64,000 nt of DNA from Patescibacteria group bacterium (GCA_018818205.1 JAHISJ010000013.1:16661-80660), one strand, 5' to 3'; positions 1-64,000 are shown, counted from the first letter of the stretch. The notes: generated by a model from the letters alone, not told the origin. Program-made: numbers and translations.

Positions 1-1
1 T

Positions 2-193
2 ATTCCAAAGGACAAAGATTCAAACGGTCGTGTATATGACCTTATGGTGTTTAGACGTCGCGTTGGTGAAGTTAATAATTACTCCGCAGACGAATGGATT
101 TGGTATACGGAACTTTCCCCCCAAAACGAGCTTATCAGAGCAAGTCACTACGACTCGCTTATTGGAAAATGGCTCTGGGGAAACAATAATTAG
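2..193 (+). CDS. 3' end (about 63 codons) of an unidentified upstream gene, partial at the window edge
   Basis: Open frame from the window start to TAG at 191-193; no recognisable domain. Followed by a weak hairpin/T-run and then a consensus promoter. Confidence 0.25.
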   Translation: MPKDKDSNGRVYDLMVFRRRVGEVNNYSADEWIWYTELSPQNELIRASHYDSLIGKWLWGNNN

Positions 194-276
194 AATGATA
201 CGTATATTTATAGCCTCATGTCACCTAGTGATGTGAGGTTTTTTGTTACTTTTCCCCATAAACAACCCTAAAAATC

Positions 277-305
277 TTGACAAAACACAAAAAAAGTGAT
301 ATAGT
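277..305 (+). promoter_or_regulatory. sigma70-like promoter TTGACA-17-TATAGT; predicted TSS lies 6-7 nt upstream of the ATG at 312, so the mRNA is probably leaderless
   Basis: ttgaca at 277-282, 17-nt spacer, tatagt at 300-305, ATG at 312. Confidence 0.45.
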
Positions 306-311
306 TTTAAC

Positions 312-1790
312 ATGGAAAAAGTGTTATCCACATCAAAGTCTGTTTTTACCAAAGAGCGAGTTCTTTTGGGGCTCATATTTGTTTTTGGGGCGTTATATAC
401 TGCATCTGCCTATTTTAACCTACAAACAGAGCTTATTTTGCCGTTTGTGCTGCTTTTTTTGCTTATCTTTATTTTGCAGGGCTATTTTGCCGGATTTCTC
501 TCGATCATAGTATTAACTATGATTTTTGAGCACTTTTTTACCCTTGCGCCGCTCACTCTTTTTGGCTCAGAGTTTAAGATCTACGCGCTTGATTTCATTA
601 TCATTTTTTCAATAATCTCCTACTTTTTACACGAACGGATAAGAAATAAGAGAAGGATTACGTTTGGCAGCCTTAAAACACCCCTATTAATCTTTGCAGG
701 ACTTTGTCTTTTTTCTTTTATCTATGGTGTTTTGCGTGGAGGTGACGCTGCAGTTGCGTTTTCAAGCTTTAAAAACTATGCGCTGTACGCGGTTTTGTAT
801 ATTATGACCATCAATTTTGTTAACATTAAAGATAAATTAAGAGAGCTCATTAATACCATATTAGTAACAGGCCTTGGGCTTACTCTTTTTATTGTCGTGG
901 GGATTGTGCGTGGAGAAGGAATATGGGCCGAGTATAACATTCTCTCAACAGAAGGCGCGCGTCTTATTGCGGCAAGTCATGGGTTTTACCTGGGTATTGT
1001 CGTGCTTTTTGCGCTTCCACTTTACTTAAGTTCAAATATCATACTCAAGAAATGGGCGTTTCCGGTTATTGTTTTTCAAATCTTTGGTATTATTATTTCA
1101 CTTTCCAGGCATTTGTGGATTGGCCTAGCAGTCAGTCTCGCACTCATTTTTATACTTGTTCCAAGGATTCAAAAGAAAAAGATGCTTAAATCATTCGCGC
1201 TGTATGGCGGACTTTTTATAGCCGGACTTTCTGTATTAGTGTGGGGGTATGCTCTTGTAATCGGCAATGTTTCTGCACTCATTCCATCCGATTTTTTTGC
1301 AAATATTGCACAGAGGTTTTCGAGTATCAGCTTTATTAACGCGGATGATCCATCCGGTTTATGGCGACTCTTTTTGTGGCAAAAGTCTTTGGCGCTTCTT
1401 GCTCAAAGCCCGTTTATTGGCATTGGCTTTGGGTCTGCAGTGACGTTTGACTTCTTAGGGTACCCTATAGACGCGGAAGTGAGAAGCATGCACAATAGCT
1501 TTTTAGGTATTTTAGTACAGATGGGAGCTATTGGGCTTTTGGCTTTTTTAGCGCTTATCGCCAAAATTTTTTATGGGTTTGTACGAAATTTCAAACAGAT
1601 GTCGGGTATTTATAAAGCGATTGCGATTGGTGCCTTAGCCAATGTGATCTATTTTCTGATACTTGCTAATTTTGGCGTGTATTTTGAGTTGAACTCTCTT
1701 GTTGTTTTCTTTTGGATTTTGGTCGGTATTCTAGAAGTGAGTATTATTTTTTCTAAACGTGAGCATGAAAAAAGTAACCGTTTAAAGTAA
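312..1790 (+). CDS. O-antigen ligase / Wzy_C-family polytopic membrane protein
   Basis: About 10 predicted TM helices. Periplasmic loop with GIGFGS...HNSFLGILVQMGAIGL, matching the Wzy_C/WaaL signature. Confidence 0.65.
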   Translation: MEKVLSTSKSVFTKERVLLGLIFVFGALYTASAYFNLQTELILPFVLLFLLIFILQGYFAGFLSIIVLTMIFEHFFTLAPLTLFGSEFKIYALDFIIIFSIISYFLHERIRNKRRITFGSLKTPLLIFAGLCLFSFIYGVLRGGDAAVAFSSFKNYALYAVLYIMTINFVNIKDKLRELINTILVTGLGLTLFIVVGIVRGEGIWAEYNILSTEGARLIAASHGFYLGIVVLFALPLYLSSNIILKKWAFPVIVFQIFGIIISLSRHLWIGLAVSLALIFILVPRIQKKKMLKSFALYGGLFIAGLSVLVWGYALVIGNVSALIPSDFFANIAQRFSSISFINADDPSGLWRLFLWQKSLALLAQSPFIGIGFGSAVTFDFLGYPIDAEVRSMHNSFLGILVQMGAIGLLAFLALIAKIFYGFVRNFKQMSGIYKAIAIGALANVIYFLILANFGVYFELNSLVVFFWILVGILEVSIIFSKREHEKSNRLK

Positions 1791-1799
1791 TCAAATTAT

Positions 1800-2633
1800 A
1801 TGAAGAAATATTCATTTGTGATTTTGACCTACAATTCAGAGAAGACGATTAAAGACTGCATCCAGTCGGTAATTGATAAAACTACCGGCATTGAGCGTGA
1901 AATTATTGTAGTTGATAACGATTCCAAAGATGGGACAGTCGATTTTCTAAAGAAGGAGTTTGCTGGTTTGATCACCTTGATAGAAAATAAGAAGAATACA
2001 GGCTTTTCCGGCGGCATGAACGTAGGGCTAAAAAAAGCTACAGGTGATTACCTTATTATGCTCAACCCTGATGCGCATATAGAGAAAATTGACTTTGATA
2101 CGATAGAAAAACAGTTTAAAAAAGAGGGGATAGGGGTGATTGCGCCAAAAATTGTTTGGCCAGATGGAACACTCCAGCCTTCATTTGGGTTTTATCCAAC
2201 AAGACTCAGGCTTCTTTTACACTTTTCAAAACTACAAAGAGTGTTACCAAATGGGTTTTTAGTTTATAATAATAAGTGGAACAAGCATTTCTATAAAACT
2301 TTGAGTGATGTTGACTGGGCGTCGGGGTGTTCGCTTGTTATCCCTAAAACTGTTTTAGAGAAAATAGACTATTTTGATGAGAACTTCTTCTTGTATGTTG
2401 AGGACGTTGATCTCTGTAAACGGATTAAAGATGAAGGGTACTCGATCATTGTTGACCCATCTATTGTTATCTCTCACATTCTGCAAGCGAGTGTAAAAGA
2501 AGACTTAGGCAAAAACCTCGACTTTCAAAAAGAGAGCTTTGAGTATTTCTTTAAGAAACATTACAATAAGAATATTAAGGGTTTAATGACGGCGATATAT
2601 GCGTTGATTAAGCGCAAACTGCCGAAGAAGTAA
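1800..2633 (+). CDS. glycosyltransferase family 2
   Basis: N-terminal VILTYNSEKT...VVDNDSKDGT, then GFSGGMNVG and NPDA motifs; paralogous to 25340 and 50702. Confidence 0.8.
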   Translation: MKKYSFVILTYNSEKTIKDCIQSVIDKTTGIEREIIVVDNDSKDGTVDFLKKEFAGLITLIENKKNTGFSGGMNVGLKKATGDYLIMLNPDAHIEKIDFDTIEKQFKKEGIGVIAPKIVWPDGTLQPSFGFYPTRLRLLLHFSKLQRVLPNGFLVYNNKWNKHFYKTLSDVDWASGCSLVIPKTVLEKIDYFDENFFLYVEDVDLCKRIKDEGYSIIVDPSIVISHILQASVKEDLGKNLDFQKESFEYFFKKHYNKNIKGLMTAIYALIKRKLPKK

Positions 2634-2670
2634 GTTTTAAAAATTGTACGCCTTGTTCCTCCCCCTATAA

Positions 2671-2694
2671 CCCTCCCCTTAGTAAAAGGGAGGG
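2671..2694 (+). terminator. GC-rich hairpin (7-bp stem ccctccc/gggaggg) followed by a short T-run, between two GT genes; possible weak terminator or attenuator
   Basis: Direct inspection; the pyrimidine tract ccttgttcctccccctataaccctcccc is unusual for this AT-rich sequence. Confidence 0.3.
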
Positions 2695-2724
2695 GACACC
2701 TTTTACTCACAATCTTAAACACAT

Positions 2725-3972
2725 ATGAAGGTTCTGCACGCAAACAAATTCTACTACCTCCAAGGAGGTACTGAGCGATACTTCATTGAGACAATGGAGC
2801 TTTTGGAAAAGGAAAAAATCCAGTGTGTACCGTTTGCTATGCATCATCCAAAAAACTTAGAAACACCTTATAGCAAGTATTTTGTTAGTAATGTCGATTT
2901 TTCTAAAGTATCGTTTTCTAAAGAGGGGTTTAGGGTTGCTGGACGAATGCTCTACTCATTTGAGGCAAAGAAAAAGGTAGAAAAGCTCATAGAGGATGAA
3001 AAACCGGATATTGCGCATATCCACAACATTTATCATCAGATTTCACCATCGATTCTACCTGTTTTTAAAAATAACAACATTCCCGTTGTAATGTCTGTGC
3101 AGGACCATAAAATTATCTGTCCTGACTTTTTACTCTGTACCAATCATCCTAAACTCAGATATTGTCAAGACTGTAAACGGCATAAATATTACAAGGCGAT
3201 CCAGAATAAGTGTATCAAGGAATCATATATGGCAAGTACGCTTACGGCGCTTGAGATGTCGTTTCACAAGCTGGTGGGATACTATGAACGGTTTGTTGAT
3301 ACCTATATAGCTCCCAGCAATTTTGTCAAAGAACTTCTTATTGAGTGGGGGTATCCAGAAAAGAAAATCGTTACTATTCCGCTTTACGTTAAACATGACG
3401 AGCGTCCATACTCGTTTATGTATGATTCACAGAACCCCTATATTATCTACTGGGGACGCCATTCAAAAGAAAAGGGTGTCAGGTATTTAGTTGCGGCAAT
3501 GGAGAAGCTGCCTCACGTAAAGTGTATTATCTGTGGAACCGGTCCCGAGCATGAAGAGCTTAAACAAATTGCGAAAGACAAGAAGATTGATAACGTGGTG
3601 TTTTTAGGCTTTGTTCCTGACGAGGACTTAACACGAATTGCGCGGGATGCTCAGTTTGTCATTGTGCCATCAGTGTTTCCAGAAAACTTTGGACTGGTAG
3701 TAACAGAGGGGTTTGCGTTTGGAAAGCCGGTTATTGGGCCAAAGAGGGGAGCGCCTACTGAGCTTATTGATGTTGATAGAAATGGTCTCCTTTTTGAGGC
3801 ACAGAATGCAACTGACCTTGCAGAAAAGATTGATTCTTTGTGGAATAAAAAGGATAAGATTTCAGAAATGGGCAAAGAGGCAAGACGTGATGCAGAAACA
3901 CTCTATGATCCAAAATTACATATTGAAAGACTTATAACTACATACAACACTGTTCTTAAAAAAAATAAATAA
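2725..3972 (+). CDS. glycosyltransferase family 4 (GT-B, retaining type)
   Basis: EX7E motif PENFGLVVTEGFAFGKPVIG in the C-terminal half. Confidence 0.8.
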   Translation: MKVLHANKFYYLQGGTERYFIETMELLEKEKIQCVPFAMHHPKNLETPYSKYFVSNVDFSKVSFSKEGFRVAGRMLYSFEAKKKVEKLIEDEKPDIAHIHNIYHQISPSILPVFKNNNIPVVMSVQDHKIICPDFLLCTNHPKLRYCQDCKRHKYYKAIQNKCIKESYMASTLTALEMSFHKLVGYYERFVDTYIAPSNFVKELLIEWGYPEKKIVTIPLYVKHDERPYSFMYDSQNPYIIYWGRHSKEKGVRYLVAAMEKLPHVKCIICGTGPEHEELKQIAKDKKIDNVVFLGFVPDEDLTRIARDAQFVIVPSVFPENFGLVVTEGFAFGKPVIGPKRGAPTELIDVDRNGLLFEAQNATDLAEKIDSLWNKKDKISEMGKEARRDAETLYDPKLHIERLITTYNTVLKKNK

Positions 3973-3975
3973 TTC

Positions 3976-5235
3976 ATGAGAAAACGTGCGCTTGATTTTT
4001 ATGCGTGTCCGGCGTGTAAGACGTTTCCACTGTTTCTTTCACATGATAGAGATGAGGTGATATTCAATAATCTCTTAGATGTCGCGGCAGAAACATATCA
4101 ATGCAAGCAGTATTGTAGCCGTAATCGTCGGATGGTAAATAGCCAGGACGATGCATATGCACTCGGATGTAAGAAATGCCATGAAGAGCAGGTTAAAACA
4201 GCAACGCTTACCTGCAAAAAATGTGGCTATGTTTTTTGTATAGAAAACTTTCTTCCAAACTTTAGACTAGATCATGCTAAAAAGCATAGCAGCGATCATT
4301 GCGAGTCACTGGGGAAAGGCGTTGTTCAGAAGCATGAATCGTTTTATACAAGGGCAGAGCAGGAAAAGGAACTGTATAGAAGAGTTAAAGCACTTTTACC
4401 TTTTAGCAGAGCAAAAAAACCTCGAGCAAAAAAGAATATGGAGGACGATCTTGAGTATCGGTCTAAATATCCTGAGAAAGATAAATATATTCCGGTTTTT
4501 GAGGAATATCTGTCAAAAAAACCTGTATACACTCTAGAGCTCGGTATTGGTCAAGGTGGGTTTACCTCGAGCGTTAAGAAGTTTTTTAAACCTGCAGTGT
4601 CATTTGGCCTAGACTATGAGCCTAAATGGGCAGAGATTGCGTGGATTCGTGATCCGGAAACAGAAGTGCTTACAGCAGACGCGCGTAAACTTCCCTTTAG
4701 AGATAGTTCAATCGATTTAGTATTTTCTGCATATACACTTGAACACATTGTAAACGTTGATCCAGTCATTCATGAAACAGCGCGTGTTGCTGATGAAGCA
4801 TTTTTAGTATTTGGCCCCAGCAAATGGTCTCTTTACGACGTTCATTTTGAAAAGGCGCCGCTTGTGCCACTCTTACCTGCGTTTTTAGCAAAGCGTCTTG
4901 CGTACTTGTGGAAGGTTAAGAAGGTTGGATTTAATTATGCACAGGGTGAAATATTTGATGAGTATGCTACAATGAACTACATACGACCGTCCTACTTTGA
5001 GAGACTTGCTCACAAGGCTGGTTTTAAACCTGTTCCGTTACTAAAAGAACAGCTTACTGAGTCGTTTAAGGAGGCGTATCAGTACCATTCAATTATGAAG
5101 GTTGTACAGAAGTTTGGCTTTATAGTACTTCCCATTGTTTCTTTGGTGGAGAAGATGAAGCTACAACCGTTTATGGTCTACTTTTTAAAAAAAGAAAAAG
5201 CAACGATAGTTGAAAAAAAGAAAGCAAAAAAGTAA
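3976..5235 (+). CDS. Trm112-like zinc-ribbon fused to a class I SAM-dependent methyltransferase
   Basis: N-terminal FYACPACK...LTCKKCGYVFCIENFLPNF matches the Trm112 CPxC...CxxC...IP pattern. Methyltransferase motif I LELGIGQGGF and motif II DLVFSAYTLEHI follow. Confidence 0.6.
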   Translation: MRKRALDFYACPACKTFPLFLSHDRDEVIFNNLLDVAAETYQCKQYCSRNRRMVNSQDDAYALGCKKCHEEQVKTATLTCKKCGYVFCIENFLPNFRLDHAKKHSSDHCESLGKGVVQKHESFYTRAEQEKELYRRVKALLPFSRAKKPRAKKNMEDDLEYRSKYPEKDKYIPVFEEYLSKKPVYTLELGIGQGGFTSSVKKFFKPAVSFGLDYEPKWAEIAWIRDPETEVLTADARKLPFRDSSIDLVFSAYTLEHIVNVDPVIHETARVADEAFLVFGPSKWSLYDVHFEKAPLVPLLPAFLAKRLAYLWKVKKVGFNYAQGEIFDEYATMNYIRPSYFERLAHKAGFKPVPLLKEQLTESFKEAYQYHSIMKVVQKFGFIVLPIVSLVEKMKLQPFMVYFLKKEKATIVEKKKAKK

Positions 5236-5242
5236 TATACAT

Positions 5243-5581
5243 ATGTCAAAGGACATTGACATGAAAAATGAGTACGAAGATGAATCGGATGACAGTTATG
5301 AATACGATGATTATGATGAGGATGAGATAAACGAGTTCTTGGAGAACGAAGAGGAGGAGGGGAAGTCTTTTGATGTAGTAAGAGCTGAAGTTCACGAGGT
5401 ACTTGCTCGCTATTTTGAAAAGAACGAAGTTCCCTTTGCTTGGGAGGCAAAGATTTTGCTAGATAATGTTGCTCAGGCTATTCACGATCAATTTGCGACA
5501 CATGAAGAAGATATTACCAAGTTGTACGAGGAGGTAGATCGGTTGAAGATGAGGGATAGAGAGAAGGATTCTAGGAAATAG
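5243..5581 (+). CDS. hypothetical highly acidic protein (DE-rich N-terminus)
   Basis: ORF with start moved to 5243 to avoid overlap with the upstream gene. Followed by a strong intrinsic terminator. Confidence 0.45.
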   Translation: MSKDIDMKNEYEDESDDSYEYDDYDEDEINEFLENEEEEGKSFDVVRAEVHEVLARYFEKNEVPFAWEAKILLDNVAQAIHDQFATHEEDITKLYEEVDRLKMRDREKDSRK

Positions 5582-5602
5582 GGCTATATTTTGGCTAAGT
5601 TT

Positions 5603-5638
5603 AAAAATACGATCGAATGATCGTATTTTTTTTGTTTG
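5603..5638. terminator. bidirectional rho-independent terminator (8-bp stem atacgatc/gatcgtat, loop gaat, A-run before and T-run after)
   Basis: Hairpin 5607-5626 flanked by aaaa and ttttttttt; lies between convergent genes. Confidence 0.6.
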
Positions 5639-5646
5639 TATTTTAT

Positions 5647-5755
5647 ATGTCATCCCGGACAGTTTTTCCGAAAACTGATCCGGGATCTCGTTGAGTGCAG
5701 CATTAGAAACGAGATCCCGGATATCCACTTAAGAAAGTGAATTCCGAGATGACAT
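5647..5755. repeat. structured palindromic element (closing stem atgtcatc/gatgacat enclosing three hairpins); its core is about 85% identical to the perfect palindrome at 62541-62588
   Basis: Core gtcatcccggacagtttttccgaaaactgatccgggat compared with gtcatcccggatcagtctttccgaagactgatccgggat. Second hairpin gggatctcgtt/aacgagatccc (11 bp). Confidence 0.5.
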
Positions 5756-5805
5756 AAAAAAGGGGAGCGGGCAGTATTACCTATCTCCTCGAACATAAAA
5801 AAGTC

Positions 5806-8800
5806 TTATCTATCTCCCGCAACATCAATGCCACCACGATGTTCTTTAGCAAATGCATAGAAGTTGACCGCAATTGCTTTACCGTTTGCTTCAAATGCAC
5901 GAACTTGTGGGGTACCGCCATTCCCAGCACCGGTAATGACTTCGTCAATGCCATTATTATCAAGATCAGCAGTAGTAACGTGTGCCCCGACGGGGAAGTT
6001 ACCATATGCTTTCCATTCACCCACAACTGTTTTTTGGTTGTTATATCTATACACTTTTACCCACGCATGCGCGTGACCGGATTGTGCGGCGACAATCTCA
6101 TCCTTGCCGTCACCATCAGCGTCGCCTGCAGCAACGGAGATACCGTCTCTATATAATGGATGAAAGGCAAAGAATTGCATGGGGCGCCTGATCCCATTTC
6201 CTTCGTATACTCTAATTAATGGTCCGCCGCCTTTTCCTGCACCTACAATAATCTCATCTTGTCCATCGTTATCAATATCGCCAGCGGCAACATCTGCACC
6301 ACATTGCACTTTTCCAAAAACGTTGAAGTTTGCTAGTACCGTTTTATTTGTGTCTGCTTTATACACTTTTACCCATGCTTCTCCGTCTGATTTTTGTGAG
6401 ACAATAATTTCTGCTTTTCCATCACCATCTACATCACCACCGGCAACGTCAACGCCCCCTCTAAAGTTTGGATGAAAGGGGAAGAAGTTCATTATTTCTT
6501 TTCCTTCATGATCAAAAACACGAACATGCGGCCCACCTCCCGGACCTGCGCCAGTTATAATGTCTTTGTGACCATCTCCGTTTACGTCCGCATAGGCAAC
6601 CGAGACGCCTCCTCTAAAGTTTTTATTATATGCCAAGAAACTTAGGTTAGTAGGAACACCAGATTTATCAAAGGTTTTAACATGCGGATTGCCTCCGGAA
6701 AGCGCTGAAGTGACTATTTTTGTTTCTCTGTCTTTAGCTTTCCTTGGCGGATCTTCAGTAATATCGGTTGTTTTTGGTGCAAATAGTGATTGAGATTGCT
6801 CATTTGAGGGTTCTTCATTTTGTGGTTCATTTTGTGGTTCATTTTGTGGAACTGAAGGCGTTGTTGGATTCGGTTCAGCTAGTGTGGGTATGGGTTCTGT
6901 ATCGGGTGTTTCTTCAGGGGTTAGAGTAATATCAAGTTCAAGTATCGTTACTGAATGAGGGGGAAACGAGTAAGAAAATAGTGGCCCGACATTACTGATT
7001 GAACTTTGCTTGATGGTAACATCGATATAGTTTTCATTGTTTGCCCCAAGAGCATATCCATCTAAAGTATATACTTTTGCTGAAGACCCAGGTGCCGCAT
7101 TCTTGATTTTAATTGAGGTCTGCATTGATGCAAGCTCATGCTTGTTGATACCTGCAATGTACAGTTTCTTGTCACTGGCGTCGCGTGATGCGTAAGAAGT
7201 AAAGTAAGGGGCATCTGAAAGCCCAGGAAGAGAGTCAAGTTCATCCACCGAGTAAACAGGTACGTCAAACAAGTTAACCGGAAGCATAATATCACCAAAG
7301 TGTTCAGAGAAGAGAGATAATGCAAGTGCAGATGGCCGTGCGTTTAAATTATCTGTAAATGCGTGCCAATGTGAATCGCTACTACCGAGTGCATGAAACT
7401 GAGCACGCTCGACATCGTTTTTGGCAGCTTCTGCTAAAAGTTCTGACGTTGCAATACCAAATGCAAGACTCTTTCCTTTGTCTGAGTCGTGCGTGTTGAA
7501 TTCTGTGAGTAACACTTCTATTGATCCTGCTTTGCTGGGCGCATAGTGTCTTAACAAATCTCTCGTTTGCTCAACCTGTCCTTTTGATCCATTGTTGTAC
7601 GATGACTTAAAAGCATTTCCCCAAGAGTAGGGGCTTGCAAGGAGTTGTTGGTTAGATACGTGCGTACCGCCTTCTGTGGGCATGTAGTAGTGTAGAACGA
7701 TAAAGTCAAGATCGTGTGCCGCGGTTTGTAACACATCTCTATCCCAATCAGAAAAGCCAACAAGGAGCGACGCACCAACTTTTATTGTGGGATCGACTGC
7801 TTTCATGGCTTTGGCATATTCTTTGATCTGTTCGCCGTACGTGGCTCCGGGCATGTGATTGTCGCCATATGCCCATATTTCGTTTCCAAGCTCAAAATAT
7901 TCTATGTTGAGCTTTTTGTTCTTATTTAAATCATAGACCAACTGTGCCGCATCTTCCGGTGTTCCCCGGAGATTAACGGTTACCTGTGGTTTGAGACTAG
8001 CATCCTTTGCTGTTTGTAGCTGGCCCTCAAAATCCATTACTTCCCATGGATTATTGGATGAGAAGGGGTGTGGATATGCGCTTTGCCACATAAACCTATA
8101 CCCTGAAAGCGGATCTTTGTGCCTAAAAGCAATACCCATAAAGCCTCTTTCATATGCATGTGCAGCGGCACCACGGATGGTTGCTTTGACACTATAGTTT
8201 TTCCAGCCCTGCTCGCCAACTTTCTTAAGTGAGAGGCTTTGCTGGCCTACATGATGATACGCACCATCTTTGTGTTCCCAGGTTCCATTGTCAAACCATG
8301 AGGGGAATCCATCATTATTCCATGCAGGCGAAATGCCGGCATCAAAATTGTCCTCAAAGAGGGGATTTTCGTATTCGTCTAGGATTTGAACGTTATCAAA
8401 ATACACTTCTTGATTAAAACTTGAATATAATCCGACTTCCCCCTCTGAAAATGCGCTGTCGGTTATATCAAAGATTTGCTGTCCATCAATGTATAATCGG
8501 TAATTATTACCATGCACGACAATTTCAACGCTGTAGTTTTTATTATATTCATATGGGACATTGTCACTTGCGAGTACATTCCATACACCATTGTCTACTT
8601 TTGCTATAAAACGCTTACCGGGGTCGTATGGCGCTGCAAGGCGTATTGATTCAGCGGGATAGTCTCTTAGTGTGCTACTTAAATCAGCGTTATGTACAAA
8701 TTCTGAACTGACGCTGTATCCATAGAGATTGGGGTTGATGCTACTTGTTGCGTTTAAGGCATCTACAGTCATTTTGGGACTAAAACTCTGTCCGACGGAC

Positions 8801-8928
8801 TCAATAATAGTTGATATTACAACAAGAATCGCAATTAATGCGATTACCTTAGAAAATCTTACCACTTGAGAAAATAGAAACCGTGGTGTTTTGTTTGCTC
8901 TTTTTAGAAAAGAGGTTCTTCTCTTCAT
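5806..8928 (-). CDS. membrane-anchored multidomain surface protein: concanavalin/LamG-like lectin domains, clan GH-A glycoside hydrolase, Pro/Gln/Glu-rich linker, C-terminal FG-GAP/VCBS beta-propeller repeats
   Basis: N-terminal TM segment. ELGNE acid/base-like motif and LTEFN nucleophile-like motif. PQNEPQNEPQNE linker. At least 5 repeats of the type DxDGDGxxDIIxGAGxGGGPxVRVF. Confidence 0.75.
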   Translation of the reverse strand: MKRRTSFLKRANKTPRFLFSQVVRFSKVIALIAILVVISTIIESVGQSFSPKMTVDALNATSSINPNLYGYSVSSEFVHNADLSSTLRDYPAESIRLAAPYDPGKRFIAKVDNGVWNVLASDNVPYEYNKNYSVEIVVHGNNYRLYIDGQQIFDITDSAFSEGEVGLYSSFNQEVYFDNVQILDEYENPLFEDNFDAGISPAWNNDGFPSWFDNGTWEHKDGAYHHVGQQSLSLKKVGEQGWKNYSVKATIRGAAAHAYERGFMGIAFRHKDPLSGYRFMWQSAYPHPFSSNNPWEVMDFEGQLQTAKDASLKPQVTVNLRGTPEDAAQLVYDLNKNKKLNIEYFELGNEIWAYGDNHMPGATYGEQIKEYAKAMKAVDPTIKVGASLLVGFSDWDRDVLQTAAHDLDFIVLHYYMPTEGGTHVSNQQLLASPYSWGNAFKSSYNNGSKGQVEQTRDLLRHYAPSKAGSIEVLLTEFNTHDSDKGKSLAFGIATSELLAEAAKNDVERAQFHALGSSDSHWHAFTDNLNARPSALALSLFSEHFGDIMLPVNLFDVPVYSVDELDSLPGLSDAPYFTSYASRDASDKKLYIAGINKHELASMQTSIKIKNAAPGSSAKVYTLDGYALGANNENYIDVTIKQSSISNVGPLFSYSFPPHSVTILELDITLTPEETPDTEPIPTLAEPNPTTPSVPQNEPQNEPQNEEPSNEQSQSLFAPKTTDITEDPPRKAKDRETKIVTSALSGGNPHVKTFDKSGVPTNLSFLAYNKNFRGGVSVAYADVNGDGHKDIITGAGPGGGPHVRVFDHEGKEIMNFFPFHPNFRGGVDVAGGDVDGDGKAEIIVSQKSDGEAWVKVYKADTNKTVLANFNVFGKVQCGADVAAGDIDNDGQDEIIVGAGKGGGPLIRVYEGNGIRRPMQFFAFHPLYRDGISVAAGDADGDGKDEIVAAQSGHAHAWVKVYRYNNQKTVVGEWKAYGNFPVGAHVTTADLDNNGIDEVITGAGNGGTPQVRAFEANGKAIAVNFYAFAKEHRGGIDVAGDR
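6814..6849. repeat. perfect 12-nt tandem repeat (ttcattttgtgg x3) encoding the PQNE repeats of the linker in the 5806-8928 gene
   Basis: Direct inspection; in-frame, so copy number can change by slippage without frameshift. Confidence 0.8.
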
Positions 8929-8956
8929 ATCTTCATACTATCAACTTGTAGTAAAT

Positions 8957-8985
8957 ACTATAGCATTTATTTTTGATGTTGTCAA
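8957..8985 (-). promoter_or_regulatory. sigma70-like promoter TTGACA-17-TATAGT for the 5806-8928 gene
   Basis: Reverse complement gives ttgaca (8980-8985), 17-nt spacer, tatagt (8957-8962); about 25 nt upstream of the start codon. Confidence 0.45.
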
Positions 8986-9045
8986 GAGATTTGGGCTAGA
9001 AATAGAGATTTTCGGTGTATTGTGTATACTCTCCTTCCAAAACCC

Positions 9046-9074
9046 TTGACAAATTTTCTTTCGTATGCTAGTGT
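9046..9074 (+). promoter_or_regulatory. sigma70-like promoter TTGACA-17-TAGTGT for the GT4 gene at 9133
   Basis: ttgaca 9046-9051; -10 tagtgt 9069-9074. Confidence 0.4.
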
Positions 9075-9076
9075 GA

Positions 9077-9116
9077 AACGTTATCAAATTCAACCAAAAC
9101 GATAACACATAACGTT
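9077..9116 (+). promoter_or_regulatory. nested inverted repeat (aacgttat ... ataacgtt with inner gttatc/gataac) in the 5' leader of the 9133 gene; possible operator or RNA hairpin
   Basis: Perfect 8-bp arms 22 nt apart, immediately downstream of the predicted -10. Confidence 0.3.
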
Positions 9117-9132
9117 ACTTCTAACCGATTTT

Positions 9133-10290
9133 ATGAAGATAGCATTCATCGGACAAAAAGGACTTCCTGCCAAGCAGGGAGGAGTAGAAAAGCATGTTCA
9201 TGAGCTTGCAGTTAGACTTGCAAACAACGGACATGATGTTTTTGCGTATTCCAGAAAGAGCTATACTAATACTGATAATACTACATTTCAAGGAGTAACA
9301 CTCAAATATCTTCCGTCAATTGCGACAAAAAACTTTGATGCTATTTCCCATTCATTACTTGCAGCACTTGATGTGCTTAGACAAGATTATGATATTGTTC
9401 ACTTCCACGGTGTTGGTCCATCACTTGTTTCTTTTATTCCAAGACTTCTTAAAAGACGAACCAAAGTTGTTGCAACATTTCATTGTCGTGATCAGTTTCA
9501 TCAGAAATGGGGCATGATTGCGAGGGCATTTCTTTCTTTTGGTGAGTATGCTATTAATAAGTTCCCACATAAAACTATAGCTGTCTCTAAGATTCTACGT
9601 CAGTACTGCAGTGAAAAGTATGGAAGTGAAGCAGCATATGTCCCCAATGGATGTGCAATTACTGATACTGACAAGGCGTCAATGCTTCCTCTCTTTAATA
9701 TTAAGAAAGGTAAGTATATTCTTGCCGTATCAAGACTCGTGAAGCATAAAGGTTTGCATTATTTGATTGATGCGTTTAAAGAGCTAAACGATCCTGAACT
9801 CAAATTGGTGATTGTTGGTGATACCAGTTATACTGACGAATATGTCTCACTACTTAAAGAGCGTGCTCAAGGTGATAATCGTATCGTTTTTGCTGGTCTT
9901 CAGACCGGTGAGGCGCTTGCACAACTCTTTAAGAATGCACGTTTGTACGTGCATCCATCTGAGGCAGAAGGTCTTCCTATCACTGTACTTGAAGCACTCA
10001 AATACGGTATTCCATCAATTGTCAGTAATATTCCTGAAAATATTGAGGCTTCTGGTGGCTACATCTATGTCTTTAAAAATAAAGAGCCCTTAGATCTTGC
10101 AAAGAAGATGAAGCTTGTCTTGGATCATCCAAACGAGGTTTCCGAGCTTGCAAAGGCCGGTCAAAAGTATGTCTCAATTACGTATGATTGGGACAGGATT
10201 ACTGAAACTATTGAGTCGATTTATGAAGACTTACTTGAGGATGTCCGTGAAGACGTAGCTTACGAGCGAGAAGTTCCTTTGGTAAGATAA
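9133..10290 (+). CDS. glycosyltransferase family 4
   Basis: C-terminal SEAEGLPITVLEALKYGIP (EX7E); N-terminal Rossmann-like MKIAFIG...GGVE. Confidence 0.8.
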   Translation: MKIAFIGQKGLPAKQGGVEKHVHELAVRLANNGHDVFAYSRKSYTNTDNTTFQGVTLKYLPSIATKNFDAISHSLLAALDVLRQDYDIVHFHGVGPSLVSFIPRLLKRRTKVVATFHCRDQFHQKWGMIARAFLSFGEYAINKFPHKTIAVSKILRQYCSEKYGSEAAYVPNGCAITDTDKASMLPLFNIKKGKYILAVSRLVKHKGLHYLIDAFKELNDPELKLVIVGDTSYTDEYVSLLKERAQGDNRIVFAGLQTGEALAQLFKNARLYVHPSEAEGLPITVLEALKYGIPSIVSNIPENIEASGGYIYVFKNKEPLDLAKKMKLVLDHPNEVSELAKAGQKYVSITYDWDRITETIESIYEDLLEDVREDVAYEREVPLVR

Positions 10291-10312
10291 AAAAAGTAAA
10301 AGCAAATAGTAT

Positions 10313-10342
10313 AAAACAGCTCCAATGGGGCTGTTTTTGTTT
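10313..10342 (+). terminator. rho-independent terminator (stem aacagctcc/ggggctgtt with T-run)
   Basis: Hairpin followed by tttttgtttg, just after the stop codon of the 9133 gene. Confidence 0.5.
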
Positions 10343-10432
10343 GTGTGTATTAGTAAGCTGTTGATAGCGCCTATTTACTTTTAAGCTAAAATATGCTTAA
10401 ATAAAACAGTCTATAAAGTAACAATCAAAGCA

Positions 10433-10960
10433 ATGATTGATGGTGTTAAAATAAAACAAATGAAGGTCTGGGAGGATATTCCTGATACTCCAGAAGAAGA
10501 GAATCAAAAGAAAGGGTTTCTCATGGAGGTCTTGAGGTCAGACGAGGACCTACTCAAGAAGTATGGACAAACAACGTTTACTGTTGCATACAAGGACACT
10601 ATAAAAGCATTCCATTGGCATAAAAAGCAAGATGATTTGTGGTTCATTGGCAGCGGTAAAGCAGTGATCGTACTTCATGACATGCGTGAAGAGTCACCGA
10701 CATTTGGAGAAACGCAGGAAATTTTTGCAGGAGAAGGGGACTATAAGCTTGTTTTGATTCCCGTTGGGGTTGCTCACGGATATAAAGCACTGAGCGAAGA
10801 ACCGGTTCTTCTTTTTTATCACACAACAGAAGCCTACAATCCAGAAAATCCCGACGAAGAACGAATCCCCTACAATGATCCAAAAATTGACTATGACTGG
10901 AAACAGGACTTTGGAGCTAAGGAAGCAGAGGTTGCCCAGGTAGATGAAAAGGAGGCGTAA
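10433..10960 (+). CDS. rmlC: dTDP-4-dehydrorhamnose 3,5-epimerase (cupin)
   Basis: Matches RmlC motifs: FHWH..., MREESPTFGE, IPVGVAHGY. Confidence 0.7.
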   Translation: MIDGVKIKQMKVWEDIPDTPEEENQKKGFLMEVLRSDEDLLKKYGQTTFTVAYKDTIKAFHWHKKQDDLWFIGSGKAVIVLHDMREESPTFGETQEIFAGEGDYKLVLIPVGVAHGYKALSEEPVLLFYHTTEAYNPENPDEERIPYNDPKIDYDWKQDFGAKEAEVAQVDEKEA

Positions 10961-10968
10961 GGGAAAAC

Positions 10969-11376
10969 ATGGAAGACTGTATCTTTTGCAAAATTGTAAA
11001 CGGTGATGTGCTGTCATCAAAGATATACGAAGACGATGCGTTTCTTGCATTCCTAGACATTGCACCAGTGCATCCCGGACATATCCTAGTTATTCCAAAA
11101 GAACACTACCCGCTTCTTACCAACGTTCCCGAAGAAATCCTCCAGAAATATCTTATTGTAGTCCAAAAAGTATCTCGTGCGCTCGTTGATGGTTTGGAGC
11201 TTAACGGGTTTAACTTGGGAATGAATAATGGTTCTGTCGCAGGGCAGATTGTCCCTCATGTTCATTTTCATGTTATGCCACGCACAGAAGGCGATGGGCT
11301 GAAGCTTTGGTCGCAGCGCAGTTATGCAGAAGGGGAGGCAGATGAGGTGGCAGGGAAGATTAAAGATGCGTTGTAG
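10969..11376 (+). CDS. HIT-family (histidine triad) nucleotide hydrolase/transferase
   Basis: CIFCKI..., canonical HVHFHVMPR histidine triad. Confidence 0.8.
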   Translation: MEDCIFCKIVNGDVLSSKIYEDDAFLAFLDIAPVHPGHILVIPKEHYPLLTNVPEEILQKYLIVVQKVSRALVDGLELNGFNLGMNNGSVAGQIVPHVHFHVMPRTEGDGLKLWSQRSYAEGEADEVAGKIKDAL

Positions 11377-11437
11377 TATCAGTCTTTCTAAGGTTATACT
11401 CGAAGGTTGTTAGTAAAAATTAATTTAAGTAGGTAGT

Positions 11438-12451
11438 ATGAAAATACTTGTCACAGGAGGTTTGGGATTCATTGGGAGTAACTTTGTCAGGTATGTTCTA
11501 AAAAAGTATCCTGAGTACGAAGTAGTTAATCTAGATAAGATGACGTATGCAGGGAATCCAGAGAATCTCAGGGATATTGAGGAGGATGCTCGCTATCATT
11601 TTTATAAGGGGGATATTTGTGATAGTGCTATTGTAGATACTATTTTCTCTGATCATGCTATAGACGCAATTATAAATTTTGCTGCGGAGTCACATGTTGA
11701 CAGGTCCATTGAAGATCCCGGTGCATTTATTCAAACGGATGTGTATGGCACGTTTGTTTTGCTTGAAGCAGTAAAGAAACATGGTGTTAAGCGGTACATT
11801 CAAATTAGCACGGACGAGGTGTATGGCGATTTTGATGACGGGGGATTTGCAACAGAGGAGTCGTCACTTGAACCATCAAGCCCCTACTCTGCTTCAAAAA
11901 CAGGAGGTGATTTACAGGTTATTGCTGCACGTAGAACGTACGATCTTCCCGTAATGATTACGCGGTGTACCAATAATTATGGGCCATACATGTATCCAGA
12001 AAAGCTCATTCCCCTATTTGTCACTAATTTGATTGAAGGGAAGAAGGTGCCGGTGTATGGTGCAGGTGATCAAATACGGGATTGGCTCTACGTTGATGAT
12101 CATTGTAGTGCTATAGATCTTGTACTTCACAAAGGTGAGTTGGGAGAGATTTACAATGTAGCTGCAAATCAAGACCCTGAAGTCACCAATCTGGAGCTCA
12201 CTAAAAGAATCCTTGAAGTGCTAAAGATGGGGGAAGAGATGATTGAGTATGTTAAAGATCGCCCCGGACATGATAAGCGCTATGCTGTTGATTGCAGCAA
12301 GATTAAGTTACTAGGATGGAAGGTTGAGACACCTCTTAAGGAAGGACTAGAAAAAACAGTACAGTGGTATGTTGACCATGAAGATTGGTGGAAGAAGATT
12401 AAGACAGGAGAGTATTTAGAATTTTATAAGAGACAGTACGAAGAACGTTAA
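11438..12451 (+). CDS. rmlB: dTDP-glucose 4,6-dehydratase
   Basis: [22 protein letters not shown], extended SDR with RmlB-type length and motifs. Confidence 0.9.
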   Translation: MKILVTGGLGFIGSNFVRYVLKKYPEYEVVNLDKMTYAGNPENLRDIEEDARYHFYKGDICDSAIVDTIFSDHAIDAIINFAAESHVDRSIEDPGAFIQTDVYGTFVLLEAVKKHGVKRYIQISTDEVYGDFDDGGFATEESSLEPSSPYSASKTGGDLQVIAARRTYDLPVMITRCTNNYGPYMYPEKLIPLFVTNLIEGKKVPVYGAGDQIRDWLYVDDHCSAIDLVLHKGELGEIYNVAANQDPEVTNLELTKRILEVLKMGEEMIEYVKDRPGHDKRYAVDCSKIKLLGWKVETPLKEGLEKTVQWYVDHEDWWKKIKTGEYLEFYKRQYEER

Positions 12452-12487
12452 TCGTGCGCTGTTAACGTGATGGTAAGATAATATACT

Positions 12488-13360
12488 ATGCGAAAAAACA
12501 CTCAAATAGCAAAAAAGATAGCTATTACCGGATCAGAGGGTATGCTCGGCCATGATCTAAAAAAGGTTTTTGGGAGCGATAAAAAGTATGCACTTGTTTT
12601 GTATACAAAAAAAACTCTCGATATCACTGACGAAAAAAAAGTCCTTCAAAAATTAGAAAAAGATAAACCTGATATTATAATTAACGCTGCAGCGTTTACT
12701 GCGGTTGACGATTGTGAGGATAAAAAGCACAAAAAAGCATGTATTGCAGTAAACGGTGTGGGTCCAAAAAATGTTGCAAAAGCGGCAAAGAAGATTGGCG
12801 CGATTCTTGTCCAGATAAGTACTGATTATGTCTTTGATGGAAAGAAAAAAAGTGGGTATACTGAAAGATCGCGAGTGGGTCCTATTAATACGTATGGAAA
12901 GTCAAAGCTTATGGGTGAAGAAACGGTTAAAAAAGAGTGCACTAAGTTTTATATTGTGCGCACATCATGGCTTTTTGGCAAGAATGGACCTAATTTTGTT
13001 GAGACCATGCTTATGCTTGGCAAAAAACATCCAGAGCTTAAAGTGGTGCATGATCAGCATGGTAAACCAACGTGGACGTATGATTTAGCTTTGCATATCA
13101 AGAAACTTCTTGAGCGAAATAAAGCATTTGGAGTGTATCACTGTACCAATGAAGGTGAAACAACATGGTATAATTTTACCCGAGAGATTTTGAAACAAGC
13201 AAAGATTAAAACGCCGGTAAAGCCGTGTACATCTGAAGAGTTTCCACGGCCTGCAAAACGTCCCGAGTATTCCACGCTACTCAATACCAAGTTTTCGCGA
13301 ATGCCACATTGGAAAAAGGCGCTTACAGGATATTTAAAGGATCGAAAGAAGAAAGCATAA
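12488..13360 (+). CDS. rmlD: dTDP-4-dehydrorhamnose reductase
   Basis: IAITGSEGMLGHDL, YGKSK, RTSWLFG; RmlD-typical architecture of about 290 aa. Confidence 0.85.
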   Translation: MRKNTQIAKKIAITGSEGMLGHDLKKVFGSDKKYALVLYTKKTLDITDEKKVLQKLEKDKPDIIINAAAFTAVDDCEDKKHKKACIAVNGVGPKNVAKAAKKIGAILVQISTDYVFDGKKKSGYTERSRVGPINTYGKSKLMGEETVKKECTKFYIVRTSWLFGKNGPNFVETMLMLGKKHPELKVVHDQHGKPTWTYDLALHIKKLLERNKAFGVYHCTNEGETTWYNFTREILKQAKIKTPVKPCTSEEFPRPAKRPEYSTLLNTKFSRMPHWKKALTGYLKDRKKKA

Positions 13361-13384
13361 ATAATAACGATTAAGTCAACAACT

Positions 13385-14458
13385 ATGAAGGCACTCATTG
13401 CTGCAGGTGGACATGGGACGAGGCTCCGTCCGATCACCTTCACCTTAAACAAGCATCTTATCCCTATCGCAAACAAGCCGATGATTTTTCATGCGCTTGA
13501 TAAAATGGCAGAAGCGGGGATAAAAGAGGTTGGAATTAATGTAAATCCTGGAGACACCTCAATTAGCAAGGCATGTGGAAATGGTGAGGACTTTGGGCTT
13601 AATATTACGTATATCGAGCAATCCGGAGGTCCGCTTGGACTCGCTCATATTATAAAAAATGCTGAATCTTTTATTGGAGATGAAGATTTTATATTCTATT
13701 TAGGTGACAATATTATCCTTGGTAGCATTAAACCGTTTATTAAGAAGTTTAAGGATGAGAAGGCGGACTGTTTACTTGCGCTTTCTAGGGTAGAAGATCC
13801 TGAACGATTTGGTGTGCCGGATATTGATGAAAAGGGGAATATTATTGGCGTTGAAGAAAAGCCAAAACGACCTAAAAGTCCCTATGCAGTCACCGGTATT
13901 TATATCTACAACAAAAGCATTTTTGATGCAGTCAAAAAGCTAAAGCCTAGTGCGCGAGGAGAGCTTGAGATTTCTGATGCGCACCAGTATTTGATTGATC
14001 ATGGTTACAAAGTTACTTTTGTTGAGATTACCGGCTGGTGGAAGGATACCGGGAAGCCGGATGACTTGATTCAAGGAAATCAGCTGCTTCTAAACGATAT
14101 TACTTCTACGCAAGAAGGTGCGATAGTTGACGAGCATGTCCAGATTCAAGGGAAGGTGAGTATTGCAAAAGGAGCAAAGATTTTAGGACGAAGCTATATT
14201 AGAGGACCGGTCATGATTGGTCCGTGTGCGGTCATTAGAGATAGCTATATCGGTCCTTTTACTTCTGTTGGTGGTAGAGTAGAGATTTCTGGAGGAGAAA
14301 TAGAAAATTCTATCGTTTTTGATGACGCTGATATTAGTTGTAAAAGAAAAATAGTTGATAGTCTTCTTGGAAAGAACTGTACTATCACAGATGCACACGC
14401 GACATTACCGTCCGGGAATAGACTGATTGTTGGAGAAAATTCAATCGTTGAACTCTAA
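13385..14458 (+). CDS. rmlA: glucose-1-phosphate thymidylyltransferase, long form with C-terminal left-handed beta-helix
   Basis: MKALIAAGGHGTRLRPIT nucleotidyltransferase motif; hexapeptide repeats in the C-terminus. Confidence 0.8.
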   Translation: MKALIAAGGHGTRLRPITFTLNKHLIPIANKPMIFHALDKMAEAGIKEVGINVNPGDTSISKACGNGEDFGLNITYIEQSGGPLGLAHIIKNAESFIGDEDFIFYLGDNIILGSIKPFIKKFKDEKADCLLALSRVEDPERFGVPDIDEKGNIIGVEEKPKRPKSPYAVTGIYIYNKSIFDAVKKLKPSARGELEISDAHQYLIDHGYKVTFVEITGWWKDTGKPDDLIQGNQLLLNDITSTQEGAIVDEHVQIQGKVSIAKGAKILGRSYIRGPVMIGPCAVIRDSYIGPFTSVGGRVEISGGEIENSIVFDDADISCKRKIVDSLLGKNCTITDAHATLPSGNRLIVGENSIVEL

Positions 14459-14474
14459 AGATAACGAGCAGCAC

Positions 14475-15872
14475 ATGAACAGAAAGAAAAACACATTTTT
14501 CAAAACATTATTTGTTATTGTTGTAGCGCTTTTTTTGGTTGTTCCCCAACTATCATATGCGGCAACGTACAAACCAAACAATGTTATCACCGATGAGGAG
14601 TTTAATAACTACAACTCAATGTCCCGGGGATATATTCATGAGTTTTTGGTAAAAAAAGGAAGCGGTCTTGCTGATCTTATGATTCCAACAGAGAAAGGAA
14701 ACAAAAGTGCTGCTGATTTGTTTTATGAAACTGCTCAAGCGTATAAAGTAAACCCGAAGCTACTTATAGTCACTGCACAAAAAGAACAGAGTGCTATTAC
14801 TGACGACACTCTTTCTGATAGGCAAAAGGAAGATTTGATGGGGTACGGTGTATATAAAGGGAGTACCAATGAATGCACTGGAGTGGATAAACAAATTGAT
14901 TGTGCTGCGTGGCAGTTTAGGCGCTATGTGGATCGATACGATAAATATAGCTTTCAAAAAGGAAAAACGAAAACGTCGCAAGATGGCGTTGATGTGACGC
15001 CGGAAAACCATGCGACCGCAGCGCTCTACAACTATACGCCTTATGCGGGTGGAAAAGATGGATACAATGTAAATGACACCGGTGAAGGTGGAAATTTTCT
15101 CTTTTGGAAGGTGTGGCGGCTTTGGTTTGCTCAGTACAGACCATCTGGAACGTTGATTCGTGAGATTGACACTCCGGGCATCTTTTTGCTTAAGGACAAG
15201 AAACGCTATCCGATTTGGAACATGAACGTGTTTAACGCGCATCACTTTTCAAAGGATGAGGTGGTAGATATATCTACGGAAGAAATGGAAGGGTATAGCA
15301 CTATTGCCCCGGTGCGATATCCAGATGGAGCGCTTATTCGTTCACCAAAAGGAACGGTCTATATTATTGATCATGATGAGCGCAGAGGATTTGCCACGCG
15401 TGAGGTTTTTGAGGAACTGGGTTATCAAAACAATATTCTCTATGATGCAACTTGGGAGATAGTCAATGTGTACCCTGAAGGAAAATCGATTTCAAAAGAT
15501 AGTAAAGAATATGCTAATGGTACATTGCTTCAGCCTGTGGGGAGTAAGAGCGTATTTCAACTCTGGGATGGAAAGCTTAGACCAATCCTTGATGTGTCAC
15601 TTTTTGACAGAAATTTTTATTGGAAGAACGTTATACAGGTTGCTCCTGAAGTCATTAACTCTTTTCCATCGGGGAATGCAGTTGCGTTTCGTGATGGATC
15701 CTTAATTAGAAGTAGCAAAGGTGATATTTATGTGATTGAGAATGGGGAAAGAAAGCATATTGCTAGGCCGTCTGTGTTCCATGGATTTGGTTTTAAGATG
15801 AGCAATGTGATTACTGTCCCGGATTCTGTCTTGAATGCGCATCCTGAAGGGGAGAAGTTGGAGACGTATTAA
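14475..15872 (+). CDS. secreted protein: signal peptide, N-terminal domain weakly reminiscent of cell-wall glycosidases, and four tandem repeats of about 58 aa
   Basis: MNRKKNTFFKTLFVIVVALFLVVPQLSYA signal peptide. Repeats share G[TS]LIRxxxGx[IV]Y[IV]I...R...F.... Confidence 0.55.
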   Translation: MNRKKNTFFKTLFVIVVALFLVVPQLSYAATYKPNNVITDEEFNNYNSMSRGYIHEFLVKKGSGLADLMIPTEKGNKSAADLFYETAQAYKVNPKLLIVTAQKEQSAITDDTLSDRQKEDLMGYGVYKGSTNECTGVDKQIDCAAWQFRRYVDRYDKYSFQKGKTKTSQDGVDVTPENHATAALYNYTPYAGGKDGYNVNDTGEGGNFLFWKVWRLWFAQYRPSGTLIREIDTPGIFLLKDKKRYPIWNMNVFNAHHFSKDEVVDISTEEMEGYSTIAPVRYPDGALIRSPKGTVYIIDHDERRGFATREVFEELGYQNNILYDATWEIVNVYPEGKSISKDSKEYANGTLLQPVGSKSVFQLWDGKLRPILDVSLFDRNFYWKNVIQVAPEVINSFPSGNAVAFRDGSLIRSSKGDIYVIENGERKHIARPSVFHGFGFKMSNVITVPDSVLNAHPEGEKLETY

Positions 15873-15929
15873 TTTGAAGAATTTTCAATGTTCAATTTAG
15901 CAATATTAAGGTGTTCTTTGCTTTCGTTA

Positions 15930-15949
15930 TTCCCGCGGAAAGGCGGGAA
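15930..15949 (+). terminator. GC-rich hairpin ttcccgc-GGAAAG-gcgggaa downstream of the 14475 gene, with no clear U-tract
   Basis: Direct inspection; sits at the boundary of the AT-rich KilA-N segment. Confidence 0.3.
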
Positions 15950-15990
15950 GCCATCGAACTTGACCAGCTTAGGTTTTATATTTAAAAAAT

Positions 15991-16797
15991 ATGACTAAAA
16001 AAATACAGGTTCAAGGTGTTGAAATTTCTATCATTTCTAAAAATGAAGATGATTTTATATCTTTAACCAATATGTTAAAAGCAAAAGATGGTGATTTTTA
16101 TATTTCAGATTGGTTAAGAAATAGAAATACGGTTGAATTTCTTGGTGTTTGGGAAAAAATAAATAATCCCAATTTTAATTATGGCGAGTTCGCCATAATT
16201 AAAAGTAAGGCAGGCTTAAATAGTTATAAAATAAGTGTTAAGGAATGGGTTAAAAAGACTCATGCTATTGGGTTACGATCAGTGGCTGGTCGATACGGCG
16301 GAACATATGCTCACAAAGATATTGCTTTTGAATTTGGAATGTGGATTAGCCCAGAATTTAAAATCTATCTTATCAAAGAGTTCCAAAGACTTAAAGAAGA
16401 AGAAAATGAACGTTTATTCCTTGGTTGGGATGCGAAACGAACACTAACAAAAATAAATTATAAAATTCACACAGACGCTATAAAGAAACATATTATTCCA
16501 ACTTTAGTTACCAAGAAACAAATAGATTTTGTTTACGCGAATGAAGCAGATGTCCTGAATGTCGCTCTTTTTGGAATGACCGCAAAAGAATGGACGGATA
16601 AAAACGTGAAACTAAAAGGAAATATGCGAGATTATGCTAATGTTGTACAATTAGTGTGTTTAGCGAATTTAGAGAGTATGAATGCGGAATTTATCAGACA
16701 AGAGCTTTCGCAATCAGAGAGATTGCAAAGACTAAATAAAATCGCGCTTGTTCAGATGAAGTCTCTTGCTAAAAGTGAAAGTATTAAGAAATTTTAA
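15991..16797 (+). CDS. KilA-N domain-containing protein (phage/mobile-element-associated DNA-binding family)
   Basis: KIQVQGVEISIISKNEDDFISLTNM...FYISDWLRNRNTVEFLGVWE...YGGTYAHKDIAFEFGMWISPEFKIYLIKEFQRLK matches the conserved bacterial KilA-N family. The gene is markedly more AT-rich than its neighbours. Confidence 0.6.
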   Translation: MTKKIQVQGVEISIISKNEDDFISLTNMLKAKDGDFYISDWLRNRNTVEFLGVWEKINNPNFNYGEFAIIKSKAGLNSYKISVKEWVKKTHAIGLRSVAGRYGGTYAHKDIAFEFGMWISPEFKIYLIKEFQRLKEEENERLFLGWDAKRTLTKINYKIHTDAIKKHIIPTLVTKKQIDFVYANEADVLNVALFGMTAKEWTDKNVKLKGNMRDYANVVQLVCLANLESMNAEFIRQELSQSERLQRLNKIALVQMKSLAKSESIKKF

Positions 16798-16807
16798 ATT
16801 CAAGACT

Positions 16808-17746
16808 ATGAAAATACTTGTAACCGGTGGCGCCGGGTTTATAGGCTCACACATTGCAGATGCCTATGTATCGGAAGGGCATGATGTCGTTGTTGTTGAT
16901 AACCTTTCAACAGGAAAAAAAGAAAATGTAAACGACAGCGTTCATTTTTATGAAGTAGATATTTGTGATAAAGAAGCTCTAAAAAAGGTTTTTGTCGAAG
17001 AGCAAATCGAGGTGGTAAACCATCAAGCCGCACATGCGAGTGTTCCTGAGTCGGTCAAGGATCCTATACATGATTTAGACGTTAACATAAAAGGAAGTGT
17101 AAACCTTGCTGAGTTGTGTAAAGATTATGGAGTAAAGAAGTTTATATTTGCTTCGACTGGAGGAGCGCTCTATGGGGATGCTGAGATAACTCCTACACCA
17201 GAAACATACCCCGCAAAGCCTATTTCACCTTACGGCGTTGCAAAGCTTTCTTTTGAGCACTATTTACATTACTATTATACCGTTTTTGGTCTTAACTATA
17301 CGGTACTCAGATATGCTAACGTATATGGAGAACGCCAGGATCCTCATGGTGAGGCGGGTGTTGTTGCCATTTTCTCAAAAAAGATTGCAGGTGATGAGCA
17401 GCCGATTATTTTTGGAGACGGAGAGCAGACACGCGATTATGTGTATGTGGGTGATGTGGTAGAGGCAAGCGTTTCAGCGTTTAACAAAGATGCATTAAAT
17501 GGTGCAGTAAATATTGGTACTGGCGTTGAAACCTCAGTCAATGAACTTTTTAGGCACATTGTTTCAGTATCCGGCAAGGAAGTCTCAGAGAAACACGCTG
17601 ACGGGCGAGAGAAGGAGCAGAGGAGAAGTGTGCTTGATTATTCCCAGGCACATGAGCTTTTGGCGTGGGGGCCGGAGTTTGTATTGGGCGAGAAAGCCGG
17701 TGAAGAGGCTTTGAAGAAGACGTATGAGTTTTTTGCATTGCAGTAA
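16808..17746 (+). CDS. NAD-dependent epimerase, UDP-glucose 4-epimerase (GalE)-like
   Basis: [21 protein letters not shown]...[10 protein letters not shown]; YxxxK present. Confidence 0.75.
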
Positions 17747-17771
17747 AGAAATTTATAATTTATCAAAAATT

Positions 17772-18932
17772 ATGGCTAAGGATACGTATCTTTTTACATC
17801 AGAATCGGTAACTGAGGGTCATCCGGACAAAATCTGTGACCAAATTTCTGACGCAGTTTTAGATGAAATTTTGACTCATGATCCTAATGGAAAATGTTGC
17901 TGTGAAGCGTTTACCACAACAGGGATGGTTGTTGTTGGCGGAGAAATTAGTACAAGTCATTATGTTGATATTCCAAAAATTGTTCGTTCAACATTAGAAG
18001 ATATTGGGTATACCGATCCCGCGTATGGCATTGATTGTAATAGTTGTGGCGTTGTTAACGCGATAGATGAACAGAGTGCTGACATTGCGCAAGGTGAAGA
18101 CGTTTCAGAAGGCACGCATAAAGCAATGGGCGCCGGTGATCAAGGGATGATGTTTGGCTATGCGGTAGATGAAACCGGTACTCTTATGCCCCTTCCCATT
18201 TCACTTGCTCATAGTCTTACAAAGAAGCTGGCAGAAGTTAGAAAGGATGGAGATCTGTCATATTTGAGGCCGGATGGGAAGTCGCAGGTCACCGTAGAGT
18301 ATGAAGATGGTAAACCAAAACGAGTTGATGCTGTGGTTATTGCTGCACAGCATGATCCTGATGTTGAACTTGATAGTCTTAGGGATGATGTTAAGTCAAA
18401 AGTAATTGAGCCGGTGTGCGGAGAGTTTATTGACGATGATACGCGAATGTACATAAACGAGACCGGTAGGTTTGTAGAAGGAGGTCCTCATGCAGATACA
18501 GGGCTTACCGGAAGAAAGATTATTGTTGATACGTATGGTGGAAAAGGATCGCACGGCGGCGGTTGTTTTAGCGGCAAGGGGCCAAATAAGCAGGATCGGT
18601 CGGGCGCGTATGTGGGACGGTATATTGCGAAAAACATTGTTGCAGCAGGTCTTGCAAAGGAATGTGAAGTTCAGTTATCATATGCAATAGGGTATCCTGA
18701 GCCGGTTTCAGTCATGGTCAATACGTTTGGAACAGGGGTGGTGCCAGATAGCACTATCGCTGAGCTAGTGAAAGAAGTATTTGACCTTACTCCCTCAGGG
18801 ATAATCGAGTCACTTGATCTTTTGCGTCCTATTTATAAGCCAACAGCAGCGTATGGTCATTTTGGAAGAGAGGATTTGAATGTCCCATGGGAAAAGACGA
18901 ATAAAATAGATTCATTACAAAAAAAGGTATGA
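17772..18932 (+). CDS. metK: S-adenosylmethionine synthetase
   Basis: [31 protein letters not shown]-like motifs; full-length MetK. Confidence 0.95.
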
Positions 18933-19858
18933 ACGTACTAGTAACCGGTGGAGCGGGATTAATCGGAACGCACCTTTGCGAGAAGCTTCTAGATGAAGGT
19001 CACCGTGTTTTTTGCGTTGATAATTTTTCTTCGGGACAAAAAGCGAATATTGTAGTGCTCAGCAATAATTCGCAATTTACTCTTATTGAGCATGATATTT
19101 GTATTCCTCTTACTGTAGATGAAAAAATCGACCAGATCTATAATCTAGCAAGCCCTGCGTCCCCATTAGACTTTACTACTTTGAGTCTTGAGATTCTTCA
19201 TGCAAATTCCCTGGGACTTGAGAATATGCTTAATCTTGCAAAGGAGCATTCGGCTAGAATCGTGCATGCTTCAACGTCTGAGGTGTATGGCGATCCTCTT
19301 GAACATCCGCAAAAAGAGACTTATTTTGGCAATGTTAATTCATATGGGCCACGTTCGTGCTATGATGAGTCTAAGCGGTACGGAGAAGCACTTATATACT
19401 CGTACAGAAAACGATATACTTTAGATACAGGCATTGTACGTATATTTAACACCTATGGTCCGTATATGCGGCCTGATGATGGCCGGGTGATTTCTACATT
19501 TGTGGTTCAGGCACTTAAAGGAGACGATTTGACGGTGATGGGCACTGGCGATCAGACTCGGTCATTCTGCTTTGTCTCTGATATGGTTTCTGGTCTTCAA
19601 TCTATGATGGAAAGTACAGAAGAGGGGCCAATTAACCTGGGGAATCCCGATGAATATGCTATAGTAGATTTTGCAGAAAAAGTGATAGCGTTTACCGGTA
19701 CCGAGTCAAAAATTAACTATATTCCTCTTACTAAAGATGATCCTGAAAAGAGAAGGCCAGACATTTCTCTTGCAAAAGAAAAGCTTGGGTTTAACCCTCA
19801 AGTTGCCTTAAAAGAGGGGATTTCAAAGACTGTTGATTATTTTAAAGGTATAATTTAG
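18929..19858 (+). CDS. UDP-glucuronate decarboxylase (UDP-xylose synthase)
   Basis: [47 protein letters not shown]; UXS-typical length; ATGA overlap with metK. Confidence 0.8.
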
Positions 19859-19866
19859 GAACAACC

Positions 19867-21183
19867 ATGAAGATAACTGTTGTTGGAACAGGGTATGTAG
19901 GATTAGTAACCGGGACTATTTTTGCAGATTTCGGGAACGAGGTTACCTGTATTGACATTGACGAAGAGAAAGTAGAAAATTTAAAAAAAGGGATTTCGCC
20001 TATATACGAGCCGGGACTAGAAGAAGTTATTCAAAGAAATATTGAAAGTGGTAAGCTTTTATTTTCAACGGATATTACATTGCCTGCGCAGGAATCTGAG
20101 GTGATATTCATTGCTGTTGGGACGCCACAAGACGAAGACGGTAGCGCTGATTTGCAGTATGTCCAAGCTGTGGCAAAAGATATTGGTGAGGCACTCAAGA
20201 AATCTGATACACAGAATAGATCGTATAAAGTTATTGTTAATAAAAGTACTGTCCCAGTTGGAACGGGAGACATTGTTAAGAGTATTATTTCTGAGCACTA
20301 TGAAGGACCGCTTGATGTTGTATCCAATCCGGAATTCTTACGAGAAGGACAAGCAGTGCATGATTGTATTAATCCCGACCGTGTAGTAGTTGGTATTGAT
20401 GATATGACTGATAAAGCTAAAGAGGTGATACGAGAGCTTTATAGACCAGTAAAATGTCCGGTTTTATTTACTGACATAAAGAGTGCTGAGCTTATTAAAT
20501 ATGCATCGAATAGCTATCTTGCCATGTCTGTCTCCTTTATTAATGATGTTGCAGCAGTGTGCGAATCACTTGGTGGTAACGTTGATCTTGTGTCAGAGGG
20601 AATGAAGCTTGATAAGCGTATTGGCAAGCACGCGTTTCTCTCTGCAGGGCTTGGCTATGGTGGGTCTTGTTTTCCAAAAGATGTGCAGGCGCTTATTAAT
20701 ATTTCAAATAAGGCAGAAGTAAACTTTGGTATGCTTAAGGCAGCAGAGGAGACGAACATGCGACAAAAGAAAAGTGCTGTAGAGAAACTAAAGATTCTAT
20801 TGGGCGATCTTTCCGGAAAGACGATTGCTCTTTGGGGGCTTGCGTTTAAGCCAAACACTGATGATTTACGGGATGCAGTATCGCTGGTGATTATTGAAGA
20901 TCTTTTGCAAGAAGGAGTTACCGTTAAGGTCTATGATCCGGTTGCAATGGAGAACATGAAGAAAATACACGCTGATCTTACATATAGTGATTCAGCGTTT
21001 GCTGCTGTAGAGGATGCAAATGGTTTGATTGTTGTTACTGAGTGGGATGAGTTTTATCAGATTGATCCTGTTGAGTTAAAAAAGAGGATGAGCGAGCCTA
21101 ATGTGGTGGATGGCAGGAACGTGTTTGATCCCAATGAAATGAGAGAAAATGGCTTTAATTACATAAGCGTAGGGAGATCATGA
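19867..21183 (+). CDS. ugd: UDP-glucose 6-dehydrogenase
   Basis: MKITVVGTGYVGLVTG, catalytic GGSCFPKD motif. Confidence 0.9.
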   Translation: MKITVVGTGYVGLVTGTIFADFGNEVTCIDIDEEKVENLKKGISPIYEPGLEEVIQRNIESGKLLFSTDITLPAQESEVIFIAVGTPQDEDGSADLQYVQAVAKDIGEALKKSDTQNRSYKVIVNKSTVPVGTGDIVKSIISEHYEGPLDVVSNPEFLREGQAVHDCINPDRVVVGIDDMTDKAKEVIRELYRPVKCPVLFTDIKSAELIKYASNSYLAMSVSFINDVAAVCESLGGNVDLVSEGMKLDKRIGKHAFLSAGLGYGGSCFPKDVQALINISNKAEVNFGMLKAAEETNMRQKKSAVEKLKILLGDLSGKTIALWGLAFKPNTDDLRDAVSLVIIEDLLQEGVTVKVYDPVAMENMKKIHADLTYSDSAFAAVEDANGLIVVTEWDEFYQIDPVELKKRMSEPNVVDGRNVFDPNEMRENGFNYISVGRS

Positions 21184-22130
21184 GAGTTCTTGTTACCGGA
21201 GTTGCTGGGTTTATAGGGAGTCATGTTGCGGGGAATCTTTTAGAACGTGGCGACACGGTTGTTGGTGTTGATAACTTTTGTGACTACTATGATCCGCAGA
21301 TAAAAAAGAGGAATATTAGAGAGTTGGAATCGAATGAGCGTTTTACATTGTACCAAGAGGACGTTGAGGATTATCTACACATAAAGCTTATATTTGAGGA
21401 AGAAAAGCCGGATAAAGTTGTTCATCTTGCTGCGAGAGCAGGTGTTAGAGCCTCTATTGAGGATCCGCTTACCTATTCTCATGTAAATAATATTGGCACC
21501 TCAACCTTACTTGAGATGTCCCGGGTGTTCGATGTACAAAATTTTGTGTTTGCGTCTTCTTCTTCCGTGTATGGGAATAATACAAAGGTGCCGTTTTCAG
21601 AAAAAGATTCCGTCGATTTTCCTATTTCTCCGTATGCTGCAACCAAAAAGGCCGGTGAGTTACTCTGTCATGTATATAGTCATCTGCATAATCTTCCCTG
21701 TACGTGCCTTAGGTTCTTTACAGTGTATGGACCAAAGGGAAGACCGGATATGGCGCCATACAAGTTTGTTAAGGTGGTTTCTGAGGGTACTGAGCTTACG
21801 AAGTTTGGTGATGGTACTACCAGTAGAGATTATACGTATATTGATGATATCGTAGATGGTGTGGTTTCGGCAGTTGATGCTAATCTTCAGTATGAGATAA
21901 TCAATCTTGGAAATTCTCAAACGGTGACCCTAAATCAGTTTATTGACGTTGTGGAAAGGCTTATAGACAAGCAGGCACACATTGTTCAGATGCCAATACC
22001 ACCTGGAGATGTAGAGCGTACGTATGCGGATATTTCTCGGGCTAAAGAACTTTTGGGGTATAATCCAATTACCAAGTTTGAAGATGGAATGGAGAAGTTT
22101 GTTGAGTGGTATTTAGAAGAGAGAGTGTAG
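21180..22130 (+). CDS. NAD-dependent epimerase, UDP-glucuronate 4-epimerase-like
   Basis: MRVLVTGVAGFIGSHV...VGVDNFCDYYD, YAATK; ATGA overlap with ugd. Confidence 0.65.
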   Translation: MRVLVTGVAGFIGSHVAGNLLERGDTVVGVDNFCDYYDPQIKKRNIRELESNERFTLYQEDVEDYLHIKLIFEEEKPDKVVHLAARAGVRASIEDPLTYSHVNNIGTSTLLEMSRVFDVQNFVFASSSSVYGNNTKVPFSEKDSVDFPISPYAATKKAGELLCHVYSHLHNLPCTCLRFFTVYGPKGRPDMAPYKFVKVVSEGTELTKFGDGTTSRDYTYIDDIVDGVVSAVDANLQYEIINLGNSQTVTLNQFIDVVERLIDKQAHIVQMPIPPGDVERTYADISRAKELLGYNPITKFEDGMEKFVEWYLEERV

Positions 22131-22142
22131 TGTTTCTAAATT

Positions 22143-22207
22143 ATCAATGATCAATTCTCATTTTTCTGACAGAATTAAGTGTTGAAAATTGGTAATTGAT
22201 CATTGAT
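22143..22207. promoter_or_regulatory. long AT-rich inverted repeat (atcaatgatcaatt ... aattgatcattgat, 14-bp perfect arms) between the UDP-sugar operon and gmd
   Basis: Direct inspection; additional inner complementarity (cattttt/gaaaatt). Confidence 0.35.
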
Positions 22208-22229
22208 CATTTCAAGATGACTAACATAA

Positions 22230-23231
<1,002 letters not shown>

Positions 23232-23276
23232 GGGGAATTTGACAAATAGAGCCCATAAAGATTACAATTCAGAGCT

Positions 23277-24221
23277 ATGAATGATCATAAGATTTTAGAG
23301 TATTCTGTTGTTGTTCCATTTTACAATGAGCAGGGGAATGTCACTCCTCTTTATTCTGATCTAAAAAAAGTATTTGAAGAAATAAGTGGAGAGTACGAAA
23401 TTATTTTTGTCAATGACGGTTCAATCGACAACACATTGCAGGAAATGAAGGAGCTTAAGCCTCTCAAGATAATCAATTTTAGGAAAAATTTTGGGCAAAC
23501 TGCTGCACTAGATGCGGGTTTCAAAGAAGCGAAAGGAAAGTATATTATTACCTTGGACGGTGACGGGCAAAATCCTCCTTCAGAAATTCCTATACTGATA
23601 TCAAAAATGGAGGAAGGTGGTCTTGATGTTGTCTGTGGGTGGCGGTATAAGCGCAAGGACACTACATTGAAACGAGTTTTTTCACGAGGAGCGTATTTTT
23701 TGAGAGGGTTTTTGGTTAAAGATCATGTGCATGATGCGGGGTGTACGCTTAGATTGTATAAAAAAGAGTGTTTTGATGATTTTGATTTATTCGGGGAGAT
23801 GCACAGGTTCATTCCTGCGGCATTGTATTGGAGAGGTTTTAGGGTAGGTGAAATAAAGGTGTCACACAAACCTCGTGTGCATGGTCTAAGCAAGTACAAT
23901 TGGACACGAGCGCTTAAAGGGTTTATTGACATGATTTCTATTTGGTTTTGGAGAAAGTTCTCTAATCGGCCCCTTCATTTATTTGGAGGCGCAGGAATAT
24001 TTTTTGTTCTTATTGGTGTACTGTTTTTTATTGTTCTTGGTTTGTTAAGACTTTTTCTTGGGTATAGTCTTTCTGACAAGATTTGGCCACTTGTTGCAAC
24101 GTTGCTTATTGTTGTTGGTGTCCAGCTTTTTGTATCAGGAATAATGACCGATATTCTAATTAAGGGCTATTATTCTAACGGAAAGACATCGTATAATATC
24201 AAAGACATTATTGTAAATTAG
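23277..24221 (+). CDS. GT2 polyprenol-phosphate glycosyltransferase (DPM1/GtrB/ArnC-like) with C-terminal TM helices
   Basis: VVVPFYNE...FVNDGSIDNT...TLDGDGQNPP; two C-terminal TM segments. Confidence 0.75.
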   Translation: MNDHKILEYSVVVPFYNEQGNVTPLYSDLKKVFEEISGEYEIIFVNDGSIDNTLQEMKELKPLKIINFRKNFGQTAALDAGFKEAKGKYIITLDGDGQNPPSEIPILISKMEEGGLDVVCGWRYKRKDTTLKRVFSRGAYFLRGFLVKDHVHDAGCTLRLYKKECFDDFDLFGEMHRFIPAALYWRGFRVGEIKVSHKPRVHGLSKYNWTRALKGFIDMISIWFWRKFSNRPLHLFGGAGIFFVLIGVLFFIVLGLLRLFLGYSLSDKIWPLVATLLIVVGVQLFVSGIMTDILIKGYYSNGKTSYNIKDIIVN

Positions 24222-24225
24222 AGGG

Positions 24226-25335
24226 ATGAGGATACTCGTACTCAACCATGAATTTCCCCCTGTCGGAGGCGGTGCGAGCCCGGTTAGTTTTGGTTTAGCT
24301 GAATACTATGCTAAAGCCGGTCATGAAGTATCTGTAGTTACTATGGCATTTTCAGATTTGCCTGAAAAACAGAAAGTAAATGAGAAACTTACTATTTTTA
24401 GGGTGACCCCAGGTAGGAAGCATAAGGAAAAATCTAAAATGAGTGAACACATAACATATATCCAAAGAGGGTATGCGATGTGTAAACATCTGCATCGGGA
24501 GAAACAATTTGATGTATGCCACACGCATTTTGCTTTACCAGGGGGAATCCTTGCCCTACGGTTAAAGAATAAGCTCGGATTACCCTATATTTTGTCAGTG
24601 CATGGTAGTGATGTTCCAGGTCATAATCCAGGCTTTAATACTATCCACACAATAATGAGTTCATTGACCAAGAGGGTTTTCAGCAATGCTCGTAACGTTA
24701 CTTATCCATCAAGAAGCTTGAAGGATATAGTGATAAAGCTATATCCTTCGTTGTCAAATAAAAGTGTCACTATTGCAAATGGATCAAAAGACTATTATCG
24801 GGAGGCTATCAAGGAAGAGAATATTGTTATTTTTGTGGGGAGACTGCAGAATATAAAAAGGGTTGATGTATTGATTGAGGCTTTTAAGAGAGCTAATAAT
24901 TCACATTGGAAACTCTATATTATTGGCGATGGTCCGGAAAAGGAGAATTTGAAGGCTAATTCAGAAGGCAAAGAAAATATCATTTTTACTGGGTGGATGA
25001 GCAATGAAAGTAATGAATATACTGAATTGCTTAACAAGGCTAAGATTTTTTGTTCACTTTCTTCGACTGAATCTCAGGGGATAGCCCTTGTGGAAGCAAT
25101 GAGTGCAGGCTGTGCACTGGTAGTGTCTAATATTGATGCGCATAGAGAGACAACAGACAAAAGCACAGCAGTGTTTATTAATGGCGAGAAAATTGATGAG
25201 GCGCGTAAAGCCATTCAGTGGTTAATAGATAATCCTAGTGAATGTCGAAAGAAGGGAAGTAATGCACGTCAAATGTATAAAGAAAGATTTATTTGGGATA
25301 CTATTTCACCTCGATATTTAGATCTGTTCACTTAG
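24226..25335 (+). CDS. glycosyltransferase family 4
   Basis: STESQGIALVEAMSAGCALV (EX7E). Confidence 0.8.
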   Translation: MRILVLNHEFPPVGGGASPVSFGLAEYYAKAGHEVSVVTMAFSDLPEKQKVNEKLTIFRVTPGRKHKEKSKMSEHITYIQRGYAMCKHLHREKQFDVCHTHFALPGGILALRLKNKLGLPYILSVHGSDVPGHNPGFNTIHTIMSSLTKRVFSNARNVTYPSRSLKDIVIKLYPSLSNKSVTIANGSKDYYREAIKEENIVIFVGRLQNIKRVDVLIEAFKRANNSHWKLYIIGDGPEKENLKANSEGKENIIFTGWMSNESNEYTELLNKAKIFCSLSSTESQGIALVEAMSAGCALVVSNIDAHRETTDKSTAVFINGEKIDEARKAIQWLIDNPSECRKKGSNARQMYKERFIWDTISPRYLDLFT

Positions 25336-25339
25336 TAAT

Positions 25340-26251
25340 ATGAGTATAAATAGCACAACTTATTCATATGCATTACTTATTTTGCATTGGAAGAATGTCG
25401 ATGATACCCTTGCATGCGTCGATTCGCTCTTAGGAAGTGTAAGTGACTCATGTATGCTGTATTTGCTTTGCAATGGTTCGTCTGAAGGAGATAATTCAGT
25501 AATTAAAAAAAAGTGTGCAAGCATTCCCTTCGTTACTATAATAAACTCTGAGTATAATCGTGGCTTCGCAGGCGGAAGCAATTATTTGATAAAGACAGCT
25601 AAAGAGAATGATCACGACTTTTACATTCTTATTAATAATGACACAATTCTTGACCGACAGTTTGTTCAAAAAGTTGATAGAGAATTAGTAGCCATAAATG
25701 ATGATAAGATAGGTATTTTTGTTCCCACAATTTATTATTATGACTCAGATTTAAGTAAGAAGAATATTTGGCGTGCAGGTGATTCAAAAAAGGTTCTTTT
25801 AGAAAGTAACAAAATTAAGAGACCTGTTGGCTGTATATATGGCATAAGTGAGAAACTTATAAACAAAATAGGGTATTTTGATGAGAATTTTTTTGCATAC
25901 GGTGAAGAGGTTGATTATAATTATAGAGCAAAAAAAGCAGGCTTTTCATTGTGTTATCTTCCAAAGGTCAATGCATGGCATAAAGTTGTTGAACATGCAG
26001 ATTCGGAGTTAAAGACGTATCTTAGTGTGCGGAATAACTATTATCTGTACAATAAAAGGAACTTCCTTGATAGATACCTCTATTTCACTTATTTTTTTAT
26101 TGTTAAATTACCGCGTAAATTTTTTTTGATATTATATAAAAACAAAAAAAATTTACCCGTATTTTTTAGGGCTAATAAAGATGGATTGGCCTGGATAAAA
26201 ACAGGGAAAAAGCCTCGGAGTGATTTTATAACTGAAACCGAACGGACATGA
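25340..26251 (+). CDS. glycosyltransferase family 2
   Basis: ALLILHWKNVDDTLACVDSL, GFAGGSNY, LINNDT; paralogue of 1800 and 50702. Confidence 0.75.
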   Translation: MSINSTTYSYALLILHWKNVDDTLACVDSLLGSVSDSCMLYLLCNGSSEGDNSVIKKKCASIPFVTIINSEYNRGFAGGSNYLIKTAKENDHDFYILINNDTILDRQFVQKVDRELVAINDDKIGIFVPTIYYYDSDLSKKNIWRAGDSKKVLLESNKIKRPVGCIYGISEKLINKIGYFDENFFAYGEEVDYNYRAKKAGFSLCYLPKVNAWHKVVEHADSELKTYLSVRNNYYLYNKRNFLDRYLYFTYFFIVKLPRKFFLILYKNKKNLPVFFRANKDGLAWIKTGKKPRSDFITETERT

Positions 26252-27354
26252 AAAAAGTATTGATTATTAATGATGGAAATTCAATTGGAGGTGGAGTGAT
26301 TGTTACAAATCGTATAGTAAATTATATTCGTGAACATTATAGCAGTGATGTTGATATTAAAGTTTTAAGCCCATTTGACGGTCTGGAAGATCTTCCTAAA
26401 GAACGCAAAATTTCTGTCCGCGTGTTCAATATCTTTGACGAATACTTGTTCTACCCAACGAGCTTTATTCGTCTTATTAAGTCAATAAGAGAAGTAGATA
26501 TTGTTCATTTTCATAATGTATGGACATTTTCTTCCCTTATTCCTTTATTTCTCTCATTTTTGCTTAGAAAAATAATAATTTCTACTCAGCATGCGATGCC
26601 TGGGGATCCCTGTAAAAAGGGGATTCAGAAGGTTATTATGGCAACGAGGCACTCAGTTATTATCCAGTGCATTGCTCTTATTCCAAAGACAGTGGTTTTT
26701 TTAACGAATGCTCAAAAGAATGAGTTTCTAAAGCGAACACTCTTTAAGTCTAGTCTTAGCAAAAAGAGTATTATTATTCCAAACTGTCTTAGTAAATCAT
26801 ATTTACAAAAAAAACAGCAAGTAAGCCAAAAGCGAATGAAGCTGCTTTATGTCGGTAGATTGAGCTACAGTAAAGGGTTTGATACAATGCTTGCATTGAT
26901 TACTGAGCTTGGTTTAATAGATTGCTGCTATACAATAGTTGGTAAGGTAAAAGAGGACGATTTACTTATGAGAATGAAGCGTTTGCAAGAAATTGGTTAT
27001 CCTGTTACCTATGTTGAAGTGGTTGAATCAAATGATATGGTTTGCTATTATGATAGCAATGACGTGCTTATAGTACCGTCATGTTCAGAGGTTTCTCCAC
27101 TTGTAGTGCTAGAAGCAAAAGCACGTGGGTTATCTATTGTTATTTCAGACATTCCTGGTATGAATGAATGTGTCGTTGAAGGAGAAAATGGATTTAGGTT
27201 TACGCTTTTAGATGCAAAGGAAGCAGCATGCAAAGTGCGTGCATTGCGTAATGACTCTGGACTAATGCATTATATCTCAGAAAATAATAATAAGAATGCT
27301 GAGGCACAAACATTAGACAAGATTGTACCTCAAGTTTTAGAATTGTATTCATAA
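26248..27354 (+). CDS. glycosyltransferase family 4
   Basis: PSCSEVSPLVVLEAKARGLSIV...ENGF. Confidence 0.7.
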   Translation: MKKVLIINDGNSIGGGVIVTNRIVNYIREHYSSDVDIKVLSPFDGLEDLPKERKISVRVFNIFDEYLFYPTSFIRLIKSIREVDIVHFHNVWTFSSLIPLFLSFLLRKIIISTQHAMPGDPCKKGIQKVIMATRHSVIIQCIALIPKTVVFLTNAQKNEFLKRTLFKSSLSKKSIIIPNCLSKSYLQKKQQVSQKRMKLLYVGRLSYSKGFDTMLALITELGLIDCCYTIVGKVKEDDLLMRMKRLQEIGYPVTYVEVVESNDMVCYYDSNDVLIVPSCSEVSPLVVLEAKARGLSIVISDIPGMNECVVEGENGFRFTLLDAKEAACKVRALRNDSGLMHYISENNNKNAEAQTLDKIVPQVLELYS

Positions 27355-28119
27355 ATGGTTATCCAGCCGTATCATAAGGATTTATTTTTAGAGCTTCTTA
27401 AGGCAGACTTTAAGGTTCGTTACCAAGGGTCGATTTTGGGTTTTGTCTGGGTATTGCTCAGACCCTTTCTCTTGTTTATGATTTTTTATATTATCTTCTC
27501 GTATATTTTTTCACGAGGGGATAGTCACTTTGCGATTCGATTAATACTAGGACTAATCATTTTTACGTATTTTTCTGAGGCGACAACTCATGGTCTTACC
27601 TCCCTGATAAATAAAGCTGATGTTATTCTAAAGGTGAATTTTCCAAGACAAATTGTTGTTATTTCCTCTATAGTAAATTCTTTACTTACACTCTTTTTTA
27701 GTTTTGTTATTTTTATTGCATTTTGGGTTTTTAATCCAACCTCAGTTTCCGCGCTTTGGCTTTTGTTTCCAGTGTATCTGCTTGTCCTCTCAATTCTTAT
27801 TACTGGACTTTCTTTTTTTCTAAGTGTTCTATCTGTTAAATTCAGAGATATGCAGATGATTTGGGAGCTTTTTATCCAGATCCTTTTTTATGGCAGTGCA
27901 ATTTTTTATCCAATTTCTATATTATCGCCAAAGTTGCAAGAGTATATGTATTGGAATCCTATTTTTGTTATAATTCAGCAATGCAGGGAAATTTTGATAG
28001 ACAACACTATGCCTGATTTAAAGTTTCTTTTTGTTATTTCGCTCGCAAGTGTTGCATTTTTTATTTTGGGATATGTTTATTTCAAACGTAATATTAAGCG
28101 AATAGCAGAATACTTCTAG
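27355..28119 (+). CDS. ABC-2 type polysaccharide export permease (Wzm/TagG-like)
   Basis: 6 TM helices; ABC-2 permease topology; immediately upstream of the ATPase. Confidence 0.8.
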   Translation: MVIQPYHKDLFLELLKADFKVRYQGSILGFVWVLLRPFLLFMIFYIIFSYIFSRGDSHFAIRLILGLIIFTYFSEATTHGLTSLINKADVILKVNFPRQIVVISSIVNSLLTLFFSFVIFIAFWVFNPTSVSALWLLFPVYLLVLSILITGLSFFLSVLSVKFRDMQMIWELFIQILFYGSAIFYPISILSPKLQEYMYWNPIFVIIQQCREILIDNTMPDLKFLFVISLASVAFFILGYVYFKRNIKRIAEYF

Positions 28120-28120
28120 T

Positions 28121-28852
28121 ATGAACGAAGCTATAATACAAGTTAAAAATATTTCTAAGGTTTTTATGATCCCTGAAGAAAACAGGAATACTTTACGGGA
28201 ACATTTTTGGAATTTTTTTCGTCCGATGAAACACAAAAAGTTTCAAGCGCTTGATAATGTTTCTTTTGAAGTGAACAGGGGTGAGTGGCTAGGTATAATA
28301 GGAAGGAACGGTTCAGGGAAGTCGACTCTACTTAAAATTTTAGCTGGGATTTATTTGCCGGATTCAGGAAGGTTTTGTAGAAATGGTTCCCTTGTTCCTT
28401 TCTTGGAGCTTGGTGTTGGTTTCAATTTTGAACTTTCAGCTCGTGAAAATATTTTCTTGAATGGAACAATTCTAGGAATGACTCGAAAAGAAATCAATGC
28501 TGTTTTTGACGCGATTGTAGAGTTTGCTGAGATTAAAGAATTTTTAGACTTGCCTCTTAAAAACTATTCTTCAGGAATGAAGGTGCGTCTTGCATTTGCA
28601 ATAGCTACAAAAGTTGATGCTGACATTTACCTTTTAGACGAGGTAATGGCTGTTGGCGATTACGTTTTTAAGGAGAAATGTACCAGTGTTTTTGAAGAAA
28701 TGAAGGAAAAGGGGAAAACAATTATTTTTGTAAGTCATAGTATGGATGACATTAAAAGGTACTGTGACAAAGCGCTTATAATTAAGAAGGGTGTGCTCGA
28801 TAAATTTGGAGATGCTGATACTATTACTTCCTTATATGAAGTACAAGAGTAG
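28121..28852 (+). CDS. polysaccharide ABC exporter ATP-binding protein (Wzt/TagH-like), short form without a C-terminal carbohydrate-binding domain
   Basis: Walker A GRNGSGKST, signature YSSGM, Walker B IYLLDE; only 243 aa. Confidence 0.85.
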   Translation: MNEAIIQVKNISKVFMIPEENRNTLREHFWNFFRPMKHKKFQALDNVSFEVNRGEWLGIIGRNGSGKSTLLKILAGIYLPDSGRFCRNGSLVPFLELGVGFNFELSARENIFLNGTILGMTRKEINAVFDAIVEFAEIKEFLDLPLKNYSSGMKVRLAFAIATKVDADIYLLDEVMAVGDYVFKEKCTSVFEEMKEKGKTIIFVSHSMDDIKRYCDKALIIKKGVLDKFGDADTITSLYEVQE

Positions 28853-28903
28853 TTAAGTTTTGGAATTGATATTTACTTTAATTACAAAGTTAGTGGTTTA
28901 TAG

Positions 28904-31900
28904 ATGAGAAAAGTGAAAACACCTCATTTCGACATGTATCTTTTACCAGGGTTTGAGAGCTATTATTGTGACGATTTTGAACCTCTTTCTGTTTCCATTT
29001 TTAATTCTATAATAAAAAATGGAAATGTTGTTGTTGATGTTGGAGCCCACTTTGGTTATTTTACTTTACTTGCTTCAAAAAAGACTGATCGAGTTTATGC
29101 TATTGAGCCAGTAAAGAAAAATAATGAGGTTTTAAGGCAGAATATTGTACTTAATAACTCTCAAGCAATCGTATTTGATTGTGCAATTTCTGATCGTTTA
29201 GGAAAGAAAAAAATAAATGTAGCTACTTCTTCTGACTGCTCAGGTTTTTATGTGCATCCATTCTCTAAGCCGATTGATCAAGAATTGGTTTCAGTAAAGA
29301 CCCTTGACGATCTTTTCCATAATAAACGTATAGACTTGCTTAAAGTTGATACTGAAGGGAATGAATATAAGGTTCTTATGGGAATGGAAAGTGTATTGCT
29401 GCAAAATTCAAATCTTAAGCTGTTATTTGAGTTTAACCCCAAATGTTTAATATGTGCTGGAGACAAGCCTAGTGTTTTTTTAGAAACACTTAAACAACAT
29501 AATTATTCAATCTTTTTTATAGATGACAAAAGTCAAAAGATTGAAAATTATACGCAGTCTCCTGCTAGATGGTCTGAGATGATAGATGAAGATGCGTGTG
29601 TTAATTTGCTTTGCGTTCGCACAAGTGATCCAGATTACAACAATGTACTTTGCACAATTGATACTATAAAAAGAAAAATAGAAACTGCAAAAACTAGGGC
29701 TCGTAGTATTAGGTTTACTATTGGCATTACTGTATACAATAGAAAAGAGTACTTGGAAGAATGCGTTGAAAGTGCATTATCTCAGACGTATAAACCAGAT
29801 GAAATTATTATTGTTGATGACTTTTCACAAGATAAGGGCGTGATTGATATTCTTGAGAAATATAGGAATCGAGAAAATATCAAACTTATTTATAATAAAG
29901 AGAATTTAGGCATTGCTGGATCTTGGAATACAGTGCTAGATAATATGAGTAGTGAATGGTTGGTCATGCTAGATGGTGATGATGTTCTTGAAAAAAATGC
30001 TCTTGAAGAGATAACAAAGTATATTGCGCTTCACAATGAAATCGAATTTATTTCAACCTTGCATACAATTATTAATAGTAAAGGAGAAACACTCGGGGTT
30101 TTTGATAGGCCCCTAGGTAAAGATCCAAAGAAGTTGATTTTAGAGGGAATGTATTTGTCACATCTTAAAGTTTTTAATAAAATGTGCTTTGAAAAAGTGG
30201 GGAGCTTCAGAGGCAAGATAGCAGTTGACTATGACATGGTAGTAAGGGTTCTGGAAATGTGCAAGATGGGCATGCTTCATAAGTGTTTGTACAAATATCG
30301 TTTTCATGAAGATTCGTGTACCAAGAAAAGAGCTAAAGAACAATATGAAAAAGGATGCAAGATTCTATTGGGCACTTACAAAAGGCAAATGATCGATGAA
30401 AATCTCTATATAGACTCTATCATTGAGCGAGGGGCCCTGGCCCATTCCACAAATCTCGGATTACAGAGTAAAATTACACAGAATATTTACCGTATAAAGG
30501 AATTAACTAGCAAGATTGTACAGGAAACAGCTGAAAAAGAAAGAATAGATGTACTTTATAACAAGGAAGCAAAAAGTCATTCTACAGATCTAAATTCATT
30601 GGAATGGAGACTTGGGTGGTGTATTTGCAATCCGTTGAAAGCAGCAAAAAAAATACCTGTATTCGTTGATTATGTGTATGCTAAACGTAAAAAAGACATT
30701 ATCTGGGCAAAAAATAATCCAATTAGGTGTTGTAAAAAATATTTGAAAGTGCTTGTTTCTAAGGGAAAAACATGTGAAGAAGATTTAGAAAGAAGTATCT
30801 ATGATTCACTTACGTATACCGAAATAAATATTGATAAGTGGTCAGAAGATACGCCGCTTATCAGTGTGATTATCCCTTGCTATAATTATGGAAATTATAT
30901 TAGCGAAGCTTTAAATTCTATTTTTGCACAAACACTTCAAGATTTTGAGGTAATTATTATTGATGATGGGTCAACAGATCCTGGAACAGAGAAGGAGTTA
31001 AAAACGATAAAGCATCCTAAGGTCCAGGTTATTTTTCAAGAGAATTCCGGAGTCTCTAATGCTAGAAACAAGGGAATTAGTAAAGCAAAAGGAAAATATA
31101 TTTGTTGTCTAGATCCGGACGACATTCTTGATCCGACCTATTTTGAAAAATGTTTATTGGTTCTGGAAAGAGATGCACAATTAGGCCTTGCATATTCATG
31201 GGTAAAGGAAATTGGGGCTAGGGATATTTTATGGAAGACTACTGATTTGGATATTGACACATTACTTTCATCAAATCATGTACCAATAAGTGCGATTTTC
31301 AGAAAAGAAATAGCTGATAGCGTGTTCTTTGATCCAGATATTCGTCATGAAGACTGGGATTTTTGGCTTTCCGTTGTGGGAAAAGGGTGGCGTGGAAAAG
31401 TAATTCCCGAAGTTCTTATGTATAGCAAGAGACATGGAAACAATAAATCGTTACAAGATGAGCAATTTTATAAAGAAACACTATTAGCACTGAAAGAAAA
31501 GCATAAAAACCTTTTGAAGAAAGATTTCAGAGAAAAAGTGAAAGAGGAGTACATAAAAAAAATAGCGTTAAATCCTTTTACGAATTTAAATAGATCCGTC
31601 TATCAAGAAAAACACAAGAAAAGAGTGTTTGTTGTTGTTCCATTTTTAATATGTGGAGGAGCGGAGACACTTCTTTATAATTTTGCATCAAAGCTTAAGA
31701 ATGAAGTCGATTTTACTTTTATTTCCGTGATTAAGTCAAAAAATGAATGGGAAGACAGGTTTAAGGGAATTAGCTCTCGAGTGTATCATTTACCCAAACT
31801 TTTTGAAAGTAAAAATGTTTGTGATGATTTTTTACTCAATTATATTCAGACAAGAAATATTGATGTATTGCATTTCTTTCACTGTGGTTATTTTTATGAC

Positions 31901-32725
31901 ATACTTCCGATAATTGGCAGAAAATTTTCTTCATTAAAGATAGTTGTAACCCTGTTTAATTCATATGTTGACCACTTTGTTGATGCTACCAAGTATCATG
32001 AGAATGTAAGTATGTATACCTCAGATAATCAAGCTACCATTTCTACGTTTAAGAAACTCGGGGTTTCTGAAGAAAAGTTGCAGCTTTTGCCAAACGCAAT
32101 TGATCCTTTTGAAACGTATAATCCTGCAACTATCGATAGAGAAAATGAAAGAAAAAAGATTGGAGTAAAGGAAAATGAAATAGCCGTCTTTTTTATTGGA
32201 CGCTTATCAGAAGAGAAAAATCCGGATGTATTTTTGAAGATTGCAAGGCAGGTAGTGGCAAAAAAGAAGAATGTAAAATTTTTCGTTGTGGGTGATGGTA
32301 ACATGAAGAAAGAAATCATGCGGATGATTAAGCGGATTGGTAGTGCTAACATCACCTATCTAGGATATAGAAGTGATATCCCAAATTTGCTTACCGCAGC
32401 GGATATTTTTGTTCTACCTTCTAGGATTGAAGGATTTCCCTCATCTATGCTCGAGGCTATGGCAACAGAAAACTGTGTTATTGCTTCAGACGTTGGTGCT
32501 GTAGGAGATGTGATAGAGGACGGAAAGACAGGATTTGTGGTAAATAAAAAGGATTACAGGCGTTTTGTTGAGAGAATCCTTCAACTGGTTGATTCAAGAG
32601 AGACAATTGTTAACATGGGGAGAAAGGCACGAGAGGTTGTTGTACAAAACTATACTACTGAAAAATTAGCCAACAATTATAGAAAACTATACTCAAATGA
32701 AGAAAGTTCTCGTTTTGGGGAGTAG
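28904..32725 (+). CDS. four-domain glycan synthase: FkbM-family methyltransferase + GT2 + GT2 + GT4
   Basis: VVDVGAHFGYFT...LLKVDTEGNE (FkbM); TIGITVYNRKEYLEECVES...IIVDD (GT2); VIIPCYNYGNYISEALNS...IIIDDGS (GT2); RLSEEKNP...PSRIEGFPSSMLEAMA (GT4). Confidence 0.8.
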   Translation: MRKVKTPHFDMYLLPGFESYYCDDFEPLSVSIFNSIIKNGNVVVDVGAHFGYFTLLASKKTDRVYAIEPVKKNNEVLRQNIVLNNSQAIVFDCAISDRLGKKKINVATSSDCSGFYVHPFSKPIDQELVSVKTLDDLFHNKRIDLLKVDTEGNEYKVLMGMESVLLQNSNLKLLFEFNPKCLICAGDKPSVFLETLKQHNYSIFFIDDKSQKIENYTQSPARWSEMIDEDACVNLLCVRTSDPDYNNVLCTIDTIKRKIETAKTRARSIRFTIGITVYNRKEYLEECVESALSQTYKPDEIIIVDDFSQDKGVIDILEKYRNRENIKLIYNKENLGIAGSWNTVLDNMSSEWLVMLDGDDVLEKNALEEITKYIALHNEIEFISTLHTIINSKGETLGVFDRPLGKDPKKLILEGMYLSHLKVFNKMCFEKVGSFRGKIAVDYDMVVRVLEMCKMGMLHKCLYKYRFHEDSCTKKRAKEQYEKGCKILLGTYKRQMIDENLYIDSIIERGALAHSTNLGLQSKITQNIYRIKELTSKIVQETAEKERIDVLYNKEAKSHSTDLNSLEWRLGWCICNPLKAAKKIPVFVDYVYAKRKKDIIWAKNNPIRCCKKYLKVLVSKGKTCEEDLERSIYDSLTYTEINIDKWSEDTPLISVIIPCYNYGNYISEALNSIFAQTLQDFEVIIIDDGSTDPGTEKELKTIKHPKVQVIFQENSGVSNARNKGISKAKGKYICCLDPDDILDPTYFEKCLLVLERDAQLGLAYSWVKEIGARDILWKTTDLDIDTLLSSNHVPISAIFRKEIADSVFFDPDIRHEDWDFWLSVVGKGWRGKVIPEVLMYSKRHGNNKSLQDEQFYKETLLALKEKHKNLLKKDFREKVKEEYIKKIALNPFTNLNRSVYQEKHKKRVFVVVPFLICGGAETLLYNFASKLKNEVDFTFISVIKSKNEWEDRFKGISSRVYHLPKLFESKNVCDDFLLNYIQTRNIDVLHFFHCGYFYDILPIIGRKFSSLKIVVTLFNSYVDHFVDATKYHENVSMYTSDNQATISTFKKLGVSEEKLQLLPNAIDPFETYNPATIDRENERKKIGVKENEIAVFFIGRLSEEKNPDVFLKIARQVVAKKKNVKFFVVGDGNMKKEIMRMIKRIGSANITYLGYRSDIPNLLTAADIFVLPSRIEGFPSSMLEAMATENCVIASDVGAVGDVIEDGKTGFVVNKKDYRRFVERILQLVDSRETIVNMGRKAREVVVQNYTTEKLANNYRKLYSNEESSRFGE

Positions 32726-33584
32726 AGGATTCATTGGAAGAGCGGTCACCAGTTACTTGCAAAATAAAGAAGTGTTTGTGGTAACTGCAGATAGATCTGA
32801 CACCACGTGTGATTTTACTGTAGATTTAAAGAATAAAGATGATGTTCTTGATCTTGTAAGAAAAACGTTACCAAGTTATATTATTAATTGCGCGGGAATT
32901 TTAACTGCTGAGCATTGTTTTCTAAACCCTGTTTTTAGCATGAATGTTCTTAGTGCTCTAGAGGTATTTAAGAGTCAAATAACCTGTAAACTTATCGTCT
33001 TAGGATCTGCGTCAGAGTATGGAATAGTTGGTAAGCTTCCGGTATCTGAAGATGCTCCGTTGATGCCCCAGAACGCATATGACATGAGTAAGGTTATTGA
33101 AACATTGAGTGCACTAAAATATGCAGAGCTCCATGGTCTTAATGTCGTAATTGCACGGCTTTTTAATCCAATTGGTGCTTTAATGCACGAGCGAACACTC
33201 ATTCCAAGTCTTATTAGACAGGTGAAAGAATTAGCACGTAGCAGTCAAAAAAAGCTAGAGGTCAATAGGCTTGATTCTAAAAGGGATTTTTTGGCGGTTT
33301 CTGATGTAGCAGAAGCTATTGCCACAATTGCCCTATCGGAAGAGAATAAAGAGAAGGTATATAACATTGGCTCTGGGGAAGAGGCAAGCGTGGAGCAACT
33401 GATTCAGTCGTTTCTTGAAACTGTTAATTTTTCTCGGAATATAGAAATCGTTGAGACTAGTGAACAACCCGAGCCTCAATATGCATCTAGGGCGGATATT
33501 AGTAGAATTTCAACAGAGTTTGGCTGGAAACCTAAGAATAATTTAAGGGAAGTTGTTAACGAGCTGGTTAATGAGCAAGAATGA
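32697..33584 (+). CDS. NAD(P)-dependent sugar-nucleotide 4-reductase, Rmd-like (GDP-4-keto-6-deoxy-D-mannose reductase candidate)
   Basis: VLVLGSRGFIGRAV, YDMSK, RLFNPIG...RDFLAVSDVAEAI; architecture parallels Rmd; gmd is in the same window. Confidence 0.55.
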   Translation: MKKVLVLGSRGFIGRAVTSYLQNKEVFVVTADRSDTTCDFTVDLKNKDDVLDLVRKTLPSYIINCAGILTAEHCFLNPVFSMNVLSALEVFKSQITCKLIVLGSASEYGIVGKLPVSEDAPLMPQNAYDMSKVIETLSALKYAELHGLNVVIARLFNPIGALMHERTLIPSLIRQVKELARSSQKKLEVNRLDSKRDFLAVSDVAEAIATIALSEENKEKVYNIGSGEEASVEQLIQSFLETVNFSRNIEIVETSEQPEPQYASRADISRISTEFGWKPKNNLREVVNELVNEQE

Positions 33585-34342
33585 AGAATAAAATAAAGAT
33601 AATTATTGTAGGAGCAGGGGAGGCTGGTTCTCTTATTTCAAAGAATATTTATGATGATAAAAACTCTCCTTTTGAACTTGTAGGCTTTGTTGATGATGAT
33701 TTGAAGAAGAAAGAAAAAAAGATTAATGGGAAAAAGGTTTTGGGGGAGCTTAAAAATCTGAAAGAATTAATTGATGAGTTTTCAATAAAAGAATTGCTTA
33801 TAGCTATGCCCTCCGGACGCGGTGATGTCATTCGGAAGGTTCTGGATTGCACTAAAGATAGGCGGGTTCGGTATAAAATAATTCCCAGAAGTACCAAGGT
33901 GTTGATACAGGACTTTGGCGAGAGCTATCTTAAACATATCCGAGATGTATCGGTTGAAGATTTGCTTGGAGGTGAGATTGTAAAATCTGAACTTAAGGTA
34001 ATTGGAAAATATCTCAAGAATAAATGCATATTGATAACCGGTGCGGCAGGGTCAATTGGCTCTGAGCTTGCACGGCAAGTTGCCGCTTTTAGCAATGCTA
34101 AAAAGGTTATTTTGTTTGATTGGTCAGAAAACGGTATGTTCTTGTTGCAAAATGATATTCAGGGGAGCTATCCGAACCATCCCGTTGAGTTTGTTATTGG
34201 TGATATTAAAGATAAACAAAGATTGAATTATATTTTTGACACTTTTTCTCCTGATCTTGTGTTTCATGCTGCAGTGTATAAGCACGTACCTTTAATCTCT
34301 CCAGGGGTTCTATCCCCCGCCGCTTGCGGCGTGATATACTAG
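33581..34342 (+). pseudogene. 5' fragment of a CapD/PglF/WbpM-like NDP-sugar 4,6-dehydratase, truncated at the IS200 left end
   Basis: ILITGAAGSIGSELARQV...FHAAVYKHVPL, then the reading frame runs into the IS left end and stops; about half the expected length. Confidence 0.6.
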
Positions 34343-34825
34343 AGCTATGAGCACATATGTACATAAAAGTCATAATGTAAGCGTGTTACTGTATCACCTG
34401 GTATTTCCTGCAAAGTATCGTCGTGTGGTTATCGATGCACAGGTAGATGAAATTATCAAAGAAACATGCTTGGAAATTGCACAGAGGTACGAAGTACATT
34501 TCCTTGAAATAGGTACAGACAAGAACCACATACATCTGTTGGTACAAAGTGTTCCCACATACACGGTGACCAAACTTGTTACGATGATAAAAAATATTAC
34601 AGCCAGACACGTTTTCAACCAATGTCCCGATGTGAAAAAACAACTTTGGGGTGGAGAATTCTGGTCAGACGGATACTTTGCAAGTACGGTAAGTAAACAC
34701 GGAAATGAAGATATGATATCAAATTATGTAAAAAAGCAGAGAGAAGAGTACACAAAGCTACACAATAATCATCAACTTCGGTTATTCTAGCGGATACCCC
34801 GTCCGCTTGCGGCGGGGTAGTTTAT
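34300..34825 (+). mobile_element. IS200/IS605-family insertion sequence (tnpA only) with subterminal hairpins at both ends
   Basis: Left-end hairpin ccgccgcttgcggcg (about 34317-34331). Right-end hairpin ccccgtccgcttgcggcgggg (34797-34817). Y1 transposase gene between them. Confidence 0.75.
34347..34790 (+). CDS. tnpA: IS200/IS605 family transposase TnpA (HUH Y1)
   Basis: HUH motif HIHLLV, catalytic Tyr in SDGYFASTV; 147 aa. Confidence 0.85.
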   Translation: MSTYVHKSHNVSVLLYHLVFPAKYRRVVIDAQVDEIIKETCLEIAQRYEVHFLEIGTDKNHIHLLVQSVPTYTVTKLVTMIKNITARHVFNQCPDVKKQLWGGEFWSDGYFASTVSKHGNEDMISNYVKKQREEYTKLHNNHQLRLF

Positions 34826-34882
34826 TCTACATATAGGCCAGAATTTAACTATCTGACAATATCCAAATGGAATGAACGTGAA

Positions 34883-35467
34883 TTGGAAAATCATGGCTAT
34901 AGCTCAACTATTGCTTCTCCTGGAATAAACCAGGAAGTTTATAAATGTTATGATGACGTAGGAAGAAGAGATGATTTACTTCTTTCTGTTGGCTGGTCAC
35001 ATTACTTAAAGAATTTAGATTATCTTTTAGATGGGTGGAGAGGAATGAAAACCAAGCCGAAATTAGAGCTTTTTAGAATTGAGCCTCGTCTAGGTAAGAA
35101 GAATGGTGTAAAGTATTATTACAAACCAAATGATATTCAAGTGGCACGCTTGTATAACAGGGCAACCGTTTTTGCTCAAACTTCGCTTCATGAAGGGTTT
35201 TGTTTACCGATTCTTGAGGCTATGGCATGTGGATGTCCAGTTGTTTGTACGGATGCAGATGGCAATTTGGATTTTTGTGTTGATGGTAAGAATTGTTTAA
35301 TAGTTGCAAAAGATGATGTTAATGCTTTAACTGGTGCTCTTGAATCTTTGCTTAGAGATGAAGGCTTGAGAGAGAGACTTTCTCGAGAAGGGAAGAGAAC
35401 GGCTGAGAAATATGTGTGGGATATGCAAAATACTTTACTTGAAGCGTTTATGTATGATCTCAAATAG
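34883..35467 (+). pseudogene. 3' fragment of a GT4 glycosyltransferase (C-terminal half only), fused in frame to the IS right end
   Basis: [19 protein letters not shown] (EX7E) present but the N-terminal Rossmann half is absent. The open frame extends upstream into the IS right-end hairpin. Confidence 0.6.
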
Positions 35468-35514
35468 TATTTGATTTAATTTTATTGTTACTTTATTCAA
35501 AAAAATTGCGAGTC

Positions 35515-36492
35515 ATGGAGATAGTAAAGAAAAAAACACTTATTTCAGTAGTCATTCCTGTATATGGCTGTTATTCATGCTTAGAAGAGCTTTGCAATAG
35601 GATCAATAAAGTTTTTAAGCTTAAAATGCCAGACACTGAATATGAAGTTCTGCTCGTCAATGATGCTAGCCCAGATGAATCTTGGAAAAAAATTGAGGAA
35701 TTGGCTAAAATAGATAAACGTATTATGGGGATAAGTTTATCAAGGAATTTTGGACAGCATAGAGCAATCACAGCAGGTCTTGACTTTTCAGGTGGGGATT
35801 GGGTTGTTGTGATGGATTGTGACTTACAGGACCCTCCTGAAGAGATTGCAAGACTTTACAATGAAGCTCTTATGGGCTATGACATAGTGATGGGGAGGAG
35901 AAGTGTTCGGATAGATTCGTTTTTCAAAAAGGTATCATCAAAGCTTTTTCATTTGATTCATAATTGGCTGTCTGGTACAAAAACTGATCCAGATGTTGCA
36001 AATTTTTGTATTTGCTCGAGAAAAGTGGTTAATGCTATTAAGAAAATTCGAGAGCAAAGCAGATTTTTCCCAAGTTTACTACAATGGGTTGGATTCAAGA
36101 AAACATACATAGATATAAACCATGCGAAGAGAAGAGAAGGAAAGTCGTCGTATAGTTTGAGAAAGTTGATTAGCTTAGCCATTGAAGATATTGTTGCATT
36201 TTCTAATAAGCCTCTCAAAATGGCAGTCTATTTTGGTTTCTTTGTTTCTCTTTTTTCTTTCTCTTATGCGTTTTATTTAGTCGTAAGGTATATATTTTTT
36301 AGCTTTTCTGTTGAGGGTTGGACAAGCGTTATTGTTTCGATATGGCTTGCGACTGGTTTAATCATTATGATTGCTGGTATTGTTGGAATTTATGTTAGTA
36401 GAATCTTTGATGAGGTTAAAGGGAGGCCCATTTATATAGTTAAAGATACTACTGAAAATAGAACAATAGAGCGTGATTTACTTGTTGAATAA
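35515..36492 (+). CDS. GT2 polyprenol-phosphate aminosugar/hexose transferase (ArnC/GtrB-like) with two C-terminal TM helices
   Basis: ISVVIPVYG...LLVNDASPDES...GQHRAITAGL...VVMDCDLQDPPEEI. Confidence 0.75.
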   Translation: MEIVKKKTLISVVIPVYGCYSCLEELCNRINKVFKLKMPDTEYEVLLVNDASPDESWKKIEELAKIDKRIMGISLSRNFGQHRAITAGLDFSGGDWVVVMDCDLQDPPEEIARLYNEALMGYDIVMGRRSVRIDSFFKKVSSKLFHLIHNWLSGTKTDPDVANFCICSRKVVNAIKKIREQSRFFPSLLQWVGFKKTYIDINHAKRREGKSSYSLRKLISLAIEDIVAFSNKPLKMAVYFGFFVSLFSFSYAFYLVVRYIFFSFSVEGWTSVIVSIWLATGLIIMIAGIVGIYVSRIFDEVKGRPIYIVKDTTENRTIERDLLVE

Positions 36493-36591
36493 AAGTTTAC
36501 TAATTTCTATATTATAATAAATTTGTGTATATGGTAGAGTTTATTGCATGATTATCCATTCTGTTAGTTAACAATACGATTTGTATCAGAA

Positions 36592-36963
36592 ATGAACGCT
36601 ATATTATTTATCATTCTTACAATAATTTTCACGGTTTCAAGTCAGCTTCTCTTAAAATGGAGAGTTACAGCTATAATTGAGGAACATGGGCTATTAGAAA
36701 GTAAAGTTAGTATTATCTCTAAAACATTATTGGACCCATTAGCTCTTTTAGCTTTGTTTTTTGCCTTTGTTGCATCATTGTCTTGGATATTAGCACTTTC
36801 GAAAAAAATTGAACTAAGTATTGCTTATCCTTTAACAAGCATGAGTTTTGTATTAGTCTTTATATTTTCGATAGCTGTCTTTAACGAGTCTTTTAGTATA
36901 TTTAAGGTTATTGGTCTTCTCATAATCATAACAGGGGTAGTTTTTTTAAGTTTTAGTTTATGA
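36592..36963 (+). CDS. small 4-TM DMT/SMR-like protein, ArnE/ArnF-like lipid-linked sugar flippase subunit candidate
   Basis: C-terminal IAYPLTSMSFVLVFIFSIAVFNESFSIFKVIGLLIIITGVVFL aligns with the ArnE IAYPMLSLNFVWV...GGIVIL region. Confidence 0.6.
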   Translation: MNAILFIILTIIFTVSSQLLLKWRVTAIIEEHGLLESKVSIISKTLLDPLALLALFFAFVASLSWILALSKKIELSIAYPLTSMSFVLVFIFSIAVFNESFSIFKVIGLLIIITGVVFLSFSL

Positions 36964-37415
36964 TAGTTTTCCCAAAGTGCTTAATGAAAATAGAAACTGA
37001 TAAAAAGTGTGAACACATTTTATTTCGAGATGGCGTATATTATTTTGATAAAGATAAGTCCAAAGATTATCTAGAAGCGTTTGATCCTCGTTCATTTAAG
37101 GCTCTTTGTAACGCTGAAACGACACATTTTTGGTTTCAACAGAGAAAAAAATAAGAGCGAATATTTTTGTAGAGTATATTCCTAAGGAAAGTTCTGTACT
37201 TGAAATAGGTGCAGGAACAGGTATCATTACAAAAGAAATAAGAAATCCTGGATACTATTTCAGCAGCAGATATACATGGAGAGTCGCTTAAGCTCTAAAA
37301 CAAGTTAAAATAGGAAAAATCTCTAATACAATGTTAAATATTGTTACAAAAGCAGAAGAAGGGTTGACTCGATTTAAGCTGCCATTCGGAAGTAGCATAT
37401 TAATTATTGCCCAAA
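36960..37415 (+). pseudogene. degraded class I SAM-dependent methyltransferase (frameshift in an A7 run plus internal loss)
   Basis: ...THFWFQQRKK then a frame change at agagaaaaaaataag, continuing ...EYIPKESSVLEIGAGTGIITKEI (motif I) followed by a stop. A separate C-terminal remnant ends at 37415. Confidence 0.5.
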
Positions 37416-37419
37416 AAAA

Positions 37420-38568
37420 ATGATTCCTTTCAATATTCCTACTTTTTTAGGTAAAGAAAAAAGTTATCTATTAGATGCTATTGATAAATTAAAGCTTTGT
37501 GGCGATGGTTCTTACACAAAGAAGTGTCAAGAGCTAATGGAAAAAAAATTTCATTGTAAAAAGGTTTTACTGACAACTTCTTGCTCTCATGCTTTGGATA
37601 TGTCAGCTATCCTTATTGATGTAAAGGAGGGCGATGAAGTTATAATGCCTTCGTACACCTTTGTTTCAACTGCAAATGCTTTTGTGTTAAGGGGCGCTAA
37701 AGTTGTGTTTGTTGACATTCGGCCCGATACTATGAATATTGATGAAAACCTAATAGAAGAGGCAATTACAGAAAAGACTAAGGCTATTGTAGTTGTTCAC
37801 TATGCAGGGGTAGGTTGTGAAATGGACACAATTATTGATATTGGAAAAAAATATAATTTGAAAGTGATTGAAGACGCTGCTCAAGGAGTAAATGCAAAAT
37901 ACAATGGGAAGTATTTAGGAACAATAGGAGACATTGGGTGTTATAGTTTCCACGAGACTAAGAATTATACTTGTGGAGAAGGTGGAGCTCTTTTGCTTAA
38001 TGATGAGCAAATGATTGAAAGGGCTGAGATTATTAGAGAAAAAGGTACTAATAGAGCGAAGTTTTTTAGAGGGCAGGTTGATAAATACTCATGGGTTGAT
38101 ATAGGTTCATCTTTTTTGCCTAGTGAGTTGAATGCAGCTTATCTCTTGGCACAATTGGAAGATATCGAAAAAGTAAACGAACGTCGATTATCTATTTGGA
38201 ATATGTATCGTAAGAAACTCAATTTACTTGATCAAAATATTCACATTGAATTCCCATTCATTCCTAGCTCCTGCAAGCAAAATGGACACATGTTTTATAT
38301 TAAGGTTAAAGATTTAACTGAAAGACAGAATTTAATAGATTTTTTAAAAAATAGAGACATAATGACTGTTTTTCATTATATTCCTTTACATTCTTCTAAA
38401 GCAGGGAAAAAAAATGGAAGATTTTTTGGGAAGGAAATTTATACTACTAAGGAGAGCGAGAAACTGTTGCGTTTGCCGATGTTTTATAGTCTATGCGAAG
38501 AAGATATTGATTATGTCTCAAGTGAAATAATAAATTATTATAAGCAAAATGATCTTTCAATATCTTAA
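37420..38568 (+). CDS. wecE: DegT/DnrJ/EryC1-family PLP aminotransferase, dTDP-4-keto-6-deoxyhexose 4-transaminase (WecE-like)
   Basis: MIPFNIPTF...KLCGDGSYTKKCQELMEKKF...EVIMPSYTFVSTANAFVLRGAKVVFVDIRPDTMNIDE...SFHETKNYTCGEGGALLLND closely parallels E. coli WecE. Confidence 0.75.
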   Translation: MIPFNIPTFLGKEKSYLLDAIDKLKLCGDGSYTKKCQELMEKKFHCKKVLLTTSCSHALDMSAILIDVKEGDEVIMPSYTFVSTANAFVLRGAKVVFVDIRPDTMNIDENLIEEAITEKTKAIVVVHYAGVGCEMDTIIDIGKKYNLKVIEDAAQGVNAKYNGKYLGTIGDIGCYSFHETKNYTCGEGGALLLNDEQMIERAEIIREKGTNRAKFFRGQVDKYSWVDIGSSFLPSELNAAYLLAQLEDIEKVNERRLSIWNMYRKKLNLLDQNIHIEFPFIPSSCKQNGHMFYIKVKDLTERQNLIDFLKNRDIMTVFHYIPLHSSKAGKKNGRFFGKEIYTTKESEKLLRLPMFYSLCEEDIDYVSSEIINYYKQNDLSIS

Positions 38569-40015
38569 ATTAAATAAAAGTGAATTTAAGTATTTCTTGT
38601 ATGCTTTCTTAGCCTCACTTTTGGCAAGGGGCGTAGTATTGTTTAATCTTTCTTACGCGATAGATGATTACTCATATATGTTTACCCATATTACTTTGGA
38701 TAGAAATTGTATATCTTTTGGTAGGTGGGGGCTTGGTATTGTTAATGATTTTTTCTTTTATTTAGGAATTGAGGGTCCATACGCTTTTCCTTTTGTTGCT
38801 ATATTATCTTTTCTAACTTTGGCTTATGTTAGTGTTTTAATATGTAGAATGTGGGACGTGAAGGGGTTTTGGGCTTGTATATTGGTTTCACTTTTTTTCA
38901 TTCTCCATCCATATCAGTCTGAAATTTATACCTTTAGGATAGCATCAATTTCCTTTTTCGTTGCGCTTTTGTTTGCATTTACCTCTTTTTATTTAGCGGG
39001 AGTTTTAAAAAGAAGGCTATTGTTCTTACCGATAATGCTATTTGTTTTTTCTTTGAGCGTATACCAAATAGTATTGAATTACGTTTTTGTAGTATATTTT
39101 TTCTCTTTAATAGTCTTCTTACTCTTTAAACAAAATGAGAGGAGGAATAGAGAGTCTTTATTCTCGCAATTTATTTTGCTTATAGGGGGTACTTTTGTCT
39201 ACTTCATAGTAAATAAGCTAATTTTATACTTAACTCAGATAGAAACTCCTAAGCGTGCAGAATTTGTGACTTTCGATCAAATTCCTGATCGAGTGAAAGA
39301 AATTTCCTTGTTGGTTTTTGGGATGTTTTATCAAGCTGAAAGTATTCTACCTTTTTTGACAAAAATATTATTACTTTTATTTCTTTTACTCTTTATTTTT
39401 TCTGTCTCTATTTTTTTACTAAAAAAGAAATTGTATTTAAAATTAGCACTTTTTATTTTTGTTTTCATTTTGGCTTATTTTTCAACAATAGGCGTCAATA
39501 TGATGAATGGTGTTTGGTGGCCAGCTCCTAGGGTTCTGGCTAGTGTCGGTATTTTCTGGGGAGGCATTTTGGCAATTACATATAAGCTTAAAATGAAACT
39601 AATTTTGAAGATTTCCTTGACTCTTTCAATAGTAGTTTTATTTAGTTTTGTAGGAGTCAACAATAAAGTTTTTGTTGATCAAATACGTATTAACAAGTTC
39701 GATTTTAGTTCAGCAATAAGAATTACTAGTTTACTTGAAAAACAGCCTAATTTTTCACCTTCTATGCCATTGTACATAGATGGGCGTATACAATATACTT
39801 ATTTACCAGTTACTATGATGTATGACATGAATGTATCTGCTTTATTACAGCCTTGGTCAAAAGTTTCTCTTCTTAATGAATCCGTTGGGTATAGTTTTTT
39901 ACAACCAAATCCAATGCAGGTTGATATAGGTAGAAAGGCATGTGAAGACGCTGCAAAATGGCCTAGCGAGAAATCTGTCTTTGTTGTTGAAGGGGTAGGT
40001 GTTGTTTGTCTATAA
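38549..40015 (+). CDS. polytopic membrane protein, GT-C-fold glycosyltransferase candidate (ArnT/GtrII-like role)
   Basis: About 12 TM helices; acidic first-loop motif YAIDDYSYM about 40 aa from the N-terminus. Follows the polyprenol-P GT2 / flippase-like / aminotransferase genes. Confidence 0.5.
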   Translation: MIFQYLKLNKSEFKYFLYAFLASLLARGVVLFNLSYAIDDYSYMFTHITLDRNCISFGRWGLGIVNDFFFYLGIEGPYAFPFVAILSFLTLAYVSVLICRMWDVKGFWACILVSLFFILHPYQSEIYTFRIASISFFVALLFAFTSFYLAGVLKRRLLFLPIMLFVFSLSVYQIVLNYVFVVYFFSLIVFLLFKQNERRNRESLFSQFILLIGGTFVYFIVNKLILYLTQIETPKRAEFVTFDQIPDRVKEISLLVFGMFYQAESILPFLTKILLLLFLLLFIFSVSIFLLKKKLYLKLALFIFVFILAYFSTIGVNMMNGVWWPAPRVLASVGIFWGGILAITYKLKMKLILKISLTLSIVVLFSFVGVNNKVFVDQIRINKFDFSSAIRITSLLEKQPNFSPSMPLYIDGRIQYTYLPVTMMYDMNVSALLQPWSKVSLLNESVGYSFLQPNPMQVDIGRKACEDAAKWPSEKSVFVVEGVGVVCL

Positions 40016-40055
40016 AAAAAGAACGCATAAGGCTGCGTTCATAAATAATTAAGAT

Positions 40056-41936
40056 TTACTTTGCTTGAAGTGAGTATGCAATGCTAATTTCCTTATCACT
40101 TAATGCTCTGCTAATGTAAGCAATCTTTGCATAGCGAGCTTTCATGTGATAATCGGTATAGACTCCTGTTAGAGGGTTCCAAGAAATGAACATGTACGAG
40201 GAAGAGGTAGCTGCACTACATGTAATATTGGTGGATGTTCCATCAAGTTTGCCATCAATGTAGAACTTTACGGTCGATGCTGCCTTGTTGTATACATATG
40301 TAAGGTGCACATATTTGTTGATTACAAGCGAGGTTTTTGGGCTTCTATCCATACCTGTCCCACAGTACCCAACATATTTGTTTGCCCAATGACTAAGGCT
40401 TAGTGATGTTCCAGGTGATCTAATAATAAATGACGCACCATAGCTAGGAGTTGTTGTTATTTGTGCATAAACCATGACAGTGAAGGATTCAACAGAAGTT
40501 GTCTGAAGTGTTCCTACATTTGTGATAACAGCATATCCTTTGATAGAGGTATCAAAATATGTTTTGGCCCCAAGGGTCACTACACGGCCACCGTTTTTGA
40601 TTCCCGCGTGCCTTCCTTTACCGGAGACATCTGGAATTTTGATGTTGTCGTTTTTTTGTGGTACTAACAAGAATTCGAGGGCAGAGCAATTAGATTCATC
40701 TGTTTGACCATCGCAGTTATCGTCGATGTTGTTGCTACAGACTTCAACACCGTAACTACCGCCGCAACATCTACCATGCAGGCATAGCTGTCCCAACGTA
40801 CACTGTGTGCCGCATTTTCCACAGTTATTCTTGTCTACTTGGAGGTTAAACCCATTATCAACAACTCCATCACAATCATTATCCTTCCCATCACAGATCT
40901 CTTTTGAGGAGGGCATAGGTGTACAGGTCTGAGCTACGCCACCAACACATTTCTGAACCGTATTGGAGCACTCTCCAACACCACATGCTAACGTTCCAAG
41001 ATTCTCATCAATTTGGCCGTTGCAGTTGTTGTCTTTGCCATCGCAGACTTCCGTAGAAGGCTGTTTTGGCACACAACTTTGCGGTTTTCCGCTTGAGCAG
41101 TTGTTAACTTCAACAAAGCACTCTCCAACACCACAAGAACTTTTCCCTAAATCTTCATCAATCGCACCATCACAGTCGTTATCAAGACCGTCACAAGTCT
41201 CAGGCTTTGGTTCAACGAGGCCTATACAAGGTCCCCATGATCCATCAGATAAGCACGTTTGCCTTCCTCTCTTACAAAGTCCTTTAAGCGGTACTGTTCC
41301 ACAATCTAGGGTATTTCCTGCTGTACAACAAGGGATACCATCATCAATCTGACCGTTGCAGTCGTTGTCAAGTCTGTCGCAGGTCTCCTTAGCAGGTTGA
41401 TTCTTTTGAATGCAAATTAGTTTACCGGATGCACAAGTATATGAACCTTCAGTACAAATTCCCGGTTTTCCTGTTACACAAGGCTTACCAAATAATTTCT
41501 TGTATTTATCACAGGGATCAATTTTTTCAGATTCAGGGAGAATCTCTGGAGAAACCTTTTCTTCAGATGATGTAGATTCTTCGTGAACAAAACGTTCTTC
41601 TTGAATGGTGCGTTCAGGTTCCCGAGGGATTTCCTCAGGAAGTTCTCCTGCATCATTTAACTCAGCAGTGTATTCATCAATACGCTGTTCATTAATATCT
41701 TCACCAAATTCATGATCAATTAACTGTTCTTTTGTGTCAACAAGAATTTTTTCTTTGTCACCACCTGTTTCAATTTTATCTTTGGGGATACAATATTCAC
41801 CACTTCGGCAGTAATGGTTTGCTGGGCAATCACTATCAACGTCACATTCGAGCATACCTGAGGGGTTTGAACAATTCAGTGTAAAAATAGCAGAAAAAAG
41901 AAAAATTACATACAAAAACTTCGGCATTTTTGTCAT
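40056..41936 (-). CDS. secreted Cys/Asp-rich repeat protein (MopE-type putative metal-binding repeats) with acidic linker and C-terminal LamG/concanavalin-like domain
   Basis: Start set at ATG 41936 with AGGAGG SD. Signal peptide MTKMPKFLYVIFLFSAIFTLNCS. At least 5 repeats ending CDGxDNDCDGxxD. C-terminal jelly-roll-like region. Confidence 0.7.
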   Translation of the reverse strand: MTKMPKFLYVIFLFSAIFTLNCSNPSGMLECDVDSDCPANHYCRSGEYCIPKDKIETGGDKEKILVDTKEQLIDHEFGEDINEQRIDEYTAELNDAGELPEEIPREPERTIQEERFVHEESTSSEEKVSPEILPESEKIDPCDKYKKLFGKPCVTGKPGICTEGSYTCASGKLICIQKNQPAKETCDRLDNDCNGQIDDGIPCCTAGNTLDCGTVPLKGLCKRGRQTCLSDGSWGPCIGLVEPKPETCDGLDNDCDGAIDEDLGKSSCGVGECFVEVNNCSSGKPQSCVPKQPSTEVCDGKDNNCNGQIDENLGTLACGVGECSNTVQKCVGGVAQTCTPMPSSKEICDGKDNDCDGVVDNGFNLQVDKNNCGKCGTQCTLGQLCLHGRCCGGSYGVEVCSNNIDDNCDGQTDESNCSALEFLLVPQKNDNIKIPDVSGKGRHAGIKNGGRVVTLGAKTYFDTSIKGYAVITNVGTLQTTSVESFTVMVYAQITTTPSYGASFIIRSPGTSLSLSHWANKYVGYCGTGMDRSPKTSLVINKYVHLTYVYNKAASTVKFYIDGKLDGTSTNITCSAATSSSYMFISWNPLTGVYTDYHMKARYAKIAYISRALSDKEISIAYSLQAK

Positions 41937-41981
41937 AATCTCCTCCTCTTGAGGTGTAAAAGGGTTCAAAGTTTGCGCTTT

Positions 41982-42010
41982 ATTATGGAACGTTTTGCCG
42001 AAAAAAGCAA
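41982..42010 (-). promoter_or_regulatory. candidate promoter TTGCTT-17-CATAAT for the 40056-41936 gene
   Basis: Reverse-complement inspection; about 45 nt upstream of the start codon. Confidence 0.35.
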
Positions 42011-42047
42011 GTCCTTTTGGTAATGTGCACACACATATGGCGGTTTT

Positions 42048-42076
42048 TTGACAGGGTCCAGGAAGTTGAATACAAT
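42048..42076 (+). promoter_or_regulatory. sigma70-consensus promoter TTGACA-17-TACAAT, about 380 nt upstream of the 42456 gene
   Basis: ttgaca 42048-42053; tacaat 42071-42076. Confidence 0.45.
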
Positions 42077-42455
42077 CTCTACTAATGTACAAGAAGAGCA
42101 CTATCGATGGATAGCACTCATTATGGTGGAAAAGATATCCATAGCATTGATTGCAGGGATTTCTCCTTTCCCTGATAGAACCATTAGGTATTGGCTTCCT
42201 CGGTTGGCATTGTAAACCTTGTAAGTATGTCTAGAAGACCAAAATCATATTCTTGTGAAACACTAATATGTGTCCAAAATTATCAAGGAGAAGAGAATAA
42301 GATGAAAAACTGCTAATTTTTTTTATCAAATAGATTGTTTTACATGATTATTTCTAAGGCACTGGAGTTTAAGCCCATAACGTTATCTATTTGAACGGAT
42401 GCGTATATCTGCTATTCTTGATTTATTAGTAGTAAAAATTTTGTCAGTGAAAAAA

Positions 42456-45400
42456 ATGAAGAGAGTTGGAAAAGTAAAAAAAGTTGTCATATTTTTTGTT
42501 TTAATGGCGATCTGTACGCTTATCTTGTTACCAAGTCTTATTTCTTTGTCAGAGAATGAAATTTTTGGTGTAGAAGGTGACGCCTATCAAGTATACTCTA
42601 CAACCTTTTACAAAGATGCAATAAAAGGAGATTCAATTTTTGAAAAGATTTTTGGTTATAAAAAAGGCATTGATGTTCCTCTTGACTTACTCAGTTTACA
42701 CACATATCGATATATGTCATTTAAGCTTATAGGTAATCCTCTTGGCTTTAATCTAGTGTGGATCGCTTCTTTCTATTTAACTATCGTTGCTGGTTATCTT
42801 CTTATTAAAGTTTTTACCAAATCAGATTTAGCGGCAATAATTGGCGGGACATTAATAACTTTTGTCCCAACACATTTTGCATTTGGTTTGGGTTTTGGAG
42901 GTGCGACGCATATTGAATTTATTGTTTTTTTTCTGTATTTTTTCTTTTCTTTTTTTCAAAAACCAAAAATTTGGAAATTTATTGGAACTCTTGTAAGTTT
43001 AGCCATAATGGTGGCCAACGAACATCATTTTGCATTTTTTTCAATTATTTTTGTCCTAGTATATCTGTGTTATCTATGCATAGCAAAGAGAGATATTTTA
43101 AAAAAAGTTGCAACAACGAACTATGTAATAGCTTCTTGCATATTTTTCTTGGTTAGTTGTATCTATTTAGTCATATTCTATATCAATTTAGATAAAGTAG
43201 CTGAATTACAACTAGGAATAGAGGAAACAGTAAGCCGGTCCGTTGATGTTCTTGGCTTTTTTGTTCCTTACCAATTTCATCCTATTTGGGGAGATTTCTT
43301 TTCTAGAGGGATAACAAGTAAATTTATCACTCCCGTTTCGGAAACGACAGCGTATCTTGGGTTTGTATCGATTTTTTTGATTATAATCTTTTTTGTGAAA
43401 AGCAAAAAGAAATTTGATTATAATCAAAAAGCCTTATTCTTGATTGGCTTTATTTTTTTATGCATAGCCTTAGGGCCGTTATTACATCTAAATGGCTTAT
43501 TTAACCCTCAAATTCGACTTCCATATTATCTGGTGTACTCATTTTTACCAATATTTTCATCAATGAGAGCTGTCGGAAGAGCGGTAATTTACTTAGAAAT
43601 TATAGCTTTTATTTTTGCATCAACTGGTTTTGCTTTACTTATTAAAAAAAAGTCAATCAAGAAACAGTTTTTTTATGCCGGAGCAGTAATTATTCTTATC
43701 GCTATAGAATTTCTAGCTATCTCTCCGACAGTTTCCACAAACTATCCCGATTTCTATAACAAGATTGCCAACGAAGAAGGTAATTTCAAAATATTGCAAA
43801 TTCTAAACTCAACTAGTTATGCATATGCTTCAAGGGCGCTCTATTTCAATTCTCATCATAATAAAACAGCTGTTGGTGGATACACTTTTGCACGCCCGGT
43901 ACCGGGTATGTTTCAAATGGAGACTGGCACCCCGGTAATCGAGGACTTACTCTATCGAATACCGAAAGGTGAAGGTATTGACCCCTCGTTGGTATATGAT
44001 CCAAAAGAAGTATCAAATCTCGTTCTTAATTACAATAATATTAAATATATTGTGCAAGAAAAAGAATATATTTCAAACAAGAATGTTGGTCCAGAGCATC
44101 AATTGACGCCCGAAAAGTTTTCAGAAATAAAAGAGTATATAACTTCAAATATTAAAGGTGAGGTTGTGCAAGATGACAATGAAATATATGTTTTTAAGGT
44201 TAAAGAAATAAATAATCAAGATATGTTTGTTTCAAGAGGAATAGGCTTTAAAGAAGTTCCAGAAAAACATACTACTAAGCTTTATAAAGAAGATGGCTAT
44301 TTTTACGTTAATAATCCTTCTGATCACGTCCGGAAGGGATATTTGACTTTTAAGGCTTCTGCACGGGGTGAAAGTAGGAAACTATCGGTGTCATTTAACG
44401 AGAATGATTTTCAAGATGTTGAACTGGGGAAAACAGAAAATATCTTTTCTCTCGAGCTCGGTAACATTTTACCGGGACAAAATCGAGTGAAATTTATTTC
44501 TCCTAGTTACAATGAATCTGAGATCGAATTGTCTGATTTTATAATTTTTGAAGATCTTGTCAATAATCATGGTTTACTATCCAATCAATCAATCAATGAT
44601 ACTCTTGAGTTTCCACCTACTATTAGGAGTAAAGAAGGAAGTAATCAGTATCCAAAATCCCTTTTAAACAGCGATTGTATTTCAAGTGGTGTCGCATGTT
44701 CACTGTTGCCGAAAAATTTTTCAGAAAAAAAAGGGATTCTTTCAGATTTCCAGTATGGAGTTAATTATGCAAAATTTTTACAAAACAAAGGTATAAATCG
44801 TATTGTAATTCATAAAGATCGTTTAACATTACAGGATCTTTTTTACGCTCAATATTTTTTCACTTTCCATTTGAAAAATTATGAGTTGATTAATGAAGAC
44901 AACAATACATTACTTTACGTGAAAGATGTAGATGCTCCTTCACTTGATACTAGTGTTTTTGTAGATTTTTCTGAGAGTTTAGAGGGAAGTGAATCAAAAA
45001 GTTTGTTAGATCACCGTAAGCTTTTGGATACTAATTCATTGATTCGTTTGAGTTCAGAAAAACAAATAGCTGGAAATTTGAATGTTGATTTATTCCTTGA
45101 CACAATTAGCACTAAAAAGTATCAAATTGAAGTAGCAGATGAACAGGGCAAGATTTTAGAGAACGTGCTAATTGAGCCGAATAAACCAATAAATTTGAGT
45201 TTTGCCGTGAATAGTTCAGAGCTTATTAGGTTCAATATTTTAGAGGAAGATAGATCTCCAGTAGAAACTGTTCCGCCGGTATATATTTCTAACATGTGGT
45301 TTGATGATTCTGAGGGAATATATAACTACTTTGATAGTAAAACGTTGGAGGATAACAAGTATAATGATCTCGTGGCTTTTAAAAACTTTGCAGGCGATAT

Positions 45401-45845
45401 CTCAGACTTGTCTGTTGTAACAGAGTCTATAGGAAGAGAGTCTAAATACATTCTTTTTAGAGATCCGACAAAACAGGTAAGTTTTGAAACAGAGGTCAGA
45501 ATTAATGATTGGATCGGCTCAACCATAGGTATTGGCTTTGTTAAGGATTACGGTGAAGTAAAAGACACTATTTCTACTGGTGTTTTGAGCATGCAATGTT
45601 CCGGTGTGAGGACATGCTCATTTGCTGGTAAACAATTTTCATTAAAACAACCACTCACGGACAACGGAAAATTGAACTTTAGTTTTAACGATGGCAAGGT
45701 TGTTATTAAGCAAGACGGCGAGAAAGTTTTTGAAGATAGGATTGAAATTGAAGCAGTCTATGGTATAGTGTTTGGTAGTTTTAACAACACGGATAATTTA
45801 AAGATTGATTTTGATTTACTTCATTTTAGCCTATTTTTCCCATGA
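42456..45845 (+). CDS. large membrane protein: N-terminal polytopic domain (about 450 aa, YfhO/GT-C-like) plus about 680-aa extracytoplasmic C-terminal region of unknown function
   Basis: Start moved to the internal ATG at 42456. At least 10 TM helices, then a long hydrophilic region with no recognisable motifs. Confidence 0.6.
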   Translation: MKRVGKVKKVVIFFVLMAICTLILLPSLISLSENEIFGVEGDAYQVYSTTFYKDAIKGDSIFEKIFGYKKGIDVPLDLLSLHTYRYMSFKLIGNPLGFNLVWIASFYLTIVAGYLLIKVFTKSDLAAIIGGTLITFVPTHFAFGLGFGGATHIEFIVFFLYFFFSFFQKPKIWKFIGTLVSLAIMVANEHHFAFFSIIFVLVYLCYLCIAKRDILKKVATTNYVIASCIFFLVSCIYLVIFYINLDKVAELQLGIEETVSRSVDVLGFFVPYQFHPIWGDFFSRGITSKFITPVSETTAYLGFVSIFLIIIFFVKSKKKFDYNQKALFLIGFIFLCIALGPLLHLNGLFNPQIRLPYYLVYSFLPIFSSMRAVGRAVIYLEIIAFIFASTGFALLIKKKSIKKQFFYAGAVIILIAIEFLAISPTVSTNYPDFYNKIANEEGNFKILQILNSTSYAYASRALYFNSHHNKTAVGGYTFARPVPGMFQMETGTPVIEDLLYRIPKGEGIDPSLVYDPKEVSNLVLNYNNIKYIVQEKEYISNKNVGPEHQLTPEKFSEIKEYITSNIKGEVVQDDNEIYVFKVKEINNQDMFVSRGIGFKEVPEKHTTKLYKEDGYFYVNNPSDHVRKGYLTFKASARGESRKLSVSFNENDFQDVELGKTENIFSLELGNILPGQNRVKFISPSYNESEIELSDFIIFEDLVNNHGLLSNQSINDTLEFPPTIRSKEGSNQYPKSLLNSDCISSGVACSLLPKNFSEKKGILSDFQYGVNYAKFLQNKGINRIVIHKDRLTLQDLFYAQYFFTFHLKNYELINEDNNTLLYVKDVDAPSLDTSVFVDFSESLEGSESKSLLDHRKLLDTNSLIRLSSEKQIAGNLNVDLFLDTISTKKYQIEVADEQGKILENVLIEPNKPINLSFAVNSSELIRFNILEEDRSPVETVPPVYISNMWFDDSEGIYNYFDSKTLEDNKYNDLVAFKNFAGDISDLSVVTESIGRESKYILFRDPTKQVSFETEVRINDWIGSTIGIGFVKDYGEVKDTISTGVLSMQCSGVRTCSFAGKQFSLKQPLTDNGKLNFSFNDGKVVIKQDGEKVFEDRIEIEAVYGIVFGSFNNTDNLKIDFDLLHFSLFFP

Positions 45846-46513
45846 AGGAAAAAGTTTGTCTAGTAATCCCTGCTTATAATGAAGTAGGATCTCTTGAAGG
45901 AGTCGTAAAGGAGGCGTCTCGCTATTCTGATACAATAATTGTCGTAGATGACGGTTCACGTGATAAAACAGGGGATTTTTGTATAGAAAAAAATGAAAAG
46001 GACGTATATTTTCTTAGACATGTTGTCAATTTAGGTAAAGGGGCTGCCATGAGGACGGGAGCTATTTTTGCACAAAACCTCAAGTGTGATTTTTTGGTCT
46101 TTATGGATGCCGATGGACAACATGATCCTCAAGACATCAAAAAGTTGGTGGATTGTGTAAAAGAGAAAAAAGGACTGGCCATTGGTAAGCGTGAAAAAAA
46201 TAAAAATATGCCCTTAGCTATGAAAGTAGGGAATTTTTCACTTTCTTTACTGATAAAGACTCTTTTTAAACTTTCAGTTGAAGATACACAGTCGGGTTTT
46301 AGAGCAATAAGATTAGAGGATTTGGATAAGATTCTCTGGACTAGTTGTGATTATAATGTAGAAACGGAAATGCTTATCAAAGCTAAAAAGAATCAAATAT
46401 CGATATTTGAGGTTCCAATAAAAACAGTATATAATGATAAATATAAGGGAACGACATTTATTGATGGAATTAAAATTTTTTTACAACTTTTAAAACTTAG
46501 ATTTTATGATTAA
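45842..46513 (+). CDS. GT2 polyprenol-phosphate glycosyltransferase, soluble DPM1-like short form
   Basis: VCLVIPAYNE...VVDDGSRDKT...GKGAAMRTG...MDADGQHDPQDI. Confidence 0.8.
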   Translation: MKEKVCLVIPAYNEVGSLEGVVKEASRYSDTIIVVDDGSRDKTGDFCIEKNEKDVYFLRHVVNLGKGAAMRTGAIFAQNLKCDFLVFMDADGQHDPQDIKKLVDCVKEKKGLAIGKREKNKNMPLAMKVGNFSLSLLIKTLFKLSVEDTQSGFRAIRLEDLDKILWTSCDYNVETEMLIKAKKNQISIFEVPIKTVYNDKYKGTTFIDGIKIFLQLLKLRFYD

Positions 46514-46841
46514 TGGAGTAGCAACACTAGGTGTGTTTTTTGGCTTGTTTATGGGTTATTATACCTTTGTTAAGTATAAAAGAAAGGAAATTAGTTCGTG
46601 GCAAGCTTTAGGCTGGGAAGTAATATGGACTGGTATTATTGTTGTGGTATTGATTCCGGGTCAAATTAGTAATTTTCTTGATAAGGTTAAGATTGCGCGT
46701 GCTCTCGATCTTTTTTTAGTTTTAGGGATGATTTTTTTGCTCGCAGTGTCTTTCTATCTATTTGTAAACATAAATAAGCAAAAGAGGAAACATGAGGAGC
46801 TCGTGCAAATTTTAGCTATAAAGAAAGCCGAGAAGAGATGA
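46506..46841 (+). CDS. small membrane protein, DUF2304-like (typical partner of DPM1-like GT2)
   Basis: 111 aa, 3-4 TM helices; gene overlap with the upstream GT2. Confidence 0.5.
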   Translation: MINGVATLGVFFGLFMGYYTFVKYKRKEISSWQALGWEVIWTGIIVVVLIPGQISNFLDKVKIARALDLFLVLGMIFLLAVSFYLFVNINKQKRKHEELVQILAIKKAEKR

Positions 46842-47965
46842 GGATTCTTTTTGTTTTAGAATATTATTATCCTAATGTGGGTGGCGTGGAGACGTTGTTT
46901 AAGAATCTCGCCGAAGGTTTAGCTAAGGAAGGACATCATGTTTGTGTGGTAACAAGTAAAATTCAAGCGTCTCCGTTTCGTGAAAAAGTTAACGGAGTAG
47001 AAATAGTTCGAGTGTTTTGTCCTAATATTTTTGATCGACGATACTGGTTTACATTTACTGCTATTCCAAAGGTGTTAGTTTTAGCTAGAAAGTATGATAT
47101 TGTGCACACAACTACCTATAATGCGATAATTCCAGCAAAAATTGCTAGTGTACTACTAGGGAAACCAATAGTGTTAACAGTTCTTGAGGTGATGGATCAT
47201 TTATTCTATAAAATAAACTTATCTAAAGTTTCTGCGTTTTTTCACTGGTGTTTTGAGAGGTTAGTTCTAAGATTTTATTATAGTAAAATTATTGCAATTT
47301 CTGATTTTACCAAGAGTAGGGTAGTAGATTTAGTACAGAAAAAAATGAGGGGTAATGTTGTTAGAGTCTATCATGGATTAGATTATAATAATTTTTGTTT
47401 TGAAAATATTAGAAAGCGAAACCTGAAAAAAGAATTAGGGCTTGATGATCGTTTTGTGTTCTTGTACTTTGGCAGACCTGGTTTTTTAAAGGGCGTAGAT
47501 ATGTTGGTTGATTCGTTTAACCTCTTAAGTAAGACTCACAAAGATGTTTTTTTGTTGCTAATTCTTTCTAAAAAGCCTTTAAAGCAATATAAGAGTATAC
47601 AAAATAAAGTTAATGTATCTGAAAATAAATCTATAAAAATAATTGATTCTGTACCTTATAGTGATCTTCCGTCTTATATACATATGGCGGACAGAGTGGT
47701 TATTCCATCAATTTCAGAAGGGTTTGGATATACTGCGGCAGAAGCATGCACGTTAAAAAAACCAGTAATCGTAAATATCAAAGAGACATCGTTAGGTGAA
47801 GTAGTGGGCGGTGCATACACTCAGGTCATACAAGCAGATATAGATTCACTTTTTGACGCTCTTTTGAAGTCTTGCAGGGGAGAATTTGAGTATGCTGTCC
47901 CAAAACGTTTTGAATGGAAGGATACTATTTTGACGACAATTAAGTTGTATAAGGAAATCATTTGA
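46838..47965 (+). CDS. glycosyltransferase family 4
   Basis: PSISEGFGYTAAEACTLKKPVIV (EX7E). Confidence 0.8.
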   Translation: MRILFVLEYYYPNVGGVETLFKNLAEGLAKEGHHVCVVTSKIQASPFREKVNGVEIVRVFCPNIFDRRYWFTFTAIPKVLVLARKYDIVHTTTYNAIIPAKIASVLLGKPIVLTVLEVMDHLFYKINLSKVSAFFHWCFERLVLRFYYSKIIAISDFTKSRVVDLVQKKMRGNVVRVYHGLDYNNFCFENIRKRNLKKELGLDDRFVFLYFGRPGFLKGVDMLVDSFNLLSKTHKDVFLLLILSKKPLKQYKSIQNKVNVSENKSIKIIDSVPYSDLPSYIHMADRVVIPSISEGFGYTAAEACTLKKPVIVNIKETSLGEVVGGAYTQVIQADIDSLFDALLKSCRGEFEYAVPKRFEWKDTILTTIKLYKEII

Positions 47966-48984
47966 TGAAGATTGCTATTCTTACACCTACTTTATATAAA
48001 TATAGCGGTATAGATAGGGTTGCATATAAGCAAGCTAAAGAATTTGCTGCTCAAGGGAATACTGTAAAATTTATTACTTTTAAATCTGAGATTGAGAGTC
48101 ATGGAAGGAATATTGAAGTAATTGAACTTGGTATGCCGTCCTCGTCTTTTTTTGAACGAGTGTATCGATTATTCTTTTTTTTAGATTATTTCAAAGTAAT
48201 TACCGCAAAAAAAGCAATACACGACTGTCAGAAAATTATTTGTCACTCATATCCTATGAGTGTAATTGCTTGTAAGGTAAAAAAAGAGAGACCACAGATA
48301 AAATATATTTATTATAATCATGGAGTGGCAGAACCTAGCGCATTTGAATCTATAATTGAAAAGGTGTATTTGCGTATTTTTGGTAAACTATCTAACCATT
48401 TTCTCAAAAATGCTGATGAAGTTATTTGTATTAGCAAATATTTACAAAACGTTCTTGAAAATGAAACTGGTATTGGGAGCAAGGTTGTATATAATGAGCT
48501 AGTTCTAGATCATAGTATTAAACCTAAAACAAAAATAAAGAGTAAGTTTGGTATTGGAGAAGACCGTTTTATTCTATTCGTAGGGAGAGTTTCTCCTCAT
48601 AAAGGTGTGCATTTGCTCATTAAGGCATTTAAGTTGGTTCAAGAGAAGGACAAAGATCTTAAATTAGTAATAGTTGGAAAAAATACCTTTGGGAAATATG
48701 CTAAACGGCTTAAAGATATAGCGGCTGATAATGTTATCATTACAGGTTCCGTTTCAGACGAAGAACTTATAGATTTTTATAGGCATTGTAGTTTGTATGC
48801 TACTGCATCACTTTGGGAAGGTTTTGATTTGCCAATTATTGAAGCTCAAAAAGAAGTTAAGCCTATTGTTGCCTTTGATATAGGACCACATTTTGAAATA
48901 GCAGATAAAAATACAATGCTCGTTGAAAAAGGCGATGTACAAGCTTTTGCTCTCGCAATAAATAAAGCACTCAATGAAGAGTAG
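47962..48984 (+). CDS. glycosyltransferase family 4
   Basis: SLWEGFDLPIIEAQKEVKPIVAFD. Confidence 0.8.
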   Translation: MMKIAILTPTLYKYSGIDRVAYKQAKEFAAQGNTVKFITFKSEIESHGRNIEVIELGMPSSSFFERVYRLFFFLDYFKVITAKKAIHDCQKIICHSYPMSVIACKVKKERPQIKYIYYNHGVAEPSAFESIIEKVYLRIFGKLSNHFLKNADEVICISKYLQNVLENETGIGSKVVYNELVLDHSIKPKTKIKSKFGIGEDRFILFVGRVSPHKGVHLLIKAFKLVQEKDKDLKLVIVGKNTFGKYAKRLKDIAADNVIITGSVSDEELIDFYRHCSLYATASLWEGFDLPIIEAQKEVKPIVAFDIGPHFEIADKNTMLVEKGDVQAFALAINKALNEE

Positions 48985-50524
48985 ATTTACAGATAAACTT
49001 ATTTTGCTACTTGTAATTTTTGTAGTTTTTATTGGTATTTTTTCTTTTTATCAAAGTAATCCAAAGTACCTTACTGGTGATGATGCGGCTATTCATTTGA
49101 GCAAAGCTGTTTTTAACGTTAATAAAGCGAGTGTCAATTACATAAATCCTTTTAAGCCTTTTTCTGAAGAACCAGCGTATGGTAATCTTTATATTGATGA
49201 ATTTCCTTTCCATGTTCTGGTTTCTGGGATTATGCTTAGCACAGGAACAGACGTGATTTCGGCAACAAAAGTTGTCATTTTTGTTTTGCAAATTTTTCTT
49301 TTTATTGGTTTGTTTCTTTTTCTTGAATGTATATTCAGAGATAGAATGTTTTCGTTTCTTGCAGCTTTTTTTGCAATGTTTAGTTATTGGATTGCAATTA
49401 TGTATTTTGAAGGAACTTACGCACAAATTATGGGCATGGTGTTTATACCTTTCTACTTATTATTAGTTAACGATTATTTCAATAAAAAAAACAATCCATC
49501 TCTTATTGGCGCAATAGCAATTAATGGGTTGCTTTTTTTCGTTCATCCTTTAACTTTTATTTTTGTATGTGTTCTTAGTTTCTCTTATCTTCTCTATTTT
49601 TTAGTACTTAATAAAAAATACATTGTATTAGCCTTACTTATCATAGCTACTGTTGTTATTCTTATTGTTATTGCTCTTTTTCCAAACTTGCCATATCCTA
49701 AATTCTACTCTGGGAATATTACTGATAACCCAAGTTTTGAGTTAAAAGATTTTTATGGTAAGCTAATTTCAGGCTTGTCGCCATACATTATTTTAGGACT
49801 TTTTGTTGCGGGTATTGTAAGCTCTTTAAAGTCTAAAAAAATAGTATTGATAGCTCTTCTCATATCATATCTTTTTATCTCGAGTGAAACATTCGGAGTT
49901 CCTTTCTTTCCACACCGGTTTAATCCTTATTTCATGGTTCTAGTGATTATTACTGTTTTTTATGGTTTTAAAGAGCTTTTCATAAGAATAAAGAATTATC
50001 GTTTAGCATATTTACTCCTTGTATTGTTTTTTATTGTTATTTCGGTGGGAGTGGTATATTCTTTCCAAGCGGTTAAAGAAGCACATGTCCATTTTTCCAA
50101 AGGACTGAGCCCGGCTATTATTACTGATAATGATTATGCGGCACTATCGTGGATTAAAGAAAATATACCGGGTGATGAAACAATACTGGCGACAAATAAA
50201 TGGGGGTACTTTGTTCCTTCATTGGCAGAGCATACTGTATTACTAGGAGATTCATTCGAATTACACGATGTTGAGAAAAAAGATCTAAAGAACAGACAAG
50301 AGATTGCTCAACAGAATGGACATGCTGTTTTTCGGGAGACTGATTCAAGAGTAAAGGCAGAATTATTACAAAGTATTGGTGTTAAGTATATTTTTGTACC
50401 TGATCAAATGAGAAAATATATCAGTGACTATGCACCATATGAAATCTATAATACTGATTTTGATTCAAAGTATTTTAGTGTTTTTTATAAGAGAGGCGAT
50501 GCAATTGTATATAAGTTGAGGTAA
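48974..50524 (+). CDS. polytopic membrane protein, GT-C-fold glycosyltransferase candidate
   Basis: About 12 TM helices; first-loop acidic motif LTGDDAAIH; C-terminal soluble domain. Confidence 0.5.
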   Translation: MKSRFTDKLILLLVIFVVFIGIFSFYQSNPKYLTGDDAAIHLSKAVFNVNKASVNYINPFKPFSEEPAYGNLYIDEFPFHVLVSGIMLSTGTDVISATKVVIFVLQIFLFIGLFLFLECIFRDRMFSFLAAFFAMFSYWIAIMYFEGTYAQIMGMVFIPFYLLLVNDYFNKKNNPSLIGAIAINGLLFFVHPLTFIFVCVLSFSYLLYFLVLNKKYIVLALLIIATVVILIVIALFPNLPYPKFYSGNITDNPSFELKDFYGKLISGLSPYIILGLFVAGIVSSLKSKKIVLIALLISYLFISSETFGVPFFPHRFNPYFMVLVIITVFYGFKELFIRIKNYRLAYLLLVLFFIVISVGVVYSFQAVKEAHVHFSKGLSPAIITDNDYAALSWIKENIPGDETILATNKWGYFVPSLAEHTVLLGDSFELHDVEKKDLKNRQEIAQQNGHAVFRETDSRVKAELLQSIGVKYIFVPDQMRKYISDYAPYEIYNTDFDSKYFSVFYKRGDAIVYKLR

Positions 50525-50715
50525 TGTCGATAATTTGTATTCTATTAGCTCTTCCGATATGGTTGGTGAAAAACTTTTCACTTTTATTGAATATTGATGG
50601 AGATAATGTCGTTTTTATATCCCTTTTCTTAGGCTTTCCCTTTGAAGTACTTTATTTATATATTTTGCTTGTAGGTGTTAGAAAATTTCTTTTACTATTC
50701 AATGAAAAACACTAG
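50524..50715 (+). CDS. possible small hydrophobic protein (63 aa)
   Basis: Fills the gap between flanking genes; 2 predicted TM helices; no other support. Confidence 0.25.
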   Translation: MSIICILLALPIWLVKNFSLLLNIDGDNVVFISLFLGFPFEVLYLYILLVGVRKFLLLFNEKH

Positions 50716-51655
50716 AATTGGAATAATTATCCTAAACTACAACGGTTTTAAAGACACTGTGGCTTGTGTTAATTCTCTTAAAAAGTCTATAGATACTGAT
50801 TTTGAAATTCTTTTAATTGATAACCATTCAGTAATAGATGAAGCTGCTAAATTAAGAAAAATATTTTCTGAGATAGAATGCATTAGAACACAAAAAAACT
50901 TAGGTTTTGCTGAAGGAAATAATGTAGGTATACGATATTTTTTAAATAAGGATGATATACATGCAATTATGCTTTTAAATAATGATACTGAAGTTAGTGA
51001 CAATCTCATATCAGAAATGAAGGTTGAGGTTGCCGGGGACAAAAAAGTAATGGTTGGGGTTTCTATTTATGCATATAAAGATCATAAAAGATTGGATAGT
51101 CAAGGGGTAGTCTTATATAAATCGTTTTTAGCAAATTCTGCAAAAGAGGATGATCTTTCTTTTGCACCTAATGGGTGTTGTGCATTATTTCATCGAAACT
51201 TTTTTAAGGATATAGCAATTAATAACGAATATTTAGATAAAGACTTCTTTTGTTATGGAGAGGATGTTGACATTGGAATACGAGGCAGACTTTGTGGCTA
51301 CAAATCAAGGATTGTGAAAAGTGCCCAAGTGTTCCATAAGGGTTCTGCTACTGCCATAACTATGTCTGATTTCTCTGTTTTCTATGGTCATCGAAACAAT
51401 GTTTTATATGTTTTTAAGTCAATGCCCCTTTGGTTATTAATAAAGAAGTTACCGTATTTTATTGTTGGCCAAATTGCAACACTTGTTTATTATTTGAAGA
51501 TTAGGCGTCCTACAATTTTCATGAAAGCTAAATGGGATAGCCTAAAATTTCTTCCAAGAATGATTAAAAAAAGAAAGTTTGTCATGAGAAAAAGAGTCAT
51601 TTCTACGAGAGATCTCGAAAGTTATCTAGACAATAAATTATTCCATGCAAGATAA
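50702..51655 (+). CDS. glycosyltransferase family 2
   Basis: IGIIILNYNGFKDTVACVNSL, GFAEGNNVG, LLNNDT; start moved to 50702. Confidence 0.75.
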   Translation: MKNTRIGIIILNYNGFKDTVACVNSLKKSIDTDFEILLIDNHSVIDEAAKLRKIFSEIECIRTQKNLGFAEGNNVGIRYFLNKDDIHAIMLLNNDTEVSDNLISEMKVEVAGDKKVMVGVSIYAYKDHKRLDSQGVVLYKSFLANSAKEDDLSFAPNGCCALFHRNFFKDIAINNEYLDKDFFCYGEDVDIGIRGRLCGYKSRIVKSAQVFHKGSATAITMSDFSVFYGHRNNVLYVFKSMPLWLLIKKLPYFIVGQIATLVYYLKIRRPTIFMKAKWDSLKFLPRMIKKRKFVMRKRVISTRDLESYLDNKLFHAR

Positions 51656-52784
51656 GAAAAGAATTGCCATAGTAAGAGGCACTAAACTTTCCAAAGTAGA
51701 GTGTCAAACATACGAACCTCTTTTAGATGCTTTCGTTATTGATGGTATCGTTGCAAAGCCAAATTCTGTAGATTTTTCCTCAGAGCTGAGCATCGGTATA
51801 AAAGAATTTTTTTCCCCTTCTTATTTTTTTGAGAAGCTTGGGTTTGATGTACAGTATCTTCTGGGTGCTTCAACGGGTTTATCAAATTATGATTTAGTAT
51901 TAACACCTGAACTATCATCGGTAAGTACATGGCATGGAATGAAAGCAAAAGAAAAAAATCCAAAGATGATTATAGCTACTTTGGTATGGGAAAATATTCC
52001 TTTTGTGCATGAAAACTATTCTATTCAAAAGAAGATAAAAAAGCGAGCTCTAAAGGAAGTCGATCATTTTATTGCAGTAACAAAAAGAGCAGAGTTTGCT
52101 TTGCGTAAAGAAGGAGTGTCAAAAGATAAGATTAGCGTTATTCCAGTAGGAATCGATGTCAAAAGATTTATACCCCAAGGCAAAGATACCGCGCTTATGA
52201 GTAAGTATGAGCTAGCCGAAAGCGATTTTGTTATTCTAACTTCAGCAAGAAATGTTTGGGAGAAGGGCATTCAGGACATAATCATTGGCTCATCAAGCCT
52301 GCTAAAAAAACACAAAGAGGCTAAGATTTTAATCCTTGGTGCAGGTCCTTTGCATCAGGCGTATCTGGATCTTTCCGCTCGTCTTGGTATTAAAAATCAG
52401 ATTAGAATTGTTGGTAAAGTTCCATATGATGAGGTTCCAAAATTCTATAATCTTGCTGACATTTTTGCTTTACTTAGTATTCCAGTTCCAAGTTGGCAAG
52501 AACAGTTTGGGATGGTTTTGGTTGAAAATATGTCTTCAGGAAATGCGATCATTACTACAAATACTGGATCTATTCCGGAAGTAGTCGGCGATGCTGCATA
52601 TCTTATAGGTCCTTCAGATCCTTATTTGCTTGGACAGAAAGTTGAATTCCTTCATTCAAATTTGGATGAAAGAATGAGACTTGGAGGGGTCGCTCGGAGG
52701 AGAGCTCTTGAACATTTTTCCCTTGAATTGATCTCTGAAAGATTTAAAGAAATTTTTCAAAAACTTTTATATATCCAACAATGA
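51645..52784 (+). CDS. glycosyltransferase family 4
   Basis: QEQFGMVLVENMSSGNAIITTNTGSIPEVV. Confidence 0.75.
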   Translation: MQDKKRIAIVRGTKLSKVECQTYEPLLDAFVIDGIVAKPNSVDFSSELSIGIKEFFSPSYFFEKLGFDVQYLLGASTGLSNYDLVLTPELSSVSTWHGMKAKEKNPKMIIATLVWENIPFVHENYSIQKKIKKRALKEVDHFIAVTKRAEFALRKEGVSKDKISVIPVGIDVKRFIPQGKDTALMSKYELAESDFVILTSARNVWEKGIQDIIIGSSSLLKKHKEAKILILGAGPLHQAYLDLSARLGIKNQIRIVGKVPYDEVPKFYNLADIFALLSIPVPSWQEQFGMVLVENMSSGNAIITTNTGSIPEVVGDAAYLIGPSDPYLLGQKVEFLHSNLDERMRLGGVARRRALEHFSLELISERFKEIFQKLLYIQQ

Positions 52785-54262
52785 AGGTGAATTTTAAAAG
52801 GATGTTTCAGGTTTTAAGCGTTTTTTTCACTCTTTTGATTCTTGGATATGCCGGGGTCTACACAATCAATTATTTTGGTTTTTTGGGATTTAAGGTAATT
52901 ACGTATAGTCCGGATTATTACTTTCTTAATGGAAATTCTTCTTTAGATGTATCAAAAAGTGGAGGCAAAACGTATTTGGAATTTGTAAAAAATGAGTTAG
53001 ATTTTAATTTGAATAAAAAGTTCAAGGAAGCTTATTTGGAAGTAAAAACTGATATGCCGAATGAAGTTTTTCAGGTCGAGCAGCTCACTGATAAAGGCAA
53101 AGAGATGGATTCAATTATTCTAGGAGGGGAGTATATTTCTAATACTCAGTTTAGAAGAATACAAAATGGCGAAAATATTTTTTATACACTGGACAAAGAT
53201 TTAAATGTGAACGATAAAACATTTTCTGACTTGATTACTGAATCCTTAAAAGGTCAACAGGATATAGCGCTAACACGCCCAATTTCTGAAAATGATATCA
53301 ATTTGATGGCTTACAAACCAAGTGATAAAAAAACATTTTATAATCTTTTTTTACGGGGTCACCATAAGTTATTAGTATATGTAAAAGATGAAGTACTTGA
53401 TTTTGTATTTAATTACTATGATATTAATAGAAAAGAAGGTCCAGATAGATTTAATATTATTTTGAAAAAAAACGGAGTTTTTAAGGGTATTGTTCAGGAA
53501 GATGATCGTGAAATTAAAAATCAACAAAATGTACATATCAGTGTTCCTGACTTGGAAGAAGGTATTTACGAACTTGATATTGATATTAGCGATGATTTAA
53601 TAATCTCTGGCATAGAAACAAGTCAGAGTGAATTCGTGTTTAAGGATAATTTTTTCCCGGTTGAAAATATTGAATATAGTTCTATTCCTCAGATCATAAA
53701 TAATAAGGAATCGTCATTTTTTACTAATTCTGATTTTTTCTGGTTAAAAACGTTGCATGAAAACGGTGTACAAAAGGTTGAGGTGAATAGTCATGTTTTT
53801 GACTTAAAGGAGTATCCAAAAAAATATTTATTTTATGATTATTTAAACTATAGCGAGTGCAATGATTTTAAAGAAGAGAATAGTGTTTTTTGCTTTTTAC
53901 CAAGTAACGATCTAAATGAAATAGTACTTGAAAAGCAAAATGTGTTTTTAGATTTAGATGGTAAATACCTGGCTCTCGGGAACAATGCATTAATTCACGC
54001 TTTAAATTGGCGAGAAATCAACTTTGCTAACTTCAAAGAAGCTAAAACGATCATTACAAAACCATCACAAGGTTTTAGTAAGAACAAAGAGGGATATATT
54101 GTGTGGAATATTTTTAATGTTAATGATGCAGGTAAGCTCAAATATAGATTTAGTTCAGTAGATGAAAAAAGAACTAGGGTGAAAAGCATCCGATTTGTTT
54201 TTTACAATCCTGATTCAATTTTCTATCGTACCTATAAAAAGTTATTCTTGCATGATGAGTAA
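52781..54262 (+). CDS. membrane-anchored protein with large extracytoplasmic domain, unknown function
   Basis: Single N-terminal TM segment, then about 450-aa hydrophilic region. Confidence 0.5.
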   Translation: MKVNFKRMFQVLSVFFTLLILGYAGVYTINYFGFLGFKVITYSPDYYFLNGNSSLDVSKSGGKTYLEFVKNELDFNLNKKFKEAYLEVKTDMPNEVFQVEQLTDKGKEMDSIILGGEYISNTQFRRIQNGENIFYTLDKDLNVNDKTFSDLITESLKGQQDIALTRPISENDINLMAYKPSDKKTFYNLFLRGHHKLLVYVKDEVLDFVFNYYDINRKEGPDRFNIILKKNGVFKGIVQEDDREIKNQQNVHISVPDLEEGIYELDIDISDDLIISGIETSQSEFVFKDNFFPVENIEYSSIPQIINNKESSFFTNSDFFWLKTLHENGVQKVEVNSHVFDLKEYPKKYLFYDYLNYSECNDFKEENSVFCFLPSNDLNEIVLEKQNVFLDLDGKYLALGNNALIHALNWREINFANFKEAKTIITKPSQGFSKNKEGYIVWNIFNVNDAGKLKYRFSSVDEKRTRVKSIRFVFYNPDSIFYRTYKKLFLHDE

Positions 54263-54641
54263 AAAAATATTTTTTAAGAAAATAGTTGATCTAATTGTAT
54301 TTTTATCTTTTGTTCTTCTCGTTTTCTTTGTTTTTATGAATTTCTTTTTTGCTAGTTTTGCGAGCAAAATATTCATTAATAATTTAACAATTGTTGTATT
54401 GGTTCTTTTGGTAATTCAAGCAATAATGTCCTATTTTATTCAAAATAATAGCCAAAGTAAACATTCTCGTGTTTTTGATAGAGCAATGATTTTACTTGTG
54501 TTTCTTACTTGTTTAGTAGTAATAGTAAAATTGTATATCGACCTTGAAACAAAGTTATTCGTGGTTTCACTGGTGTTGGCTTTTGTACTCCTATCTTTTT
54601 TATATGTTAAGGAATTTCATGTTTCTAAAAAAGTACAGTAA
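54252..54641 (+). CDS. small 4-TM membrane protein
   Basis: Start set at 54252; hydrophobicity pattern. Confidence 0.4.
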   Translation: MMSKKIFFKKIVDLIVFLSFVLLVFFVFMNFFFASFASKIFINNLTIVVLVLLVIQAIMSYFIQNNSQSKHSRVFDRAMILLVFLTCLVVIVKLYIDLETKLFVVSLVLAFVLLSFLYVKEFHVSKKVQ

Positions 54642-56142
54642 ACTTTTTTTATTTGGTTTTTTATTACTATTTGTAAGTAGTTTCTATATTACTCAATATA
54701 GAGATTTTTTTGAACCAATAACGACCGATGGTATTAGGGTAGCTCTTGGTGCGGAACGGTTAATAGAAAAAGGTGAAATTCAGCCTGATTATGAGGTTCT
54801 AGGTGGAACTGCGAATGTTGAAGCGCGCGGTTCCTTGTATCCTTTTATACAAATAAATGTAGCTATTCTCTCAGATATCAGTGGGATTTCGACGTATCAT
54901 GCGATTTTTTTGTTTTATTTGATTATTTTTGTTATTTTAGCATTAACGCTCTATATATTATTAGGTCGATTTACAAAGAGTCGAGAGACACAGATTATTT
55001 CCTTCTTATTATCTATTCTATTTTTGCCTCTTTTGCGATCAATACTATTAACTCCTCAAAACTTAATTGGGTATTTGTTGATTGTGACGATTATAAATCT
55101 TCTTTTTTTAGTGCAAGGGAAGAAGTTGCTTCTTCTCCTTTTTATGATTATAGGTTGTATGGCTTTCTACCATCATCTGACTCTCTTTATTGTGCTTATT
55201 TTTTTGTTTGTATACTTGATAACTGGTAAGCATTTTAGCAAACTGTTGGTTTTTTTTGTTATTAGCCTTGCTGCCGTATTCTTGGCAAGTAAGATTTTAT
55301 TAGGGTCATATGATATTCTATTTTTTGTAAAGAGTATTTTTAGTAGTTTTTTCTCTCCATCTGAGCTCGATTATTTCAATTTGAATACACCACTTGATTT
55401 TCCTTATGTACTTGGAATTTACCAGACACTTTTAGGTATTTTTGGAGCGTTAATTTTGGCACTTAGTAGAAAAAAGTTTGTAATGGGTTATCATATAGCT
55501 ATTTCTCTGGGTTTTGTAATATTATTTCTTTCGAATATTTTATTTTTTGGTATTGGATTTCACCCGGATAGATTTTTAAACTATCTTTTTATTCCTCTGG
55601 CACTTTGCATTCCGCTGTGTATTGATTTTATAAAAAATATTTTCTTCGTAAAGCGGCGGCTCATTGCGACTGGACTATGTGCGTTTATTATTATTGTTTC
55701 CTTTGTTCAGAATGTAAGTGTTTCCGCTCATGAGCAAAGTTATTTTGGTGAAACTTTTATTCTTTCAAGGGGAGAGTTAGAAGCTGCTGAATTTCTGAAG
55801 AAAAAAATGAGTGATACTGAAGTTGTACTTATAGCTTCAAGAGAAAGAACTAGGAAGGCGGATTCATATGCACGTTATTTGGGGAATAAAAAGACACTAA
55901 TTTTTGATGAACCTTCTTTAGCTTCTATTCCTCAAAAGAATGAACAAAGTCTTCGGTTTGATATATGGCAAATGACAGTTTTCCCTTCCATTAAAAACTC
56001 AGAAGATTTGTTTAAGAAATATGGTGTTGAATTTTTCTTGTTTCCTGCTGGTTCAAAAGAAAGAATTGCATTTGAAAATTTTTCGTATGTGATAATACTA
56101 TTTGAAAATGAAAATGTTGTTATTTTTGCAAAAAAGAAATAA
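54619..56142 (+). CDS. polytopic membrane protein (about 13 TM helices), GT-C-like or polymerase-like candidate
   Basis: Start set at 54619; first extracytoplasmic loop after TM1; no recognisable soluble domain. Confidence 0.45.
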   Translation: MFLKKYSKLFLFGFLLLFVSSFYITQYRDFFEPITTDGIRVALGAERLIEKGEIQPDYEVLGGTANVEARGSLYPFIQINVAILSDISGISTYHAIFLFYLIIFVILALTLYILLGRFTKSRETQIISFLLSILFLPLLRSILLTPQNLIGYLLIVTIINLLFLVQGKKLLLLLFMIIGCMAFYHHLTLFIVLIFLFVYLITGKHFSKLLVFFVISLAAVFLASKILLGSYDILFFVKSIFSSFFSPSELDYFNLNTPLDFPYVLGIYQTLLGIFGALILALSRKKFVMGYHIAISLGFVILFLSNILFFGIGFHPDRFLNYLFIPLALCIPLCIDFIKNIFFVKRRLIATGLCAFIIIVSFVQNVSVSAHEQSYFGETFILSRGELEAAEFLKKKMSDTEVVLIASRERTRKADSYARYLGNKKTLIFDEPSLASIPQKNEQSLRFDIWQMTVFPSIKNSEDLFKKYGVEFFLFPAGSKERIAFENFSYVIILFENENVVIFAKKK

Positions 56143-56368
56143 AGTATTAAATATTCTCACTCGTTTATTTACTTCATTGCTTTTTTTGCTTGGATTGAGT
56201 ATTATTATTGCTCCTGGAAGCGTACAAGGGAAATGGTTGTTAGGAGATATTTATATTCAAGTTAAAGATGGTTTTTATACTGTATTACCTGCTACTTTTA
56301 TTGTTTTTTATACTAGCTTGCTTGTAGGAATTATTATTGTATTAATCTATAAATATGAAAAAAAGTGA
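56102..56368 (+). CDS. small membrane protein (88 aa)
   Basis: Two TM helices; weak support. Confidence 0.3.
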   Translation: MKMKMLLFLQKRNKVLNILTRLFTSLLFLLGLSIIIAPGSVQGKWLLGDIYIQVKDGFYTVLPATFIVFYTSLLVGIIIVLIYKYEKK

Positions 56369-56744
56369 CTTTTTTTATGACATAGCATTGTACCCTTTAA
56401 CCTTTACTGTTTTTCTTTTTTTTGCTTCAGTTCTATTGTTTAAGTTTGATTTTTTTCAAGGAATTTTAGTCTCTTTGTTTTTTATCCTTTTCCTATATTT
56501 ACCCGGGCTTCTTTTTTTTAAAATTATTTTTGGAACGAAATTTAAAAACCTGAATCTTTTTGCTTTCTCGGTTGTATTTTCTTTGTTAATCGTTCCACCA
56601 ATTGTTTTTTTTACATTAAGGACAGGATTGCTATTTAATCTCCTTAACTCTGTGTTAATCATAGGTGTTGTTTTGTTTTTAGAATCAGTTATTTTGATAA
56701 TAAAGAATGTCAGAGCAAAGAAGAAAATTAAAAGTCGGGATTGA
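56355..56744 (+). CDS. small 4-TM membrane protein (GtrA-like size and topology)
   Basis: 129 aa, four hydrophobic segments. Confidence 0.4.
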   Translation: MKKSDFFYDIALYPLTFTVFLFFASVLLFKFDFFQGILVSLFFILFLYLPGLLFFKIIFGTKFKNLNLFAFSVVFSLLIVPPIVFFTLRTGLLFNLLNSVLIIGVVLFLESVILIIKNVRAKKKIKSRD

Positions 56745-57843
56745 TGTTTCCGAAGCCTTTTTTGAAGGCTATGGGGGAGTTATTTTGTATGCAAAAGAAA
56801 TAATCAAGTCATTCATTGGCAGTGATGAATTTGATATTTTTTTATTTTCTTTTAAGAATATTCCCCTAAATGAAATGAAAAAATTATCAGATGTCTCAGT
56901 GTACATTTCTCCAATTCACATCGAGACTCTTTGGGATTTAATAATATTGCCAGTTCAAATTAAGATAAAGAGAATTGATGTTTTCCTTTCATTAACACAT
57001 AATGGTCCATTCTTTGTTCCATCATCAACAAGATATATCTGCGTTATTCATGATGTGGCATATAGATTTTTTCCTCAAAGCTTTAAATTAAGAGAACGTT
57101 TTTTTCATAATCTAGGGATTAAAAGAGCGTTACGAATATCGGATCAAGTCATTGTAGATTCAAAAAACACCAAAAATGATTTGATTACATTGTATAATTA
57201 TCCGGAAGAAAAGATTACTCCGATTTATCTTGGAATCAAGAAAAACGTTCAAATTTTTAAATTGCGTGAAAAGCAGGAAGTTCTTAAGAAGTTCGGCATA
57301 AGTGATAGATTTATGCTATTTGTCGGAAATATATCTCCGAGAAAAAATTTGTCAAAAGTAATTGAAGCATATAAAAAATTACCGAAAGACTTAGGATACC
57401 AGTTAGTTATTGTTGGGGCCAGAGGATATAAGGCGGACTCGGAGATTAAAAAAAATGCAACAGAGAACGCTGATATCATTATTTTACATGCGGTTAATTC
57501 TTTTGAAATGGAAGTTATTTATCGAGCCGCCTCACTTTTAGTGTTTATGTCTCTTTATGAAGGCTTTGGTCTTCCATTACTTGAAGCAATGGCATGTGGA
57601 ACTCCTGTGCTTACTTCGAATGTTTCTTCTATGCCCGAGGTTGCGAAAGACGCAGCACTATATGTTGAAGATCCAAACGACTCTAGTGAAATTTCATTGA
57701 AAATGCAATATATATTGCGTGACAAAAAGCTACAGTCTAAACTTATTAGTAATGGATACAAGAGAGTTAAGGACTTCTCTTGGAAAAAATGTGCGCATGA
57801 AGCAACACAAGTAATAAATAATGTTTATAGAAATAATGAATAG
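56707..57843 (+). CDS. glycosyltransferase family 4
   Basis: [31 protein letters not shown]. Confidence 0.8.
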   Translation: MSEQRRKLKVGIDVSEAFFEGYGGVILYAKEIIKSFIGSDEFDIFLFSFKNIPLNEMKKLSDVSVYISPIHIETLWDLIILPVQIKIKRIDVFLSLTHNGPFFVPSSTRYICVIHDVAYRFFPQSFKLRERFFHNLGIKRALRISDQVIVDSKNTKNDLITLYNYPEEKITPIYLGIKKNVQIFKLREKQEVLKKFGISDRFMLFVGNISPRKNLSKVIEAYKKLPKDLGYQLVIVGARGYKADSEIKKNATENADIIILHAVNSFEMEVIYRAASLLVFMSLYEGFGLPLLEAMACGTPVLTSNVSSMPEVAKDAALYVEDPNDSSEISLKMQYILRDKKLQSKLISNGYKRVKDFSWKKCAHEATQVINNVYRNNE

Positions 57844-58969
57844 AAAGTTACGAATTGGAATAGACGCAAGACCGCTATTTGTAGAAAAAAAGACAGGAAT
57901 CGAAGTGTATTTAACTAATTTACTTAGAGAGCTTAGGGAGGTTGATACACAGAATGAGTATTTACTCTTTACTCACAAAATAGATTCCAAAAATATAGTA
58001 GAAAGTAATAATTTTAAGTATATTACAGTAAACGGCCCAAATTTTGCTTGGCCTCAACTTTCCTTGGCAAGATATCTAAAAAAGAACCAAGATGACATAG
58101 ATGTATGCTTGTTCACGCATCATTCAATTCCTTTGCGTTCTCCAGTAAAAACAGTTGCGGTGATTCTTGATCTGGCTTTTATTGATTATAAAGAATATTT
58201 TCCTTACTTTTCATATTTATTAAACACAAAGCTAACGACAAATTTTACCGTTAAAAAGGCAGATCATTTAGTAGCTATTTCCCAGCAAACTAAAAAAGAT
58301 ATTCTTACACATTATCAGGTAGATGAAAAGAAAATTGATGTAATTTATTTGGGGTTCAACTCAAAAAAATACCATCCTAGAGGTTCTGTAGAAATCAGTT
58401 CAGTTTTGAATAAATATCACATAAAAAATGATTATGTTTTGTATGTAGGTACTATGCAGAAAAGGAAGAATTTGATTAATTTACTTAAAGCTTTTGCAGT
58501 AGTAAAAAAATCAAAACCATCAATGCAAATGGTTTTTGCAGGGAAAAAAGGTTGGTTTTTTGAAGAAATTCAGGAAACTGTCAGGAAAGAAAAATTGGTA
58601 GATTCGGTAATGTTCCTTGGCTATGTTCCAGAGAATGATTTACCTGCGTTATATTCAGGATCAAAAGTCTTTGCTTTAGTTTCTTTATATGAAGGCTTTG
58701 GGATTCCTTTGCTTGAAGCAATGGCCTGTGGATGCCCGGTAATTACCAGTAATATTTCCTCGCTTCCCGAGGTCGCAGGTGATGCAGGTGTTTTAATACA
58801 TAATCCTCACGATTATGAAGAGATAGCGAAAAAACTCATTCATGTGTTATCAGATCAAAAATTGTTAAGTGAGATGTCAAAAAAAAGTCTTAGTAGGGCA
58901 AAAGAATTTAGTTGGAAGAAATGTGCTGCTGAGACCTTAAATACTCTAACTCATGTTGCTAACTCATAG
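57836..58969 (+). CDS. glycosyltransferase family 4 (tandem paralogue of the preceding gene)
   Basis: [14 protein letters not shown]...[31 protein letters not shown]; start set at 57836. Confidence 0.8.
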
Positions 58970-59924
58970 ATGTCTTGATTGAGTAGTATAAAAATAAAAT
59001 TGGTGAGAGGAGATGGACAGGTGTATCAGCAATGAGATTTTGTAAAATGCTTCTTATACCTTTTGCTTGCCTACCGTTTGCGTTGAAAAAATATATTAGT
59101 CCAATAGTGGCAAAAATTCCTAGATATTGCCATGTAATTATTGACGCTACGAATAGTGCTAGGCTCCCATAAATAACTAGTGTTTGAATTCCAATGTAGG
59201 TATTAATTGGAGACCCAAAATTCTCTTTAAATACTTTTGGGGTTTTTTTGTAAAAATACAAATCCATAAGAATTCTTGTTTTAAGCTTCTTTAGTTCTGC
59301 AAAGAAGGATATCTCTCTTGGAGGATGAAGAACATAGACTTCAGGAGCAAAAATAATTTTGCCGATTTTTTTAACTCTCAGTGCGAAATCGGAATCTTCT
59401 CTGTGCATCAATGTAAAACCCTCATCAAAAAATCCCGCTTTTTCAATAATTTCTTTAACATATGCTACGTTGCAGGTAATGTATAAATCCCCCGAAGTGT
59501 TTTGAACGGAATGCGTACCAAGAAAGTTTTTATTGGAAGTTACGACACATCCTTCAATACCGACTATTTCTGGATAATCATCAAAATATCTGTTAATCAT
59601 TTCGATCCAATAATGACTGGGAAGACAATCGTCATCGGTAAAGGCTATTATTTCCCCAGAAGCATTTTTGATTCCAGTGTTTCGAGCTTTTGCCGCTCTT
59701 CCGTTTTCTTGGTATATATATTTTAGGTTAAGATCCGTTTCTTTTTTTATTTTTTGTATTTGTTTAGCCGTATTGTCCGTTGACCCATCATCAACAACAA
59801 TAACTTCAAAATTGTTCTTTGGAAATGACTGATTCTCTAGCGCGTGAAGGACGTGTGTCAGTTTTTCTTCTCTATTAAAGGTTCCGATTACAACAGATAT
59901 TTTATACTTGTTTTGGTTGATCAT
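58959..59924 (-). CDS. glycosyltransferase family 2 with C-terminal TM helices
   Basis: ISVVIGTFNREEKL...VIVVDDGSTDNT. Confidence 0.8.
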   Translation of the reverse strand: MINQNKYKISVVIGTFNREEKLTHVLHALENQSFPKNNFEVIVVDDGSTDNTAKQIQKIKKETDLNLKYIYQENGRAAKARNTGIKNASGEIIAFTDDDCLPSHYWIEMINRYFDDYPEIVGIEGCVVTSNKNFLGTHSVQNTSGDLYITCNVAYVKEIIEKAGFFDEGFTLMHREDSDFALRVKKIGKIIFAPEVYVLHPPREISFFAELKKLKTRILMDLYFYKKTPKVFKENFGSPINTYIGIQTLVIYGSLALFVASIITWQYLGIFATIGLIYFFNANGRQAKGIRSILQNLIADTPVHLLSPILFLYYSIKTSMS

Positions 59925-61380
59925 TTTTACGGCTTGTTATTTTCTTAAAAATATCAATACTCTCAAGGAGTATTGATTTGTCAAAAAGTACTGCACAACC
60001 AAAGTAGATAAAAATTGAAACGACAATAATTACCAGGAGAATATAGATACTTGAAATAGTCATATTGTATTTTAACACTGTCAAAGAAATTCCCATTATA
60101 ATGCTTGGGAAAGAAATTCTTATCAGCAACATTAATGATTTTTTGATTCCTTCTTCAATAATTTTTGAACCATAATATAAGCTAATGAAGAATTGAACAA
60201 TAACAGGTAATGTTAATGCCAAGGCTGTGCCTTGCATACCATAAGACTTTGTTAACGGGTAGATTATTATTGCCATTAAGAGTAGTTGAAATAGAATAAT
60301 TCTAGAAAAAAGCTTGGTTTTTCCAACGGCCTTAATGACATCATGGACTACCCAAGTTATGGATCTAAGACATCCGTAAACAGAAATTATTTGGAGAGCA
60401 GGAATCATGGGGAGCCATTTTTCGCCAAAAACATATTTTGTGATTTCAGGAGCAAGGATTATCATTCCAACTGAAATGGGGATAGCAAGTAAGGCAATAA
60501 ATTGGATATTCTTATAGTAGGCTGACCTTAACACTTTTATATCGTTTCTGATTTTTGAAAAAGCTGGGAAAGATACTTGTTGAACAACTGCTGAAATACT
60601 AAGAGCAGGTAAGTTCGCGAGATTATATGAAAGGGTATAGTAACCTAAATCAACAGAACCTTTCATTCTACCAAGAACAAATTTATCACCTTGATCAATT
60701 GCTGTTAGAAAGATATCAGATTTAATAAGGTGTTTTCCATAGTTGAAAATTTGACTAAAAACTTTTTTGTCAAATGTTTGACTAGGTTTCCAAGGAGAAA
60801 GAATAAAAAACAAAATAGTATTTATCAAAACTCCTGATAAGTTACCAATAACAAGACTCCAAACGTGGAAATTATTTAGAGCAAGAACGACAGTAATGAG
60901 AATTGAAGAAATTGATGAAACTACCGTTGTCACTGAGATCCAGAAGAACTTAAATTTCTTTTGTAAAAGAGCCAAGCTTGTAAGTCCAAGATAATGAAGG
61001 ATAAATTGAAAAGAAAGAACTTGAATAACTAGCTTTGATTCCGGGCTTTTAAAAAAGTCTGCCAAATAAGGTGCTAGAAAAAACGTTAAGCTTGTATATA
61101 GAAGGCCAAGGATGACGTTAATATAAAAAACAGTATCAGCTGCTATTTTTATTTTCTCTCTTTGAAATATTAACGCATCTTTTATTCCAAGATTTCCAAG
61201 TATGCCAACAAAAGCAATTATGGTAGTCGCAATTGCAATTAACCCAAAATCATTTGGGTTAAGGATTCTCGCTAAAATTATTCCTGAAATCACAATAGCT
61301 GACTTTTGTATCAAGTGTGCGATTCCAACCCAAAAATAGCTTTTGGCAACTGTTGTCTTTAGTGACTTGATCTTATCCAT
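59902..61380 (-). CDS. Wzx-like oligosaccharide flippase (MOP superfamily polysaccharide biosynthesis protein)
   Basis: About 14 TM helices, typical Wzx N-terminus ...SGIILARILNPNDFGLIAIATTII... Confidence 0.75.
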   Translation of the reverse strand: MDKIKSLKTTVAKSYFWVGIAHLIQKSAIVISGIILARILNPNDFGLIAIATTIIAFVGILGNLGIKDALIFQREKIKIAADTVFYINVILGLLYTSLTFFLAPYLADFFKSPESKLVIQVLSFQFILHYLGLTSLALLQKKFKFFWISVTTVVSSISSILITVVLALNNFHVWSLVIGNLSGVLINTILFFILSPWKPSQTFDKKVFSQIFNYGKHLIKSDIFLTAIDQGDKFVLGRMKGSVDLGYYTLSYNLANLPALSISAVVQQVSFPAFSKIRNDIKVLRSAYYKNIQFIALLAIPISVGMIILAPEITKYVFGEKWLPMIPALQIISVYGCLRSITWVVHDVIKAVGKTKLFSRIILFQLLLMAIIIYPLTKSYGMQGTALALTLPVIVQFFISLYYGSKIIEEGIKKSLMLLIRISFPSIIMGISLTVLKYNMTISSIYILLVIIVVSIFIYFGCAVLFDKSILLESIDIFKKITSRKNDQPKQV

Positions 61381-61388
61381 GGCTTCTC

Positions 61389-61601
61389 TTACCTCTTCTT
61401 AAATATCAACATCACCCCAAAAAACAACACAATATACTTCAGAATATTCAAATCAAAATAGTCACTAATAAATCCCGGATTTAACGTATCAATAAGTAAA
61501 AATACAATAAAGGTGATACACGCTATAATAAAACAAAAAGTCGTGATATCAAAAATAAATGTAAGTGTAGGATTATCTGATTGTTCTTTGCTGTCCATCA
61601 T
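61389..61601 (-). CDS. small membrane protein (70 aa)
   Basis: Two TM helices; tightly packed between flanking genes. Confidence 0.3.
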   Translation of the reverse strand: MMDSKEQSDNPTLTFIFDITTFCFIIACITFIVFLLIDTLNPGFISDYFDLNILKYIVLFFGVMLIFKKR

Positions 61602-62452
61602 ATCTTAAAGAATTTTCTTGCTTTAGTTATCACTTTCTCAAAGGTGAGCGGTTCTTTTTCTAATGTAATCTTAATTTCTGCAATTTCAATTTCACTGTCT
61701 TTCTCTTTTAAACCCGGTGCTGCAAGCATGAATCTGATAGTGTTTTTGTTGTCAACGTAAGCATTTTTGTAGTCGAACGTATTTTTGGCAACGGTCCAAC
61801 CATTAACGTTGTCTGGGGGAGTGTAGTGTGCAAGAATATAGTCAATTCCCTCCAAATCGACGTTGTGCCTTAGAGGACTTATTAGTGTTGGCTCAATCTT
61901 TTCCTTAGGTACGTATTTTGTTATATCAAAATTGTATACTAGTATTCGCTTGTCATTTGGATAGTTAGTGTAAAATTCTTCAAGAGAGGAAAAGTCATTG
62001 TTTTTCTGGTATAAAGTTCCTTCTGGCCCTTCGACTTTGTTCCAGTCACTGGTATTAAGTAGTTTTGACTCAAGAGGGAGTTTTTTGTAGTTATCCTTAT
62101 CATTGATTCTGAGTCCCAGATCAAAAATGGTAGCGCCTGGATTTTTGTAGGTAATCTGAACCGTTATTTTCTCAAAAGGGTCCTTTTTTTCTAAATCAAA
62201 ATAGACTGCATCGTCATGCATTTTCTGAAAATAGATCCCATCTTGCTCCAAAATAGGGGAGAGTCGTTCCCAAGGCTCAAGGTGGGAAATAAGTGCGTTA
62301 TCCTCGCTAAAATCGTATACAAGCTCTCTTTTGCCTGAGAATACGAAATTTTTTTCTAAAATCCAAAAAAGAAGCAGGATTGGTAGTATGCAAATGACTA
62401 CTTTTAGCGCAATAGACAGTATTTTGAGCGACTTACTTTGTCGTTTTTCCAT
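61598..62452 (-). CDS. membrane-anchored extracytoplasmic protein, unknown function
   Basis: N-terminal TM segment, then a 250-aa hydrophilic region. Confidence 0.5.
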   Translation of the reverse strand: MEKRQSKSLKILSIALKVVICILPILLLFWILEKNFVFSGKRELVYDFSEDNALISHLEPWERLSPILEQDGIYFQKMHDDAVYFDLEKKDPFEKITVQITYKNPGATIFDLGLRINDKDNYKKLPLESKLLNTSDWNKVEGPEGTLYQKNNDFSSLEEFYTNYPNDKRILVYNFDITKYVPKEKIEPTLISPLRHNVDLEGIDYILAHYTPPDNVNGWTVAKNTFDYKNAYVDNKNTIRFMLAAPGLKEKDSEIEIAEIKITLEKEPLTFEKVITKARKFFKI

Positions 62453-62540
62453 ATACTTATTATACGGGTTTTTAGGTGAAATCCAAGGTTTCTTTTGTGA
62501 AAAGTAGGGTATGAAGCAGCGTGATCTTACTCATAAATAG

Positions 62541-62588
62541 TCTGTCATCCCGGATCAGTCTTTCCGAAGACTGATCCGGGATGACAGA
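62541..62588. repeat. perfect 21-bp-arm palindrome (ctgtcatcccggatcagtctt tccg aagactgatccgggatgacag) in a divergent intergenic region; related to the element at 5647-5755
   Basis: Direct inspection; the two arms are exact reverse complements. Confidence 0.6.
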
Positions 62589-62687
62589 TAGTTTATTGTA
62601 TTTCGGTGCCTACTGGGGTTATAGGATGGTAGGCTTACTATTTTTTCTCTTGAAAAGCATCAAGAATTATGCTAGAGTATTAGCAAT

Positions 62688-64000
62688 ATGTCAACTATCA
62701 AACATGCGTCAAAAAATGCGCTCTGGCTTACGATTGCAGAAATTGTTGCCAAGGTTGTTGCGTTTATTTCAGTTATTCTAATCACGCGCTATTTAACCAA
62801 AGATTCCTTTGGACAATACACGTTTGTCATGTCTATGGGTATTATCTTTGGTGTTTTGGCCAATTTTGGCTTTGGGGTGTACGTCACCAGAGAAATAGCA
62901 AGAAGTAAAGAGAAAGCAGGGAAGATTGTGGGGAATTTGCTTTCACTAAAGCTTATTCTCTCGGGTGTGGTGCTGGTTTTACTTTTTCTTACTGCGCAGT
63001 TCTTAGATAAACCTTCGTACGTTGTTATTGCAATTTACGTTGTTAGTTTCTTGACAGTGTTTGATGCACTGAGGTCTTTTTTAGGTGGCGTGTTTCAAGC
63101 CTATGAAAAAATGGGCTATTTGGCCGTAGTCAAGGTAGGGGAGCGACTTCTCTACTTAGTACTTGTGCTTGTTGCTATTTATCTCGATAAAGGCATTGTT
63201 TTTATAGTCGGGTCTGCTGCTGCAGCATCCTTTATTTTTGCGCTCGTTTCTTTTGCTCTTGTTCATTACAAATTTACTCCAATCAGGCTCAGATGGGACA
63301 AGGTTTTTATCTTACAGATTTTGCTTGGCACCGTCTTTTTCCTTATTAACGATATATTCATTGTTGTCTTTTTTAGAATCGACACTGTGATGCTTTCACT
63401 TATGACGAGTGATGCGCTTACGGCAACGTATAGTGCAGCCTATAACCTGATTTACGCGGTTACCTTTATCCCTGGAGTCCTTTCTGCGGTATTATTTCCC
63501 GTTCTTACGCGATTCTACAAGACCAATAAAGATGTTTTTAAAAGCAATCTTACCCTCATTTTCAAGTACTTTATGCTTGTGTCTCTTCCGGTCATGGCAT
63601 TTTTTATTATTTTTTCTGAAAAGCTTATTGTTATTATTTACAAAGAGAAGTATATAGATTCAGTACCGATATTTCAGCTGTTGACGTTTGGGCTTGGCTT
63701 TGTCTTTTTGAACTTTATTTTTAGTACCATTTTGAACACGGTAAATAAGCAAAAATTGGTAGCTGCATCATCGTTTATTGCTATGATATTAAACATTGTT
63801 TTAAATTTTATCCTTATTCCTCAGTTCACTATGTATGGTGCAGCGGTAGCAACAATTATTACCGAATTCACTTTTTGCCTTGCCTTAGCACTATTTGTCC
63901 ATAAACAGTTTAAGATAGTAAATACTGTTATTCTAAAAAAGCTTTTGTTTGTTTGCATTTCACTAGTGGTTGCTATTGTCTGTGCGTATATTGCTCGGTT
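62688..64000 (+). CDS. Wzx-like flippase (MOP superfamily), 3'-partial at the window edge; not in the supplied ORF track because it has no stop
   Basis: Manual translation from ATG 62688 is open to the window end (437 codons): MSTIKHASKNALWLTIAEIVAKVVAF... multi-TM, ...YGAAVATIITEF... Confidence 0.7.
   Translation, partial: MSTIKHASKNALWLTIAEIVAKVVAFISVILITRYLTKDSFGQYTFVMSMGIIFGVLANFGFGVYVTREIARSKEKAGKIVGNLLSLKLILSGVVLVLLFLTAQFLDKPSYVVIAIYVVSFLTVFDALRSFLGGVFQAYEKMGYLAVVKVGERLLYLVLVLVAIYLDKGIVFIVGSAAAASFIFALVSFALVHYKFTPIRLRWDKVFILQILLGTVFFLINDIFIVVFFRIDTVMLSLMTSDALTATYSAAYNLIYAVTFIPGVLSAVLFPVLTRFYKTNKDVFKSNLTLIFKYFMLVSLPVMAFFIIFSEKLIVIIYKEKYIDSVPIFQLLTFGLGFVFLNFIFSTILNTVNKQKLVAASSFIAMILNIVLNFILIPQFTMYGAAVATIITEFTFCLALALFVHKQFKIVNTVILKKLLFVCISLVVAIVCAYIAR

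Follow-up and report, generated by a model that had tools for sequence, protein, structure and literature searches.

A perfect hairpin with arms of more than 20 bp, lying between two divergent genes, raises the question of whether it serves those genes or merely resides beside them. The case considered here is a palindrome, termed element B, in a 64,000-nt stretch of DNA (the window) from a Patescibacteria group bacterium. The initial annotation took it for a copy of an element also present at 5649-5686, and suggested that it could act as a cruciform or regulatory structure for both neighboring genes.

The window is almost wholly one glycan-assembly region. Besides more than 20 glycosyltransferases and three MOP flippases, it encodes dTDP- and UDP-sugar enzymes, an O-antigen-ligase-like protein, and an ABC-2 exporter pair. 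At 15991-16797 (+), amid sugar-nucleotide biosynthesis genes, lies a gene for a KilA-N domain protein (Pfam 6.7e-25).

Structure of the palindrome

Direct reading and a base-by-base check of element B, TCTGTCATCCCGGATCAGTCTT-TCCG-AAGACTGATCCGGGATGACAGA, give 22 complementary pairs (62541-62562 with 62567-62588) without a mismatch, closed by the 4-nt loop TCCG (62563-62566). The palindrome had been described as having 21-bp arms; its perfection, coordinates, and loop stand, while the arm length is corrected to 22 bp. Imperfect pairing around it reaches 30-nt arms at 90% (62533-62596), and among the short-range inverted repeats of the window element B is the longest. The RNA fold has a free energy of -48.5 kcal/mol (z = -9.4), and the single-stranded DNA fold of either strand -27.1 kcal/mol (z about -10.5).

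By our own estimate, a perfect 22-bp hairpin is expected about 1e-7 times in 64 kb at the base composition of the window, which bears out the remark that arms this long rarely arise by chance. The sequence stems from a metagenome assembly, and chimeric joins can make palindromes. However, element B is identical in two assemblies (ENA ERZ27247128, contig k141_365028, 82,950 bp; Logan SRR6514274, L002), and homologous copies occur on the contig and in the hundreds elsewhere. A chance palindrome or an assembly artefact is thus a practically negligible explanation.

Long perfect palindromes seem to be recurrent in these genomes. One with 28-bp arms (TGCTTTTTGATCTTCCGTACGGGCGCGC-cgcg-...), which belongs to another sequence class, is found at L123:11-70, about 9.6 kb beyond the start of the window on the same contig. 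Two identical hairpins with 11-bp stems (TGGCTCCAGTC-tct-GACTGGAGCCA; L123:3626-3650 and 4352-4376) lie 726 nt apart near small genes with no Pfam family. The coordinates of element B, its relatives on the contig, and its flanking features are collected in Table 1.

Table 1. Repeat elements of the contig and features flanking element B (window positions, except where prefixed by L123).
Feature	Position	Strand	Evidence or remark
Element A, full-length head-to-head doublet	5648-5754		Folds, relaxed regex, model R1; convergent genes on either side
Unit A1 of element A	5648-5690	+	R1 37.9 bits, E 1e-8
Central hairpin of element A	5678-5722		15-bp arms
Unit A2 of element A	5710-5754	-	R1 30.9 bits, E 1e-6
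Element C, third copy	L123:5062-5170		Same contig, 4.6 kb beyond window start; same three-hairpin architecture as A; between divergent genes
Element B, palindrome with 22-bp arms and TCCG loop	62541-62588	both	Pairing check, fold, model R1, MAFFT
Left terminus of B, TGTCATCCCGGA	62543-62554	+	TGTC tag (CGTC variant) plus conserved 8-nt stem arm ATCCCGGA
Inner variable hairpin of B, T-CAGTCTT-TCCG-AAGACTG-A	62555-62574		T62555 pairs with A62574
Right terminus of B, TCCGGGATGACA	62575-62586	+	G62583 after stem (canonical, C)
Divergent 284-aa gene	61598-62452	-	No Pfam family; NCBI: hypothetical protein KKH43_02525 [Patescibacteria group bacterium]
Putative promoter box TATAAT, leaderless-type	62459-62464	-	6 nt before ATG of 284-aa gene
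Promoter-like TTGAAA-17-TAGAGT with upstream TG	62650-62678	+	Ends 9 nt before flippase ATG
Distal promoter-like TTGACA-17-CATAAT	62666-62694	-	11/12 matches; over flippase start codon
Wzx/MOP flippase gene	62688-64000	+	Off window end, 476 aa on full contig; Pfam Polysacc_synt 3.8e-39, Polysacc_synt_3, MatE

Copies on the same contig

The core said to be common to element B and the region at 5649-5686 is indeed shared and overrepresented, since ATCCCGGA occurs 7 times in the window against 0.74 expected, and TCATCCCGGATCAG, with up to 2 mismatches, 3 times against 0.13 expected. The 5649-5686 region is more than one simple hairpin, and forms part of element A, which consists of two inverted units. 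Unit A1 reads TGTCATCCCGGA-CAGTTTT-TCCG-AAAACTG-A-TCCGGGATCTCG, and unit A2 TGTCATCTCGGA-ATTCACTT-TCTT-AAGTGGAT-A-TCCGGGATCTCG. Both start with the tag TGTCAT and carry CTCG after the stem. Because their CTCGTT tails pair into the central 15-bp hairpin, element A folds as a cloverleaf of three hairpins. Direct 8-bp repeats of ATCCCGGA lie inside it at 5652 and 5714.

The full-length copies A and C are thus paired inverted units, each of the form TGTCATCCCGGA-variable stem-ATCCGGGATCTCG. Over the approximately 75 kb of contig covered, the family comprises three elements, with four canonical units (the two head-to-head dimers A and C) plus element B. The left terminus of B is the exact 5′ end of A1, A2, and more than 300 units in other phyla, and a single compensatory pair sets its inner hairpin apart from hairpin 1 of element A (CAGTTTT-TCCG-AAAACTG). 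The tag TGTCAT occupies 62543-62548, and by symmetry recurs on the minus strand; it is base-paired in B and unpaired in the canonical unit. Likewise, A62574 holds the position of a bulged A that is conserved in canonical units. After the conserved stem, element B carries G62583 and then ACAGA on both strands, G62583 replacing the canonical 3′ C because in B the complement of the tag comes after the stem.

Since A lies between convergent genes and B and C between divergent genes, the copies have no consistent place relative to transcription units. A canonical terminator-like hairpin with a T-run (AAAAATACGATC-gaat-GATCGTATTTTT; 5603-5630) is located directly upstream of element A, which is therefore not needed for ending the upstream gene.

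Relationship to known repeat families

Hairpin units of this kind have been described as the CGTC-tagged REP superfamily, with families CGTC-1 to -4 (Di Nocera, De Gregorio & Rocco, 2013, BMC Genomics 14:522; PMC3733652). CGTC-REPs have a terminal CGTC, often TGTC, 8- to 9-bp stems beginning with AT, 4- to 5-nt loops, and a CCA-like unpaired tail; they occur mostly as head-to-head dimers with the tags outside, and are known in five phyla, including Neisseria dRS3 and Rickettsia RPE-4 and RPE-6 (PMC3733652). The Neisseria member is the NTS, CGTCATTCCCGCGMAVGCGGGAATCYRG; SsnA, a single-domain GIY-YIG nuclease of about 100 aa, binds and cuts it solely when it is single-stranded DNA (Chenal et al., 2025, Nat Commun 16:2388; PMC11893778). 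The C just 3′ of the palindrome is most critical for SsnA binding, whereas the three bases 5′ of the palindrome weigh most for cleavage. The motif was generalized as the SRM, HGTCWYN(0-2)YYVSBRHN(0-5)WNVSBRGN(0-2)RNCYNB, which is found nearby for 71% of ssn homologues, in an IS-like SRM-ssn-SRM order (PMC11893778).

The units of the window share with CGTC-REPs the terminal tag (here TGTC), the 8-bp stem starting with AT, and a short unpaired 3′ tail (CCA or CTC). Head-to-head dimers with the tags outside, predominant in the published families, are represented here by A and C, the spacer ends are complementary in both, and the location is intergenic, without a Y1 transposase. The differences lie in the loop, 4-5 nt in the published families, where the window units add a variable inner stem of 7-8 bp and a bulged A; in the host, Patescibacteria being missing from the published five phyla; and in element B itself, a single, symmetric hairpin with a tag at either end, for which the nearest published parallel is the collapsed Wolbachia dimers mentioned in passing (PMC3733652).

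Feature by feature, the 5′ tag of the CGTC-REP/SRM units is present in B, A1, and A2 as TGTCAT, and the stem of 8-9 bp beginning with AT is also found, the ATCCCGGA/TCCGGGAT stem of B recurring unchanged in more than 300 units from other phyla. None of the three has the short loop (4-5 nt; N(0-5) in the SRM), and B lacks the 3′ tail with C in first position (CCA or CTC; RNCYNB in the SRM). The strict published regex, with loop N(0-5), has 0 matches in the window. When loops of N(0-30) are allowed, A1, A2, and one match that is likely due to chance (0.46 expected) emerge there, and B is still missed. Within the CCCGGA sub-family the strict regex fits 126 of 148 units with short loops; 177 of 179 long-stem units elsewhere escape it, loop length being the sole failing feature.

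A covariance model, R1, was trained only on 34 units of other genomes, none of them from this one. It scores element B marginally, at 20.9 and 20.3 bits on its two strands (E about 1e-3), approximately 10-20 bits under the canonical units of the same contig, and the units of element C at 40.6 (C2) and 28.1 bits. C2 is found by the model only, while A1, A2, and C1 also fit the loop-relaxed pattern. R1 detects no further unit in the window, and none in 54 kb of three related Patescibacteria contigs. The view that the palindrome is a copy of the family to which the 5649-5686 element belongs is upheld. No Rfam family matches the window at gathering score, or overlaps the motif in 16 related loci, and a literature search for palindromic repeats in Patescibacteria returned nothing specific.

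REPINs (Bertels & Rainey, 2011; Nunvar, 2010), which are reportedly GTAG-tagged hairpin repeats served by RAYT, an HUH Y1 transposase, resemble the present family in several ways. Inverted unit doublets form a larger hairpin, the copies are dispersed and intergenic without target-site duplication, and the presumed driver is an enzyme recognizing an ssDNA hairpin. They differ in the tag, GTAG as against CGTC or TGTC, and in the enzyme, an HUH Y1 transposase as against a GIY-YIG protein. The REPIN-like architecture of A and C, together with a Y1_Tnp gene at 34347-34790, might suggest a classical REP or REPIN moved by RAYT or by an IS200-type Y1 transposase. However, this gene, the only Y1 gene of the window, encodes an ordinary IS200 TnpA (NF033573, 127.9 bits with a cut-off of 55; RAYT NF047646, 25.5 bits with a cut-off of 80). 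It is bordered by its own GC hairpins of CGGCG type, unrelated to the TCCCGGA units, and R1 finds no unit nearby; the RAYT hypothesis was dropped on the strength of the TnpA identity and these hairpins. The unit tag is moreover (C/T)GTC and not GTAG or GTGG, and the published survey reported “no dedicated transposase” for CGTC-REPs, and no Y1 gene flanked by CGTC units (PMC3733652). An origin of this kind is therefore highly improbable. The IS200 copy itself looks complete, with a 147-aa TnpA on the plus strand and hairpins at about 34318-34331 and 34795-34819, and its insertion sits in a glycosylation gene cluster between fragments of 253 aa (CapD-like) and 194 aa (GT1).

Distribution and conservation of the unit

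A wider motif search, which the initial annotation had recommended, proved productive, placing the unit in more than 300 places over many phyla. The pattern GTCATCCCGGA-N5-35-TCCGGGAT occurs at more than 120 loci among the matches listed for a species-representative genome collection, and in 113 IMG/VR viral contigs (L149-L261). Several contigs of the viral collection hold multiple copies, L213 for example five. The hosts include Alpha-, Beta-, Gamma-, and Deltaproteobacteria, Bacteroidota, Fibrobacter, Omnitrophota, Elusimicrobiota, Chloroflexota, and Patescibacteria, and the GC content of the genomes that carry these units ranges from 0.35 to 0.75. Four Patescibacteria are among them, namely members of the Daviesbacteria, Saccharibacteria, and Parcubacteria and one unclassified (L024, L087, L095, and L106). 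A pattern for the doublet center, ATCCGGGATCTC-N12-32-GAGATCCCGGAT, yielded 21 metagenome loci, mostly complete doublets in the order tag-unit-spacer-unit-tag.

The canonical unit is asymmetric: it has (C/T)GTC as its 5′ tag, its 8-bp stem ATCCCGGA/TCCGGGAT encloses a variable inner stem-loop and a bulged A, and its 3′ tail reads C(CA/TC). Among 329 units elsewhere, 304 (92%) have C directly after the stem and 293 (89%) an unpaired bulged A before TCCGGGAT, while a T.A closing pair at the bulge position, as in B, is seen in 6. The loop is either 5 nt or an additional stem-loop of 12-37 nt. In a gapless alignment of the 34 foreign units the inner stem covaries, with 67 double-change cells against 19.3 +/- 3.9 in shuffled alignments, and 93% of its cells are paired against 19-45% in slid controls. 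Symmetric loci with the tag at both ends (GAC), like B, number only 4 elsewhere (L019, L027, L178, and L256), all of which keep the bulge; collapses of the B type are thus rare, at about 1-2% of copies.

Association with GIY-YIG genes

Five fetched loci, selected by the motif, hold six single-domain GIY-YIG ORFs of about 105 aa (Pfam PF01541). The ORFs of L146 and L128 have units on both sides, 15-77 nt off, and that of L020 at 289 nt and about 20 nt; L061 has two ORFs in tandem between unit pairs, and the ORF on the IMG/VR contig L212 is bordered by a unit on one side, at 3 nt. The nearest R1 unit is mostly less than 100 nt from the ORF, the maximum being the 289 nt of L020. As units, those of long-stem form included, flank GIY-YIG ORFs, the CCCGGA sub-family is linked to Ssn-type genes.

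Of the fetched loci, L146:5276-5882 shows the IS-like order unit-gene-unit most clearly, with an Ssn-like GIY-YIG gene (5423-5737, minus strand) placed between two near-identical 131-nt doublets in direct orientation.

Searches by regex, phmmer, and jackhmmer found no GIY-YIG/Ssn gene in either the window or the adjoining 9.7 kb (L123). There was no trace of an ssn gene with a KKH43 tag among the 120 listed of 7,997 protein-database matches, and a PDB sequence search with an Ssn-like ORF gave just a weak match to UPF0213 (1zg2, E 0.007). The units resemble the NTS and SRM in the 5′ HGTCWY signature, the hairpin, the 3′ C, and, elsewhere, an IS-like arrangement around single-domain GIY-YIG genes, but differ in that no ssn gene was found on the approximately 75 kb here. 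In addition, the window units exceed the loop limit of the regex, and B is devoid of the 3′ C critical for SsnA binding.

By analogy with the Neisseria system, units of the family would act as ssDNA hairpins: small single-domain Ssn GIY-YIG nucleases would bind them and cut close by, and the genes of these nucleases would typically be bracketed by units in an IS-like manner. The repeats may spread or persist in intergenic space as selfish or domesticated DNA. Under the Neisseria rules A1 and A2 should be Ssn substrates, and B should not. Because element B has neither the bulged A nor the 3′ C, the Neisseria mutagenesis implies that it is probably a poor or dead Ssn substrate.

Origin of element B

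In a MAFFT alignment, element B aligns to the doublets as TGTC, a gap of 65 columns, and then a right-hand unit, ATCCCGGAT-hairpin-TCCGGGATGACAGA. The first 16 nt of B after the gap, ATCCCGGATCAGTCTT, agree at 16 of 16 positions with the right unit of L147, a doublet whose metagenome also yielded the relative L125. We consider it most probable, at roughly 0.65, that B is a degenerate symmetric copy of the CGTC-REP/SRM hairpin repeat, produced by the collapse of a head-to-head doublet, and that it is a passenger with no dedicated regulatory role. The ancestor would have been a doublet of about 106 nt, head-to-head with the tags outward as in A and C. The alignment suggests that some 65 nt were lost between two direct ATCCCGGA repeats, and slippage or recombination between these repeats would yield precisely such a product. 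A later change of 1 nt would have paired the bulged base, giving a perfect hairpin with 22-bp arms, tagged at both ends and without a 3′ tail. No close relative with a complete doublet at the site of B was found. The flawless 22 bp could reflect either recent formation or selection for some function.

A 5-bp direct repeat, ATAGT, surrounds element B at 62537-62541 and 62588-62592, one base outside TGTCA...TGACA. Target-site duplications flanking the copies had been proposed as a point to check, and are not borne out, as direct repeats flanking 31 doublets are no commoner than in permuted controls and ATAGT is found at B alone. This repeat is probably due to chance, and the deletion model for B does not require it. 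Excising element B together with one ATAGT copy would leave the AT-rich near-palindrome CATAAATAGTTTATTG.

An origin as a MITE derived from a DDE transposon is unlikely, since terminal inverted repeats are present but the 31 doublets show no excess of target-site duplications.

A more speculative possibility, which we regard as doubtful, is that the doublets are a non-autonomous mobile form moved via ssDNA by Ssn, in the manner of a transposase or homing enzyme and without target-site duplication, and that perfect, double-tagged palindromes of the B type are footprints of excision or rejoining in this reaction instead of plain slippage deletions. If this were true, the occurrence in Patescibacteria would connect an Ssn-driven system to the DNA-uptake lifestyle of these organisms.

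Flanking genes and the regulatory question

The gene at 62688 had been called Wzx-like, and its Pfam matches agree with this identification. The reported distances are also accurate: element B is separated by 100 nt from the flippase ATG (62688) and by 89 nt (given as 90) from the divergent start (62452). On the side of the 284-aa gene, the arrangement TATAAT-N6-ATG is common to the window (L001) and to L124 and L125; its exact 6-nt distance in three diverged relatives suggests leaderless transcripts in this lineage. On the flippase side, the proximal motif ATTATGCTAG(A/G)(G/A)T (TGcTAG(A/G)(G/A)T) is kept in L124, so that this locus and the window have in common a TG-extended -10-like box ending 9 nt ahead of the flippase ATG. 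If the proximal boxes are the promoters, then B lies upstream of both and outside their transcripts. The distal minus-strand site is also found in L124 and, if active, would read through B toward the 284-aa gene. However, its -35 box coincides with the ATG-TCA codons of the flippase, so its conservation may reflect coding constraint.

The initial annotation favored a cruciform or regulatory structure for both genes, that is, a palindrome at which a dimeric DNA-binding protein or supercoil-driven extrusion would tune the two promoters. The perfect dyad, its central position between the divergent starts, and AT-rich flanks that favor extrusion all fit such a role. Nevertheless, operators are much shorter than 22-bp arms, and the sequence of B belongs to a dispersed repeat that recurs across unrelated contexts and phyla. 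Comparison with relatives is more telling. In L124 (49% protein identity) the orthologous pair, a flippase and a 283-aa gene, works with a spacer of just 67 nt that has no palindrome. The spacer of L125/L126 (50% identity) measures 243 nt, and at the same site there is an unrelated palindrome, also perfect, whose 30-bp arms (GGCCATAGGCCATGGAGACCCCTCTGGGAC) enclose a loop of 19 nt (L125:4519-4597, equal to L126:4520-4598); its sequence has nothing in common with the TCCCGGA family. Because the short L124 spacer is free of a palindrome while the proximal promoter motifs are kept, dedicated regulation by B is not supported, and a shared operator or cruciform is distinctly improbable.

It has also been argued that many REPs act as RNA (PMC3733652), and B could be an RNA-level element, transcribed from the distal minus-strand site as a leader hairpin of the 284-aa gene and serving as a bidirectional terminator or insulator or as an mRNA stabilizer. 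The high stability of its RNA fold is in keeping with this idea, as is the distal promoter-like site directed through B (11/12 matches; 62694-62666); both strands of B are also picked out by a terminator scan, with T at 5 of the 8 positions past the stem. On the other hand, the T-tracts beside B are interrupted (TAGTTTATTG and CTATTTATGA), and between divergent starts there is nothing to terminate. The conserved proximal motifs at both ATGs would give transcripts free of B, the conservation of the distal -35 box may be due to its overlap with the flippase start codons, and SsnA does not bind RNA (PMC11893778). A role at the RNA level is consequently unlikely, though B may have an insulating or terminating side-effect.

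Implications

Annotating the palindrome as a copy of a known family of repeats guards against over-reading it as an operator that serves a polysaccharide flippase. For the family itself, the long-stem head-to-head doublets in Patescibacteria and in several phyla absent from the 2013 survey are new, as is the finding that the inner stem is hypervariable and yet covaries, with the bulged A and the 3′ C strongly conserved. The GIY-YIG genes flanking units in the fetched loci tie the “REPs without a transposase” of 2013 to the Ssn nucleases of 2025, and symmetric collapses of the B type would provide natural negative-control substrates for tests of Ssn specificity.
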